The position numbers were made by a program, and so were the translations under genes. Of a DNA stretch of 64,000 nucleotides, positions 1 to 64,000 are shown in pieces (within the stretch, counting starts at the first letter, position 1; each line of letters starts with the position of its first letter). The stretch spans positions 5,280,001 to 5,344,000 of the forward strand of contig OY969763.1 in the NCBI GenBank assembly GCA_963702845.1. Reading direction: 5' to 3'. The notes below the pieces were generated by a model, which did not search any database, was not told the origin of the DNA, and worked only from the letters and a program-made list of their open reading frames with translations. Source of the stretch: an uncultured Verrucomicrobiae bacterium (GTDB lineage: Bacteria; Verrucomicrobiota; Verrucomicrobiia; Limisphaerales; Palsa-1400).

Positions 1-1151
1 GCAATAATTCCAACCTGAACTTTGTATTTATTGATGTGTGACAGCGCCGCTCCAGCCAGTGCCGGCACGCCAATGATCGCTATATGTTGATAGTGATCAG
101 CAACCAGAGAAAATTTCATAAAGCCCGTGTCGCTCAACCCCATCACCGGCAGAAGTGCGATACAAACAAACAGCCAGCCGACAAATAATGCACGTCCGAC
201 TGTGGACTTCCTCACAAGCCACAAAGCCGCCGTTGTCGCGACCGCTGTCACCACGGGCACGAACCACAGCCATTGATTCAAATTGATTTCCCATTTCGGA
301 TAAATAAACGCGAGGTCCGTCGGCAGAATGGCCTTCCACAAATAAAACCACGTGACCGCTCCGGCGCCGAGAATGCGTTGAAGCAAACTGGCAGAGCGGA
401 TTCCTTCCGCGTTCGCATGCGCCATAAACCACATGTTCACAATCGAAAATAATGCCGCCAAAGCCAAGAACGGAATGACCCGTAAAATATCGCGTTTCGT
501 CACCGGCCGTTTCCACCAAATGATTAGAAGCAACAGGGGCGGCAAAACAACCACCGCAATTTTGCTCAGCAACGCCAGCACAAAACTGGTTAACGAAAGC
601 CAATAGAATCGACCTGTTTGGCGCGAATCACCGCCCTGCTCCATGCAAACGTAGAAATAGGCGCTCGCCAAAAACCAAAACATCGACAGCGTGTTCTTCC
701 GTTGCACGATCCACGCCACTGACTCGACGTTGACCGGATGAATCGCAAACAGCATCGCCGCCACAAATGCGCCGGGCACCGCCAACAGTTTTAGAACGCG
801 CCACACCATCACGGCCGCACCCAAGTGAAGCAACAGGTTCACCACGTGGTATCCCAATGTTTGGTAACCCCACATTCCCCATTCGATGCGCAGCATCGAT
901 TCGGTCAGAGGCCAGTAATCCGGCAGTGTTGTCGAAAACCAAATCTGTTGCCACGTCGCCTGTCCACAGCGTTGCAGCAGATCTTCATCGTCCAAAATAA
1001 ATCCCCCACGCAAGGCCGGCCAATACACGGCCAAAATCAACACAGCCATCAATGCTGCACCGCCGAGAATATGCGACCACTCAGTTTGTCCATTTCGCAC
1101 GGGGACACTCGCGGTTGTCGTCTTGGAACGCTGGGTCGCTGCGATACTCAT
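1..1151 (-). CDS. TMTC-like multi-pass membrane protein (putative GT-C glycosyltransferase), runs off the window start
   Basis: Not in ORF track. Manual translation from ATG 1151 (ATGA overlap with upstream stop) is open to base 1: YWPALRGGFILDD..YWPLT..GYHVVNLLLH..LFAIHPVNVESVAWIVQRKN..LLSK..VADHYQH. Paralog of 1148..3307. Confidence 0.85.
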   Translation of the reverse strand, partial: MSIAATQRSKTTTASVPVRNGQTEWSHILGGAALMAVLILAVYWPALRGGFILDDEDLLQRCGQATWQQIWFSTTLPDYWPLTESMLRIEWGMWGYQTLGYHVVNLLLHLGAAVMVWRVLKLLAVPGAFVAAMLFAIHPVNVESVAWIVQRKNTLSMFWFLASAYFYVCMEQGGDSRQTGRFYWLSLTSFVLALLSKIAVVVLPPLLLLIIWWKRPVTKRDILRVIPFLALAALFSIVNMWFMAHANAEGIRSASLLQRILGAGAVTWFYLWKAILPTDLAFIYPKWEINLNQWLWFVPVVTAVATTAALWLVRKSTVGRALFVGWLFVCIALLPVMGLSDTGFMKFSLVADHYQHIAIIGVPALAGAALSHINKYKVQVGII

Positions 1152-3307
1152 TCCGTGTAGGATCGCTTTTGTGCGTAGAGGGCATTTCTGCGCTCAAGGT
1201 CCACGACGAAGCTCTTATCTCCTTTAGCAGTTGCTAACTGCAGCGCTTGCTTCCCGAATTTTATGGCATCGTCAAAGTCGCCAGTCGCCGCGCAGGCTGC
1301 TGCTGCGGTATCCAATGCGCCCGGCTCGGCGAACTTCGTCATCTCCGCCGCTTGCAATGCCATTTGTTTCGCTTCAGCTTTTTCGACCACGTTTGCTTGC
1401 GCATCAGTTGCGTAACTCCAGGCCAGATCATTCAAAGCGTCGACAGTCCCCGGTGCAATTCGGAGCACCTCGCGCAAATGTTTTCGAGCTCCGACACGGT
1501 CATGCTTTTGGCCGAGCACCGTCGCGATTCGATAATGCGTCCCGGCCTGGTCGGGATTCAACTCGATGGAACCCGCAAACGCCTGCAACGCATCGTCGTT
1601 TTTCCCAAGCGCCATCAACGCGTCGCCCAGACGCTTCTGCAATTCCGCGCGCATCTGATTATTGTCACCACTAAATCGCCACTGCCCCTGTTGCGGTATG
1701 TTGTCCGGTGGAATTTCCAATGCCGCGCGCATTTGCTCGATCGCCTGTGGCAGTTTGCCGAGGATGAGATACGCCGAGCCAATATTGAAACGGACAAAGA
1801 AATTATTTGGCTGCACTTTAAGAAGTTCTTCCAACGGCGGGATCGCTTCATTGTATTTTTTCATATGCAGATAAACCGAAGCTTCACCCATTAGCGCGTG
1901 CCGGTATCCGGGAAAAATCTCCAGTGAACGCTTAAAATACTTGAGCGAATCGTCCAGTTGGCCGTGTTCCTGAAGTTCTTCAGCGAGGTTGTTTGCGGCG
2001 ACATAGCTGTTCGGGTTTTTTTCCAGCGTCGCGCGCCAAATACGTGAGGTGTCGTAAAGGTGCGATTGGTTCCAACTCAGCACCGCAAACGCCACCACAA
2101 CTGCGCCGAGCACAGTGGCTCGAACCGACGGGTTGTCAAAAACCTTCGCCACGCCCATGACAATCGCCGCCGCCGCGACCGGCAATGAGAAATATTGCCA
2201 GTGATCAGCAACGAGCGAGAACTTGTGATAATTCACGTTCAACAATCCAACCACCGGCGCCAACATCAACAGAAAGACCGCGAGCGCCACGACCGGACCG
2301 CGACCCCATCGTCGCTGTTGCACCCAAAGCACCACGAGCGCCGCTGCCATACACAGGTGCGGAATGTAACTGGCAAGTTCTTGCGGTTTAATGGTCCATT
2401 GTGGATACACCGGCGACAGATTGATCGGGCAAAGTGCTTTGCTGATGTAAAACCAAACCGCCGGGCCCACGCCTGCAATCCGCAAAAGCATGGGTCGAAC
2501 AGGAAAATCGGCCGCCATCGCGCGATGATTCTGAAACCAGATCGTCACCAATCCCATTACAAACGCGATCGCAAAAAATGGAAGGGTCCGCATCACGTCA
2601 CGCCTCGTAACACCGCGTTTCCACCACGCGATGCACAGGAAAATCGCGGGCAACATCACCCCAGCCGTTTTCGATAACAACGACAGCAAAAAGAATATCA
2701 GCGAGCCGATGTACAGTCGTTGGGATTTTTTTGCATTCTCGGGATCTGAGTCGGCGCTCAAATAACAATGCGCACTCAATAACGCGAACATCATTGCCAT
2801 CGTGTTCTTGCGTTCCGCAATCCAGGCGACGGTTGCGACATTCACCGGGTGCAATGCAAACAACGCCGCCCCGAACCATGCGAGATCGAACACGTTCGAC
2901 GCCGGCGCTGAACCAGCCGGCGCGGTCGTGCCCAAAATCTTCCGCAACACCCGCCACAGCAGCAGCGTGTTGATGGCGTGCAGGATTAAGTTCGTGACGT
3001 GGTAACCAGTGGGGTTCATTCCCCAAATGCGCCATTCAAACCAGAAGTCCGTATACGTGACCGGAAAATAATCGATCGGCTTGATGCTGAACCAGAGGTC
3101 GCGCAATCCTTCCGCCGATTTGATCACCGAATTGTCGGTCAGCAATAAATCGTCGTCCCAGATAAAGCCGTTGCGAAGCGTCGGCCAAAAGGTGACCACC
3201 ACCAACGCGAGTAAAACAAGAATCCCCCACCATTCTTTATGGATTGCAGCGCTGGGCTCCGGCGTTGGTTTGACCAACGGGCGCGATTCTGATGCGGCGA
3301 CAGGCAT
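1148..3307 (-). CDS. TMTC-like membrane protein with C-terminal TPR repeats
   Basis: GFIWDD, GYHVTNLILH, LFALHPVNVATVAWIAERK, ADHWQY, then TPR helices. Start set at ATG 3307. Confidence 0.85.
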   Translation of the reverse strand: MPVAASESRPLVKPTPEPSAAIHKEWWGILVLLALVVVTFWPTLRNGFIWDDDLLLTDNSVIKSAEGLRDLWFSIKPIDYFPVTYTDFWFEWRIWGMNPTGYHVTNLILHAINTLLLWRVLRKILGTTAPAGSAPASNVFDLAWFGAALFALHPVNVATVAWIAERKNTMAMMFALLSAHCYLSADSDPENAKKSQRLYIGSLIFFLLSLLSKTAGVMLPAIFLCIAWWKRGVTRRDVMRTLPFFAIAFVMGLVTIWFQNHRAMAADFPVRPMLLRIAGVGPAVWFYISKALCPINLSPVYPQWTIKPQELASYIPHLCMAAALVVLWVQQRRWGRGPVVALAVFLLMLAPVVGLLNVNYHKFSLVADHWQYFSLPVAAAAIVMGVAKVFDNPSVRATVLGAVVVAFAVLSWNQSHLYDTSRIWRATLEKNPNSYVAANNLAEELQEHGQLDDSLKYFKRSLEIFPGYRHALMGEASVYLHMKKYNEAIPPLEELLKVQPNNFFVRFNIGSAYLILGKLPQAIEQMRAALEIPPDNIPQQGQWRFSGDNNQMRAELQKRLGDALMALGKNDDALQAFAGSIELNPDQAGTHYRIATVLGQKHDRVGARKHLREVLRIAPGTVDALNDLAWSYATDAQANVVEKAEAKQMALQAAEMTKFAEPGALDTAAAACAATGDFDDAIKFGKQALQLATAKGDKSFVVDLERRNALYAQKRSYTE

Positions 3308-3417
3308 ACGAGTAGTTTGGGGTTGCGCCGCATTGTAGACGTTTCGCCGTGAAAAGGTAAATAAAAGCTTCCCGTCTGTGATACTTGTCGGGCACAAAGT
3401 TGCGGTACATTAAACCC

Positions 3418-4608
3418 ATGCAACACGAGCACGCCGTCACGGGACATTGGCCGAAGCCGTTCAACGACGACGCCATGCGCGATTGGGCTATCGCCCTGCG
3501 GAAACAACTGCGCGCGCCGCATGTCTCGCTCGGCATGGTGTTCATGACCCCGGATTATTTCAAAGACGCCGAGCAGATTCTCGAACTGCTGCGCGTCCAC
3601 GCGCAAATCCCGTTGCTCATCGGTTGCTCGAGCACGAGTTTGATCGTCGATTCCGCCGAGATGGAGGACAAAGCCGGCATCGTCCTCGCCCTTTACGCTC
3701 TGCCTGATGCGAAACTGCGCGCCGTTCGTTTCACGCAGGAACAACTCGAAGAAGCGTCCAGCCCCGGCTACTGGCAAATGGAAACCGGGGTTGCAACCGA
3801 ACAGGTGAACGGCTGGCTGGTTTTCGCCGACCCGTTTCATCTCGATGCTGAAACGTGGTTGCGCAGTTGGAACGATTCTTACGCGCCGAAACCGATTCTC
3901 GGCGGACTCGCCAGCGGCGACATGAACGGCCAAACGACGCAGATTTATTTGAACGGCGACATCTTCGAGGAAGGCGGTGTAGCTCTCGCCGTCGGTGGCG
4001 ATGTGGAGTTGCGCAGCGTCATTTCCCAGGGTTGCACGCCAATCGGCCAAACCTGGACCATCACCAAAGCCGAAGCCAATTTCATCCACGAAATCGGCAA
4101 TCGCCCGGCATACCAGGTGCTCGCTGAGACGTTTGAATCGTTGCCGAAAGCTGATCAACAAAAAACGCGCGGCAACCTTTTCATTGGCCTGGTCGTGGAC
4201 GAATACCTCGAAGATTTTCATCGCGGCGATTTCCTCATCCGCAACATTCTCGGCGGCGATCCGTCGTCGGGCAGTCTGGCCGTGGGCGCTTTTCCGCGTT
4301 TGGGTCAAACGGTCCAGTTCCAACGTCGCGACGCCACGGCGGCGTCACAGGACCTGCATGTTTTACTTGAGCGTTTGAAAGAACAAATCGGCAACCACGC
4401 TGTTTATGGCGGGTGCCTCTGCTGTTGCAACGGACGCGGCGAGCGGCTCTTCGGGCAGCCCAGTCACGACGCTTCGTTGATCCAGGAAAAAGTCGGTCCG
4501 ATGCAATTGGCCGGCTTTTTCTGCAATGGCGAGATTGGCCCCATCGGTGACAAAAACTTTCTCCACGGCTACACAGCCTCGCTCGCGTTGTTCACGAAAA
4601 AGAGCTGA
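3418..4608 (+). CDS. FIST signal-transduction domain protein (FIST-N + FIST-C)
   Basis: GGLAS, SQGCTPIG, CCCNGRG, GFFCNGEIGP..LHGYT motifs. Confidence 0.9.
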   Translation: MQHEHAVTGHWPKPFNDDAMRDWAIALRKQLRAPHVSLGMVFMTPDYFKDAEQILELLRVHAQIPLLIGCSSTSLIVDSAEMEDKAGIVLALYALPDAKLRAVRFTQEQLEEASSPGYWQMETGVATEQVNGWLVFADPFHLDAETWLRSWNDSYAPKPILGGLASGDMNGQTTQIYLNGDIFEEGGVALAVGGDVELRSVISQGCTPIGQTWTITKAEANFIHEIGNRPAYQVLAETFESLPKADQQKTRGNLFIGLVVDEYLEDFHRGDFLIRNILGGDPSSGSLAVGAFPRLGQTVQFQRRDATAASQDLHVLLERLKEQIGNHAVYGGCLCCCNGRGERLFGQPSHDASLIQEKVGPMQLAGFFCNGEIGPIGDKNFLHGYTASLALFTKKS

Positions 4609-4626
4609 CGCCGGTCGTCCAACTGC

Positions 4627-5946
4627 TTACGCGGTGAGATTGAGATCCGTTCGAACCTGCGCGCCGGAATTGTCTTCGATCGCTTTGTCGGAACGGAAGG
4701 CGCAGCCAAAAATCGCCGCAGCCTTTAAGCCTTTGTCCAAACGAATCGCGGGCTTGCCGCCGTCCATGAATTCACAGCCGTTGACAATCAGGCGTCCGTT
4801 TGACGCGCGGACGGCTGGGTCTTTTTTGCCCGCTTGATCCCAAGCGGTAAAATGGCAGGCGGTCAACGCTAGCGTCGAAGGACTGTTGTGGCGGATGTGT
4901 TCCTGCGTGCGTTCCATTCCCCAAAAGCCGCAGTTCGTAAATTTCACCGGCCCTTGATTCGTGGGCGCGATTTCGATCGTCGACATGAACTGCCCATTGG
5001 CCCATTGCAATCCGGCATGGCCCTGAGTGCGATCGACACGGACTGCGCATGGACAGATGTCGCTGCCTGATTGCGTGACGACGGCGTTGCCGGGACCGTG
5101 CCCGAAATCGTCGAAGTGAAATCCGATCTTTGCGAAAATGACGAAGCAATTGGAAATGAACTCCCAATCGGTTTGGCCGATTTTGAAACCGACAAGGTTC
5201 TTCTCGAGATACCCGCGAATGTCGCCGGCACCCGAGCCTTTTGGTTCCAGCCCCATGCGTTGCCAGAAGTTCGGATTGAAATGGACATTTTCAATGCGCC
5301 CGATGTCGGTGCATTGGTCGATGTAGATGCCGATGCTCAAGGGACAGGCGAAGATGTTCCTGATTAGATGCAGTTCGTTCCAGCGCGAGCCCGTGTCGAT
5401 GCCTTGAAACGGGTTGGTCATGGTGACGTCCAGAACCTGGCAAAGTTCGCCGTCAATGCGCACCGTCCATGGATAAGGCGTGACGTTCTCGAGCCGCTGC
5501 TCGGGATAGTGAATAGTGACGTTGCGCAAAATACCGTTTGGTTTCAGCGTAATCAACGGCGTGCCGTCGGCGTGGCCGCGACCGCCATAGGCCAGCAATA
5601 CCGAACCGACAGGATGTTCGCTGTGCGGCACACCGCCGGAAACGCCGCAGAGCGTCACGCCGGCGGGCACGGTCAACGAACCGTTTACGCGATATTGGCC
5701 GCGCGGCAGGAAACACACAGGGGTAGTTGTAGCGGCCTGATGCAGTGCTGATTGGATTGCGGTGGTGTCATCGGTTTTGCCGTCACCGACTGCGCCGAAC
5801 CCGCGCACGTTGACGACGTTGTTCGTTAGAATCGGAGCGGACGGTTGTGCGTTGGCAACACTCGCGAGCCCAAGCATGCCGGCGCCGGTCAGCGAGCGGG
5901 CAACGAAATGTCTTCGGGAAAGTTGGTCGGGTGCGTGTTCAGACAT
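4627..5946 (-). CDS. Tat-exported right-handed beta-helix protein (pectin-lyase-like/GH28-related)
   Basis: SRRHFV twin-arginine signal; NVRGFGAVGDGKTDDTTAIQSAL..PRGQY. Confidence 0.8.
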   Translation of the reverse strand: MSEHAPDQLSRRHFVARSLTGAGMLGLASVANAQPSAPILTNNVVNVRGFGAVGDGKTDDTTAIQSALHQAATTTPVCFLPRGQYRVNGSLTVPAGVTLCGVSGGVPHSEHPVGSVLLAYGGRGHADGTPLITLKPNGILRNVTIHYPEQRLENVTPYPWTVRIDGELCQVLDVTMTNPFQGIDTGSRWNELHLIRNIFACPLSIGIYIDQCTDIGRIENVHFNPNFWQRMGLEPKGSGAGDIRGYLEKNLVGFKIGQTDWEFISNCFVIFAKIGFHFDDFGHGPGNAVVTQSGSDICPCAVRVDRTQGHAGLQWANGQFMSTIEIAPTNQGPVKFTNCGFWGMERTQEHIRHNSPSTLALTACHFTAWDQAGKKDPAVRASNGRLIVNGCEFMDGGKPAIRLDKGLKAAAIFGCAFRSDKAIEDNSGAQVRTDLNLTA

Positions 5947-6274
5947 GAAGGCGATTCTGCCGAGGGCGGATTCGGTTTGGTAGAAAAAATAAGTCCACGT
6001 TTTGAAACGTGGACTACGGGGCGTCTCTCTGCCGTTGTTCTCCTTCGAGAGACTGCTTGCAGTCGGGAAACAACAAAAACGACTGCCACCCTTTACCGCA
6101 AAATAACTCAAATTTGGCGTTTTGAAAAACCCTGCTTCAACCGAGGTTGCTGGGGAAAATCGAAGTGTCGGCATGGCATATCGTCGTTTCCATCGTGTGG
6201 AGAGACAGATTTGCCGGATGGCGAAAATTGGAATGTCGGTGAAGTTCCTTGGGTTGCTTTAACAAGGACAGATT

Positions 6275-7252
6275 ATGCCAATTACTATGACTACACAGGC
6301 GACGATGAAGGCAGTCGTCATCCACAAATTCGGCGGCCCGGATGTGCTTCGATTTGAAGATATGCCGACGCCGCGACCGCGAGCACATGACGTCCTGGTG
6401 CGGGTGCGGGCGGCGGGGGTTAATCCGGTGGATTGGAAATTGCGAGAGGGTCTGATTGAGACGCTGCCTTTGCCGATGATCATGGGCATAGATTTCTCCG
6501 GGACGGTCGAATCGGTGGGCGATGCGGTCGAAAAATTCAGCATCGGCGAGGACGTGTTTGGACAGGTGGAAGCGGACTACACCGGGAGCTACGCGGAATA
6601 TTGCGTGGCGCCCGATTTTGCGATCGCGCACAAGCCGGATTCGCTCGACCACATTCACGCGGCGGCGCTTCCTGTGGCCGCGCTGACACCGTGGCAGGCA
6701 TTGTTTGACCTGGGAAAACTCACGGCGGGGCAAACGGTTTTGATCCATGCGGCTACGGGTGGAGTGGGAAGTTTTGCGGTGCAATTCGCAAAGTGGAAAA
6801 AGGCGCGGGTTATCGGCACCGCATCGACACAGAGCGTTGAGCTGGCGCGCAGCTTCGGCGCGGATGAGGTGGTGGATTATCGGAAGAGCAAATTCGAAGA
6901 GGCGGTGCGTGGTGTGGATATGGTTCTGGACCTGATCGGCGGTGACACGCAGGAACGTTCGTTCAAAGTTTTGAAACGCGGCGGCATTCTTGTTTCAACA
7001 GTGCAACCGCCGTCAGCGCAGAAATTGGAGGAGTTCGGCGTGCGCGGGACGATGGTTCGCCAAAAGCCGAATGGTGAACAACTCAAGACGATCGGCGATC
7101 TTGTGGCAAGCGGGATCGTGAGAGTGAATATCGAAGCGGTGATGCCGCTCAGTGAAATGCGGGCGGCCCAGGAGCGGAGTCAAACCGGGCACGCGCATGG
7201 GAAGATTGTGCTCGAGGTTTCTAAGGAGTGGTTGTTGCGGGCAAACTCATAG
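6275..7252 (+). CDS. NADP-dependent oxidoreductase, MDR/quinone reductase family
   Basis: AGVNPVDWK, HAATGGVGSFAVQFAK, GKIVL. Confidence 0.9.
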   Translation: MPITMTTQATMKAVVIHKFGGPDVLRFEDMPTPRPRAHDVLVRVRAAGVNPVDWKLREGLIETLPLPMIMGIDFSGTVESVGDAVEKFSIGEDVFGQVEADYTGSYAEYCVAPDFAIAHKPDSLDHIHAAALPVAALTPWQALFDLGKLTAGQTVLIHAATGGVGSFAVQFAKWKKARVIGTASTQSVELARSFGADEVVDYRKSKFEEAVRGVDMVLDLIGGDTQERSFKVLKRGGILVSTVQPPSAQKLEEFGVRGTMVRQKPNGEQLKTIGDLVASGIVRVNIEAVMPLSEMRAAQERSQTGHAHGKIVLEVSKEWLLRANS

Positions 7253-7326
7253 TTTTAACCACCAAGGCACCAAGGGGAATAAAGACAAATACAGTTGAGT
7301 TGGTTTTAGTCACGGAAGGGATATTT

Positions 7327-8091
7327 ATGAATGATGTGTTAAGACGGTTTTTGGTGATTGGCTCGAGTTTGGTTTTGACACTTTTTCTCGTAGCGAGAGG
7401 CCAGACCGCGCCGTCTGCTGGTGAGTCAGATACGCAAAATCATGGCGCGGTAGCTGCGGCGGGCGTCCAAGTGCAGACAGCGGAGACTCAGGCAGCAATG
7501 TCTCCGCAGGATGCGCTGGCCGAGTTACGAGCCGGCAATGCGCGGTTTGTGGCGGGGAAATCGCGGACTCTTAATCTACCCGGCGAGGTACACGTGACTG
7601 CCGGTCACCAATATCCATTCGCGGTGATCGTGAGCTGCATTGACTCGCGCGTGCCGGTTGAACGGGTGTTCGACCAAGGCATTGGGGACGTGTTTAACGC
7701 ACGAGTCGCGGGGAATGTGCTTAATGACGACATTTTGGGAAGCGTGGAATACGCCTGCAAGGTAGCTGGCGCAAAGCTGATTGTGGTGTTGGGCCATTCG
7801 AGTTGTGGTGCAATCAAGGGCGCGGCGGACGATGTGAAGTTGGGCAAGCTGACGGGCCTGTTGGATAAAATCAAGCCGGCGGAGGAGCGGGTTCCCCAAA
7901 GTATTCAGCCGCGGAATTCCAAGAATAAAGTGTTTGTTCAGCAAGTGGCGGAACAAAACGTGCGGCTGGTGATGGAAGAAATCCGCGAGCGGAGTCCAAT
8001 CCTGCGCGAAATGCTCGACTCGGGAAAAATTGGGATCGCCGGAGGGATGTATGATATCGCCACCGGGGAGGCCCATTTCATGACGAAATGA
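7327..8091 (+). CDS. beta-carbonic anhydrase, exported
   Basis: SCIDSR, RVAGN, GHSSCGA zinc ligands; N-terminal hydrophobic signal. Confidence 0.9.
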   Translation: MNDVLRRFLVIGSSLVLTLFLVARGQTAPSAGESDTQNHGAVAAAGVQVQTAETQAAMSPQDALAELRAGNARFVAGKSRTLNLPGEVHVTAGHQYPFAVIVSCIDSRVPVERVFDQGIGDVFNARVAGNVLNDDILGSVEYACKVAGAKLIVVLGHSSCGAIKGAADDVKLGKLTGLLDKIKPAEERVPQSIQPRNSKNKVFVQQVAEQNVRLVMEEIRERSPILREMLDSGKIGIAGGMYDIATGEAHFMTK

Positions 8092-8097
8092 AATCTG

Positions 8098-8664
8098 TCA
8101 GGCTGGCAGGCCAAAATCGGGTGGAGTTGCCTCTCTTCGTCGGAAAAACAATTTCCAGAGTTTGCCTTCACCAAACGTTCTCGCGAGCTCCCGGAAAGCG
8201 AAGAATGGGACAAACGCGCAGAACGTAATCATGCAGCGGGCCAGCAATTCGTATTTGCCTTCACCCAAAAGTTTCGTGAGGCCACCTCCAGCACCCACGC
8301 CCTTGATTGCCCCGCCGACCATGGCCTCAAACATCGCAAACACCCCGAAAAACAGGGTGAACACCAACGATTTTTGAAGGGTTGGATACAGCAGCGGCCT
8401 GTTTTCGCGATCGCGAACGAGGCCCAGGATCTCTCCAAACCAGATCACCTTGGCCAAAACCAGCGCTTCAATGATCGCCGCTCCGTACTTGAAATACTTT
8501 ATTTCGTATTCGGCCAGGACGAACCGGCGATACCACGCAAACACACCGAAGAAAACTGCCAAATAAAGAGCGTTGATCCCGTATGTCACCATCTCGCGCT
8601 GGATTCTTTGCTTCCAGTGCCGCTTCTCGTCTGTCGCGCCAGTTTTATTTTCGGGTGCTTCCAT
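8098..8664 (-). CDS. hypothetical membrane protein (about 4 TM)
   Basis: Hydrophobic segments; fills the gap between neighbours. Confidence 0.7.
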   Translation of the reverse strand: MEAPENKTGATDEKRHWKQRIQREMVTYGINALYLAVFFGVFAWYRRFVLAEYEIKYFKYGAAIIEALVLAKVIWFGEILGLVRDRENRPLLYPTLQKSLVFTLFFGVFAMFEAMVGGAIKGVGAGGGLTKLLGEGKYELLARCMITFCAFVPFFAFRELARTFGEGKLWKLFFRRREATPPDFGLPA

Positions 8665-8852
8665 AGCTGCTCGAACCAACGTCCAGAAACGACGAGCGTC
8701 AATTCCAGAATGTTATCGTTTAACGGCATCAGCGTTCGCCGCAAAGTGGAAAAGGCTTGCGCACTAGTTGCGGTTGCCTGACATCTGCATAGGTTGCAGA
8801 GCGCGAATGTGGCTCGCTGATTTTTTATGTTCGAGGGCGGGTCGCGCGTTTC

Positions 8853-11800
8853 GTGATGACTTCGGAATTTGCAACGCAGGGGAAACGTGGAGCGGATGCT
8901 CCGCAACGATTTCCAACCATCTCGAACGACCGGGCGCAGAGTCTAGCCAGTCATTTGAAGAGGAAGATCAAGGGCGAGGTGCGATTTGATCCGGGCAGCC
9001 GAGCGCTTTATGCCACTGATGGATCCAATTACCGGCAGGTGCCCATCGGGGTAGTGATTCCGCGCGATGCGGAGGATGTGATCGAGACGGCGAAGTTGTG
9101 CCACAAATATGGCGCGCCGATTACGTCGCGCGGAACGGCGACGAGCCTGGCCGGGCAATGCTGCAACGTCGCAGTGATCATCGATTACTCCAAATACATG
9201 AATAAGATTTTGGCGATTGATCCGGTGCGGAAATTGGCACGAGTGCAGCCGGGTGTGGTCTGTCAGCAATTGCGGTCGGCGGCTGAAAAGCATCACCTGA
9301 CGTTTGGGCCCGATCCGGCGACGCATCGGTGGTGCACGCTTGGAGGGATGATTGGGAATAACTCGTGCGGGGTGCATTCGCAGATGGCCGGGCGCACGTC
9401 CGATAATGTGCACGAGCTTGATATTTTGTTGTACGACGGCACGCGCATGACCGTCGGTCCGACGACGACGGCGGAGCTGGAGGAAACGATCCGGCGGGGC
9501 GGACGCAAAGGAGAAATTTATGCGCGGTTAAGATCGTTGCGTGATTGTTATGCGGGTTTGGTGCGCGAACGGTATCCGAGAATTCCGCGGCGTGTTTCGG
9601 GTTACAATCTGGACGAACTGTTGCCCGAGGAAGGTTTCAATGTTGCCCGCGCGTTAGTCGGCAGCGAAGGGACGTGCGTGATGGTTTTGGAAGCGACGCT
9701 GAACCTGGTGGCAAGCCCGCCCGCGCGGTCTCTGTTGGTTTTGGGTTATCGTGACATATTCAGCGCCGGAGATCATACGCCGGAAATTGCAGAATATCAC
9801 CCAACCGGACTCGAGGCGTTGGATTTCAAGTTTGTCAACGATTTGAAATTAAAAGGCGTGCAGACGGAGCACATCAAAATGTTGCCGTCGGGCAAGGCGT
9901 GGTTGCTGGTTGAGTTTGGCGGCGACACGAAGGCGGATAGTGACGCGAAGGCGCGACTCGTGATGGCGAAGTTGCGGCTGAAGCCGGGTGCGCCTTCGAT
10001 GAAGCTGTTCGATGATAAAGAGGAGGAAGAGGAAATCTGGCGCGTGCGCGAATCAGGGCTGGGTGCGACGGCGCATATTCCCGGCGAGGATGAGAATTGG
10101 GAAGGTTGGGAGGATGCCGCCGTTCCGCCAGAGCAAGTCGGCGATTATTTGCGCGGGTTCAAGCGATTGCTCGAAAAATACCATTATGTGACATCGCTCT
10201 ACGGGCATTTTGGCCAGGGCTGTATTCATTGCCGGATTAATTTTGATCTGAAGACGGCGGAAGGAATCCGTAAATGGCGCGCGTTTTTGAGTGAGGCTGC
10301 AGACCTTGTTTTGGAACATGGCGGCTCGCTCTCCGGTGAACATGGCGACGGCCAGTCACGCGCCGAGCTGTTGCCGAAGATGTTTGGCAAGGAGTTGATC
10401 GACGCGTTTGAGGAATTCAAGAGCATCTGGGATCCCGATTGGAAAATGAACCCGGGCAAGGTTGTCCGGCCGTATGCCATAACCGAGAACCTCCGTTACG
10501 GATCAAATTATCGACCGGCTGAACCAGAGACGCATTTTAAATATGTGACAGACGGTTTCAGTTTTTCACACGCGATGAAGCGGTGCGTGGGTGTGGGCGA
10601 ATGTCGCAAGACGGAGAGCGGGACGATGTGCCCGAGCTATATGGCGACGCGGGAAGAGAAGCACACGACGCGCGGGCGGGCGCGGTTGCTTTTTGAAATG
10701 CTGAATGGCAGTGAGCTTAAACGCGAGGGGTGGCGCAGCGACGCAGTGAAGGAGAGCCTGGATTTATGTCTTTCGTGCTAGGGTTGCAAAGGCGATTGTC
10801 CGGTGCACGTGGACATGGCGACGTATAAAGCGGAGTTTCTTTCGCACTATTACAAAGGACGATTGCGACCGGTACACGCCTACGTCTTCGGTTTGATTCA
10901 CAAATGGGCGCACCTGGCGAGTTTCGCGCCGAAGATTGCGAATTTTTTTGGGCAACATGCGATGCTTGCCGGCCTGGCGAAACGGATCATTGGTATTGCT
11001 CCGGAACGGAAGCTGCCGCCGTTTGCCGAAGAGACGTTCAAGCAATGGTGGAAGAAACGGAAGGCTCCGATTGGGTTGGATGATAAACCGCACGTGATTC
11101 TGTGGCCGGATACGTTCAATAATCATTTTCATCCGCAGATCGCGCGCGCGGCGGTTGAGGTGTTGGAAGATGCGGGGTTCAAAGTGGAAGTGCCTGCGGC
11201 GAACATGTGTTGCGGACGGCCACTCTACGATTACGGCATGCTGGATATTGCGGAGAAATGGCTTCGACACATTTTAGACACGATCAGCGATTCCATCCAG
11301 GATGGCACACCCGTAGTGGTTTTAGAGCCGAGTTGTGCGTCGGTGTTTCGCGACGAAATGACAAATTTATTTCCACATGATCAAAACGCGAAGCGGCTGA
11401 AGCAGCAGACTTTTTTGTTGAGCGGGTTTCTTAACAAACACGCGCCGGAATATCCGCTGAAGGAGCTGGATCGCGAAGCGATTGTACACGGGCACTGTCA
11501 CCATCGCGCGGTGATGAAGCTGGAGGACGAGAAGCGTGTGCTTGCGCGGGCGCTGCCGAATCACAAGATGCTGGACTCGGGTTGCTGCGGGATGGCGGGT
11601 GCGTTTGGTTTTGAAGAAGGCGAACATTACGACGTGTCGATCAAGTGCGGCGAGCGGGTGCTTTTACCTGAGGTGCGAAAGACGGATCACAAGACGTTGA
11701 TCGTGACAAACGGGTTCAGTTGTCACGAACAGATCCTGCAACAGACGGGGCGGAGGGCGTTGCACCTGGCGGAAGTGCTGCAACTCGTGATGAAACACGG

Positions 11801-11972
11801 CAAGCCGCGATTGCTGCAGAAGCCGAAAGCGCGCGAGCCTGAGTCGGACACAAAACATCGCCGGCGATGGCGATGGATCGCGGCGGGAGCGGTTACCGCC
11901 GCGGGTGTGGCTGGTTTCGTCACGACGAACAGGACTCGAAAAACGACGGCCAAGTCGATCGTCTCAAAATAA
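8853..11972 (+). pseudogene. FAD-binding/Fe-S oxidoreductase (GlcD+GlcF/YdiJ-like), interrupted by in-frame TAG at 10779-10781
   Basis: GTATSLAGQ, GGMIGNNSCG, GEHGDG, CVGVGEC..CP, CLSC*GCKGDCP and CCG motifs; both ORFs share a frame. Confidence 0.85.
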
Positions 11973-12156
11973 GTTGCCGTTGGCGTCGAAGACCATGGGG
12001 TTGGGTTTTTCGAGCAGTCTCAGTTTGGTGTACAATGTGCGCCTCCGGTGCGCTCTTCGCAACCAGCGGAGGATGCGCTTGTCGAATACGACGATTTCGT
12101 CTCGGCAAAAAAATTATCGCCAGCGGTTTGCTCGCGGCTTACCATGGGCAGCCTTA

Positions 12157-13044
12157 ATGGAAGTCGCCCAGAATTTCTATGATGTGATCGAAACGACCTG
12201 CCGTGATCTCTATATCCAGTCGCTGAAAGAGATTCCGCCGGACGTTGTCGAGGCCATCAAACGCGCTGCTGCGCGCGAAACTAAAGAGGTCGCAAAACGC
12301 ATTTTCTCGCATTACCTGCGCTCCATCGAACTTGGCCAAAAAGAAAACATGATGGTGTGCCAGGATACGGGCATTCCGATTTATTGGGTGGAAATTGGCG
12401 GCAAAATGCGGTTCGACGGCGCGCAGTTGACGCAGGCGATTATTCGCGGAACCGAACGCGCCACGCGCGAACATCCGTTGCGCTCGAGCATCGTCGCCCC
12501 GCTCACGCGCGAGAATCGGCAGACGAGCACGGGCGAACGCATCCCGATCATTCACTACGATTTCGTGCCGGACTCCGATGAGATCGATATTTTGTTTATG
12601 CCGAAGGGGTCGGGCTCGGAAAACATGTCGTTCATGAAGATGCTGGTTCCGGCTGATGGAGTGAATGGCGTTAAGAAATTTGTTTTGGAAAATGTGGTCG
12701 GCGCCGGCGCGAAGCCTTGTCCGCCGATGGTGGTTGGAATTGGGATTGGTGGTTCGTCGGACCTTTGCATGACTCTCGCGAAGAAAGCCACGACGCGTCC
12801 GGTCGGCTCGCAAAATCCCGACCCGAAAATTGCGGCCATCGAACAGGAGCTGTTCGAAGCGATCAATTCCACCGGCATCGGGCCGCAAGGTCTCGGTGGC
12901 GATACCACGGCGCTCGGCGTCCATATCGAATCGGCGTGGACGCATATCACGTGCAATCCTGTGGCAGTGAACATCCAATGCTGGCGCGCGGAACGGCGTC
13001 GGGCCCGAGTGTCGCCTAGCGGACAGGTGACGATCGGATTTTAA
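12157..13044 (+). CDS. class I fumarate hydratase / L-tartrate dehydratase alpha subunit
   Basis: CQDTG, PKGSGSEN, KPCPP, GIGPQGLGG, VAVNIQCW. Confidence 0.9.
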   Translation: MEVAQNFYDVIETTCRDLYIQSLKEIPPDVVEAIKRAAARETKEVAKRIFSHYLRSIELGQKENMMVCQDTGIPIYWVEIGGKMRFDGAQLTQAIIRGTERATREHPLRSSIVAPLTRENRQTSTGERIPIIHYDFVPDSDEIDILFMPKGSGSENMSFMKMLVPADGVNGVKKFVLENVVGAGAKPCPPMVVGIGIGGSSDLCMTLAKKATTRPVGSQNPDPKIAAIEQELFEAINSTGIGPQGLGGDTTALGVHIESAWTHITCNPVAVNIQCWRAERRRARVSPSGQVTIGF

Positions 13045-13080
13045 CGCAACGGCGCAAAGCGGCGAAGACGCAAAGAAATT

Positions 13081-13672
13081 ATGGCAGAGTTTCGATTCAA
13101 GACTCCGTTGACCGAGAAAGATGTGCGCCAGTTGCACGTCGGAGATTCCGTGTTGCTGGATGGAGTCATTTTTGGCGTGCGCGACGGCAATTTGATTCGT
13201 GTGTTCGATAAGAAGGTCGCGCCGCCTTGCGATTGGAACGGCGCGGCGTTGTTGCACACAGCACCGAACGTGAAGAAAGTCGACGGCAAGTATGTTCCTG
13301 TTTGCGTCGGCACGACCACGAGCATGCGGATGGATCGTTTTACGCGAAGGTTTGCTGCGCGATTACGGAGTGCGCGCGATTTTGGGCAAAGGCGGGATGT
13401 CGCTACGCACGGCCGAATTGATGAAGCAATACGGCGCGGTTTATCTATCGGTGACCGGTGGCGCGGCGGCGATGGAAACATTGCAGATTGAAGAGATCGA
13501 AAACGTTTTTTGGGAAGATTTGATGCCGGAATGCATTTGGCAGATTCGGTTCAAAGGCTTCGGGCCGCTGACGGTCGGGATTGATGCGCATGGCGGCAAT
13601 TTGCAAATGGACGTGCAAGCGCAAGCGAACCAAAAGGCTGCAGAACTGATGAAGAAAATGGGGCTCGTTTGA
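13081..13672 (+). pseudogene. fumarate hydratase / tartrate dehydratase beta subunit, one extra base near 13345
   Basis: GTTTSMRMDRFT in the first frame continues as EGLL..ILGKGGM..GGAAA..DAHG in the next. Confidence 0.85.
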
Positions 13673-13676
13673 TTTT

Positions 13677-14069
13677 ATGACAACCGCTGACGCAACCACC
13701 CAGACGAGCGCGCCGATCAAGCGCCGGTTTCAAAGTTATCGCGGCACATGGGCCTGGCTCACGCAACGGATTAGCGCGATTTGTTTGTTTTTGCTGATCC
13801 CGGTGAAGATTTACACGGGCTGGGCGGCGAAGGATAAAGTGCCGTATCCGGAGTTTCTCGGTTCGCCGAAAGCGACGCACTTCAGCGGTGGCATTGATAT
13901 CGCGTTGTTATTGTTTTTTCTGATTCACGGGTTTTACGGGTTGCGCGTCATCTTGATTGATGTTGGCGTGATTCGGGAAGATTCGTTCTTCTGGCGCACG
14001 CTGATTTTGGCCCTCGGCATTTTTGGGTTCGCCGTTTGGTACGTTTACGTGCACGGCTACGAGGGCTAA
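13677..14069 (+). CDS. succinate dehydrogenase/fumarate reductase membrane-anchor-like protein (SdhC/SdhD family)
   Basis: WAWLTQRISA and HGFYGLRVILID motifs, three TM helices. Confidence 0.7.
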   Translation: MTTADATTQTSAPIKRRFQSYRGTWAWLTQRISAICLFLLIPVKIYTGWAAKDKVPYPEFLGSPKATHFSGGIDIALLLFFLIHGFYGLRVILIDVGVIREDSFFWRTLILALGIFGFAVWYVYVHGYEG

Positions 14070-14121
14070 GCGTCCAGCAATTTCCGCTTTGCAGTTCGCA
14101 CTTTGAAATTAAACTAGTGCG

Positions 14122-14928
14122 ATGCTGATCAATTTCACGAAGATGAACGGAGCGGGAAACGACTTTGTGCTCATCGACAATCGCGAGCGCAAAATCAAAC
14201 TTTCCACTGAGCAAATCGTTCTCATTTGTGACCGGCATCGGGGCGTTGGCGCTGATGGCGTAATGATGCTTGTGCCTGCTTCGGGCAAAGCCGACTGGGC
14301 CTGGGACTTTTACAACGCCGACGGCAGTGAGGCTGAAATGTGCGGCAATGGGTCGCGTTGTTTTGCCCGTTACGTGGAGCGCACGGCTGGTGTGACCGGC
14401 GAGTTCACATTTGAAACGAAGGCCGGCATCATTTCCGCAAAACTCCATGGTGATCGCGTCACGATTAATCTCACTTCGCCGCAGGATTTGCGGTTGAACG
14501 AAATTGTTCCACTCAGTGTTGGCAAAACCGCGATTCATTCGTTGAACACCGGTGTTCCACATGCGGTGTTATTCGTGCCGGACGCCGACAAAGCGATGGT
14601 CGGCACGATTGGTCCTGAAGTCCGACGCCACTCACACTTCGCTCCGCGCGGAACAAATGTGAATTTTGTCGAACTCAAAGGCGGCAACACGATCCGGGTC
14701 CGAACGTTCGAGCGCGGCGTGGAAGGCGAAACGTTGGCGTGCGGCACGGGGGTGTCGGCGTCGGCGATGATTTCGGCGCGGTTGCATGGGCTCAAGTCGC
14801 CAGTCAAAGTACACGTGCAGGGCGGCGATGTGTTAGAAGTTGGGTTTGAGGAAAAAGAGGGAGCGTTCTCCAACGTCAGTCTGACCGGCCCCGCAGATTT
14901 CGTGTTTGAAGGCCAGATTCGCCTTTAA
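14122..14928 (+). CDS. dapF: diaminopimelate epimerase
   Basis: GAGNDF, MCGNG, GVPH, ERGVEGETLACGTG. Confidence 0.97.
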   Translation: MLINFTKMNGAGNDFVLIDNRERKIKLSTEQIVLICDRHRGVGADGVMMLVPASGKADWAWDFYNADGSEAEMCGNGSRCFARYVERTAGVTGEFTFETKAGIISAKLHGDRVTINLTSPQDLRLNEIVPLSVGKTAIHSLNTGVPHAVLFVPDADKAMVGTIGPEVRRHSHFAPRGTNVNFVELKGGNTIRVRTFERGVEGETLACGTGVSASAMISARLHGLKSPVKVHVQGGDVLEVGFEEKEGAFSNVSLTGPADFVFEGQIRL

Positions 14929-14970
14929 CATTGCCGGGCTGCGCCAATCGGCGACATACTTAAGCTGCTT

Positions 14971-15732
14971 ATGTTGCTGGAAAATCTTTCCTGGCCAGAG
15001 GTGCGCCAACTCAAAGTGGCCGATAAAATCGTCTTGTTTCCGCTGGGCTCATTTGAGCAACACGGCCATCACATGCCACTGACGACGGATACAGACATCG
15101 TCACAGGCATCGCACGCCGACTAGAGCAGAAACGACCAAAAAAGATTTTGTGCCTGCCAACGCTTTGGCCCGGGCACTCCACGCATCACTTGGCTTTTCC
15201 GGGAACTCTCAGTGTTTCGCAGATGCCGTATATCAATTTGGTTTGTGAAATGTGCCGGTCGATTGTGAAGATGGGTGCGAAGAAAGTTTTTCTGCTGAAC
15301 GGCCACGGTGGAAACGATATTCCGGTTCGGGCCGCGTTGCGTGAACTGAAAACTGAGTTTCCGAAAATCCAATTTGTCTTTGTTTCCTACTGGTCGCTCG
15401 CGGCGCAGACCATCAATAAAGTGCGCGAATCGGAAATGGGAGGACTCGGCCACGCTTGCGAAATGGAAGCGTCGGTCATGCTTTATCTCCATCCGGAAAA
15501 AGTGAACATGAAGAAAGCGCGTCGGGATGGGCGCAGTAAAAATCAAGACCACTACCGGAAAAGCGATATGATGACGTCGCGACCGGTTTATTTCGTGAAC
15601 GAGTTCAACGAAATTTCCGAGACCGGCACGGTTGGGTTTCCTGACCTTGCAACCGCCGAAAAAGGAAAGCGTTTCATCAACGGGATTGTCGATGAAGTGC
15701 TCGATTTCGTGGACGATTTTGCGAAGTGGTAG
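14971..15732 (+). CDS. creatininase-family amidohydrolase
   Basis: GSFEQHGHH..TD, NGHGGN, GHACEME. Confidence 0.92.
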   Translation: MLLENLSWPEVRQLKVADKIVLFPLGSFEQHGHHMPLTTDTDIVTGIARRLEQKRPKKILCLPTLWPGHSTHHLAFPGTLSVSQMPYINLVCEMCRSIVKMGAKKVFLLNGHGGNDIPVRAALRELKTEFPKIQFVFVSYWSLAAQTINKVRESEMGGLGHACEMEASVMLYLHPEKVNMKKARRDGRSKNQDHYRKSDMMTSRPVYFVNEFNEISETGTVGFPDLATAEKGKRFINGIVDEVLDFVDDFAKW

Positions 15733-15734
15733 AC

Positions 15735-16541
15735 TTACGCCCTCGCTAACTCGAACCGCGATTCCGTTTCCGAAACGGCTTCGACGTGCGGCTCCGTTAC
15801 GGTTTCAACTGCGAGCTTTCCCAATGCGGTCCCTCGCAACTTCTGGAAGTCGTAGTCACAAAGGTCGCCGATGCGATCGATCGTTATGTCTGCCGGAGAG
15901 TATTTGGCGAGCGCCTGCGGGTCCTGCGCATAATGTCCCTGGCGGACAAACACGGTCGTAACTCCGCCCCCCCAGATTTTTTTTACTGCGTCAAGAATGC
16001 GCAATTTGTCGTCGACGATGACGTAGTGTTCGGCGGGATAGCGGCTCTCGACGTCGTCGAGCTCGTGCTCCTTGTGCAGGTAAATCAGCACATTGTCGTG
16101 AACTGCGTGGCCAAGACCCGATCGGTCGATCTTGCGCGGCTGAAAGACGACGTCGCCGTCGCTAAGAATAACGCACGGACCCCATTGTTGAAGATGCTCA
16201 ATGGCGTCGATAGCACGCGGAAACACCCGGTTCGAAAACGGATATTTCATCATGAACTTCGACATCAGTAGAAAGCGGGGATCGCGCGGATTTTCGGCGC
16301 GATAACGTTGGAGCGCACCGAGGTAGTCGGCATAGCCCATCTCATTGCGAAGCTGCTCGTAAATGGCCCAATAACGTTTTTGGCGCTCCTCGCCGAATTC
16401 GTGGAACAGGAACTGCCGCAGATCTTCGGTGACACGGTCGTTGTTCAACAAGGTGTTGTCGACATCCAAGAGGAAAACGACGCGGTGCGGTTTGAGATTG
16501 TGTGCTTTTTTGGCCCGGGGTTCAGAAAGTGGCGCGGTCAT
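15735..16541 (-). CDS. HAD-family hydrolase
   Basis: DVDNTLL motif I, VDDK. Confidence 0.85.
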   Translation of the reverse strand: MTAPLSEPRAKKAHNLKPHRVVFLLDVDNTLLNNDRVTEDLRQFLFHEFGEERQKRYWAIYEQLRNEMGYADYLGALQRYRAENPRDPRFLLMSKFMMKYPFSNRVFPRAIDAIEHLQQWGPCVILSDGDVVFQPRKIDRSGLGHAVHDNVLIYLHKEHELDDVESRYPAEHYVIVDDKLRILDAVKKIWGGGVTTVFVRQGHYAQDPQALAKYSPADITIDRIGDLCDYDFQKLRGTALGKLAVETVTEPHVEAVSETESRFELARA

Positions 16542-16617
16542 ATCGTTTTTCTAAGATGCCCCGTTTCAAGTGGGAATTCCAACGGGGGTTTTCCTGATTC
16601 GCATGTACTCCCCTACG

Positions 16618-17520
16618 TCAATGAATTGGGTCGGGCATATTTCCGTCGAGGGGCGAAGACGTCCGCGAGCGCATCCAAAGCCAATCAGCGTAGTCGTCAT
16701 CATTTGCGACGCGGTGACCCCAGCCGACCTTTTGTTTCCGATATTTCCATTGGTGAGTTTCGGAATGACCGTCCGCAAAGGCGAAGCCGCAGCCGTAGTT
16801 ATGATAGGTTCCGGGAACGTCATACCAAATTGGCTGCTCCATGCCGTACCCGAATGCCGCATCGTTCAAGTCCGTCGCATCCTCATCTATCAAAACCCAA
16901 AGCATCGAAGGCCCCGGCGCGCCAATGCTCGAAAATTTTCCGTAGGTCATCCACGGCCCGGTGCGCTTGTTGCCGTGTCCGTTGTCCAGCCATGGGCCAT
17001 CGACGGGCAAGTAAGGTTTGCCGCCGTGCTTGCCCCACTTCGTATCGAACGCCTCGCAAATCGTGCCGCACGCCTGGCTCATCGAAAACGTGCGCGCCGA
17101 TGGAACTGTGTGACCGATCAACGCGGCGTTGGTGCCTTGATATAAGCCCGTCCGTTTGTCGGTCGGACAGCGGAAGACCGAAACGTTATTGGCCACGTAA
17201 TGGATGAGCAGACTGCGAGTCGGATCGCTAATGATGTCTGGGTTGAATTCCTCTTGCCCGCCTTGGCCCGCTTTGCCGCCGCACCAATTATGGCCGGGGA
17301 TAATGTTCGCGTCGTCTGGATTGGGCGGAAAAAAATCGTGGTAATCGGATGAATACATTACAAGCGCAGTCATGAGTTGATGGCCGTTGTTCACGCAAGA
17401 GACACCTTCGGCTTTTTGCTTACCGCGAGAAAGTGCTGGAACCAAAAGAGCGGCCAGAATCGCAATGATGCCGATCACCACGAGGAGCTCGATCAATGTG
17501 AATGCCCGCTGTAGCCGCAT
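16618..17520 (-). CDS. prepilin-type N-terminal cleavage/methylation protein with H-X9-DG motif
   Basis: [34 protein letters not shown]. Confidence 0.9.
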
Positions 17521-17551
17521 TGCGGCACGCTACAGCGACAACATTCCTTTG

Positions 17552-18730
17552 TCACGCCATCGCTTGCTTCAGCACCGTCTGCAGTTTCGGCGAGTCGAGC
17601 TTTTCGATCATCTTGCGCAACTTGGTCAATGCCATTTCTTGAATCTGGCGAATGCGCTCGCGCGTGACACCAAAACGTTTTCCGATTTCTTCCAGCGTTT
17701 CTTCGCGTTCGCCGTTGAGATTGAAGCGCAGTTTCAGAATAGTAGCCTCGCGATCGTCCAATTTAGTCAGCATGTCGCGAACCAGACTGGTGTTGGTTTT
17801 CGCTTCCAATTCTTCGTAAGGCGTGTCGGCGCGTTCGTCTTCAACGACGTCCGCAATGCGGTTCGAGTCTTCGTCCCCGAGTGACGCATCGAGCGAGGTT
17901 GGCGTGATCGCTGCCGCTCGATATTGCGTCACACGTCGACGGGAAATCCCCAACTCCTCCGCGATCTCTTCATCCGTTGGCTCGCGTCCGAAAATCTCTT
18001 GCAGCTTCATGGCAGAGCGACGGATGTGCGCAACTTTATCAACAACATGCACCGGCAACCGAATCGTCTTGGATTGGTTTGCCAGGGCGCGTTTGATCGA
18101 TTGCTTGATCCACCATGCACCGTAGGTGGAAAATTTCGCGCCTTTCGCGGGATCGAAGCGCTCAACCGCCTTCATCAAACCGATGTTGCCTTCGTTGATC
18201 AGGTCGAGCAGCGGCATGCCGTAGTTTTCGTAATCGCGCGCAATTTTGACAACGAGACGCAAGTTGGCTTTGATCATTTGCTCGCGCGCTTTTTTGTCGC
18301 TCTTCTTGATACGTTTGGCGAGTTCGACTTCCTCTTGAATGGTTAGCAACGGCGTGCGCGCAATTTCGCGAAGGTAAAGATTCAACGCTGAATTGGCGTC
18401 GTATCGCTGACGTTCCACTTCGGGTTCGGCGACATGGGGAGCCTGGGGCTGCTGTTGGCGCTCGTCCAAACGGTGCTCCGCTGCAGCCGTTTCAACCGGG
18501 ACAGGTTCTCGCACAGCAACCGAAGCCGCCGTCTCCATAAGTTTTGGCTGCGCTTTCCGGTGATGTGCCGGTTCGAGGATTCGAGTTCGAGTCGCGGCAG
18601 AAGTGTGGTGCTTCCGCGCATGCAACGCCTTAACTCGCGGATGTTTTCTTCCGTTCCTGTGTGCCGCGCCGTTGTGAGTTCGTAGCCGTTTCTTGGCCCC
18701 GGTTTTGGGGCTCGAAATAGTCGATAGCAT
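17552..18730 (-). CDS. RNA polymerase sigma-70 factor (RpoD/RpoS-like, lacking acidic region 1.1)
   Basis: LYLREI, ANLRLVV, DLINEGNIGLMKAVERFDP, TLEEIG..GVTRERIRQI. Confidence 0.93.
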   Translation of the reverse strand: MLSTISSPKTGAKKRLRTHNGAAHRNGRKHPRVKALHARKHHTSAATRTRILEPAHHRKAQPKLMETAASVAVREPVPVETAAAEHRLDERQQQPQAPHVAEPEVERQRYDANSALNLYLREIARTPLLTIQEEVELAKRIKKSDKKAREQMIKANLRLVVKIARDYENYGMPLLDLINEGNIGLMKAVERFDPAKGAKFSTYGAWWIKQSIKRALANQSKTIRLPVHVVDKVAHIRRSAMKLQEIFGREPTDEEIAEELGISRRRVTQYRAAAITPTSLDASLGDEDSNRIADVVEDERADTPYEELEAKTNTSLVRDMLTKLDDREATILKLRFNLNGEREETLEEIGKRFGVTRERIRQIQEMALTKLRKMIEKLDSPKLQTVLKQAMA

Positions 18731-18879
18731 TCGTTCCTCCTGAAATTGTGTTGGAGGTCAATCCTCCTGCGCACTAATCACCTCCAACATGATAATTTAC
18801 TCGTACCGGCGGACTTTTGCTGAAGAAATTTTTGCTTTAGGCGATAGGGGCGGTCGGGGATGTTACTATCAGGCGGCGG

Positions 18880-19761
18880 TCAACGCTTTGCGTTGCAGGC
18901 GCTTATGAGCACCTCAACCAATTGGTCGGAAGTCCATTCATTTCCTTCAAAAATCTTTTGCAGCCGGCCATTTGCATCAATAACGGCGGTTCGCAGATTG
19001 TGGCTGATGGTTGTGCCGTCGTGCCAATATCGCTCGTCGAATGTTTCGCAAAGTTCAGTAACACCTGTTTCCGTGCCGGTGACGAATTGCCAATGCTGCG
19101 GGTCGTAATGTTGCGCTTGAGCATATTGCAGGAGCCTGGCCGGCGTATCGTGTTCCGGGTCAAAGCTAACACTGAGCAACTGCCAGTTTTGTGGCGCATC
19201 TTTTCGTGCCAACATTTTCTTTTCGACTTCGCCAAAGTTACTCGTCATGCGCGGACAAAAATTCGGAAATGGGCAACTGGTAAAAATAAATGTGACGGCA
19301 AATGCTTTGCCTTTCAAGTCAGCTAAACTCACCGCCTGGCCGAGTTCGTTGGTCAGATGAAAGTCCGGCACACGCTCACCGACGTCGAGCGGCTCAATTG
19401 CGCGCACCACCTGAATGCTCGAGCGCGATGGCATTTGCTCCGGTGAGGAACTCAACTTGACGATGTGTTCAATCCAACCTTCGTTTGTTGTCACAACCAT
19501 GCGGAACGAGATGCGGTCACCAGCTTGCAACCCGCGCAGTTCGTTGGTGGTCTTCACGTCGAACGGCATGGTCATCGCTTCCATGTAACCGGGAATTTTT
19601 TCGTGCTGAACGGTGACGGTTTTTTCGGCGGGCTTTACTTCTTTGACGATGCCGCGAACGGAGAACACTTTCGGCGCTTCAGCGGGCCGTTTGCCGCAGC
19701 CGCAAAAAGCAATCGCGAGAAACGGTAATAACAACAGCAGCGCTCGCCAGCGCCGGATCAC
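18880..19761 (-). CDS. lipoprotein with CusF-like copper-binding domain plus SCO1/SenC domain
   Basis: FCGC lipobox, HEKIPGYMEAMTM, FTSCPFPNFCP, SFDPEHD, HNL. GTG start overlaps the hisC stop. Confidence 0.85.
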   Translation of the reverse strand: MIRRWRALLLLLPFLAIAFCGCGKRPAEAPKVFSVRGIVKEVKPAEKTVTVQHEKIPGYMEAMTMPFDVKTTNELRGLQAGDRISFRMVVTTNEGWIEHIVKLSSSPEQMPSRSSIQVVRAIEPLDVGERVPDFHLTNELGQAVSLADLKGKAFAVTFIFTSCPFPNFCPRMTSNFGEVEKKMLARKDAPQNWQLLSVSFDPEHDTPARLLQYAQAQHYDPQHWQFVTGTETGVTELCETFDERYWHDGTTISHNLRTAVIDANGRLQKIFEGNEWTSDQLVEVLISACNAKR

Positions 19762-20858
19762 TTGCCTAAAATTTTCTTCAACGTAGCGACGCATCGTGCG
19801 TTCTCCTCGGGCGTGCCGATCGAAATTCGAATGTATTCGGGCAATTTATAACCGCCCATCGGACGCACAATAACGCCCTGCTTTTGCAATTGTTCAAATA
19901 CGCGCTGGCCATCGCCGGCGCGGACGAGGATGAAATTTGCGAAGGTTGGAACTGTTTCGAGCCCCATTTCTGCGAGCTCTTTTTCGAGAAAGTTTTTCCC
20001 GACAAAATTATTCTCGCGCGTTCTTCGCACATGGTCGACATCGTCCAACGCTGCCAAGCCACCTGCCTGGGCGAGTGAATTGATGTTGAACGGTTGACGA
20101 ATCTTTTCGAGCGCGGAGATAAAGTCCGGATGAGCGATTCCGTATCCAACACGTGTTCCCGCGAGGCCGTAAATCTTCGAGAACGTGCGCATGAGAATCA
20201 GGTTTTGCTTCTCACCGCGTTTGATCGTCGGAACTAAATCGAGCGGCTTCTCCAAAAATTCAATGTAAGCCTCGTCCATCACGAGCACAGCGTGATCAGG
20301 CACGCCATTCACCAACTCCATTACCTCTTCGTTCGAAGCGAGTGTGCCCGTGGGATTATTCGGGTTGGCGACGAATACCGCTTTTGTGCGCGGCGTTATT
20401 GCTTTGAACATCGCTCGCAAATCGTGGCCATGGTTTTTGGCTGGCACCACAATGACGCTCGCGCCGAGCATCTTTGCGACAATCGGATAAATCGCGAAAC
20501 AGTACTCGGACACAACGATTTCATCGCCGGGGCCGAGCAGAGCATGACCGAGGAACTCGATGATTTCGTTCGAGCCGTTGCCCAAAATCACATTTGCCGG
20601 TTCAACTTCGAGTTTCGCTGCCAACTTTTGTTTGAAATAAAACGCATTGCCGTCCGGATACAGGTGCAACTGCTTCGCGGCTTCTTGAATGGCAGCAAGC
20701 GCTTTCGGCGAAGGACCGAACGGATTTTCGTTCGACGCGAGCTTGATGATTTGCTTCGCGGGAATGCCTAACTCGCGCGCGACTTCTTCGATGGGTCGGC
20801 CCGGTTGATACACCGGAAGGGTTTCAAGAGTCGGATTCAGTTTAAAAGCAAGTTTCAT
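19758..20858 (-). CDS. hisC: histidinol-phosphate aminotransferase
   Basis: KLASNENP, NPNNPTG, DEAY, RTFSKIYGLAG. Confidence 0.95.
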   Translation of the reverse strand: MKLAFKLNPTLETLPVYQPGRPIEEVARELGIPAKQIIKLASNENPFGPSPKALAAIQEAAKQLHLYPDGNAFYFKQKLAAKLEVEPANVILGNGSNEIIEFLGHALLGPGDEIVVSEYCFAIYPIVAKMLGASVIVVPAKNHGHDLRAMFKAITPRTKAVFVANPNNPTGTLASNEEVMELVNGVPDHAVLVMDEAYIEFLEKPLDLVPTIKRGEKQNLILMRTFSKIYGLAGTRVGYGIAHPDFISALEKIRQPFNINSLAQAGGLAALDDVDHVRRTRENNFVGKNFLEKELAEMGLETVPTFANFILVRAGDGQRVFEQLQKQGVIVRPMGGYKLPEYIRISIGTPEENARCVATLKKILGK

Positions 20859-20882
20859 GGCAGTGCTGATAACGGCAGCGAA

Positions 20883-21965
20883 TTACAATGCGCTGAGGAT
20901 GCGATTCACGTCAACATGCGCCGCGATGATGTCGCGAATGACGGCGATCTTTTCAGTGTCAGCGGGACGCGTTTTCACGATCAGGTTATGGACCTTGAAA
21001 GCCACTTCGTAGCTGTTCTCGCGGGCTAATAACACCGGGAACGGCAGTTTATCAATGACCTTCAAGACACCGGCGCTCGGTCGAAAACCGCCGGTCAGCA
21101 CAATTCCCGCGAGGCTTTCTTTTGTTCCAGTGCCGGCGGCGGCCATGACCAGATCTTCGCGGTCGCCCGGCGTTATCACCAGGACGCCCGGCTTGAAATA
21201 ACTCACTGCGTTTTGCGAACTCATTGCGCCAATTATAACGTGCTCCAACACATTGTGAATTCCCGTGCCGTTGAGGATTTCGGCTTTGAGTTCCTCGCGA
21301 ATGGAATCGACGGTTGGGTTCGACAAAATGCTGCGATGCGGCACCACTCCCAGCAAATCGAGACCTTTGCGCTTCAACCCTCGTCGCGCGAATTCGGTGA
21401 CAAAATCTATTTTCTCTGGAAGCACCTTGTTCAAAATCACGCCGATGACTGGAACACCTTCCTTCTCGAACAAAGCCTGGTTCAGGGAAACTTCATCAAT
21501 CGGTTTTCCAATTCCGCCCTGACTCACGATGATGACTTTCGCGCCAAGCAACTTCGCCACCTGGGCGTTTGAAAGGTCGAACACCGAGCCGACCCCGGCA
21601 TGCCCGGAGCCTTCGCAGAGAACGAAATCTTTTTCCCACGCCACGCGGTCGAACGCTTTCTGAATTTTTTTGGCGAGAAAATCGCTCGCTGAAGACTGCA
21701 AATATTTGCGCGTGAAATCGGGTTCGACGGCGATCGGGCTCATGTCCACGAGCGGACAATTCAGCCGATAGACGCGATCCATCAATACTGTGTCTTCATC
21801 GATTTTTTGTTCCTCGATTTCAACGAAGCGCTGGCCGACTGGTTTGATGTAGCCGACGCGCGGATAAATCTTCTGCAATGCGGACAACAATCCAAGCGAC
21901 GTAGTTGTCTTGCCGTCGTTTTGCCGCGTTGCGGCGATGAAAACCCGAGGCGTTGAAGTGTTCAT
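20883..21965 (-). CDS. phosphotransacetylase N-terminal-like protein (AAA_26/BioD-like + DRTGG)
   Basis: DGKTT, KPVG, EGSG, PGDR..LTGG. Confidence 0.85.
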   Translation of the reverse strand: MNTSTPRVFIAATRQNDGKTTTSLGLLSALQKIYPRVGYIKPVGQRFVEIEEQKIDEDTVLMDRVYRLNCPLVDMSPIAVEPDFTRKYLQSSASDFLAKKIQKAFDRVAWEKDFVLCEGSGHAGVGSVFDLSNAQVAKLLGAKVIIVSQGGIGKPIDEVSLNQALFEKEGVPVIGVILNKVLPEKIDFVTEFARRGLKRKGLDLLGVVPHRSILSNPTVDSIREELKAEILNGTGIHNVLEHVIIGAMSSQNAVSYFKPGVLVITPGDREDLVMAAAGTGTKESLAGIVLTGGFRPSAGVLKVIDKLPFPVLLARENSYEVAFKVHNLIVKTRPADTEKIAVIRDIIAAHVDVNRILSAL

Positions 21966-23027
21966 GCGGCGGTGGCTTCACCGGGAAGTTTCGCGCCCGC
22001 GCCCGGATACAAATCGTTATATTCGATCGATTGCAATCCGACAATGGCAGCGACACCGAGAATATCATGCGCACTGGAACCACGCGACACGTCCGCAGCG
22101 GGGCGATCCAAACCGAGCAGGATCTGGCCGTAAGCGTGCGCCTTGGCGAGATGCTGAATCAATTTGCTGCCGATGTTGCCGGCATTCAGGTCGGGGAAAA
22201 TCAACACGTTCGCGCGACCAGCCACAGGGCTATCCGGCAACTTGCGAATGGCGATCTCCGGCACGAGCGCGGCATCGACTTGGAGTTCGCCATCAAAATC
22301 CGCGTCCAACAATTTCTCGTGCGCCAGTTTCTCCGCGAGCGCGGTCGCGGCCTTCACTTTGCCGATGGAGGAATGTGTCGCGCTGCCTTTGGTCGAATAA
22401 GAAAGCAAAGCGACGCGCGGCCGTATTCCCAAAAGTTTTCGCGCCAATTGCGCGGTGGAAACGGCAATGTCCGCGAGTTGTTCCACGGTCGGTTCGGGAA
22501 TAACCCCGCAATCACCCATCATCAGCACGCCGTCCTCGCCGAATCTCGTGTCCTCGACTTCCATCACCATGCAACTGGAAGCGGTCGTCGCCTGCGGCGC
22601 AACTTTGATGATTTGGAACAGCGGACGCAAGACGCTGCCGGAGCTTTGGTTCGTTCCCGAAATCAGCCCATCGCACTGGTGCATCGCCACCATCATCGCG
22701 CCGTAATAATTTGGCAACAGCATCGCTTCGCGCGCTTCCTTTTCCTGAATACCTTTGCTGCGACGCAAGCATTTCAAAACGTTTCACGAACGCAGGCAAA
22801 TCTTCGCTCTCCGCCGGATTAATAATGCGGACACCTTCGAGCGACACATTCAACTGCGCCGCCGCTTCTTTAACTTTGGTGCGGTCGCCTAAAAGAATCG
22901 GCGCGCCGAGGCGCAAAGAATAGAACTGCCGAGCCGCCTGCAAAACGCGTGGCTCGGTGCCTTCGGGGAAAACAACGCGCTTGGGATGGCGCTGAAGTTT
23001 CTCTATGACCCCTCCAATAAATCGCAT
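21962..23027 (-). pseudogene. pta: phosphate acetyltransferase catalytic domain, one extra base near 22767
   Basis: RVVFPEG..RVLQAA in one frame; VALLSYST, DGELQVDAA, FPDLNAGNI, DVSRG in the next. Confidence 0.85.
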
Positions 23028-23364
23028 GCCGTGTTGTACCGGTGAATGCACCAAAGTTCAAGCCGAGGCGCGCCCTGTAGGTTTATTAGAAACAGCCAAT
23101 ATCAAAAAATATCTTGAAATGTTGCAACTTCCTGCAACTTCCGCCTACTTCCTGCAATTAGTTGCAAAGTGGAGCGGTTTTGGAGCGGAAAATCCTGCAA
23201 CTTTTGTCAAAGATCATATCCGGGTTGCACTTTCCCGAATGCCGGTAAGGACCGGCGGCTGAAGGAATTATAACGTGAAGCTGCGGCGTGTAAAGACATG
23301 AAGCCGATGAGGGGGTTGCATTTGCGCTTTAACCACACTTGCGCTGTGACTACTCTATGGTTCT

Positions 23365-25308
23365 ATGGCACGGCCTCAAGCGCGTTCGACGAAGCCACAA
23401 CCACAAGCAAAGCCAGGGATCTCATTGCTCCCAGCTTTGCTGGCGCTCGCGATTACCTTTATTGCCTTCCTGCCTTCGCTTTCGAACAGCTTCGTAAATT
23501 GGGATGACAACCTCAACATTTACGAAAACAAAGCGATCGAGACGCTCGACTCGGCGCACGTTAAATCCATTTTTACGGGGACCGTCATTGGCGGATACAA
23601 TCCGCTGACGATTCTAACGTTCGCGATTGAAAGGCATTTTGTTGGGCTCAATCCGCGCTTGTATCACGTCGACAACCTTCTACTGCATTTAGCGTGCGTG
23701 TTTCTTGCGTTTGTTTTTTTGCGGATGCTGAAGGTCAGCACGTGGGCTGCGGTTCTGGGAGCGCTGTTGTTTGGTGTTCACCCGATGCGTGTCGAATCCG
23801 TGGCCTGGGCCACTGAACGCAAGGACGTGCTCTACGCGGTGTTTTATCTTGGCGCGCTCGTTGCCTACGTGCGTTATGTCCAAAGCAACTTCGCCAAGAA
23901 ATATTATGTGATCGCGCTGGCACTGTTCGCCTTTTCTCTGTTTGCCAAGATTCAGGCTGTCGCTTTGCCTCTCTCGTTTCTTGCGGTGGATTATTACCTC
24001 AAACGTCCTTTGCGCTTTAAATTACTCCTCGAGAAAATCCCGTTGTTCCTGATGTCGCTCGCGGTCGGCAGTATCGGTGTTTTCCTTCTCTCGAAATCTG
24101 AAACACTCAAGGACGACAGCGGGTTTGGGCTTTTCGGTCATCTGCTCATTGGCGCTTATTCATATTGCGTTTACCTCGTCAAAGCAGTTGTCCCCTATGC
24201 GCTCTGTCCGGTCTATCCATATCCAGCAACGCTAGCGCCAATCTTCTACGTTGCTCCGCTGATCGTTTTGGCGATCGTTGCCGCGCTTTGGTTTCTTTAT
24301 CGCCGAGGCAATCACGCCGTAGGGTTCGGGTTCGCGTTCTTCACAGTGAACGTTGTTTTCGTTTTGCAGATTCTCGGGGCTGGCCAGGGTTTCATCGCGG
24401 ATCGTTTTCCGTACATCGCCTATCTCGGTTTGTTTTTTGTCGCTGCAAAGTATTTCGACTCACTCGTGGCGTTGAAGGACTGGCGCGGGTTTACGCAAGG
24501 CGCGGCTGCCGTGGCCGTCGCCGTTTTTGGGTTCATCACCTGGAAGCAATGCGCCATCTGGAAAGATGGTGATACACTTTGGACCGCCGTCGTGTGCAAG
24601 TATCCCGGCGACCCTTTCGCCTACGGCCAACGCGGGTTTTATCTGCGATCGCAAGCCGCGAAAACGAACGGCGACCAGACCAAGCGTCTTTACGCAGATT
24701 CACTGAACGACTACAACCGCGCGGTTGAAATTCTCGACGGGGCACCCGGGTTCACACAGCAAAAAGTCACCGTCCACAACAGCCGCGGCAAAACGCTGTT
24801 CGATATGGGCCGCACTCAAGATGCGATTGCTGATTACAGCAGGGCCATCCAACTCGACCCGACATTTGCTGAAGCCTACATCAATCGCGGCGCGGCCCTG
24901 GGTAAATCACGGCAAAACGACCTCGCCCTTGCTGATTTTAATAAAGGCGTGGAGCTCAAACCAGAAGCCGCCAACGGCTATTTCAACCGCTCCATTGCTT
25001 ATAGTGAGATGAATAAGTTCGATCTGGCCGTTCGCGATTACGACAAGTATCTCACCTTCGAGCCCAACAACATTCCGGTCCTTTACGAACGCGCGATGGC
25101 AAAGCGCAAACTCGGCCGGCATTCCGAAGCCATTGACGACTTCAATCAAATCCTGCGCATCAATGCGAACCAGCCCGACATTTACCTTGAACGTTCCCGC
25201 ACCTTTCGTGACTTGGGCAAACGCGCCGAAGCTTTAAGCGACGCCAAAATGGCCAAATCGAATGGGATAAAAGTAGACGACCTCTACATGCAGCAGTTGC
25301 AACAATAG
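23365..25308 (+). CDS. TMTC-like membrane protein with TPR repeats
   Basis: FVNWDD, YNPLT, YHVDNLLLH, LFGVHPMRVESVAWATERKD, ADRFPY, TPRs. Confidence 0.88.
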   Translation: MARPQARSTKPQPQAKPGISLLPALLALAITFIAFLPSLSNSFVNWDDNLNIYENKAIETLDSAHVKSIFTGTVIGGYNPLTILTFAIERHFVGLNPRLYHVDNLLLHLACVFLAFVFLRMLKVSTWAAVLGALLFGVHPMRVESVAWATERKDVLYAVFYLGALVAYVRYVQSNFAKKYYVIALALFAFSLFAKIQAVALPLSFLAVDYYLKRPLRFKLLLEKIPLFLMSLAVGSIGVFLLSKSETLKDDSGFGLFGHLLIGAYSYCVYLVKAVVPYALCPVYPYPATLAPIFYVAPLIVLAIVAALWFLYRRGNHAVGFGFAFFTVNVVFVLQILGAGQGFIADRFPYIAYLGLFFVAAKYFDSLVALKDWRGFTQGAAAVAVAVFGFITWKQCAIWKDGDTLWTAVVCKYPGDPFAYGQRGFYLRSQAAKTNGDQTKRLYADSLNDYNRAVEILDGAPGFTQQKVTVHNSRGKTLFDMGRTQDAIADYSRAIQLDPTFAEAYINRGAALGKSRQNDLALADFNKGVELKPEAANGYFNRSIAYSEMNKFDLAVRDYDKYLTFEPNNIPVLYERAMAKRKLGRHSEAIDDFNQILRINANQPDIYLERSRTFRDLGKRAEALSDAKMAKSNGIKVDDLYMQQLQQ

Positions 25309-25332
25309 CCGCAGACCCTACACTTAACGCGC

Positions 25333-26106
25333 ATGCTCGCAAAACGCGTCATTCCATGTCTCGACGTCCATGACGGCAAAGTCACGCGCGGAGTCCAGTT
25401 CGGCAAAGCCGAAGCTGGCGAACTCCGCAATGTCGGCGACCCGGTTGAACTCGCCATCCGCTACAACGATCAGGGCGCGGACGAAATGGTTTTCTTCGAC
25501 ATCACCGCCAGCGCTCACGGACGCGGCACCATGATCGACGTCATAGAGCGCGCCGCCGACCATTGCTTCATGCCTTTGACTGTCGGCGGCGGAATCAAAA
25601 GTGTCGAAGACATGCACACCATGCTGAAAGCCGGCGCGGACAAAACCAGCATCAATTCCTCCGCGCTTGCCACCCCGAACCTCATTCGTGAAGGCGCTGA
25701 AAAATTCGGCAGCCAATGCATTGTCGTTTCGATCGACGCGAAGAAAGTTGCGCCCGATCGTTGGGAAGTTTTTTCGCATGGCGGACGAAAGGCTACTGGG
25801 CTTGATGCTGTCGAATGGGCCAAAAAAGCCGTCTCGCTCGGTGCCGGTGAAATCGTCCTCAACAGCATTGATGCCGACGGCACGAAGGCCGGTTTCGATT
25901 TAGTCATCACTCGCCGCATCAGTGAATCCGTCGGAGTGCCCGTCGTGGCCAGCGGCGGCGCGGGTAATCTCGAACACATGGCGGCGGTATTGGTGGAAGG
26001 CAAAGCCGACGCCGTTTTGGCTGCGAGCATCTTTCACTACGGCGAATATACCGTCGGTGATGTGAAACAATATTTGGCCAAACAAAATATCCCGGTTCGT
26101 CTCTGA
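25333..26106 (+). CDS. hisF: imidazole glycerol phosphate synthase cyclase subunit
   Basis: [32 protein letters not shown]. Confidence 0.97.
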
Positions 26107-26131
26107 CGATTCGGCAGTTTCTTCCGTTGCT

Positions 26132-26530
26132 ATGATTCAGACTCGAATTCTCCCAATCATCCTGCTGCTTTGCTCGAACATCTTCATGACAGTGGCGTGG
26201 TATGGCCATCTCCGTTTCAAATCCGTCGCGTTGTGGCAAGCAATCCTCGTCAGTTGGGGCATCGCGTTTTTCGAATACTGCCTGATGGTCCCGGCGAATC
26301 GCTGGGGTTTCGGCACCTACAACGTCGTTCAACTGAAAGTCGTCCAGGAAATCATCACGCTCACGGTGTTTAGTGTCTTCGCCGTTTACGCGTTGCAAGC
26401 GCAGATCCGCTGGAATCACATCGTCGCCTTCATCTTGATCATCGCCGCTGCGGGCTTCACTTTCCTGCCCCAATCAGATAAACAATCAGCAGCGAACGAA
26501 AAAGCGCGGGTCGAAATGACACCAAAATAA
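26132..26530 (+). CDS. DMT-family small membrane protein
   Basis: SNIFMTVAWYGHL, SWGIAFFEY, QLKVVQE. Confidence 0.85.
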   Translation: MIQTRILPIILLLCSNIFMTVAWYGHLRFKSVALWQAILVSWGIAFFEYCLMVPANRWGFGTYNVVQLKVVQEIITLTVFSVFAVYALQAQIRWNHIVAFILIIAAAGFTFLPQSDKQSAANEKARVEMTPK

Positions 26531-26536
26531 TTTCCT

Positions 26537-26923
26537 ATGAGCTTCTACGACAAATTGAAATTCAACTCCGAAGGCCTCATCCCCGCGATTATTCAAGACC
26601 ACACCAACGGCCGCGTCCTCATGATGGCCTGGATGAACCGCGCCTCGCTCGAAGACACCGTCAAAACCGGCAAGACCCACTTCTGGAGCCGCTCGCGCCA
26701 GAAATATTGGATGAAGGGCGAATCCAGCGGCCACACGCAAAACGTGAAAGACATCGCCTTCGATTGCGACGGCGACACGCTCTTGATTCAAGTCGAACAA
26801 AAGGGCGCTGCCTGTCATGAAGGCTATCGCTCCTGCTTCTTCCGCAGCGTCGAAAGCGGTGCCGCCGAAAAAATCACCGAACCGCGCCTGGTCAATCCCG
26901 ACGACATCTACGGTAAAAAATAG
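26537..26923 (+). CDS. hisI: phosphoribosyl-AMP cyclohydrolase
   Basis: [26 protein letters not shown]. Confidence 0.96.
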
Positions 26924-26929
26924 TTTTTC

Positions 26930-26951
26930 GTAACAGCCGACGTAAGAAGGC
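26930..26951 (+). repeat. REP-like GTA(G/A) palindromic element
   Basis: GTAACAGCCGACGTAAGAAGGC; 17/22 identical to the minus-strand copy at 54638-54659. Confidence 0.5.
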
Positions 26952-26961
26952 TCTGAACAAT

Positions 26962-27546
26962 ATGTCTGAGAGCCTATCCTTCGGCAGTCACGAGTACCTG
27001 CTGATGTTGGGTTTGCTCTTCTTCGGTCGCAGCATGGACTTCTTCAGCACGTGGGTGGCGACTCCAAATCTCGCGCTGGAAGGGAATCCCATCGCAAAAA
27101 AACTCGGATGGCGTTGGGGCGTGTTGCTCAACATCGTGCTCTGCGTCTCATTTGCGCACTGGCCGCTGACCGCTGTTATTATTACCACCACCGGCCTGCT
27201 CGTCGCCGCGCGGAACTTTCATTCCGCCTGGTTGATGCGATCGATGGGAGAAGAAGGCTATCGGCTTTGGTATTCTGAACGCATTTCCAATACGCGGCTA
27301 CGGCTCGTCATCTTATCGCTTCTTGGCGAGACGGTTCTGACCGCCATCGTCGGGGTTGCGCTGCTCTACTTCAGTCCGCTGGATTCACTCCCGAGTGCGA
27401 TTGCTTTGGGGATTATCGCATACGCGATCGTGGTTCTGTTCTACACATCGCTCTCACTTTGGCGCACACGTCGGTTTCACCGTCGCTTCCGCGTCGCGGC
27501 GCACGACGATCATTCCGACCCGATGCGATCGGGACCTCCAGATTAG
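26962..27546 (+). CDS. hypothetical membrane protein
   Basis: Several TM segments; D..STW...EGNP motif. Confidence 0.75.
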   Translation: MSESLSFGSHEYLLMLGLLFFGRSMDFFSTWVATPNLALEGNPIAKKLGWRWGVLLNIVLCVSFAHWPLTAVIITTTGLLVAARNFHSAWLMRSMGEEGYRLWYSERISNTRLRLVILSLLGETVLTAIVGVALLYFSPLDSLPSAIALGIIAYAIVVLFYTSLSLWRTRRFHRRFRVAAHDDHSDPMRSGPPD

Positions 27547-30500
27547 TTGCCTTGCAACAGAACGCTCCCGCTTTGGTTGGTGCCGAGGAAATAACCGCGT
27601 GCTTCGTTTTGATTTTGTAAAATTACTCCGTTGAAGGTGGTGAAGCGTAACGTTACCGGTGCTGTGAAATGGCTGCCAGTGAGCAGGCCCTTGGTTTTAT
27701 CGAGCAGGAGCGTAGTTGAATTCGCACCGGTGACAACGGTGGTGTTATTCGAATTGAGCACCACGTTGTTCGTGAAGCCTTGAACCAGGTTCGCGCCGTT
27801 AAACGCAAGAGTGCCATTCGTAAAATTCAACACGCGCACGCCATTGCTCGGGGTAATGAACGATGAACCGACCAGCGGCGTGTTCAACGTGAATCCATTC
27901 GAATACAACGCCGTTCGCATCGATGGCTTAATCCATGTTGCATCGCCGCCGAGGGTGTTCGCGGGCAAGTTGCTGAAAGTCACCTCGCTGAAAATCATTC
28001 CTTTGCTCGCGTACAACGGCGCAAAGAGAGGCCAGACGCCATTTTTGGAAATGCTGACGGTTTGGCTCAACAGTGTGCCGTCGGCCATGCTGCCCGACGC
28101 CCGGATCATGCCGGCGTTGTCGATCGTCAGCGTTGCGTAGCTGTCGCCTTCAGGCGCGGCAGTGGGTTCGGTGTAACCGAGGATTGCGAGCGTGTATTTG
28201 CCAGCAAAGTTGGTCGCTTTGTTTTTCACCAGGTCGAAAACAGCGCGATCCAACGTGAACGCGGAAATCCATGAACCGTTGGAAACGGTGCCAGGGATGG
28301 TGTCGTCGGGTGTGGCAAGGTTGAGATGCGTCGCCACGACTACGCTGTTGGTCCGCAAGCGGGCGATGGTCAGTTGGCTGTTGCCGTACAAATCAAACTT
28401 TCCGCTCAACGTATAAGCAACACCATCAAGATTCATTCTGCCGACATACGTGCCGCTACTCGCCAGAGTCAGCGTAATAAAACCGGCGCTGGATTGGCGC
28501 ACCGCGTCCGACTCGCGAAACAATCCGTTGTAAACGCCTTTGATCGGGATGAACGGATTCGTCACGAAATTGCCGTTCAAGACCATGTTCGGTTGCATGA
28601 GGAAATTTAGGACGGCAGCGTTCGAGCTGATCGTTCCGTTCCAATTTGAAAAAACCCAGTTGTTCGATGGCGTTCCGGTGATTGTATAGCGACGACCGAT
28701 TTCCAAAAATTTGCCGTTCAAATCAGGCGTGATTTTGCCAAGGCCGTTCGTCGTAACTGTGAGCACGTTTGTGACGACGTAGAAAAAGCTACGCGAAACC
28801 GGGAGCGACGTTTGCAGCCCGAACCCGATCGCACGCGCCGTGATCGTGTTCGTGCCGGCAATCAGCGTCAGCGGTGCAGACCAGTTGGTTATCCCCGTGG
28901 CTGTTTGCCAACCGGAGTTGCCTGACGAATTCTGCAGCTGATATTCCACATGGTCGACCTGCACGTCGTCCTTCGCGGTGCCGGTAACAGTGACGTCGGC
29001 CGTGAAAACACGTGCATTCGCCAATGGCGCGGTGACGGCGACGGTCGGGAGCTTCAAATGTTGCAAGACGACTTGGTCGACCCATCCGGCATCGCGTCCG
29101 AAGCTGTCGCTACCATCTTTGGTGTAACGCCATTGGATCGAGTGCGAACCCGAAGGAATGAAGAAAGCCTGTTGCGACCAATCGGCTGCACCGCTAATCT
29201 GATTTTGGTCAACGTCGTCGACGGAGAATGTCAGCAAGTCCAAGGTAGGTTCGGAATCACATTTCCACCAAAACGTCAGGCGCGCCGGGCCAGCGACCGT
29301 TCCCTGCAAATACGTCGATTGATTATCGGTAATGCCGCCGCTTTGCGCAGCGTCGCTGCCATCGTGAGTCGTGCCGGGTTGCCAAAACCACTGATTGTCG
29401 CCACCCGTAGTCCAGTTGACCGTCGTCGCGTCGAGCGCTTCGCCCAGACTCGGCGGCACACGAAAAGAGGTCAGCTTAGCCGTGGTGTTGTTGATTACTT
29501 GTGCGTTGTTGTTGCTGCTGGTGCCTGTTGCAACGGGGCCGCTTCCGTTGTCATAGAATACGTTGGGGTTCGAAAAATGCGGTACGCGTTGAGAAATGTG
29601 AGCAACGGCCGTCATCACCGTTTCGTGGTTTGAAGTATCCGGTGACTGGAAAAAATAAGCGTGTGCGTATGGATACAGCGGATTTGACGCCGAATATTGC
29701 GGCTCGTGATCGCATCCAAAATTGTGCCCGATTTCATGCACGGGAATATAAGTCCCGACAGCGCGCGGACGATAGATAACGTTGTAAGTGTAGATGGTAG
29801 AACCGGGCAACAATTGGTAAGCGAGGCCGGCAAGCGAGCCGATAGTTTGCTCCACCCAAAGCGAAACAATGTCGGCTTTATATTTGTCGCGAGTGACGAG
29901 CGCGTCATCCATGAATCCGTCGCTGGGATTTCCGAGACGATCAAGGTCGGTGTTGAAGTCGCCAGTTTCGGTGTAGCTGGTTTCCTCCGTGTGAACCAAA
30001 CGCAATTGGAGATTTACCTGGCTGTTGTCCAAAGCGTCCTGACCTTCCGCTAGAGCGACTCTGATCTGGCTGTTGATCGCGTCTTCGCCGCCCGCGTTAC
30101 TCATCGCGGTGGCTGTGTAAATCACCATTATATCCAGATTTGTTTTTGCGGGAATCGCGTTCGCGGAAATCCTTGCTACGGCGCGAGGTTCGTTTGGAGG
30201 AGTGGCTCCCGGTAGCACAGGTGCGATGGAACTCGGCTGCGTGCTGTAAATCGGAGTGGGCGGAGTTTTGCCCTTGATCCCGCACGTGGCGACCGCCGTC
30301 GAATCCACTTCACTCAGGTAGTGAAGATCGCCACTCGCAGTCGCAATTTTAAAGAGCCGACCATTCCCAGTGCGGTAAGACGCCGTAAACGCCCCGTTTT
30401 CGCGCGCGAGAATCATGTAATTCCACGGCTTGCCCGGCACGGAGCAGCGGATGACGAATGATTTGAATTGCCCGAGGTGATCGTTGCTTTGTCGACGCTC

Positions 30501-30763
30501 AACGTGACTTGTTCGCCATCGAACAGCGATAAATCGAACTGAGAGCCGGGTATGGCGAGCTTGCTCATCAATGACGGGTTGAGCTTCACGAAACGCTGGC
30601 GTTTTGACGCGCTCACCACGCGCGCGCGAACCGGTGCCGACGCATCGAGCAGGAGACTTTCGCCGCGAGATAAAGTGGCTGTTAAAAACAAGCAGAAGAC
30701 AACGAGCAGAGGCAAACGATGGTTGTTCAAGCCTCGTATTCTAGCAATTCTCGGGCCGTTCAC
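27543..30763 (-). pseudogene. secreted M12B/reprolysin-like zinc metalloprotease with Ig-like and beta-rich C-terminal domains, frameshift near 30460
   Basis: Signal and propeptide in ORF 30413..30763; HEIGHNFGCDH, TVMT Met-turn and FSNP in ORF 27543..30440. Confidence 0.8.
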
Positions 30764-30791
30764 TCAAACCGGAAATACGCTCCCCCCGTCC

Positions 30792-30832
30792 AAAAAAATC
30801 GGCGTCAGCGGCTCAAAAGCCAACTGACGCCG
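30792..30832 (-). terminator. intrinsic terminator after the second sigma factor
   Basis: CGGCGTCAG/CTGACGCCG stem followed by T7 on the minus strand. Confidence 0.8.
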
Positions 30833-30849
30833 GTGATAAACAATTCAAC

Positions 30850-31866
30850 TTACTCGACTACCACGGTCTCGAGTTTCTCGATTTTGCGGCGCAATTTCGC
30901 CATCGCCATTTCTTGAATCTGGCGGATGCGTTCACGCGTGACACCGAATTCTTCGCCCAATTGCTCGAGCGTTTTTTCATCAGTGCCACCGAGGCCGAAG
31001 CGCTGGCGCAAGATCGCTTGCTCGCGCACATCAAGACTCGGCAACAAATCATGAATCAAATTCACGTTCGTTTTGCCTTCCAGATCCTGGTAAGGCGTGC
31101 CGGCGTTCGCGTCGGGCACGATGTCGGCGATCTTCGCTTCGTCGCCATCCGAGATGGGAGCGTCGAGCGACTGCGGGCGCACGGACGCCTTGCGATATTG
31201 CGAGACGCGGCGCGCCGGCAAGCCGACTTCCGCACCCACTTCTTCATCCGTCGGTTCGTGGCCGAGGACGTCCTGCAACTTCGCTTCAGCGCGGCGGATG
31301 TGCAGCAACTTATCGACAACGTGCACTGGCAAACGAATGGTCTTCGATTGGTTCGCGAGCGCGCGTTTGATCGCTTGCTTGATCCACCAGGCCGCGTAGG
31401 TCGACAGCTTCGCACCCTTATTCGGGTTAAAACGTTCCACGCCCTTCATCAAGCCAATGTTGCCTTCGTTGATGAGGTCGAGCAGCGGGACGCCATAATT
31501 CTCGTAGTCGCGAGCAATCTTCACGACCAGGCGCAGGTTGGCCTTGATCATTTGTTCGCGCGCGGCTTTGTCGCCTCTGCGGATGCGTTTAGCGAGGTCG
31601 ATCTCTTCCTTTTTGGTCAAGAGCTTGGTCTCGCCGACTTCGCGCATATACAGATTATAGGCGTCGTGCGAATAGCTCGCGTCCGGGACCTCACTGGGTA
31701 AGGGGCGACGATCCGCGTGCGCCGGTTTTTCGACGACCGCGACGTTTTCGGTTTCAGTTTTCGGGGACCTGTCTGCAGCCAGAGCGGCGCGCGGGGTTCG
31801 TCGCGCCCTACCGACCGGGTTCAAGTTCCGGGGTGTGCTCAACTTCGTTTTCATAATCTTATTCAT
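30850..31866 (-). CDS. RNA polymerase sigma-70 factor, paralog of 17552..18730
   Basis: LYMREV, ANLRLVVKIARDYENYG, GVTRERIRQIQ; AGGAGG Shine-Dalgarno. Confidence 0.93.
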   Translation of the reverse strand: MNKIMKTKLSTPRNLNPVGRARRTPRAALAADRSPKTETENVAVVEKPAHADRRPLPSEVPDASYSHDAYNLYMREVGETKLLTKKEEIDLAKRIRRGDKAAREQMIKANLRLVVKIARDYENYGVPLLDLINEGNIGLMKGVERFNPNKGAKLSTYAAWWIKQAIKRALANQSKTIRLPVHVVDKLLHIRRAEAKLQDVLGHEPTDEEVGAEVGLPARRVSQYRKASVRPQSLDAPISDGDEAKIADIVPDANAGTPYQDLEGKTNVNLIHDLLPSLDVREQAILRQRFGLGGTDEKTLEQLGEEFGVTRERIRQIQEMAMAKLRRKIEKLETVVVE

Positions 31867-31891
31867 TAGACGTCCTCCTATTCATTTCATT

Positions 31892-34800
31892 TCATTTAGA
31901 AGAAACTGGGGTGAACTCTGAAATTTTTGCAACCAACTGGCGCTCACTCCAACCGCCACCTAAGGCTTTAATCAGTTGAACGGTAGCAACTTGGCGCTGG
32001 CCGATGAGCAAGGCATTTTGGCGTTCGGATTGCAGGGCTTCGCGGCTGGCATCAACCACATCGAGGTAATTGACAATGCCGGAGCGGTAACGTTCAGTTG
32101 CCAGTTCAACGGCGCGATTGGCGTTTTTGACCGCGCGTTCCTGGGCTTCCGATTGCTGGGCTAAAAAGTGAAGGCCACTCAAGCTGTTCTCCACATCGCC
32201 GAACGCAACGAGGATGCGTTGGCGGTAGTTAGCGATCGCTTCCTGATAAACAGCTTTCGAACGTTGCAAGTTCGCGCGATTGCGGCCACCGGCAAAAATC
32301 GGCAGCGAAATGCTCGGACCGATCGACCACGTGTGGCTGTCCCAATTGAACAGCGTATTGATATCGCCGCTGAGAAAACCACCGGAGGAGGTCAGCGTGA
32401 TGACAGGAAAAAATGCAGCTTTCGCAACGCCGATGCGAGCATTGGCGGAAGCGAGAGCGCGTTCGGCTTCGGAAACGTCGGGACGACGTTCCAAAAGTTC
32501 TCCTGGCAACCCGGCGGGAATCGTGGGCGGAATCGGATGCCATTTGGGATCATTCAACGTCGCGATTTTGAAATTGGACGGATTCGAACCGCTCAAAATC
32601 GCGATCGCATTCTCCAGTTCCGCGCGACGTTTCGCGATCGCTGCGTAGTCAGCTTCAGTGGTTGCCAACTCAGTCTCTGCACGCGAGACGTCGAGTTCAT
32701 TGCCGATGCCGCCTTCAAAACGGCTCCGCACGAGTCGCACCTGCTCTTTACGCAAATCGACGGTGCCGCCAACGGTCGCCATCTCCGCATCGAGCGCGCG
32801 CAGCGTGAAATAATTTTCCGCTACGTCGGATTCGAGCGTGAGCATCACGTTGTAATAGTTCGCGAGCGCAGATTGCGCATCCGCGCGTGAGCTTTCAAAG
32901 CCACGGCGGACGCGTCCCCACAAATCGATTTCGTAACTCAGGTCGAGCGGCGTACTGAACGTATTTGCAGTGATCGCGCCAAAGCTTGGGTCTGCGTTGG
33001 GCGAATAACGTTGGCGGTTCCAACTGGGGTCCAGTGATAACGTCGGCATCAAATCGCCGCGAGCCACACGCGCGGTCGCGCGGGACTGGTCAACACGAGA
33101 CACAGCTGCACGCAGTTGTTGGTTCGCGCCGAGCGCTTTCGATTCGAGTTCGTTCAGCTTCGTATCGCCGAACACTTCCCACCAGTTACCTTTCGGCACC
33201 GTGTCGAGCGGTTGGCCTTGTTTCCAGGAACCAAGTTCTTCTGCTTTATAAGCCTGCGGCGCGGGTGTAGCCGGTTTTTTGTAATCAGGACCGACTTTGA
33301 ACCAGCCCGCGTGGGCTGACGAACTGGAGAGCATCAACGCGATGATCGCGATACCTGTCGCCGCAGCCGCGCCACCGAGAATCGGTTTGTGCGCAGGTTT
33401 GTGCGACCAGCCGAGCTTCATCAACACGACATAAAACACCGGCGTTAGGAACAGGCCGAACAACGTCACGCCAATCATTCCTGAGAATACGGCGACGCCC
33501 ATGGCCTGGCGCATTTCAGCACCGGCTCCGCGCGCGACGACGAGCGGGAATACACCCGCGATAAACGCAATGGACGTCATCAAGATCGGGCGCAAACGCA
33601 AACGGCACGCTTCGATGGCCGCATCAAATGGCGTCATGCCGTGGTCTTGTTTTTGTTTCGCAAATTCGACGATCAAAATCGCGTTCTTACACGCTAGTCC
33701 GACGAGCACGATCAAACCGATCTGCGTGAAAATGTTGTTATCACTGCCTTTGAGCCACACGCCCGCAATCGCGAACAGCAAGCACATCGGCACTATCAGG
33801 ATGATCGCGAGCGGAAGTCGCAAGCTTTCGAACTGCGCCGCGAGCACGAGGAACACCAGCAGGAGACAAAGCGGATATATATAGATCGCCGTGTTGCCCG
33901 CGAGGATTCGTTGATAGGTCAAATCCGTCCATTCGTATTGCAGCCCTTTCGGCAATTTGTCGTCCATGATTTTGCTCATGATCGCTTCGGCCTGTCCGGA
34001 ACTGTAACCGGGCGCGGGTCCGCCGTTCAGTTCGGCTGCGGGATAGCCGTTGTAACGCGTGGCCCGATCAGGACCGTGCGTTTCGTTCACGCGCACGAGC
34101 GTCCCCAACGGAACCATCTGGCCTTTTTCATTGCGGGTTTTCAGGCGCGTGATTGCTTCGGGATGTTCGCGATATTGTGAGTCCGCTTGCGCAATCACTT
34201 GATAGGTGCGGCCGAAACGATTGAAGTCATTCACGTAGAGCGATCCCAAATAGATCTGCATCGTGTCGAAAATATTCTGCAGCGGCACGCCTTGTTGTTT
34301 CGCTTTCACGCGGTCCACATCCGCATCGAGCTGCGGAACGTTGACGGTGTAAGTCGAGAACGTTCCGGCAAGTCCAGGCGTCTGATAACTTTGCCCAACG
34401 ATTTGTTGGATTGTTCCAAACAGCGCGTCGCTCCCGAGATCTGCGCGGTCTTCAATGAACAATTTAAATCCACCAATCGCGCCAATGCCCATGACAGGCG
34501 GCGGCATGACGGAGAGCACGAACGCTTCCTGGATGCTGCTGAATTTTTGGTTGAGCGCGGCCGAGATCGCCGGGCCGCTCAAGTTTTCCGTTGTTCGGTC
34601 ATCAAACGGTTTCAAACAGAAGAATACGATGCCCGCATTCGGAGCGACGCTGAATCCGCTGATGCTCAAGCCAGGGAAAGCAACGGCGCTTTCCACGCCG
34701 GGCGTTTGCAGACCAAGATCTGACATGCGACGAATGACGGCTTCAGTGCGATCCAGCGATGAACCGTCAGGCAATTGCGCGAACGCGACGAGGTATTGCT

Positions 34801-36529
34801 TGTCCTGTGTTGGCACAAAACCGGTCGGAACTTTGTTGAAGCTCCAGCCAGTGAGCACAACGAGCCCCGCGTAAACGACGAGCGCGATAGCACTTTTGCG
34901 GAGGACACTGCCCACGCCGGCAGAATATTTATCGCCAGCCCATGCAAACACTTTGTTGAACGGGCGGAAGAACCAACCAAGCACGCGGTCCATGACGCGA
35001 CCAAACCAATCTTTCGGTGCGTTGTGGTCCTTAAGCAACACTGCGCACAACGCCGGCGAAAGCGTCAGCGAATTGAAAGCGGAAATGACTGTCGAAATCG
35101 CGATCGTGATTGCGAACTGCTTATAGAATTGGCCGGTTAAACCGTTGATGAACGCCGTCGGCACGAATACCGCGCACAAAACCAGCGCCGTCGCGATAAT
35201 TGGATTCGTTACTTCGCTCATCGCGCGTTTAGCTGCATCAGTGGGCGACAACCCAAGCGCGATATTGCGCTCCACGTTTTCGACGACAACGATGGCGTCA
35301 TCGACGACAATACCAATCGCCAACACCAATCCGAACAACGTCAGGTTGTTGATCGAGAAACCAAGCCCGAGCATCACGGCGAACGTTCCAACCAGTGACA
35401 CCGGCACAGCAGCAAGCGGAATGAGCGACGCGCGCCACGTCTGCAAAAAGAGAATCACGACTAGAACAACCAGCAGCGTCGCCTCGAGCAATGTGTGGAC
35501 GACGGCCTCGATTGAGTGCCGCACGAATACAGTCGGGTCGTAAACGACGGCGTAGTCGATGCCATCAGGAAAGCCCTTCTTCAACTCGTCCATTTTCGTG
35601 CGGACATCTTCCGAGAGCTGAAGCGCGTTGGCGCCCGGCGTTTGGAAAATGGGCAACGCTACGGCGGACTTGTTGTTCAACAACGACCGCAATGCGTAAC
35701 TGCCCGCGCTCATCTCGACACGCGCCACATCCTTGAGCACCGTCTTCTCGCCGTTCGGACCGGTCTTGACGATGATTTGTCCAAATTCCTCAGGCGTAAT
35801 CAAACGGCCTTTGGTGTTGATCTGATATTCGAAATTCACCGGATTGCCGACCGGCTGTTGGCCGATCGCACCAGCGGCGACTTGCACGTTCTGCTCGCGA
35901 ATCGCGTTCACCACGTCGCTCGCCGTCAAATTGCGCGACGCGACTTTGTCCGGATTGAGCCACACGCGCATGGCGTAGTCACCAGACCCGAACACTTCCA
36001 CGTCACCCGCGCCAGGAATACGCGCAAGCGAGTCTTTCACCTGCAACGTCGCATAATTGCGCAGGTAAACTTCGTCGTAGCGTCCATTCGGCGAGAACAA
36101 ATGCACAACCATTGTCAGGTCGGGCGATTGTTTGAGCGTGGTCACACCAAGCCGGCGAACTTCTTCCGGCAACTTAGGCAACGATTGCGAGACGCGGTTC
36201 TGCACCTGCACCTGCGCTTTGTCGATGTCGGTGCCGAGTTTGAACGTGATGGTCAACGTCATCACGCCATCGCCCGTCGCCTGCGAATACATATAGAGCG
36301 AGTCCTCAACGCCGTTGATTTCCTGCTCCAATGGTGAGGCGACTGTTTCCGAAATTGTTTTCGGATTTGCGCCCGGATACATCGCGCGCACGACAATCGT
36401 CGGCGGCACAATTTCGGGATATTCACTGATCGGCAATCGCTTCACCGCGATCAAGCCGACCACGAAAATTAAAATCGACAACACACCGGCAAAGATCGGT
36501 CGTCGAATAAAGAAATGAGAAAAATTCAT
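31892..36529 (-). CDS. HAE1 RND efflux permease (MexF/OqxB-like) fused to a NodT/OprM-like outer membrane factor
   Basis: FIRRPIFA, GIVVDDAIVVVEN, KNAILIVEF, RLRPILMT; then VGPDY, WWEVFGD, EIDLWG, LERRPDV, ALGGGW in one frame. Confidence 0.92.
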   Translation of the reverse strand: MNFSHFFIRRPIFAGVLSILIFVVGLIAVKRLPISEYPEIVPPTIVVRAMYPGANPKTISETVASPLEQEINGVEDSLYMYSQATGDGVMTLTITFKLGTDIDKAQVQVQNRVSQSLPKLPEEVRRLGVTTLKQSPDLTMVVHLFSPNGRYDEVYLRNYATLQVKDSLARIPGAGDVEVFGSGDYAMRVWLNPDKVASRNLTASDVVNAIREQNVQVAAGAIGQQPVGNPVNFEYQINTKGRLITPEEFGQIIVKTGPNGEKTVLKDVARVEMSAGSYALRSLLNNKSAVALPIFQTPGANALQLSEDVRTKMDELKKGFPDGIDYAVVYDPTVFVRHSIEAVVHTLLEATLLVVLVVILFLQTWRASLIPLAAVPVSLVGTFAVMLGLGFSINNLTLFGLVLAIGIVVDDAIVVVENVERNIALGLSPTDAAKRAMSEVTNPIIATALVLCAVFVPTAFINGLTGQFYKQFAITIAISTVISAFNSLTLSPALCAVLLKDHNAPKDWFGRVMDRVLGWFFRPFNKVFAWAGDKYSAGVGSVLRKSAIALVVYAGLVVLTGWSFNKVPTGFVPTQDKQYLVAFAQLPDGSSLDRTEAVIRRMSDLGLQTPGVESAVAFPGLSISGFSVAPNAGIVFFCLKPFDDRTTENLSGPAISAALNQKFSSIQEAFVLSVMPPPVMGIGAIGGFKLFIEDRADLGSDALFGTIQQIVGQSYQTPGLAGTFSTYTVNVPQLDADVDRVKAKQQGVPLQNIFDTMQIYLGSLYVNDFNRFGRTYQVIAQADSQYREHPEAITRLKTRNEKGQMVPLGTLVRVNETHGPDRATRYNGYPAAELNGGPAPGYSSGQAEAIMSKIMDDKLPKGLQYEWTDLTYQRILAGNTAIYIYPLCLLLVFLVLAAQFESLRLPLAIILIVPMCLLFAIAGVWLKGSDNNIFTQIGLIVLVGLACKNAILIVEFAKQKQDHGMTPFDAAIEACRLRLRPILMTSIAFIAGVFPLVVARGAGAEMRQAMGVAVFSGMIGVTLFGLFLTPVFYVVLMKLGWSHKPAHKPILGGAAAATGIAIIALMLSSSSAHAGWFKVGPDYKKPATPAPQAYKAEELGSWKQGQPLDTVPKGNWWEVFGDTKLNELESKALGANQQLRAAVSRVDQSRATARVARGDLMPTLSLDPSWNRQRYSPNADPSFGAITANTFSTPLDLSYEIDLWGRVRRGFESSRADAQSALANYYNVMLTLESDVAENYFTLRALDAEMATVGGTVDLRKEQVRLVRSRFEGGIGNELDVSRAETELATTEADYAAIAKRRAELENAIAILSGSNPSNFKIATLNDPKWHPIPPTIPAGLPGELLERRPDVSEAERALASANARIGVAKAAFFPVITLTSSGGFLSGDINTLFNWDSHTWSIGPSISLPIFAGGRNRANLQRSKAVYQEAIANYRQRILVAFGDVENSLSGLHFLAQQSEAQERAVKNANRAVELATERYRSGIVNYLDVVDASREALQSERQNALLIGQRQVATVQLIKALGGGWSERQLVAKISEFTPVSSK

Positions 36530-36566
36530 GGGGTATTCAAAATCGAAGCCGAAGCTTCGGTCGTCG

Positions 36567-37745
36567 TTAGTTTCGTTTCGCGACTTTGGTTGCGTCGGTG
36601 GATTCCGCGACCTGTTCCTGCGGCGACACCGGCATGCCGGGACGCACACGTTGCAGGCCGTTTACGACGATCTTTTCGCCCGGCTGCAAACCGGCGCGAA
36701 TAACGCGCATGCCGTTGATGACTGGACCAAGCTTCACCGCGCTATAAGCAACAGTGTTCGATGGCGTCAGTGTCAGCACGTATTTCTGCGCCTGATCGGT
36801 GCCGATCGCCCGTTCGCTCACGAGCACCGCTGGATGTTTTTCGCTCAACGGCACACGAATGCGCGCAAACAATCCGGGCACAATCCGACCGTCCGCATTA
36901 TCAAACACCGCGCGCAGCAAAATGCTTCCGGTATTCGGATCGAGTTTGTTATCGAATGATTCGATATGGCCGCGATGCGCGAAACCGTCCTCGTCGCCTA
37001 ATTGCAGTTCGACCGGCACTTTGCCGTCGGCATCTAAATCGAGTTTTTTGGTCACCGCGAGGGTGTTGTATTTGAGCAATGTAGCTTCATCGACGTCCAC
37101 GTAGACGTAAACCGGGCTGACCGACACAATGGTGGTGAGCATGGTCGATGCGCCCGCGATGCCGCTGACGTAATTACCTTCCGTCAACAACGCGCGGCTG
37201 ACACGGCCATCGATCGGCGCACGAACCTGCGTGTAATCAAGGTCGAGTTTCGCGAAATCACGCGACGCTTCGGCCGAAAGCAACGCCGCTTTGGCCCCAT
37301 TGAAGCGAGCAATCCGAGCATCGGATTCTTCGGTTGAAATCGCCTTATTCTCGAGCAGTTGCGCACTGCGATCGGCTTCGCGTTTCGAATTTTCAAACTG
37401 CACTTTGGCGCGTTCGGCGTCGGCGGCGAGTTTGTCAAATTCGGCCTGGTGCCAACGCGGATCGATCACGAACAACGCGTCGCCTTTTTTAACCAACTGC
37501 CCGGACTGAAAACGGACTTCCTGGATATAGCCGGAAACGCGCGGCCGCACTTCAACGGAGCTCACCGGCTCAGTGCGTCCGGTGAATTCGTCCCATTCGA
37601 CGACTTCCTGTTGTTGAACTGGCGCGATCGTGACCGCTGGGGCCGGCATTTGTTGTTGTTGCGGCGCATGCTGGTTGCAACCTGTGACAACCGCGGCGAG
37701 TCCGCCGATGGCAATAGCTGTAGCGAGTATGAACTTTTGTTTCAT
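36567..37745 (-). CDS. RND efflux periplasmic adaptor (MFP) lipoprotein
   Basis: VTGC lipobox, EVRPRVSG, RAPIDG, PGLFAR. Confidence 0.93.
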   Translation of the reverse strand: MKQKFILATAIAIGGLAAVVTGCNQHAPQQQQMPAPAVTIAPVQQQEVVEWDEFTGRTEPVSSVEVRPRVSGYIQEVRFQSGQLVKKGDALFVIDPRWHQAEFDKLAADAERAKVQFENSKREADRSAQLLENKAISTEESDARIARFNGAKAALLSAEASRDFAKLDLDYTQVRAPIDGRVSRALLTEGNYVSGIAGASTMLTTIVSVSPVYVYVDVDEATLLKYNTLAVTKKLDLDADGKVPVELQLGDEDGFAHRGHIESFDNKLDPNTGSILLRAVFDNADGRIVPGLFARIRVPLSEKHPAVLVSERAIGTDQAQKYVLTLTPSNTVAYSAVKLGPVINGMRVIRAGLQPGEKIVVNGLQRVRPGMPVSPQEQVAESTDATKVAKRN

Positions 37746-37763
37746 GTGGTTTATAAAAATCAG

Positions 37764-38090
37764 TTAGTCGCGCGCAAAAACGTTGCGGCGTGCGTTGTTA
37801 CGGACCTGCCGCTGGTGGGCCGCCCAATTCGCGACCGAGGTCGCTTTCTCTTGTGCGAGCGTGGGGAATACGAGATATGGAAATTCCGTATCCCATGCGA
37901 TTGCTTCGGCTTCATTGACGGCCAATTGCAGCATGTGTTCGCGTCCTTTCAAGGCAGCGCTGAACTCCGCGATGACGTTGGCCTTGGCCTGTTCGATGCG
38001 GCCTAACAGTTTCTTGCACGCCGCAATGCAAATTTTGGTGAACCCACCTGTTTTCGAGGTTGTAGTTCTCGTCTGATATGTCGTTTTCAT
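37764..38090 (-). CDS. hypothetical protein (LAVNEAEAIAW..FP.L..EK motif)
   Basis: Fills the tetR-MFP gap on the same strand; helical. Confidence 0.75.
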   Translation of the reverse strand: MKTTYQTRTTTSKTGGFTKICIAACKKLLGRIEQAKANVIAEFSAALKGREHMLQLAVNEAEAIAWDTEFPYLVFPTLAQEKATSVANWAAHQRQVRNNARRNVFARD

Positions 38091-38145
38091 GAGATTTCTT
38101 TCTTCTAGTAGTCGCCTGTTTAGTCAACTAAGTCGTCAAAATTTT

Positions 38146-38760
38146 TTAAGCCGCCGCCATCGTCGCGCTCTTTACGCCGAGCAACGCCGAAATCCCGCTA
38201 AACCCGTCGCGCAGAACCTCCACCGTGTTCTGAATCCGTGCCTGGGTCATTAAGCCGTGCAGATATATCTGCAACATCCGTGCTTTCGCGTCCGCATCGG
38301 GCGCATCAATCAATCCTTCCGCATGCGCGTCGCGGATTGCTGACTCCAAATACTTCCGCTGTTGATCAAAAATCTGTTCAATCCGCTCGCGCAGTTTCTG
38401 CTCCTGCGTGCTGACTTCCGAACCCAACGTGCAGAGCGGACACCCTAGCACGGACCCGTATTTCGCCTGCATTTCAATCTGCTTTTGGTAACCGAACTCG
38501 CAATACTTGCGGATTCGGTCCAGAGGCGGGACGGTAGCTGAAAAGATTTTGTCCATCTCCACCTGTTTTTTTCCACAGCCTACATCGAGAGCGGCGACGG
38601 CCAGATCAGCCTTTGATTCGAAAAAATAATAGAAGCTGCCCTTCTTCACCTCGGCTTTATCACAAATCTGATCGATCGTGGTGCTGCCGTAGGATCCGGT
38701 CCAGATCAGTTCTAAAACCGCATCCATCAACTTCTCTTTAGCATCGCTAACTCGGCCCAT
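38146..38760 (-). CDS. TetR/AcrR-family regulator (NemR/LmrA-like)
   Basis: HTH TIDQICDKAEVKKGSFYYFFESK; GCP motif. Confidence 0.93.
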   Translation of the reverse strand: MGRVSDAKEKLMDAVLELIWTGSYGSTTIDQICDKAEVKKGSFYYFFESKADLAVAALDVGCGKKQVEMDKIFSATVPPLDRIRKYCEFGYQKQIEMQAKYGSVLGCPLCTLGSEVSTQEQKLRERIEQIFDQQRKYLESAIRDAHAEGLIDAPDADAKARMLQIYLHGLMTQARIQNTVEVLRDGFSGISALLGVKSATMAAA

Positions 38761-38766
38761 GAACGT

Positions 38767-38794
38767 AGTCTATGCAATTTGACTAAAAGGTCAA
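38767..38794 (-). promoter_or_regulatory. tetR promoter (TTGACC-16-TAGACT) overlapped by inverted repeat TTGAC-N6-GTCAA, candidate operator
   Basis: Inverted repeat at 38779-38794; the TTGACTAAA half-site recurs at 38119-38127 ahead of the efflux genes. Confidence 0.65.
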
Positions 38795-38876
38795 CAATAA
38801 TTGTGTAAAAGAGGGCAGCTTTGCTGATCAGCAGACGGAACATGCGAGAAACGAACTGTTTACAACTCGAAAAATT

Positions 38877-40070
38877 TTATAATTCTTTCGAGAAAACCAT
38901 CGTAACGCCGTTGCGCGGCATTAACAGTTGGTCGTCGCCTTTGATGACCACTTCGGCGTTGTCGGGCTGATTCCCTGGTAGATTGATTGTGTAACCGTCG
39001 CCTTCTTTCTTCCATGTGCCGGTGCCGATCGCTTGCAAACCGTTCCCGGTATCTTTTTTGATGATGAAGTTATGGTCGGTGGTCACAGTGATATTCAGGC
39101 CGGCCATCATTGGCATGAGGCTGTTGCGGAGTTTGTTGATGTTCAGCGGTGTCGGGTTCTGTAATTTTCTTTTTTCCTGCGCGAACGTGGCGTCGCGGTC
39201 AATTTTCCAAAGGCCAAGAATGGACTGCGGATCGTATTTAGCCGAGTGGCCAGTCTTTAAATATTCGCTCAAGTCGTCGAGATCGCTGCTGACGAGTTGG
39301 GTGATTTCCTGCGTAATGGCCGTATTCGTAACGAGCGCCTGCACTTTCGCGTTCTTCAGGATATCACCAATGCTGGCCTGTGATTGTATCATCTGTTGAA
39401 GCTGAACGTCGTTCCCCAGCTCTTTGAATTCCGCTCGCTCGCCTAGAGTGAGAAAGGGCGGATAGTGCGCAAGACGGCTTTCGAGAAGCGGATTGTGTAT
39501 GACGAGCCCAACGATGTCGGCGGCCTGATAGGTTTGTTTCGGAGTCGGATCATAACCCGCGAGCACATGATCAAGTTTCATGCTGTGCATTTCCTCGCGC
39601 AGCTTGGTGATGTTTTGCACCGAACTTGGGTCCTGTGCGCCTTGCGCGACTTCGGTCGTGAAATAGCCCGCAATATAAACAGGTAACATCAACAGCAGGA
39701 AATAGACAGCGCCGTTCAAGAGGCCGAGGCACAAACCGACGCGCGAATACATCCGGCTCCAACGATAGTAAGCTTTGTCGTCCTTTTTGTATTTGTAGAA
39801 GATGCTCATTTTGCGGTGCAGAACATGGCCGAGGACTTTGAAGGCAAGCAGGATGATGAGGAACGCGATCAATGCCGGGACGAAAAGCTCCCATCCCGGA
39901 TGTTGAAGACCGAGGACAGGCAGGAGTTTTTTCGTGAGCGGCGACAGTGGCACAGCGAGGAGTGATCCGAAAACCAATCCGAGCAGCGAAGCGGCTACGC
40001 GAATCGGTCCCTGATAATATCCAATGGCGCCAACAATGCCCAGGCACAGCAATGCGATTATCCAAAGCAT
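38877..40070 (-). CDS. CvpA (colicin V production)-family membrane protein with soluble C-terminal extension
   Basis: GYYQG..LLGL N-terminus; SRVGLCLGLLNG. Confidence 0.7.
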   Translation of the reverse strand: MLWIIALLCLGIVGAIGYYQGPIRVAASLLGLVFGSLLAVPLSPLTKKLLPVLGLQHPGWELFVPALIAFLIILLAFKVLGHVLHRKMSIFYKYKKDDKAYYRWSRMYSRVGLCLGLLNGAVYFLLLMLPVYIAGYFTTEVAQGAQDPSSVQNITKLREEMHSMKLDHVLAGYDPTPKQTYQAADIVGLVIHNPLLESRLAHYPPFLTLGERAEFKELGNDVQLQQMIQSQASIGDILKNAKVQALVTNTAITQEITQLVSSDLDDLSEYLKTGHSAKYDPQSILGLWKIDRDATFAQEKRKLQNPTPLNINKLRNSLMPMMAGLNITVTTDHNFIIKKDTGNGLQAIGTGTWKKEGDGYTINLPGNQPDNAEVVIKGDDQLLMPRNGVTMVFSKEL

Positions 40071-40119
40071 AAGATGGTTAAAGTAAAAGGCGCGTTGTCA
40101 AAAAGCACGCGGGAAAATG

Positions 40120-41775
40120 CTAAATGGGTTCCTCAGGGTTTTCCGCTATTTCCCCAACGGCAGGTTCGTCGGGCGATGTCGGCCTGCTGACCGATCGCGC
40201 CTGCAAGAACGTTTTCAACTCGGCCGCCGCTTTTCCGCCGAACCCGGGGACTTCCGCAATTTGCTCAACGGTGGCCAAGCGCAGGCGCTGCACCGACCCG
40301 AACTTTTTCAACAAGCGCGCTTTGCGTTGTTCGCCGATGCCGGGGAATTCGTCGAGGATGCTTTCGGAAATTTTCTTCAACCGCAGTTGCGCGTTGTAAG
40401 TGTTGGCGAAACGATGCGATTCATCGCGCACACGCTGCAAGAGTTTCAACGCGCCACAATCGTGGCTCAGCCGCAACGGCTCGCTTTGACCGGGCTGATA
40501 AATCTCCTCGAACTCCTTCGCCAAGCCAATGATCGGAATGTTTTGCAAACCGAGTTTCGCCAGTTCGGCGCAGGCCGCATTCAATTGCCCCTTGCCACCA
40601 TCAATGACAATCAGATCCGGAAATATTTTGCGAAGAGGCGCAGGCGCGGAGGCAATTGTCTTCTCCCTCTCCTCCTCGGGAGGAGGGGGCTGGGGAGAGG
40701 AGGCCTCGGCAGTGGAGACTTCACCCGGCTGTTGTTCGGTCGATTCCTTCAACAACCGCGAATACCGCCGGTGCACTGTCTCCGCCATGCACGCGAAGTC
40801 ATCCTGTCCAACCACTGTCTTCATCCGAAACCGCCGATAGTTCGACCGATCCGGTTTACCATCCCAAAAGCTAACCATCGACGCCACCGCAAACGTCCCA
40901 CTGATGTTCGAAATATCGAACCCTTCGATCCGCTCTGGATTCGCAGGCAGGTTCAACACTTTGGCGAGTTCAGCTACGTCACGATGCGGTTCGATTGCGA
41001 CTGGCAGCGTATAGGGCTGACGTTTGAAAGTGCGAATGCGCCCGGTCGTCTTTCGCAAGTCATTCAACGCATCCCGGTAATCGGCTGCTTTTTCGAAATC
41101 TTGAGCGCCAGCCGCCTTGCGCATCTGCGCCTCCAATTCCTGTTCCATTTCTTCGGTTTGGCCGGCGAGAAATTCACAGGCGGCCAGAACCTGTTGTTTG
41201 TAGGCTTCGAGTGGCACGTTGCCGATGCAGGGCGCAGTGCAATACTTGAGGTGACCGTAGAGACAATGTTTGTAGTCGTCCTCACCCGGCGTGAGCGGGC
41301 GACAGCCGCGCAAATTAAATTTGCGCCGTGCCAGCGTGAGCGTGTGGCGCGCGGCGGCTGAATGTGCGAACGGTCCAAAATATCGCGCCCCATCTTCCTG
41401 ACGCAAACGGGTCATCGTAAAGCGCGGAATCGGATCATTGAGATTCACCTTCAACAACAGGAATCGTTTATCGTCGCGAAAACTAATGTTATAGCGCGGC
41501 TGATATTCCTTAATCAGTTTGCCTTCGAGCAAAATGGCCTCGGGTTCGTTGCGGACGACGTGGACGTCGAAATCGTAAATCGAATCAACGAGCGCATTGA
41601 ACTTCAAGTCCCAACCCATACGCCGCGACGGCTGGAAATAGGTGCTGACACGCTTGCGCAAGTCGCGAGCTTTCCCGACGTAAATCACCGTCCCAAACCG
41701 ATCCTTCATCAGATAGATGCCCGGCTTGTGCGGCAGTTCACTGACTTTTTTGCGAATTAGGTCGGTCGCTGGCAC
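40120..41775 (-). CDS. uvrC: excinuclease ABC subunit C
   Basis: GIY..YVGKA..LRKRV GIY-YIG, UVR domain, EGFDIS, IDGGKGQ, RDESHRFA, HhH. Confidence 0.93.
   Translation of the reverse strand: MPATDLIRKKVSELPHKPGIYLMKDRFGTVIYVGKARDLRKRVSTYFQPSRRMGWDLKFNALVDSIYDFDVHVVRNEPEAILLEGKLIKEYQPRYNISFRDDKRFLLLKVNLNDPIPRFTMTRLRQEDGARYFGPFAHSAAARHTLTLARRKFNLRGCRPLTPGEDDYKHCLYGHLKYCTAPCIGNVPLEAYKQQVLAACEFLAGQTEEMEQELEAQMRKAAGAQDFEKAADYRDALNDLRKTTGRIRTFKRQPYTLPVAIEPHRDVAELAKVLNLPANPERIEGFDISNISGTFAVASMVSFWDGKPDRSNYRRFRMKTVVGQDDFACMAETVHRRYSRLLKESTEQQPGEVSTAEASSPQPPPPEEEREKTIASAPAPLRKIFPDLIVIDGGKGQLNAACAELAKLGLQNIPIIGLAKEFEEIYQPGQSEPLRLSHDCGALKLLQRVRDESHRFANTYNAQLRLKKISESILDEFPGIGEQRKARLLKKFGSVQRLRLATVEQIAEVPGFGGKAAAELKTFLQARSVSRPTSPDEPAVGEIAENPEEPI
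40662..40703. repeat. CCCTCTCC/GGGAGAGG-type palindromic repeat inside uvrC
   Basis: TCTCCCTCTCCTCCTCGGGAGGAGGGGGCTGGGGAGAGGAGG, translated SSPQPPPPEEERE. Confidence 0.65.
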
Positions 41776-41848
41776 GTTAAAATTTTCGCGCAAAGAAGGC
41801 GCGAGTTCAAACTTTCAACCACATTGGTCTTATGTGCAATCTTCGGTA

Positions 41849-44800
41849 ATGAGTCTAGCGCGAACATTCATTTTGCGCAGCCTGCGTTTTCACGCGCGCA
41901 GCCACGCCGGCACGATGCTCGGCGTCGCGGTGGCTACGGCGGTGCTCGTCGGCGCGCTCGCGGTGGGCGACTCGATGCGGGAAAGCTTGCGTGAGCTGAA
42001 TCTGCAACGCATCGGCCAAACGGATTTCGCTCTGCCCGGCAAAGACCGGCTGTTTCGCGCAGAGTTGGCGCGCGACTTTTCAGACGCTCAAATTTCAGCG
42101 GCTCCAGTTTTGTTTCTTCCGGGCACGGCGAGTAATCCAGACGCCTCCGCCCGTGCCAATCATGTCCAAATCCTCGGTGTCGACGAACAGTTTTGGTCGA
42201 TGGCTCCGTCCCCGTCGAATTTGAAACTCGACGGCGTGATGTTGAATGCCGCGCTCGCCGAGCAATTGCGCATCAAAGCTGGCGATTCGATCGTCCTGCG
42301 CATTCACAAACCGTCACTGGTTTCCGGCGAGGCTCCTGTTTCGCCGCGCGAACAGACATCTGTTTCGTTGCGCGTCCCGGTTGCAGGGATCGTTCGTGGA
42401 GATCGTTTCGGCGCATTCGGTTTGCAGGCGAGTCAAACCACCCCACTGAACGTCTACTGTACCGCTCGCCACCTTGCAGGCGGCCATCGAGCAACCGGGC
42501 AAAGCGAACTTGCTGCTGGTCCATGCGCCATCGGCAACTGTTCCTGAACTAACATCCCGGTTGCAAAAAACCTGGCGGCTCGCCGACGCGGAGGTGTCCA
42601 CACGCGAAGTTCCGGGCGGTGCGGAATTGCGGACCGATCGCGTCTTCATTGATCCGCCGGTGGTTCAAACGGTTTTGAAAACCGTCACAAACGCACAACT
42701 CGTCTCGACATATTTCGTCAACGAGTTACGCGCAGGCACGAACAGCACGCCCTATTCGATGGTCGCTGGAATTGGTGAGCCGATCGTCCAGCGCGATACG
42801 GCGGGTGACGAAATAATCATCAATCAATGGCTCGCCGATGATTTACACGTGAAGGCGGGCGATGAGTTGCAACTGACTTACCTCGTCCTCGCGGATTCTC
42901 AACGACTCGAAGAAAAACATAATCGATTCAAGATCCGCCAAATTGTGCCGTTGGAAGGCGCTGCCGCAGACAAAACGTTAATGCCCGACTTCCCCGGAAT
43001 CGCCAAGGCGGAGAAGACCGAAAATTGGGACGCTGGTTTCGCCATCGACATGAAGAAGATTCGTCCGAAAGACGAAGTGTATTGGAAACAGTTTCGCGGC
43101 ACACCGAAGGCATTCGTTACGTTGAAAACTGCGCAGAACATGTGGGGCAATCGATTCGGCGATTTTACGGCCATCCGGTTTCCGACGAACGACGTGGCGG
43201 CTGTCTCGGCGGCGGTGACAAAAAACCTCCAACCGTCAGCGTTCGGGTTCGCTTTCGAACCGATCAGACAACGCGCTCTCAACGCCGCGTCGCAATCCGA
43301 AGATTTCGGACAACTGTTTCTCGCGTTTAGTTTTTTTCTGATTGTTGCCGCGCTTATTTTGATGGCGTTGTTGTTCCAATTCGGCTTGGAACAACGCGCC
43401 ACTGAAACAGGAACGCTGCTGGCGATTGGATGGCGTGCGCCACAGGTGCGGCGCTTTGTTTTGATTGAAGGCGTCTTCGTCGCAGTCATCGGTGCGATCC
43501 TTGGCGTCATCGGCGGTTTGGTTTATGCCAACGCAATTTTATACGGACTGAAAACAATCTGGCGCGGCGCAGTTGGAACGTCTGCGCTCCAATTTCATGT
43601 TTCGATTTTGACGATTGTCATCGGATTGTTCGCATCCGCCCTACTTGCGCTGCTAGTGATCTGGTTTGTGCTCAAACGACAATCGAAACGACCTGCGCGT
43701 GAACTCCTGGAGAGAGGTTCGGAAAACGAACTCGTGGTTGTCGAACAGAAGCGCGCTTGGTCGAAATGGATCGCGATCGGCTCGCTGGTCGCAGCTATTG
43801 CACTGATTGGAACGGCGCTGGCGCAAAAACAATCGTCGTCGGCCGAAACATTTTTTGGCAGCGGTGCGCTACTCTTGATCGCTGGGCTTGCGGCGGTCAT
43901 GGTTTGGCTGCGAAAGCTCGGGGCCGTGGCACATACCACAGCACTCGATGTGCGTTCATTGGCGGTCCGAAGTTGCGCGCGCCGACGAAAGCGCAGTCTG
44001 GCCACTATCACCCTGCTCGCTTGCGGCACGTTTTTGATTGTGGCAGTTGAGGCGAATAAGTTGAGCGCCAATTCCGAAACTGGACGATCTTCGGGCGTCG
44101 GCGGCTTTTTGCTCATCGGCGAATCGTCACTGCCAATCGTCCAGGATCTGAACACCAAAGCCGGACGCGAATTTTTCGGATTGGATGAAGCACCGATGCG
44201 CGACACTTCCGTCGTGCAACTGCGCGTGCGTGATGGTGACGACGCGAGCTGCCTCAATCTCAATCATCCGCAATCGCCGCGCATCCTCGGCGTGAATTCC
44301 AAGACCTTGGAACAATTGCACGCATTCACGTTCAGCAAGGCGCTGAAAGGTGTTCAGCCATCATGGGCTTTATTGCGCGGTCAGGACTACGCCGTCCCTG
44401 CTATCGCGGATGAGAATTCTCTCGAGTGGTCGCTGCACAAAAGCGTCGGCGACGTTTTGGATTACACGGACCAACGCGGGCGCCCGTTCAAAATCCGCAT
44501 CGTCGGCTCTATCGCCAATTCCATCCTCCAAGGCAATCTCATCATCGACGAATCAGAGTTCATCAAACATTTCCCGGACGAGAGCGGTTATCGAATGATC
44601 CTTATCGACACACCGTCGAATAATGCAGCAGCCGTTGCCACCGCCTTGTCCCGTGGACTCGAAGATCGCGGTCTCGAAGTCACCAGCACCACGCAACGGC
44701 TCGACGCCTATAACGCCGTGCAGAATACATATCTAAACACGTTTCAGATTTTGGGCGGGCTCGGCCTTTTGCTCGGAACCGCAGGGCTTGGGGTTGTTGT

Positions 44801-45107
44801 TTTGAGGAATGTTTTGGAACGCCGGGCTGAACTCGCGCTGTTTACAGCCGTCGGCCTGCGCAGGCGGGTCCTCCGCAAACTAATCATCATGGAACACGGC
44901 GCACTTTTGTTGGTTGGTCTCTTGATTGGCATAGCGGCCGCACTTGTCGCAATCGTGCCGGTATTGCGCGGACCGATGCAGCAGGTAAATTATCGTGGGC
45001 TGTCAATCACGCTCGCAGTCGTCTGCGTCAGCGGATTGATTTGGACGTGGGTCGCGGCGCGCATTGCGTTGCGAGGTGAATTGTTAAAGGCGTTGAGAAA
45101 CGAATGA
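41849..45107 (+). pseudogene. large FtsX/MacB-type ABC permease, one extra base near 42458
   Basis: GVAVATAVLVGALAVGDS, EQR..E.GTLLAIG, ERRAELAL; reading shifts from NVY to VPLATLQ. Confidence 0.85.
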
Positions 45108-45829
45108 GTATGAAAGTTCCAAGCTCCAACATCCAAGCTCCAGGGAAACTTCAAATCTCAAACTCCAAATGGCGCACTCCGATACTTGGTGCTCGGTCAT
45201 TGGTGCTTCTCTGGAGCTTGGTGCTTGGATCTTGGAGCTTCGCCTCCCCTGCTCCTCTCTACACCAACAATTTCGAATCCGCCGAACTCGACAAAGTCCC
45301 CGATGACATGCTCGTTCTCGATGGCGCGTTTGCGGTGAAGCAAGACGGCTCAAACAAATTCCTCGAACTTCCCGGTGCTCCGTTGGACACGTTCGGCGTG
45401 CTCTTTGGTCCGACGACGAATGCCAACGTCACTGTAACCGCAAAAATATTCGGCTCCGGCAAAGGCCGCCGTTACCCGACATTTGGAGTGGGCATCAACG
45501 GCGCTGGCGGTTACAAACTCAAAGTCGCGCCATCCAAGGACAAGCTGGAGTTGTATAAAGGCGACGACGTGCTTATGACTGCGCCGTTCAAATGGAAGAG
45601 CGGAACGTGGACAACGTTTCGTCTGCAAGTGCGGCCGGCTGATGCGGGACAATGGGTCGTGGAAGGCCGCGCCTGGGATAGCTCTGGCAAAGAACCCGAA
45701 AAGTGGGATATCAGCTACAACGAAACTAAAGAACCGCCCCCCGGCCGCGCGTCCGTCGCCGGAAGCCCTTACTCCGGCACGCCAATTCGATTCGACGACT
45801 TGTCGGTAACGGCAATCACGCAAAAATAG
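45104..45829 (+). CDS. exported beta-sandwich (ConA-like) hypothetical protein
   Basis: ATGA-coupled to the permease; signal-like N-terminus; beta-rich body. Confidence 0.75.
   Translation: MSMKVPSSNIQAPGKLQISNSKWRTPILGARSLVLLWSLVLGSWSFASPAPLYTNNFESAELDKVPDDMLVLDGAFAVKQDGSNKFLELPGAPLDTFGVLFGPTTNANVTVTAKIFGSGKGRRYPTFGVGINGAGGYKLKVAPSKDKLELYKGDDVLMTAPFKWKSGTWTTFRLQVRPADAGQWVVEGRAWDSSGKEPEKWDISYNETKEPPPGRASVAGSPYSGTPIRFDDLSVTAITQK
45114..45240. repeat. 127-bp imperfect palindrome built from AAGCTCC heptamers
   Basis: Arms 45114-45170 and 45184-45240 align ungapped at 40/57 by hand count. Confidence 0.85.
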
Positions 45830-45839
45830 CGGCCGCTCG

Positions 45840-46730
45840 CTAAAGCTCTTTGCCCGTCAGTTTGCGATACGCCTCCAAATACTTGTCGGTCGTTTTCGCG
45901 ACCACGTCCGACGGTAGCTTCGGTCCCGGCGGTTTCTTGTCCCAGGTGAGTGTTTCGAGATAGTCGCGCACGAATTGCTTGTCGAAACTCGGTTGACCGC
46001 GCCCTTCTTTATATTGGTCGGCGGGCCAGAACCGAGACGAATCAGGCGTGAGCACTTCGTCGATGAGGATAAGCTTACCGTTTTCCAAACCGAATTCGAA
46101 TTTCGTGTCGGCGATGATAATCCCGCGCTTGAGTGCGTATTCCACCGCGAACGAATAAATCTTCAGGCTCAAATCGCGCGCTTGTTCGGCGATGTCGCGC
46201 CCAGTGATTTTGCACGCTTCTTCAAACGAAATGTTCTCGTCGTGACCGGTTTCAGCTTTTGTTGCGGGTGTGAAAATAGGTTCCGGCAAACGGGACGATT
46301 CTTTCAAGCCAGCAGGCAAATTGATTCCGCAGATCGCGCCGGTTTTCTGATAATCCTTCCAACCCGAACCGCACAAGTAACCCCGCACGACACATTCAAT
46401 GGCCAGCGGCTGCGTCTTTTTCACGACCATGCTGCGACGTCCGAGTTGCGCGGAATAGTTTTGCAACTGCGCAGGCAACGGATCGTTCGCGCGAGAGACG
46501 AGATGGTTCGGCACGAGCTGCTCGGTTTGGGAAAACCAGAAGTAAGAAATTTGCGTGAGTACCTCGCCTTTGCGCGGGATGCCGTTGGGCATAATCACGT
46601 CGAAAGCAGAGATGCGATCGCTCGCAACGAAAAGGAGATTGGGGCCGAGGTCGAAGATTTCGCGGACCTTGCCACTGCGGACTTTCGGAATCCTTGGCAA
46701 ATCCAAGTTTAACAGCGGCTCGTTTGGCAT
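45840..46730 (-). CDS. purC: SAICAR synthase
   Basis: [34 protein letters not shown]. Confidence 0.97.
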
Positions 46731-46820
46731 CACGCTTGAATAAACGCCTTACAGCCATTGTCAAGAACGCGGAGATTTTCCGTCGTGTTAAATCAGGGAA
46801 TTCATGTCTACATTGCTTCA

Positions 46821-47549
46821 GTGTCCGAGACTTTAGTCATCAACGAAATCTACATCAGCCTGCAGGGCGAAAGCACTTTTGCCGGGTTGCCGTGCATTTT
46901 TGTGCGGCTGACGGCCTGTAATTTGCGCTGCTCGTATTGCGATACAGCCTACGCGTTCAAAGAAGGTTCGAAGACGGCGCTCGGTGATGTGCTTGTGCGC
47001 ATCGACGATCTGGCGAAACCTTATGCCGAAAGAAAACCGCGCCTGCCAATGGTTGAACTCACTGGCGGCGAACCGCTGCTGCAAAAGGCGTCGCTGCCGT
47101 TGATGAAGGAATTGTGTGATCGCGGATTCACGGTATTGATTGAAACGAGCGGCGCGTTAGATATTTCGCAAGTTGACCCACGCGTTCATCGCATCATGGA
47201 TTTGAAATGTCCGAGCAGCGGCGAGGTGGAGCGCAATCGGTTTGAAAACATTCCTCAGTTGAAATCAACAGACGAAATCAAATTCGTCATCGGCACACAA
47301 CAGGATTACGACTGGGCCAAGGACCAACTCGCCAAATATAAATTGGCTGAAATTTGTCCGCTTCTTTTTTCCTGGGTCAGCCCCTTGCTGCCGCATCAGC
47401 AGGACAAAGCGTTGAAGCCGGTGCCGGCGAACCAAACTGCGATTTCCCGGCTTGAGCTCGTTGAGAAAATTGTCGCGGACGCGCTGCCGGTGCGTTTCCA
47501 ATTGCAGATGCACAAGTTCATTTGGCCGTCCGACCAAAAAGGCGTGTGA
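46821..47549 (+). CDS. queE: 7-carboxy-7-deazaguanine synthase (radical SAM)
   Basis: SLQGE, CNLRCSYCDT, TGGEP, QMHK. Confidence 0.88.
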   Translation: MSETLVINEIYISLQGESTFAGLPCIFVRLTACNLRCSYCDTAYAFKEGSKTALGDVLVRIDDLAKPYAERKPRLPMVELTGGEPLLQKASLPLMKELCDRGFTVLIETSGALDISQVDPRVHRIMDLKCPSSGEVERNRFENIPQLKSTDEIKFVIGTQQDYDWAKDQLAKYKLAEICPLLFSWVSPLLPHQQDKALKPVPANQTAISRLELVEKIVADALPVRFQLQMHKFIWPSDQKGV

Positions 47550-47550
47550 C

Positions 47551-48831
47551 GTGAAGAGTAAAACACAACGCGTTCTCAATCTGCTCCGCGAGTTCGAATC
47601 GCCGAACGTCACGTTCATCGACCCCGAAGGCGGTTGGCCCATCGTGTGGGAACGCGCCCGCGGGACGTATGTGTGGGACGTCGAAGGAAAACGTTACCTC
47701 GATTTAACCGCGGCGTTCGGCGTTGCAGCTGCTGGCCATGCCAACCCGCGCGTGGTTGCAGCCGGTCAACGGCAAATGGCGAAACTCTCGCACGCTATGG
47801 GCGACGTTCATCCGCACGCGCTCAAGGCGCAACTCGCGCGCGAACTCAGTCGCATCACTTTCAAGCGATGGAATTCATCAGGCGCAAAAACAGTATTTAC
47901 CAACTCGGGTTTCGAAGCAGTCGAGGCGGCCCTGAAGACGGCCATGCTCGCCACCGGCAAGTCGGGTGTGATTGCGTTTCAGGACGCCTACCATGGACTC
48001 GGTTACGGCGCGCTCTCCGCAACCCATCGCGCCCATTTTCGTTCGCCATTCAAATCACAACTCGGCGGGTTCGGACACTTCGCTGCATTTCCAAAAACCA
48101 GCGCTGCATTGGCCGAGACCGAACGGCAGCTTCAAAAACTCTTTCGCTCGCGAAAAATCGGCGCGCTTTTGGTGGAACCAATTCAAGTCCGTGGCGGCGT
48201 GAATGTCCCTCCTGCCAGATTTCTGCCGATGTTGCGCAAGCTGTGCGATAGGCACAAAGCGTTGCTCGTGCTGGACGAGATTTACACCGGGTTCGGTCGC
48301 ACCGGAAGATGGTTCGCTTGCGAACACGCGCGCGTTGTTCCCGATATTATCTGCTTGGGCAAAGCGCTGACCGGTGGGTTTCCGCTCTCAGCCTGTGTTG
48401 GGCGCGCAGAAATGATGGATCGCGCGTGGCCCGTTTCGACCGGCGAAGCGATTCATACCAGCACGTTCCTTGGAAATCCCGTCGGCTGTGCGATGGCGCT
48501 GGCGCAGATTCAGGAGATTGAAAAGAAACGCTTAGTCGATCACAGCGCGAACGTCGGTGAATTCGCGCTGAAACTATTGCGATCGGAATTTCGCGATTTG
48601 AAAATTCGCGGCAAAGGTTTGCTCATCGGCCTCGAACTCACCAGGAACGACGGCTCTCCCGATACGAACCGGTCGCTCGCCGTGATCAAGCGCATGCTCG
48701 CGCGCGGGTTCGTTCTTTTACCCGAAGGCGAGCACGCCAACGTCATCAGCCTCACTCCACCACTAATTATTTCCGAAGCACAGATTCGCGCGACCGCGAC
48801 AGCGTTGCGCAAGGAATTGGAGATCGCCTGA
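47551..48831 (+). CDS. class III PLP aminotransferase (GabT/ArgD-like)
   Basis: SGFEAVEAA, EPIQ..GG, DEIYTGFGRTG, LGKALTGG. Confidence 0.92.
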   Translation: MKSKTQRVLNLLREFESPNVTFIDPEGGWPIVWERARGTYVWDVEGKRYLDLTAAFGVAAAGHANPRVVAAGQRQMAKLSHAMGDVHPHALKAQLARELSRITFKRWNSSGAKTVFTNSGFEAVEAALKTAMLATGKSGVIAFQDAYHGLGYGALSATHRAHFRSPFKSQLGGFGHFAAFPKTSAALAETERQLQKLFRSRKIGALLVEPIQVRGGVNVPPARFLPMLRKLCDRHKALLVLDEIYTGFGRTGRWFACEHARVVPDIICLGKALTGGFPLSACVGRAEMMDRAWPVSTGEAIHTSTFLGNPVGCAMALAQIQEIEKKRLVDHSANVGEFALKLLRSEFRDLKIRGKGLLIGLELTRNDGSPDTNRSLAVIKRMLARGFVLLPEGEHANVISLTPPLIISEAQIRATATALRKELEIA

Positions 48832-49655
48832 TGAAGTTATCGGAGATGAAATCCATTATCGCTGAGCACAACCTCACGCTGACCAAGTCGCTCGGGCAAA
48901 ACTTTCTCCACGATCGCAATCAGCTCATTCGCATCGCCGCTGCGGCTGAGTTGTCGAAAGCGGACAAAGTTCTGGAGATCGGTCCAGGGCTCGGACCGCT
49001 CACGGAATTATTGTTGGAACAATCCGGACATGTGCTCGCCATAGAAAAAGACCAGCGTCTGTTTCTGTTGTTGCAGCAGCGCTTTGGTGAAAACACTGCA
49101 ATCGAATTGCTCCACGCCGATGCATTGGACTATGTGAAAGAGCATCGTGAATGGGCCGGTTGGAAATTGGTTTCCAACCTCCCCTACTCTGTTGCCTCAC
49201 CCATCCTGGTCGAGTTGGCACAAGCTGCGAATCCTCCAGAGCGCATCGTCGCGACATTGCAGATTGAAGTCGCGCTACGGATTTGCGCGGAGCCCGACAC
49301 GGATCATTACGGTTTGCTGACGTTGCTGTTACAAGCGGTGTATGAACCGCGCGAATGGTTCAAGATTCCGGCCGTGTGTTTTTTTCCGTCGCCCGATGTG
49401 GATTCAGCATGCATCACCCTGGTGCGACGCCCGGAGCCATTGCTCACGCCCGAACAGCTCAAGCTCTTCACACGCATTGTGAAGCTGGCCTTCTCGCAAC
49501 GTCGCAAAATGATGCATAAACTGCTCAAGAGCCAATGGCCGGTCGAAAAGCTAACTGCCGCGCTGAACACGCTGGGCATTTCCCTCCAGATCCGCGCCGA
49601 AAAACTTTCGCTCCTGCAATTTGTCGAACTAACGAAACTTTTGACCGCGCCATGA
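48831..49655 (+). CDS. rsmA: 16S rRNA adenine dimethyltransferase
   Basis: LGQNFL, EIGPGLG, NLPY, QRRK. Confidence 0.96.
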   Translation: MKLSEMKSIIAEHNLTLTKSLGQNFLHDRNQLIRIAAAAELSKADKVLEIGPGLGPLTELLLEQSGHVLAIEKDQRLFLLLQQRFGENTAIELLHADALDYVKEHREWAGWKLVSNLPYSVASPILVELAQAANPPERIVATLQIEVALRICAEPDTDHYGLLTLLLQAVYEPREWFKIPAVCFFPSPDVDSACITLVRRPEPLLTPEQLKLFTRIVKLAFSQRRKMMHKLLKSQWPVEKLTAALNTLGISLQIRAEKLSLLQFVELTKLLTAP

Positions 49656-50161
49656 GCGAAGAGATTTTTGATATCGTTGATGATCGCGACCAGGTGATCG
49701 GTCAATGCCCGCGAAGCGAGGTGCATCGCGTCGGGCACAAACATCGCGCCATTCACGTGCTGGTGTTTAATTCGCGCGGTGAAGTGTTTTTGCAGAAACG
49801 CTCGATGAGCAAAGACACGCATCCCGGCGTGTGGGATTCGTCGTCGTCGGGGCACTTGGATTGCGGTGAAGATTACGATGCGTGCGCCATTCGCGAATTG
49901 CGCGAGGAAATCGGGCTCGTCATCGACAAGGCTCCGCAACGGTTGTTCAAGATCGACGCGTGCGTTAAAACCGGCCAGGAATTTGTCTGGGTCTATAAAC
50001 GCCATTCCGATGGACCATTCACGTTGCACCCTGAAGAGATTGAGCGCGGCGATTGGTTCAGTCCTGCTTACGTGACCGAATGGATCGCACGCGCTCCGCA
50101 GGACTTCGCACCGGCGTTTGTTTTGATTTGGCAATTACTGCACAAACTATTAGTGACGTAG
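49652..50161 (+). CDS. Nudix hydrolase (Idi/YfcD-like)
   Basis: LQKRS..KD..PG.WD, GE....AIRELREEIG. Confidence 0.88.
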   Translation: MSEEIFDIVDDRDQVIGQCPRSEVHRVGHKHRAIHVLVFNSRGEVFLQKRSMSKDTHPGVWDSSSSGHLDCGEDYDACAIRELREEIGLVIDKAPQRLFKIDACVKTGQEFVWVYKRHSDGPFTLHPEEIERGDWFSPAYVTEWIARAPQDFAPAFVLIWQLLHKLLVT

Positions 50162-50203
50162 CTGCTCTACAACAAACTTGCTACCCAGCCCAGCGCATCA
50201 CCC

Positions 50204-52150
50204 TTACTGACAACCGCCATTTTCCGACTCTGTTTCAGCGGCAGGCGGCGGCCCCTGTTTCAGCCAAACCATCAGCAAACCGACGTCCGACGGCGTCACG
50301 CCCGAGATGCGCGAGGCCTGGCCTAGGGTGGCTGGCTGGATTTTGGCCAGCTTTTGGCGGGCTTCGGTGCGCAGGCTGGGGACTTTAGCGTAGTCGATCC
50401 AGTTAGGAATTTGCTTGTCTTCCAAGTTCTTTAGTTTAGCCACTTCACTTTCCTGCCGGACAATATAGCCTTCGTATTTGAGAGCGATCTCCACCTGCTC
50501 TACCACATCCAGCGGCAGATCGGTCCGGGCGCACGGCATGGTGGCGTAGGTCGATTCGGGCCGACGAAGAATTTGGGCCAGAGAATCTTGGCCGACGCGG
50601 GTCTTTTCCAGGCGATCCAACTCGGTCTCAAAAGCCTCTTTCTTAGCCACGAACGTCTTGTAATTCCGCGCGGGCAACAGGCCGAGGTCGTAACCGGTCT
50701 GGCTCAGGCGCATGTCGGCGTTGTCCTGGCGCAGGAGTAAGCGATACTCCGCGCGCGAGGTGAACATACGATAAGGCTCGACCGTCCCCTTGGTAACAAG
50801 ATCGTCGATGAGCACGCCTATATATGCTTCGTTGCGTCGGAGGATCATCGGATCCTTTTGCTGAACCCGGCGGGAAGCGTTGATGCCGGCAACGAGACCT
50901 TGCGCACCGGCTTCTTCGTAGCCGGAGGTGCCATTAATTTGGCCGGCCAAAAACAGGTTCCGGCAAACCTTAGTTTCCAACGACGAATGCAGTTGGGTAG
51001 GGAATGCGAAGTCGTATTCGACCGCGTACGCTGGGCGCATGATCTCGGCATTCTCACAACCAATGATCGTGCGGACCATGTCGTGTTGGACCTCGAACGG
51101 CAGGCAGGTCGAGAAACCGTTGACGTAAATTTCGTCGGTGGCGATGCCCTCCGGTTCCAGAAAAATTTGCTGCCGCTCCTTGTCCGGAAACTTCACGATT
51201 TTGTCTTCGATGGACGGACAATAGCGCGGGCCGACGCCTTCGATCACGCCGGAATACATCGGCGACTTGTGCAGGTTCTTGCGGATAATCTCGACCGTAG
51301 CATCGGTCGTATAAGTGATATAGCACGGGAGCTGACCATTGATTTGGTCAACGATCGAGCCGGGTGGATACTTGCGTTGGGGGACCGCCTGTTCCACATG
51401 GAACAACTGTGGCGGCTGCGGTTCACCCGATTGTTCCACGTGGAACAAATCGTCTTTCCAGTAAGTGAACCAGGGAACAGGATCGTCGCCCGGTTGCTCC
51501 TGCGTTCTAGAAAAATCGATGCTCTTGCGAACAAGGCGGGGTGGGGTGCCGGTCTTGAGTCGGCCGAGTTCCAAACCGAGTTCCGCCAGCGAACCAGACA
51601 ACCCCATCGCAGCCGCCTCCCCTGCCCGTCCGCCGGATTGCTGATTTTGGCCGATGTGCATCAGGCCACGCAAAAACGTCCCGGTCGTGATTACAACCGT
51701 GCTGGAATGATACTGCACTTCGAGCGTCGTCTCGACCCCATAAGCCTCACCATTCTTGTGCAGGATTTTGGCGGTCTGGCCCTGTTTGCAATCCAGATGT
51801 TCCTGACGTTCGCAAATCCATTTAAGTCGAAATTGGTATGCCTTCTTATCGCACTGTGCGCGCGGCGCCCAAACGGACGGACCCTTCTTGGTGTTCAGCA
51901 TCCGGAACTGCAGACCGGTCATGTCCGTTACTTTGCCCATCTCGCCACCCAAAGCGTCGATCTCGCGGGTGAGGTGGCCCTTGGCCAAACCGCCGATGGC
52001 CGGGTTGCACGACATCTGTCCGATGGTGTCGAGATTGGTGGTCAGGAGCAACGTCTCACAACCCATACGGGCGGCGGAGAGAGCGGCTTCGACCCCGGCA
52101 TGGCCGGCGCCAACGACGATAACATCATACTTTTTTGGATAGATAAACAT
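50204..52150 (-). CDS. mnmG: tRNA uridine-5-carboxymethylaminomethyl(34) synthesis enzyme
   Basis: GAGHAG, MSCNPAIGG, KTGTPPR, GPRYCPSIEDK, GQINGTSGYEEA. Confidence 0.98.
   Translation of the reverse strand: MFIYPKKYDVIVVGAGHAGVEAALSAARMGCETLLLTTNLDTIGQMSCNPAIGGLAKGHLTREIDALGGEMGKVTDMTGLQFRMLNTKKGPSVWAPRAQCDKKAYQFRLKWICERQEHLDCKQGQTAKILHKNGEAYGVETTLEVQYHSSTVVITTGTFLRGLMHIGQNQQSGGRAGEAAAMGLSGSLAELGLELGRLKTGTPPRLVRKSIDFSRTQEQPGDDPVPWFTYWKDDLFHVEQSGEPQPPQLFHVEQAVPQRKYPPGSIVDQINGQLPCYITYTTDATVEIIRKNLHKSPMYSGVIEGVGPRYCPSIEDKIVKFPDKERQQIFLEPEGIATDEIYVNGFSTCLPFEVQHDMVRTIIGCENAEIMRPAYAVEYDFAFPTQLHSSLETKVCRNLFLAGQINGTSGYEEAGAQGLVAGINASRRVQQKDPMILRRNEAYIGVLIDDLVTKGTVEPYRMFTSRAEYRLLLRQDNADMRLSQTGYDLGLLPARNYKTFVAKKEAFETELDRLEKTRVGQDSLAQILRRPESTYATMPCARTDLPLDVVEQVEIALKYEGYIVRQESEVAKLKNLEDKQIPNWIDYAKVPSLRTEARQKLAKIQPATLGQASRISGVTPSDVGLLMVWLKQGPPPAAETESENGGCQ
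51390..51405. other. parS-like site within mnmG
   Basis: TGTTCCACATGGAACA, one mismatch from a perfect palindrome. Confidence 0.8.
51432..51447. other. parS-like site within mnmG
   Basis: TGTTCCACGTGGAACA perfect palindrome, close to the parS consensus TGTTTCACGTGAAACA. Confidence 0.9.
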
Positions 52151-52189
52151 GTGCTAAAAACTAGAACGCCGGACGGCATCTGACAGAAT

Positions 52190-52205
52190 TGTTCCACGTG
52201 GAACA
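52190..52205. other. parS-like site between pgi and mnmG
   Basis: ATTGTTCCACGTGGAACAAT, 20-bp perfect palindrome at 52188-52207. Confidence 0.9.
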
Positions 52206-52216
52206 ATGGATCGTGA

Positions 52217-53791
52217 CTACGCGGCCGAATACTTTGCTTCGAACGGCGTCGGTCCCTTCGACCTATTCAGGCGTCCGTTCGCAGCTAGATGTTCGCAAAC
52301 CTTGAAGAGGGTTTCAAGGTCATCGCTACCGATTTTTTTGGCTAAATCGGAAACGGTCATTGGCGTGCCACTAACAGCATTAACCAACTTGAGCTGCAAA
52401 TCAATGACGACACCTGCAGCTTTTTTACCGGCTTCAACACCGGGCTGATGATAAGCGTTAACATTGATAAGGGAAGCGTAGAAACCAACGGTGCGCTCGA
52501 ACAGCGCGATTAAGACGCCAACAGCAGAAGCATTCACAACCTGTAGCGTTAACGTAACCGATTCACGCCCATTTTCACCCAAAGCGGCGCGCGTTCCGAG
52601 GTAAAACCCTTGTAAATAGTCCCCGGCGGTCACCTGTTCTTCCACGAAAAAAGGCTTGGCTTGGGCCCGATCCTTTAAAACCTCAATGAATGTCACGAAG
52701 AAGTTATTGACCCCCTCGCGCAGTTGCTGGACGTAAGCATGTTGGTCAGTTGAACCTTTGTTGCCGTAAACAGCAATCCCTTGATTAACCACAACCCCAG
52801 CACGATCCACACCTTTACCCAACGATTCCATGACAAGTTGTTGCAAATACCTGGAAAACAGCTCCAAACGATCTTTATAAGGCAAAACGACCATATCTCG
52901 GGATCCTTTACCGTTACCGGAAGCAAACCAAGCCAGTGCGAGCAGGGCGGCAGGGTTTGATTGGACCGTCCAATCTCGAGTAATCAAGTCGCTAGCGGCA
53001 GCTCCATTGAGAAGCAAATCAATGTCAAAGCCTTGCAACGCAGCGGGTAACAATCCGACAGCGGAAGTTTCGCTAGTGCGACCACCAACCCAATCCCACA
53101 TCGGGAACTGCTTCATCCATTTCTCACGATCGGCGACTTTGCTCAGTTCACTTCCGATCTGGGTAATGGCGACTGCGTGCTTACCGAAATCCAATCCAGC
53201 TGATTTATAGGCCGATTGGGCCTCTAACATGCCATTTCTGGTCTCTTTCGTGCCGCCAGACTTAGAGATAACGATAACGAGAGTCTGACCGAGCTCTTTT
53301 CCGATATCTGCCAGAACCCGGTCAAATCCGTCGGGATCAGTGTTATCAAAGAAGAAAGCGCGGAGCTTGTCCGTTTCAGGGTTGCTGAGGGCTCGCGTCA
53401 CGAACTGCGGCCCCAAAGCCGAGCCGCCGATGCCTATGAGCAGGAGATTAGTAAACACGCCGCGCTCGCCTCGAATCGTGCCGCTATGGACCTTGGCCGC
53501 GAACTCGTTAATGGCGGCGAGTGTCTTTGTGATTTCCTCCCGGATTTCAGCGGTCGGCGCCAGGTCGGGGCGACGGAGCCAATAATGACCAACCATCCGC
53601 TTCTCGTCAGGATTGGCGATCGCGCCTTTCTCCAGCTCGCGCATTTCGGCGAAGGCTTGCTGCATCCGGGGCTTCATCGTTTCGAAGAAGCCGGCCGGGA
53701 AATTCATTTTGCTCAGGTCAACCGACAGGCCGATGGACGGGAAATCAAAATAGAACTTTTTGAAATGCTCCCAGTTATTGCGCGCGCTCAT
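52217..53791 (-). CDS. pgi: glucose-6-phosphate isomerase
   Basis: [41 protein letters not shown]. Confidence 0.97.
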
Positions 53792-54029
53792 AATAAGGAG
53801 CTGAACCTAAACGGTATTGTGCAAAATCGACAGTAGTAAAATCGTTGATACGAAAACTACTACTTCATAACAATATAAGCCGTAGCTAACTCCGGTTACT
53901 ACATTCCGTCACGTTTCATGTAGTACATGCCGCTTCTTTGTACCGATCAGCGGTTCCACTTGCTGCCGAGTCAGGGTTTGACCGGCCTGCCTCGGTTGAT
54001 TTATGCGGGAGGCGTGGGACATTATTGAC

Positions 54030-54554
54030 ATGCGAAAGAAGGGTAAAGCGAAAACCAAAGCGCGCACCGTCAGACGCCCCGCGCGTGCAAAAGACATTCT
54101 TGGACCGCCCACCCTCCGCGAGCGCATCCCGGCTAAGTGGCAGTCGCACTACAACCATCTCCTCGAGCTGCATAATAATTTACGCATGAGCAAAGGCGAC
54201 TTGCAACAACAGGCGCGCGAGGAGAAGCCGGTCTGGAGCGAACACATGGCCGACGCGGGCACGGACAATTACGACCAGGATTTCGCATTGAGCATGGCCT
54301 CCAGTGAGCAGGATGCGATTTACGAAATCGAAGAGGCGATGCGCCGGATCAAGGCTGGCACGTACGGCATTTGTGAAATGACCGGCAAACCGATCGAACC
54401 GGCGCGATTGAACGCTATTCCGTGGACGCGTTTTTCCGCCAAGGCGGAACGCGAGCTCGAACAACGCGGGGAGATCGCCCACACACGGCTCGGCGACCGG
54501 ACCCACGTCGCGCGCAATCAACCGGAAGAAGAACCGGACGAAGAGACGGAGTAG
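54030..54554 (+). CDS. TraR/DksA-family transcription factor
   Basis: HMADAGTD coiled-coil tip; EIEEAMRRI..GTYGICEMTG..I...RL.AIPW. Confidence 0.88.
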   Translation: MRKKGKAKTKARTVRRPARAKDILGPPTLRERIPAKWQSHYNHLLELHNNLRMSKGDLQQQAREEKPVWSEHMADAGTDNYDQDFALSMASSEQDAIYEIEEAMRRIKAGTYGICEMTGKPIEPARLNAIPWTRFSAKAERELEQRGEIAHTRLGDRTHVARNQPEEEPDEETE

Positions 54555-54563
54555 GGGAGGGGA

Positions 54564-54659
54564 AAGCTCCAACGTCCAAGCTCCAACGCCCTAAAAGTCC
54601 CATACGATGAACCGGATTACTAGCGTGTTGGACGCCGGCCTTCGCACGGCGGCGGCTAC
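54564..54659. repeat. remnant AAGCTCC heptamer tract (54564-54591) plus GTAG REP-like element (54638-54659, minus strand)
   Basis: AAGCTCC AACGTCC AAGCTCC AACGCCC; GTAGCCGCCGCCGTGCGAAGGC. Confidence 0.6.
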
Positions 54660-54712
54660 ACTACTTCAGAAATTTACTTTTTAATTGGGCCTTCTTTCCC
54701 CTTAATTGAGTT

Positions 54713-55657
54713 GTGGAAAGTTTGCCGAACGTGACCGTCATCATCGCTGCCCCTCCCGGCATGAACGATATTGCGGCGGTCGCTGGCGCAAAGAAGCTGG
54801 ATTATCCCGCTGATAAAGTCGAAATTCTGGTCGCGCGCGGCAAGCAGCCTTCGGTGCAGCGCAATGTGGCGATGCGCGCGGCTCGCGGTGAAATCCTTTA
54901 TTTTCTTGATGACGATTCGGTGCCGCAGCCAGACACGTTGCGGCGCGCGGTCGAACAATTCCGTCGGCCGGAAGTGAAGATGGTGGGTGGGCCGAATCTG
55001 TGTCCGCCCGAATCGACCAAACTGCAACAAGCGTTTTCGCTGACGATGGGGACAATGCTCGCGTTCGGCCCGAGCAGCGCGCGTTATCGCAGCGTGGGTA
55101 AGTTGCGCGAGAGCAGCGAAAAGGAACTCATCCTTTGCAACCTGCTGGCGCGTCGCGAGGCCATGCTTGAGTTGGACGGGTTCAACGAAAAGCTTTATCC
55201 AAACGAAGAAAACGCGCTGATGGACGAACTGCAAAAACGCCGCGGCAAATTGATTTATGATCCGAACCTGATCGTCCACCGGCACCCGCGCGCGACCCTG
55301 CGGGCGTTCTGCGGGATGTTGCGGACTTACGGCCGCGGCCGCGCGGAACAGTTCCGTTTGCATCCGACTGCGAATTCGATCGTGAACTTCGTCCCGCCGC
55401 TGTTCCTGATTTACCTCCTGGCGGTTGGATTTCTGCCGAGATTTTGTCTATGGCCATTGGCGGTGTATGGAGTGGCGGTTTTGTTGCAGGCGCTGGCCGT
55501 CGTTCCGCTGAAGAAGCTTTTGTGGGTGCCCGAGGTTATGGGACTGATTTTTCTCAGCCATATATTATATGGCTTTGGTTTCTGGCGCGGTTGTTTCAGC
55601 CGGCCGCAATCGCCCACGCCAGCACTGGCGGCGGAGATTAAATTGGAGCGACCCTAA
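54713..55657 (+). CDS. family 2 glycosyltransferase with C-terminal TM helices
   Basis: RN......GEILYFLDDD, CNL..RR, GFNE, YGRGR. Confidence 0.88.
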   Translation: MESLPNVTVIIAAPPGMNDIAAVAGAKKLDYPADKVEILVARGKQPSVQRNVAMRAARGEILYFLDDDSVPQPDTLRRAVEQFRRPEVKMVGGPNLCPPESTKLQQAFSLTMGTMLAFGPSSARYRSVGKLRESSEKELILCNLLARREAMLELDGFNEKLYPNEENALMDELQKRRGKLIYDPNLIVHRHPRATLRAFCGMLRTYGRGRAEQFRLHPTANSIVNFVPPLFLIYLLAVGFLPRFCLWPLAVYGVAVLLQALAVVPLKKLLWVPEVMGLIFLSHILYGFGFWRGCFSRPQSPTPALAAEIKLERP

Positions 55658-55663
55658 CGCGGC

Positions 55664-56584
55664 ATGCAAAACCTAGTTGAAGATTTTTTGTTCTATTTGC
55701 GCCATGAGAAGGGGCAATCGGAGAAAACTCAGAAGACCTACTCAGCGCAGTTGAATTCATTTTTGCAATGGGCGGCAAAACGCGGGCTCACCGATTGGAA
55801 AGCGGTCACGTTATCGGACTTGATGGCGTTCGTGGAGGACGAGACCAAACGACCGCTGAAAAACGACAAAAAGGATTCCGCGCGAAAGCCGAGTTCGGAA
55901 ACGATTTATCTCGAGATCGCGGCGCTGCGCGCGTTCTACAAATTTGCCGAGAACGAAAAACTTCTGCCGGCCAACATTGCGGAGAACCTGAGTTTGCCAC
56001 GGCGTTGGAAGCGCTTGCCCAAAAACATGTCCACGCGCGAAGTGGAGAATTTGTTGAAACCAGAAATACCGGCGACACCGCAAACGTTGTGCGACCAGGC
56101 GATTATCGAATTGGCGTATGCGTCGGGTTTGCGCCTGGCGGAGCTGCGCGGGATTCGACTGGAGCAACTGCACCTGGAAGCGGGATTCGTCAACGTGGTA
56201 GGGAAGGGGAACAAAGAACGGGTCGTGCCGGTCGGCAAAAAGGCGGTGGAAGCGATCGAGCGCTATCTCGCGTCGGGCCGACCGAAACTGATCACGCCCA
56301 AGTCGCCGGCAAACCTGTTTCTAACGCAACGCGGAACTCCCTTTGCGGCGGTGACAATGTGGAAACGCGTCAAGCGCCGCGCCAAATACGCGGGCATAGC
56401 GCGCAACATCACCCCGCACATGTTACGACATAGTTTTGCCACGCACTTGCTCGAGAACGGCGCGGATTTACGCGTGATTCAGGAATTGCTCGGGCACGCC
56501 AACATCAGCACGACGGAGGTTTATACGCACGTTGCTGGAGAGCGGCTGCGCGATATTCACCGGAAATTTCACCCGCGCGCGTGA
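55664..56584 (+). CDS. xerD: XerD/XerC-type tyrosine recombinase
   Basis: YASGLRLAE, GKGNKER, HMLRHSFATHLL, LLGH..ISTT.VYTH. XerC versus XerD is not certain. Confidence 0.8.
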   Translation: MQNLVEDFLFYLRHEKGQSEKTQKTYSAQLNSFLQWAAKRGLTDWKAVTLSDLMAFVEDETKRPLKNDKKDSARKPSSETIYLEIAALRAFYKFAENEKLLPANIAENLSLPRRWKRLPKNMSTREVENLLKPEIPATPQTLCDQAIIELAYASGLRLAELRGIRLEQLHLEAGFVNVVGKGNKERVVPVGKKAVEAIERYLASGRPKLITPKSPANLFLTQRGTPFAAVTMWKRVKRRAKYAGIARNITPHMLRHSFATHLLENGADLRVIQELLGHANISTTEVYTHVAGERLRDIHRKFHPRA

Positions 56585-56693
56585 CGCTACGGTAGCGCTG
56601 CGCTGCTCGAAAACCGCTGGACTGTTTGGTAAAAACCGGCGACAGTGGGCGCCGGCCTAACAAAGGAGGCCAAAGAATTTTTCGCATTTAGCC

Positions 56694-58829
56694 ATGGCAA
56701 AACGCAAAAATAGCGCTGCTCAACCAGAATTAAAAATCGAACTCCCAGTTAACACTGACGGCGTTCAGACGACCAAGCCGCTCAATGAAGCCGACGGCGC
56801 CAAGCCGAACGGCAACGGCAACGACTCGACCCATGTCCTCGCCGAGGCCGTCGCATTGCCACCGCCGCGTCCGTTCGAGCCCCGCAAGATCGAGCTGCCG
56901 ATCCATTCGCGCGTTAACAAAAGCTTCATGGAATACGCGTCGTATGTCATTCGCGACCGCGCCATTCCGCACCTTATCGATGGTTTGAAACCGGTGCAGC
57001 GCCGTATTTTGTGGGCTTTGCACGAGAAGGATGACGGGCGTTTTATCAAAGTGGCCAACGTCACCGGGCATTGCATGCAGTATCATCCGCATGGCAATGC
57101 TTCCATCGACGACGCGCTCGTCGTCCTGACCAACAAGCGTTACTTGATCGAAGGGCAGGGGAACTTCGGAAATATTTTCACGGGCGACCCGGCGGCGGCC
57201 GCGCGTTACATCGAATGCCGATTGACCCCGCTGGCGCGCGAAGAAGTTTTCAACGACGAGATCACCGATTTCGTTCCGAGCTACGACGGTCGTAACAAGG
57301 AACCGATCACGCTGCCATGCAAGTTGCCGCTTCTGCTGATGCTCGGCACCGAAGGCATCGCCGTCGGCATGGCCTGCCGCATTTTGCCGCATAATTTTCC
57401 TGAATTGCTCGCGGCGCAGATCGCGATTCTCAAGAAGCAACCGTTCAAGGTGCTGCCGGATTTCGTAACCGGCGGATTGATGGACGCGCGCGGTTACAAG
57501 GACGGCACCGGCGAAATCAAAGTTCGCGCGAAGATGAAAGTCAAAGACGACTCGACCGTCAGCATCATCGAAATTCCGCCGACGACCACAACCGATTCGT
57601 TGATGTCGTCGATCGAAGAGGCTTCGCGCAAAGGCAAACTCAAGGTCAAGACCGTCAACGATTTCACGTCGGAAGAAGTGGAAATCGAAGTCAAAGCGCC
57701 GAGCGGCGTAAGCGCAGAGAAATTGATGGATGCGCTTTACGCTTTCACCGATTGCGAAATTACGATTTCCAGCCGCATCGTCGTTATTAAGGAAAATCGG
57801 CCGGTCGAGATGACCGTGTCGCAGGTGTTGGAAGAAAACACCAAGCAACTTCTCACGACGCTGAAGCGCGAGTTGGAGCTGAAGCAGCAGAAACTCGAAA
57901 ACGAACTGCACGCTCGCACTCTCGTCCGCATCTTCATTGAGGAACGCATCTACAAAAAGATCGAGTCCTGCCGCACCGCTGAAGCAGTGAACGAAGCGAT
58001 CGTCAAAGGTTTCGAGCCGTTCAAGCGCCAACTCTATCGCGAGCTCGTCCAGGACGACGTTGACATGCTCCTGCGCGTTGCCATCCGCCGCATTTCGCTC
58101 TTCGACATCAACAAGCATCGCGAAGAGATGGACAAGGTCAAAGCCGACCTGAAAGAAACTCAGGGGCACCTGAAAAATGTCACCAAATATGCCATCGTCC
58201 GTCTCGAAGCTTTGATCGAGAAATACGGCCCGATGTATCCGCGCCTGACCAAGTCGAGCCGTTACGACGAAGTGGATGCCCGCGAAGTGGCGTTTAAGGC
58301 GTTCAAGGTTGCATACGATCGCGAGTCCGGTTACGTCGGCTACAAAGTTTCCGGTGAAGAATTCAAGAGCGAGTGCACGAAGTTCGACAAGCTGCTGCTC
58401 GTGTTCCGCGATGGCCATTACAAAGTCACCGAGTTGCCCGAGAAAATGTTCGTCGGGCCCGACTTGGAATACTGCGCCATTCCCGACCGCGACAAGGTCA
58501 TGACCTGTGTTTACACCGATCGCGACGCAACGTATCTGAAGCGTTTCACGTTCGGCGGCACGATCATGAACAAGGAATATTTCTGCATTCCGGAGAAGTC
58601 GCGCATTTTATATCTGGAACCGGAAACGCCGAAGCAATTGTACATCCGCTACAAACCGGCGGCCTACCAAAAGATCAATCAACAGACGTGCGACCCGTCG
58701 CAGATTGAAATCAAAGGCCCGAAAACACGCGGCCGCCAGATCTCGATCAAGGAAGTCGCCGCCGTGAACAGTAAACCCCCGCGCGGCTGGGACGAAGCCG
58801 CACCGACAACGAAGCTGGCGTTTACGTAA
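56694..58829 (+). CDS. parC: type IIA topoisomerase subunit A with short CTD (topo IV ParC-like)
   Basis: DGLKPVQRRIL, YHPHG, AAARYIE, GIAVG; lacks a full six-blade gyrase CTD. Confidence 0.8.
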   Translation: MAKRKNSAAQPELKIELPVNTDGVQTTKPLNEADGAKPNGNGNDSTHVLAEAVALPPPRPFEPRKIELPIHSRVNKSFMEYASYVIRDRAIPHLIDGLKPVQRRILWALHEKDDGRFIKVANVTGHCMQYHPHGNASIDDALVVLTNKRYLIEGQGNFGNIFTGDPAAAARYIECRLTPLAREEVFNDEITDFVPSYDGRNKEPITLPCKLPLLLMLGTEGIAVGMACRILPHNFPELLAAQIAILKKQPFKVLPDFVTGGLMDARGYKDGTGEIKVRAKMKVKDDSTVSIIEIPPTTTTDSLMSSIEEASRKGKLKVKTVNDFTSEEVEIEVKAPSGVSAEKLMDALYAFTDCEITISSRIVVIKENRPVEMTVSQVLEENTKQLLTTLKRELELKQQKLENELHARTLVRIFIEERIYKKIESCRTAEAVNEAIVKGFEPFKRQLYRELVQDDVDMLLRVAIRRISLFDINKHREEMDKVKADLKETQGHLKNVTKYAIVRLEALIEKYGPMYPRLTKSSRYDEVDAREVAFKAFKVAYDRESGYVGYKVSGEEFKSECTKFDKLLLVFRDGHYKVTELPEKMFVGPDLEYCAIPDRDKVMTCVYTDRDATYLKRFTFGGTIMNKEYFCIPEKSRILYLEPETPKQLYIRYKPAAYQKINQQTCDPSQIEIKGPKTRGRQISIKEVAAVNSKPPRGWDEAAPTTKLAFT

Positions 58830-58849
58830 GCGGTTGTTGCTATCGAGAC

Positions 58850-58990
58850 CAGAGAACCGATTTCGGCGCAACGGATTCTCCACAGATCTCGATGGACGCG
58901 GATTTCAACAGAAGGGAACAAAGATAACGAAGGGCTGGGAACACGAACGCCCAACATTGAACGGATAACGCACGGGACGGATTCTTTTTC
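58850..58990. repeat. stack of degenerate short-period repeats (CACAGAT/CGGAT and AACAGAAG types)
   Basis: CCACAGAT..GATGGACGCGGAT, AACAGAAGGGAACAAAGATAACGAAG, AACGGATAACGCACGGGACGGAT. Confidence 0.5.
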
Positions 58991-59009
58991 GTAATCGGTT
59001 ATCAAAATG

Positions 59010-59058
59010 AACCCGCGCAAATCCCAGCCGGATTAGCTGAGCATTTGCGCGGGTTTTG
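59010..59058. terminator. hairpin between convergent parC and GH25 genes, likely bidirectional terminator
   Basis: AACCCGCGCAAAT/ATTTGCGCGGGTT 13-bp stem with T-rich flanks. Confidence 0.75.
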
Positions 59059-59085
59059 AATTGAATATCCCGTCAGCGGATGTTG

Positions 59086-59862
59086 TTAATCTCCCACGAG
59101 GTCGTTGGCGACCATGTGGGACAACGTGCTGAAGTAAGCATCAAAGTCGCAGTTGCCTGAGACGCCACCGATGCTGCCGGTGGAGCTGACCTGCCACCAG
59201 ACCCAATATTGGCCGCCGGGTTGCTTATAATTGCAGCTAGCGCACGAGGTCCACGGATGGCCGGTGTAGAGGTTCTGACCGTTGTAAATGGCGACCCAAG
59301 CCTCGAGCGTGCAGGCAGTGGTCATGTCGCACATGCCGTTGCAAGCGCTGGCGTAGAGGATAGGATGCATGCTGGCCGAAGTTTTGCCCTGCACATAGCC
59401 ACCCCAGGCGTTAATCCAATCCGTATAGCTGGGCTGGCAGGAGTGACCAAACACCTCGAAATCAACCACTGGGAAGATGGTTTTTCCGTCGGCAACAATC
59501 TTACTTCCCGCAAAGGCCCAGAAGTAATTCGCTTCAACGCTGGCGCAGTTCTGGTCAGGCCGGGCGAAGTCATAGGCACCCATCTTTAGGCCCGCTGACT
59601 TGCCGTTGCTCATGTTGGCGCTGTAAGTGCCATCGTGGAAGTAATTCCCTTCCGTCGCCTTGCAAAAGGCGAAATCCGCGCCATTGGCATGCACGCTCGA
59701 CCAATTGACCGTGCCGTTATTGTTCGACACATCAATGCCGAACAGGTTGTTGGCCTGGGCGGAGGTGGCGGCTAAGCCGAGGGTGGTCAAGGCGACAGCA
59801 GGTAAGGCGAGACGTTTTTTCGCTTTCGAAATAACTCGCGCTAAGGATAGTACTATTTTCAT
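59086..59862 (-). CDS. secreted GH25 lysozyme/muramidase
   Basis: AQA signal cleavage site, GIDVS, KATEG, GAYDFA, DFE, WQ..S.G...G..D.D. Confidence 0.9.
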   Translation of the reverse strand: MKIVLSLARVISKAKKRLALPAVALTTLGLAATSAQANNLFGIDVSNNNGTVNWSSVHANGADFAFCKATEGNYFHDGTYSANMSNGKSAGLKMGAYDFARPDQNCASVEANYFWAFAGSKIVADGKTIFPVVDFEVFGHSCQPSYTDWINAWGGYVQGKTSASMHPILYASACNGMCDMTTACTLEAWVAIYNGQNLYTGHPWTSCASCNYKQPGGQYWVWWQVSSTGSIGGVSGNCDFDAYFSTLSHMVANDLVGD

Positions 59863-60175
59863 TTTTATGCTTTCTGGTTTGTTTCTTTCTGGTTTGTTTT
59901 TTGTTTGTTGGATTTTTTGCTTTGAGGCAGAACACGCCGCATTGTTGACAGATATCGCTTTCGACAACGTTCCGTACGCGGCTTCTGCAAGCACGCGCGG
60001 ACATGGCGCTTTGCACTCAAATTTAGAGCAGTGGGAACGGGGTCGAGTCTGAACTATCTACAAACCAGCGCAATGGGGGTTCGGCTGTTTGATTGATAGG
60101 GGGTTATATCAGTAAGCTTTAGGGCTATCCCCTAAAACTCCGACGCGGAGACGTGTTATTTTTCACGGCCCGGTG

Positions 60176-61126
60176 CTATCTGGGGAAAAACGCATATAAA
60201 TCAAATATCACGTGGGCAATAAAAAGAGGCCAGAGACGACGCCATTTCCAATAGATAAATCCGAAGATCAACCCCAGCGGGAAAATGATCAGGAGCGCAG
60301 TGATACCATGATACGAGTGCAGGAACGTGCGAAACAAAGCGCTCGCCAATATTGCGGCCCACATGCCGTAGCGCTGCAACGATTGGACAAAGTAACCCGT
60401 TTCCAGCGCCTCTTCCCAAATAGGATTGATCACTCCCAGGAGGAGTAGAACGGGCAATGACAAATCACTGACTGAGTGACTACGCACCATTCCCGGAAAA
60501 ATTACGTTGGCGGTCGAGGCTAGGGCTGCGATCACCAAAATCGACACCAAACCCAAAAGAACTCCGGCTCCGGTAAGTTTCCAGGTCGGTTGGAAACCCC
60601 ACGTTCCAAGCGGCCAATTACGGGTGCGGGCAATCCAGAACGCCACAACCAAGCCGAACAATTCAAGGATGACCACTGTGAGCGCGCTCCTGTCGGTGGT
60701 GTGAGGCTTGGGCGTGCTCCCTATGCTTCCTCTGGTTACCTCGACGGTATTGGTTTTGAGATTGGTCGTGTCAACCAGCTCAAGTGTCACCTTGCTGCCG
60801 GCTGGGCCACGTATCATATCAGCGCAGTCCTTCAATGACTTGCCGTCGGTGGTCGTGCCGTCAATCTTCTGGATAACCAAGCCGCTGGATAATCCTGCTT
60901 TTGACGCGGGTGCATTGGGCAATACCTGTCTAATGAATATCTTGTGGTCCTTCGCGTTTAGCTCGACGCCGATCCCCGCGATAACCTGCTGAGGCGGACT
61001 GGTGGCGCTCCAGGAATGATTGGTAATCGCCACAATGCTCGCGTAAATCGCCCACCAAGAACAGATGAACACGACCAGACAGAATTCGGCCGGAAGGGGG
61101 AGTTTGCGGATGATTGTTTTAAGCAT
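60176..61126 (-). CDS. CPBP (Abi/CAAX) intramembrane protease with inserted PDZ domain
   Basis: GIGVEL..VLPNAPASKAGL..IDG..IRGPAGSKVTL PDZ; WEE, F...H, AH..D. Confidence 0.85.
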   Translation of the reverse strand: MLKTIIRKLPLPAEFCLVVFICSWWAIYASIVAITNHSWSATSPPQQVIAGIGVELNAKDHKIFIRQVLPNAPASKAGLSSGLVIQKIDGTTTDGKSLKDCADMIRGPAGSKVTLELVDTTNLKTNTVEVTRGSIGSTPKPHTTDRSALTVVILELFGLVVAFWIARTRNWPLGTWGFQPTWKLTGAGVLLGLVSILVIAALASTANVIFPGMVRSHSVSDLSLPVLLLLGVINPIWEEALETGYFVQSLQRYGMWAAILASALFRTFLHSYHGITALLIIFPLGLIFGFIYWKWRRLWPLFIAHVIFDLYAFFPR

Positions 61127-61157
61127 TTAGTGTGGCCCGCAGTCCGCTGCTGCGCCG

Positions 61158-61442
61158 TTACCCTAAAATCCGTCCATTCTCTTGAAAGCGAGCTGCAATT
61201 TTCAGCAGCTTCACATCGGAGTCGAATTTAAGAGCAATTATCCATTGCATCGTCGCCACCAATGCGAGACCCAATTCGGCGGTACGGTGAGAACCGTAAC
61301 TCGCGACGAGCATCATGGCCGACATAACGCAGGCGCTGCAGAACATTACTGCCCTCGTCTTCGAACGGCTCGAAATGGCAATCGCACGAAGTTCTGGGCT
61401 TACGGCCGCATCAGCGAACTTGTTGTCGTATTTGTTGAACAT
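61158..61442 (-). CDS. small hypothetical 2-TM protein
   Basis: Co-oriented with the CPBP gene; two hydrophobic segments. Confidence 0.6.
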   Translation of the reverse strand: MFNKYDNKFADAAVSPELRAIAISSRSKTRAVMFCSACVMSAMMLVASYGSHRTAELGLALVATMQWIIALKFDSDVKLLKIAARFQENGRILG

Positions 61443-61824
61443 AACGCACGATGGCTATTATTTAATATTCGAACAAGCCCTGTTTGTTTGGTTTACAAGC
61501 GCGATTTGGCGGGCGTTCGCGGTTTTTTTGGGTTACGGTGTTGGTCGGATTCAACCGGGCACATGAAAGCTACCGCTATCGTCAAAAATCACGTCTCTTG
61601 TCGACGAGACCTACCCGTTCTGAGGATGTCTCGGATATGCTTTTGATACTTGAGACGTCTAAGACGTCTGAGACTCGATGCCAACCCGCTTCGAAATCGC
61701 GTTTCACCATATGCCGTGGCTGCTTCTGCCGCCCAACGCGCAATCTCTGCCTGTTAATAATGTGGGAACAACGAAGAATATCATTCCATTGCTACGGGGT
61801 GGTAACTCTCTATTCTAGCGGCCA

Positions 61825-63282
61825 ATGATCGATAATGCCCGAGCTGGTGCCGCTATGGCGGACTTGAAGAATGCGCCGAGACGAGTTTCTGAGATTACTC
61901 CCAAGATCGATCGTTTGCCGCCGCACTCGATCGAAGCGGAACAAGGCGTCCTCGGATGTTTATTGTTGTCGCCTAATGATTGTATCGGTCAATGCATCGA
62001 GAAACTGAAGCCGGGCGCGGAGGTTTTCTATGATCTGCGGCATCGCGAGCTTTATTCCACGTTGGTCGAGATGTTCGACGAGAAGCATGCGATCGATCAG
62101 CTCACGGTGGCGCAACGGTTGAAGGACCGGCAGCAATTGGATGGGATGGGCGGGCTTGGTTATTTGGCGTCGTTGCCGGATATGGTGCCTTCGGCGGCGA
62201 ACATGGAGTATTACGTCGATATCGTTTGGGAGAAGTATCTGCTTCGCAAGATGCTCCATACTTGCACGGATATCGCGGGCCGGGTTTATGAGTTTGAAGG
62301 GGAAATCGATGCGCTGCTCGATGAGGCGGAAAAGGACATTTTAAAGATCAGCGAGTCGCGCATGGAAGGCCAGAACCTGACGATGAAGGAGCTGGTCAAT
62401 AGCGCGATCAATAAGATCGAGGAGTTTCACCAGAACCAGGGGCAGCTTACCGGTATCGGGACCGGGTTTTTGGATTTGGACAGGATGACGACGGGGTTGC
62501 ACGCAGGGGAAATGGTGGTGATCGCGGCCCGTCCGTCGGTGGGTAAGACGTCGTTGGCGATGAATATTGCGGAGTATGTGTCGCTGGAGCTGAAGCAGCC
62601 GGTGGGGGTGTTCAGCCTGGAAATGACGGCGGAGTCGCTGGTGTTGCGTATGCTTTGTTCGCGGGCACGGGTGAATATGCGCAAGATTCGGGATGGATTC
62701 CTCGCGGAACGAGATTTTCCAAAGCTGACGGGCACGGCCGGGAAGTTGACAAGCGCGCCGTTGTTTATTGATGACAGTTCAGGGATGTCTGTATTACAGC
62801 TTCGGGCCAAGGCGCGGCGGATGTGGCAGCAGTACGGTATCAAGTTGTTTGTCATTGACTACCTCCAGCTACTCCATTCTACTTCGCGACGAGCTGAGAA
62901 CCGGCAACAGGAAATTGCCGAAATCTCTGGTGGTATCAAGGCTTTGGCGAAGGAACTGAAGGTTCCGGTCATCGTGCTTGCCCAGTTGAATCGTGACCTG
63001 GAAAAACGCGGGCCCGGAGAACGTCCGCGCTTGTCCGATTTGCGCGAATCCGGCTCAATTGAACAGGATGCGGACCTGGTTTGTTTGCTGTATCGAGAAT
63101 CGAAAAAAGAAGCCGAAGAAGAAGGCAGTGAATTTGAACAGGACGCAATATCCGTGAAACTTTTTGTCGCCAAACAACGTAACGGCCCGGTCGGCGAAGT
63201 CGACCTGACTTTCTTGAAGAGCATCACGCGCTTCGAAAGTGCCGCGCGAGTCGATGCGGGAGACGTCCCGGCGGAAGGCTGA
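61825..63282 (+). CDS. dnaB: replicative DNA helicase
   Basis: PPHSIEAEQ, AARPSVGKT, IDYLQL, DLRESGSIEQDAD, KQRNGP; no intein. Confidence 0.98.
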   Translation: MIDNARAGAAMADLKNAPRRVSEITPKIDRLPPHSIEAEQGVLGCLLLSPNDCIGQCIEKLKPGAEVFYDLRHRELYSTLVEMFDEKHAIDQLTVAQRLKDRQQLDGMGGLGYLASLPDMVPSAANMEYYVDIVWEKYLLRKMLHTCTDIAGRVYEFEGEIDALLDEAEKDILKISESRMEGQNLTMKELVNSAINKIEEFHQNQGQLTGIGTGFLDLDRMTTGLHAGEMVVIAARPSVGKTSLAMNIAEYVSLELKQPVGVFSLEMTAESLVLRMLCSRARVNMRKIRDGFLAERDFPKLTGTAGKLTSAPLFIDDSSGMSVLQLRAKARRMWQQYGIKLFVIDYLQLLHSTSRRAENRQQEIAEISGGIKALAKELKVPVIVLAQLNRDLEKRGPGERPRLSDLRESGSIEQDADLVCLLYRESKKEAEEEGSEFEQDAISVKLFVAKQRNGPVGEVDLTFLKSITRFESAARVDAGDVPAEG

Positions 63283-64000
63283 TGACGTTGTCCCCTCATA
63301 AAGCCAAGTGGTTTTGTAGAACCGGCGCCCGCAATGTTAACCGCTTGCTTACGCGCGCGGCTCTGCTGCTGTGTTTGTTCCTCGCGGCTTTCTCCTCCAA
63401 CGCGCAACAGAAGATTTCCAAGATTGTCGTCGAAAACATCGGTCCTCCGGCGGCCAGTGAATCGCTGGTTCGTTCCAATATTCGCAGCAAGGACGGCGAG
63501 GATTATTCGCGCCTGACGCTGGACCAGGATATCAAGAATCTTTACGGGACGGGTTTGTTCTACAACGTGCGCGCGGCGGGGCAGAATTCGCCGCAGGGTT
63601 TCGTGATCACGTTCGTGCTCGAAGGCAAGCCGCGCCTGACGGACATCAAATTTGCGGGGAACAAAAAGTATAGCAACAGCCGGCTGAAGAAGAAGCTTAA
63701 GTCCAAGGTCGGTGAGCCATTGAATGAGCAGAAGCTGTTTGCGGATGCGCAGGCGATCCAAGAGATGTACGAGAAGGCGGGCTATCAGAAGACGACGGTG
63801 CGTTACGAGACGAGCATCGACGAAGCGAACGGGACGGGCACCGCGACGTTTGTGGTGCGGGAGACGCCGAAGATTAAAATTAAGGACATCGTTTTTGAGC
63901 ACGCGACGGCGTTTAAGCAACGGCAATTGCGCAAGGTGCTTAAAACGAAACGGAGTTGGATGTTTTCCTGGCTGACAGGTTCGGGTGTCGTGAAAGAGGA
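63282..64000 (+). CDS. bamA: outer membrane protein assembly factor (POTRA domains), partial
   Basis: Not in ORF track. Manual translation from ATG 63282: signal peptide, DQDIKNLYGTGLF, KPRLTDIKFAGNKK, YEKAGY; open to the window end. Confidence 0.88.
   Translation, partial: MTLSPHKAKWFCRTGARNVNRLLTRAALLLCLFLAAFSSNAQQKISKIVVENIGPPAASESLVRSNIRSKDGEDYSRLTLDQDIKNLYGTGLFYNVRAAGQNSPQGFVITFVLEGKPRLTDIKFAGNKKYSNSRLKKKLKSKVGEPLNEQKLFADAQAIQEMYEKAGYQKTTVRYETSIDEANGTGTATFVVRETPKIKIKDIVFEHATAFKQRQLRKVLKTKRSWMFSWLTGSGVVKE

Follow-up and report, generated by a model that had tools for sequence, protein, structure and literature searches.

The locus described here raises the question of how an efflux pump of the inner membrane and a channel of the outer membrane could each reach its place when both are encoded in one polypeptide. 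It lies within the window (the whole stretch of DNA that was analysed, 64,000 nucleotides of an uncultured Verrucomicrobiae bacterium), and its genes, with the two parts of the fused one, are the following.

38146..38760, minus strand: TetR-family regulator, first gene of the locus (Pfam TetR_N and TetR_C_13)
37764..38090, minus strand: 108-aa ORF between the TetR gene and the adaptor (7 of 80 loci have a homologue at this position)
36567..37745, minus strand: periplasmic adaptor, MexE/OqxA-like, a separate gene, predicted lipoprotein (VTGC) (TIGR01730 over cut-off, best model MexE)
31892..36529, minus strand: fused RND-OMF (outer-membrane factor) ORF, 1545 aa (translation, Pfam and NCBIfam matches)
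33413..36529, minus strand: HAE1 RND permease, residues 1-1039 (NF000282 and TIGR00915 over cut-off, hydropathy, motifs)
31895..33307, minus strand: predicted mature OMF, residues 1075-1545 (471 aa), starting GWFKVGPDY (TIGR01845 over cut-off)

Pump and channel in one reading frame

Translation of the minus strand of 31892-36529 gave a 1545-aa ORF with a single, terminal stop, in which a whole HAE1 RND pump is followed by a whole NodT-type OMF with no stop between them. ACR_tran covers residues 3-1036 (1-1020 of the 1021 positions of the model) and the NodT model TIGR01845 covers residues 1079-1526 (12-460 of 460). At the junction the DNA reads in frame as TPVFYVVL-MKLGWSHKPAHKPILGGAAAATGIAIIALMLSSSSAHA-GWFKVGPDY; the OMF part shares the frame of the RND and has no gene of its own with an N-terminal signal. 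Translation and profile matches thus confirm the preliminary description, in which pump and channel were one polypeptide of about 1545 aa, and the 1:1 synthesis that it proposed follows from the fusion itself.

The component parts themselves are ordinary. The pump part is, by its profile, a MexF/OqxB-like HAE1 RND efflux permease with predicted export of drugs or solutes. It scored 1174.7 bits with ACR_tran (cut-off 28), and whole-chain scores, with the matched stretch at 3-1039, were 1167.8 for TIGR00915 (cut-off 940.35) and 1455.4 for NF000282 (cut-off 1250). Twelve strong hydropathy peaks precede residue 1037 in the pattern of 1+5 twice, a 13th lies at 1050-1068, and two weak peaks at 621 and 670 fall within the periplasmic domain. 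The structure model places the last RND helix at 1004-1039. The motifs VVDDAI at 408, CKNAIL at 947 and RLRPILMT at 978 presumably form the proton relay known from AcrB (Asp-Asp in helix 4, Lys in helix 10, Arg and Thr in helix 11). The OMF part scored 422.5 bits with TIGR01845 (cut-off 210.05) and contains two OEP stretches. Its best solved relatives, by sequence and by fold, are OprM, CusC, OprJ and OprN, with Foldseek TM scores of 0.80-0.83 between the modelled OMF and OprN, OprM and CusC. Together with the adaptor, the locus encodes a complete tripartite set. Of 80 loci, 29, both fused and unfused ones, have a TetR homologue (43-69% identical) upstream. The 108-aa ORF had no match in Pfam or NCBIfam, and promoter and terminator scans of the locus gave no more matches than shuffles did.

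The locus resembles the MexEF-OprN (Pseudomonas), OqxAB, BpeEF-OprC and AdeFG-type systems, in which adaptor, RND and OMF follow in this order behind a regulator. The best NCBIfam models for the host proteins are OqxB and MexE, at scores below the equivalog and above the subfamily cut-offs, and the modelled RND piece matches OqxB, BpeF and AdeG at 66-72% identity, as the OMF matches the folds of OprN, OprJ, CusC and OprM. In these systems, as seen in the proteobacterial loci compared, RND and OMF have separate genes and the channel is made as a lipoprotein from a start of its own, whereas the host has a single frame and an OMF without Cys. No description of an RND-OMF fusion was found in the literature covered, including the accessible parts of PMC8277102, PMC7015380, PMC10872679, PMC11213822, PMC13082787 and PMC4446572; subscription papers and supplements could mention one.

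The fusion is not peculiar to this assembly. When full-length homologues were searched for, as the preliminary description proposed, PF00873 and PF02321 were both present in all of the best 120 homologues listed, which came from four or more sources, in a search that by design favoured fused forms. Across 251 evenly sampled genomes of the host's order, 43 of the 50 junction loci read had no stop, so that close homologues are not all separate genes with a lipobox, the outcome that the preliminary description had named as fatal to its proposal. A second such outcome, a stop or indel at the junction in reads, did not appear either: one contig from soil, which may not be independent of the present assembly, equals 33198-33422 with 0 differences and spans the stretch where unfused relatives carry their stop. 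The soil data came from two DNA runs (share 0.05), with no RNA run among those listed, and consisted of contigs, none of which extends across the gene in full. Several other RND genes of the host genome are in pieces, so the assembly may carry indel errors, but the two domains shared by all 120 listed homologues, the 43 fused loci and a linker equal to the host's in the same-genus genome G002 (L082) refute, at the level of family sequences, an assembly error or recent read-through mutation, whose probability we regard as negligible. About 10 of 33 two-domain proteins have scrambled linkers or an internal Met, look like frameshift artefacts and were left out (P0149, P0200, P0202, P0207, P0213, P0226, P0228, P0239, P0242 and P0263).

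The linker and its predicted cleavage site

The stretch between the two domains can be divided as follows.

33419..33421, minus strand: Met1037 codon, at the end of the pump's last helix, an unlikely start (model, unfused tails, start-context score)
33383..33412, minus strand: basic cytoplasmic loop, residues 1040-1049, acting as predicted n-region (Lys/Arg count, model)
33326..33382, minus strand: 13th hydrophobic helix (h-region), residues 1050-1068 (hydropathy, model, linkers)
33308..33316, minus strand: Ala-His-Ala, predicted signal peptidase I site, cut after Ala1074 (residue conservation)

The linker shows the Sec/signal peptidase I pattern of a basic n-region, an uncharged h-region and small residues at -3 and -1, except that the signal begins after residue 1039 and not at the N-terminus of the chain. 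We compared 106 distinct linkers, which are not independent observations because the proteins are 73-90% alike over the searched region. All 106 have at least three Lys/Arg in the basic loop (mean 4.4), and none has D, E, K or R in the h-region, whose hydropathy in the host is 2.07 over 19 residues. Position -1 is Ala in 105 linkers and Gly in one, better conserved than any column of the h-region; -3 is small in nearly all (Ala in 95), and -2 is variable and polar or charged (K, Q, H, N or R in 92%). Some linkers fit less well, such as L147 (ARG↓G) and L138 (LHA↓ST; arrows mark the predicted cut). A yes/no search for small-X-small near VGPDY could not tell the two linker types apart, matching 34 of 35 Cys-free linkers and 8 of 8 with a lipobox. 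In the structure model the loop 1040-1049 is disordered and the helix, modelled at 1055-1068 with a pLDDT of about 59, is unpacked and of low confidence between two confident domains. This low pLDDT may just reflect poor alignment depth there.

No lipobox Cys was found at the mature N-terminus of the OMF, and the linker is without any Cys. This confirms what had been noted before, namely that the Cys is absent and an A-X-A site present, here Ala1072-His-Ala1074 at 33316-33308. By extension of the alignment, Cys1 of OprM falls on Phe1077. All 106 linkers keep the sequence G-P-[DN]-Y, and one of them has a Cys, but no lipobox, at five residues or fewer from GPDY. The host genome yielded three other NodT-type OMFs, each encoded by its own gene and with a lipobox ahead of VGP[DN]Y. 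Genes for LepB and BamA are present in the host genome.

Fused and unfused, lipobox and Cys-free forms

Among the 43 fused loci of the order sample, 35 linkers have no lipobox and 8 have one, at the same position. A cultured carrier of a lipobox-type fusion is Kiritimatiellota B12222 (WFB35000.1). On a tree of 40 of these loci, with the linker excluded from the alignment, the linker type changes five times; well-supported branches require at least three of these changes, including one on a distant pair. Neither motif would be required in a plain membrane anchor, and this interchange of lipobox and Ala-X-Ala favours a cut by a signal peptidase. In 20 of 110 loci, the orthologous pump ends in a stop, and the OMF is a separate protein that starts at a Met of its own and has a signal without Cys. 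L157 likewise has a separate OMF, 60% identical from residue 1075 on, which starts Met...SIVA↓GPLTIGPDY. To judge from these sequences, loss of the Cys and fusion are uncoupled, since both lipobox fusions and Cys-free unfused forms exist. In three quick trees the labels cluster, but whether fusion or Cys loss came first does not follow from them. On the direction of the switch between lipobox and Ala-X-Ala the trees disagree: one of the quick trees puts the lipobox forms next to the Cys-free clade (support 91), and the 40-locus tree has Cys-free rows at its base. One of the quick trees left out 16 loci, namely 15 near-copy Pseudomonas/Caulobacter rows and that of the window itself. L069 carries a lipobox. 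In a close relative, P0298 (480 aa) was a candidate for a separate OMF, but its start is a Met matching residue 1066 and leaves no usable signal; it looks like a truncated call and was rejected.

An unfused orthologous operon occurs in Prosthecobacter and in further Verrucomicrobiales (L005-L030, L036). It has the same TetR (43-69% identical), adaptor and RND as the host, the RND tail TPVFYVLxMKLGxKK and, like the host, an OMF with a Cys-free Ala-X-Ala signal. It differs in the stop after the RND tail, in the separate OMF start and in its mature OMF, which starts with Q[IV]GP[DN]Y and lacks the Trp/Leu extension. Synthesis at 1:1 may be the purpose of the fusion, but orthologous operons function with the two genes apart, and at least two lineages (L010, L093) have lost the fusion again.

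Alternatives to cleavage by signal peptidase I

A restart of translation at Met1037 (or Met1066) would give a separate pre-OMF and most of the channel, with the full-length chain as a by-product. Of the 106 linkers, 104 have Met1037, with a complete signal-like sequence of 38 residues after it, and the database call P0298 begins at the Met that matches 1066. Yet the same Met1037 stands in 35 unfused RND tails, where an OMF start is impossible, and lies inside the last RND helix of the structure model; P0107 and P0111, in which no further Met precedes the h-region, have Ala in its place. Met1066 occurs in 4 of 106 linkers, and the 9 residues that separate it from the site would not make up a signal. 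A start-context matrix trained on the host genome (held-out AUC 0.77, training starts from a rough heuristic) put Met1037 at the 0th percentile, below all held-out starts, and Met1066 at the 3rd, against the 37th-96th for five neighbouring real starts; the score was below zero in 17 of 18 fused loci. Anti-SD pairing of -5 kcal/mol or lower was found at 18% of first and 17% of internal ATGs of the host genome, so that Shine-Dalgarno pairing does not separate starts from internal ATGs there. As there is no stop codon, a restart would also not spare the cell the processing of the full-length chain, from which the OMF would have to be removed. The restart at 33421 that the preliminary description offered as an alternative is therefore a poor candidate, and we consider it improbable.

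We think it equally improbable that the chain is cut by another route (rhomboid, an RseP-type enzyme or a periplasmic protease) or that recoding gives an OMF-less pump part of the time. Helix 13 is rich in Gly and Ala, as is frequent in substrates of intramembrane proteases, and a LepB cut inside a 13-helix protein would be unusual. The fixed -1/-3 pattern and the exchange with a lipobox point instead to the two signal peptidases. No conserved slippery site for a programmed frameshift was found among the 43 linkers, where a -1 slippery heptamer occurs in 2 and an A/T run of at least 7 in 1; the window has none.

Finally, the fusion could stay uncut, with the OMF tethered to the inner membrane by helix 13 and extending to the outer membrane through an unfolded N-terminal arm, as a covalent pump-channel, which seems very improbable. 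In the model, helix 13 is separated from the first core helix of the OMF by about 40 low-confidence residues, an arm that by arithmetic could reach up to about 150 Å when fully extended, and L012 has a long insertion there. Against this, tip-to-tip pumps have a greater distance to bridge than the arm would cover, and an uncut anchor leaves the constant peptidase motif at the end of the helix unexplained. Moreover, the invariant G-P-[DN]-Y, which follows the lipid anchor in OprM-type OMFs, suggests that the arm still packs near the outer membrane.

Proposed processing and assembly

Cleavage by signal peptidase I therefore remains the favoured reading. Most likely, a single precursor is cut after Ala1074, releasing an unlipidated OMF that starts GWFKVGPDY. 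This is the polyprotein of the preliminary description, with an extra helix cut to free a non-lipidated OMF; the comparative evidence favours it through the fixed -1/-3 with a free -2, the lipobox interchange and the separate Cys-free OMFs with the same type of mature N-terminus. Because the C-terminus of RND proteins after helix 12 is cytoplasmic, as is established for the family, the 13th helix would run from inside to outside, reopening Sec translocation and threading the OMF into the periplasm. LepB would then cut AHA↓GWFK into a 1074-aa pump and the 471-aa OMF, and the spent signal helix would be left on the pump or trimmed later.

Internal cleavage has a precedent in Bradyrhizobium FbcH, which is cut at an internal signal sequence and likewise joins a polytopic inner-membrane protein to an exported partner. 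It differs in that both its products stay in the inner membrane, in one complex, whereas the second product of the host would be destined for the outer membrane. FbcH is cytochrome b fused to cytochrome c1 (PMC4013037). E. coli TolC resembles the predicted host OMF in having no N-terminal lipid and in its release by signal peptidase I, and it works unlipidated (PMC13082787). TolC differs in belonging to another OMF subfamily (about 19% identity; TIGR01844 below cut-off) and in having an N-terminal signal and its own gene. The unlipidated OMF might travel to the outer membrane as TolC does, with chaperones and BAM or TAM and not via Lol. This step is the weaker one: BAM is not needed for OprM assembly (PMC13082787), and the route of an unlipidated OprM-type OMF is therefore a guess. 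Trp-Phe stands where OprM has its lipid anchor and may in part substitute for that anchor. An ordinary tripartite pump under TetR control could then form from three copies each of pump and OMF and six of the adaptor, in agreement with the 3:6:3 stoichiometry given in PMC4446572, with one gene for both three-copy parts and the six-copy adaptor encoded apart.

A further, doubtful possibility is that the precursor is an assembly device, in which cleavage lags behind pump trimerisation, so that each RND trimer gathers three OMF protomers and releases them together where the channel is needed. If true, this would answer, for the fused family, the question of how three TolC-type protomers arrive together, as posed in PMC13082787, and the repeated switch between lipobox and Ala-X-Ala would mean that the hand-over works via Lol or via a lipid-free route.

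Implications

If the cut is real, an inner- and an outer-membrane protein are made from one chain by the ordinary signal peptidase, at a signal that follows twelve membrane helices; for efflux pumps, we found no description of envelope building of this kind. The fused genes are named RND permeases only, and genomes that carry them therefore seem to lack the channel. The family also provides natural test pairs, with orthologous pumps fused or unfused and channels lipidated or unlipidated, which bear on why OprM-type channels carry lipid and on the joint arrival of three subunits of a channel at the outer membrane.

Results

Positions 36529-31892 of the window, on the minus strand, translate as a single open frame of 1545 codons. 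By Pfam and NCBIfam matches, residues 3-1039 form a complete HAE1 RND permease and residues 1079-1526 a complete NodT-type outer-membrane factor (OMF). No stop or shift was found at the RND-OMF junction in the junction DNA of the window. The translation, the domain matches and the junction DNA thus bear out the preliminary description of a permease and a full OMF in one uninterrupted frame, and both halves are recognized by their own family tests. The neighboring genes are as follows.

Upstream of the fused gene, minus strand: TetR gene
37764-38090, minus strand: 108-aa ORF matching no known family, located between the TetR and adaptor genes
Upstream of the fused gene, minus strand: MexE/OqxA-like adaptor with a lipobox
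30850-31866, minus strand: sigma-70 family gene (RpoS/RpoD-like, under equivalog cut-offs)

The position of the 108-aa ORF is kept, with a homologue there in 7/80 loci, and a weak paralogue lies elsewhere in the source genome. The sigma-70 family gene begins 26 bases past the fused gene, and only 1/80 loci (L002) has a homologue after the fusion. Window 27543-30440 (minus strand) encodes a 965-aa reprolysin-like M12 metallopeptidase with Ig-like domains (Pfam).

Several other RND genes of the source genome are in pieces, broken over at least two frames near 3.04, 3.13, 5.23, and 5.38 Mb, so it was necessary to rule out an assembly fault. One LepB copy is also split; these are indel errors or pseudogenes. 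The homologue search scored 8000 proteins, restricted to lengths of 849-2704, and both domains were present in all 120 of the best matches listed. In 251 evenly drawn genomes of the order, a 200-aa junction query matched 51 at an E value of 1e-40 or better. Of 52 matches, 50 were read, giving 43 fused (43 genomes, the source among them), 3 with a stop, and 4 unparsable fragments; since the query favors fused forms, these counts are a lower bound on presence and give no fused-to-unfused ratio. A soil-run contig, which may not be independent, is identical to window 33198-33422 (0 differences). The join is real and conserved and is no assembly error.

Besides the twelve helices of the RND, the hydropathy profile shows a thirteenth at 1050-1068. 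In an AlphaFold2 model covering residues 877-1545 (mean pLDDT, 86), the last RND helix stops at 1039; after it come a disordered loop, a distinct helix of low confidence (1055-1068), disorder around AHA|G, and then a confident OMF, which structure comparison likens to OprN, OprJ, CusC, and OprM. From 121 proteins, 115 were parsed into 106 distinct linkers, all from related proteins, and five of the six unparsed proteins have the same design. Three or more Lys/Arg occur in the loop of every distinct linker, and its helix is free of charged residues. At position -1, 105 linkers have Ala and the remaining one has Gly, and this Ala is more conserved than any helix column. Ala also occupies position -3 in 95 linkers (Thr, Val, Ser, or Met in the others), and 92% have Lys, Gln, His, Asn, or Arg at position -2. 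Small residues at -1/-3, a basic loop, and an uncharged helix are the pattern of signal peptidase I. A yes/no motif test for the peptidase site failed to discriminate among linkers. By extending the sequence alignment, the lipidated Cys1 of OprM aligns to Phe1077, and the two columns at this place are bulky hydrophobic in 80% and 83% of linkers. The proposal that the Cys is absent and an A-X-A site present held, with AHA standing before GWFKVGPDY. The absence is peculiar to the fused OMF: each of three further NodT-type OMFs identified in the source genome is a separate gene and carries a lipobox Cys directly before VGP[DN]Y.

The helix end carries either of the two signal peptidase motifs across the fused relatives. 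Of 43 fused linkers in the order sample, 35 are without and 8 with a lipobox. On a tree of 40 of these proteins, built from pump and channel sequence with the linker left out, linker type switches five times, and at least three switches are forced by well-supported branches, one of them on a distant pair. Two linkers (L143 and L145) combine a Cys with the GPLT/GVLT extension usual in the Cys-free type and are possible intermediates in the change from one peptidase motif to the other. Fused relatives at 50% clustering, mostly with a lipobox, involve different RND subfamilies and include Acidobacteriota, Kiritimatiellota, and Muribaculaceae. In a tree, the OMFs of these relatives are scattered over several positions among separate OMFs, an indication that the fusion arose more than once. 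One relative (P0295, cluster of P0136) joins an MdtB/MdtC-like RND, of a subfamily unlike that of the window, to a lipobox OMF, which suggests an independent fusion. In the fused protein of L012, about 70 residues of low complexity are inserted directly after VGPDY.

In 20/110 loci, the orthologous pump ends in a stop, and the OMF is a gene of its own that begins with a Met and bears a Cys-free Ala-X-Ala signal; the pumps are taken as orthologous from the shared TetR and adaptor. The separate OMF of L157 is 60% identical from residue 1075 on, its short signal ending SIVA|GPLTIGPDY. In a Pedosphaera locus (L010, 5480-5745), the basic loop, the helix, and the AHA site are still present on the RND, which ends after a short tail and is a relic of the fusion; no OMF match lies behind it within the locus. 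The fusion has come apart at L093:674-1470 (genome G045), where the RND retains the linker helix, the OMF has a new start and a lipobox, and two small opposite-strand ORFs lie between them. One contains a PIN-like motif, LVTGDKDLL, and the two are likely a toxin-antitoxin pair. In the tree this OMF pairs with a fused lipobox protein, P0125 (support, 96). The join has been undone in both L010 and L093.

Discussion

The fused protein is most likely a precursor that serves two membranes after a cut by signal peptidase I, which would act after AHA and free an unlipidated OMF beginning GWFKVGPDY. We consider this the best reading because the helix-end motif alternates between two signal peptidase motifs and because free-standing counterparts with their own Cys-free signal exist. 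Geometry is a further argument: the C-terminus of an RND pump is cytoplasmic, and the thirteenth helix would lead the OMF across into the periplasm. The source genome encodes both LepB and BamA. Unlipidated TolC is described as functional and OprM as independent of BAM (PMC13082787), so this unlipidated OprM-type OMF may reach the outer membrane with or without BAM.

An internal restart of translation at Met1037 (codon at 33421) had been named as an alternative. This is unlikely: the Met is present in 104/106 linkers, but it is also kept in 35 unfused RND tails and sits within the last RND helix of the AlphaFold2 model, so the pump itself explains its conservation. Two homologues (P0107 and P0111) have Ala in its place and lack any further Met ahead of the helix. 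Shine-Dalgarno pairing is hardly used in the source genome, whose first ATGs show no enrichment of it over internal ATGs. With a start-context matrix trained on that genome (held-out AUC, 0.77), Met1037 scores under all held-out starts, against the 37th to 96th percentile for five neighboring starts. A restart would, moreover, still leave the full-length chain to be handled. No conserved slippery site was found, one occurring in only 2/43 fused linkers.

The fused locus works like MexEF-OprN or OqxAB-type pumps. A lipobox and a gene of their own are two defining features of NodT lipoproteins, and the fused OMF has neither. The nearest precedent for processing of a fused precursor is Bradyrhizobium FbcH, which is cleaved. 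FbcH is described as a fusion protein (PMC4013037). A search of openly available article texts turned up no account of a fusion between an RND and an OMF. In JGI, the names given to these proteins already list both families.

Orthologues exist unfused and the join was undone in L010 and L093, so any selective reason for the fusion is hypothetical. Tripartite efflux machines are reported with a stoichiometry of 3:6:3 (PMC4446572), and as the preliminary description had it, 1:1 pump-to-channel synthesis follows from the fusion, which fixes it for the two parts present in three copies.
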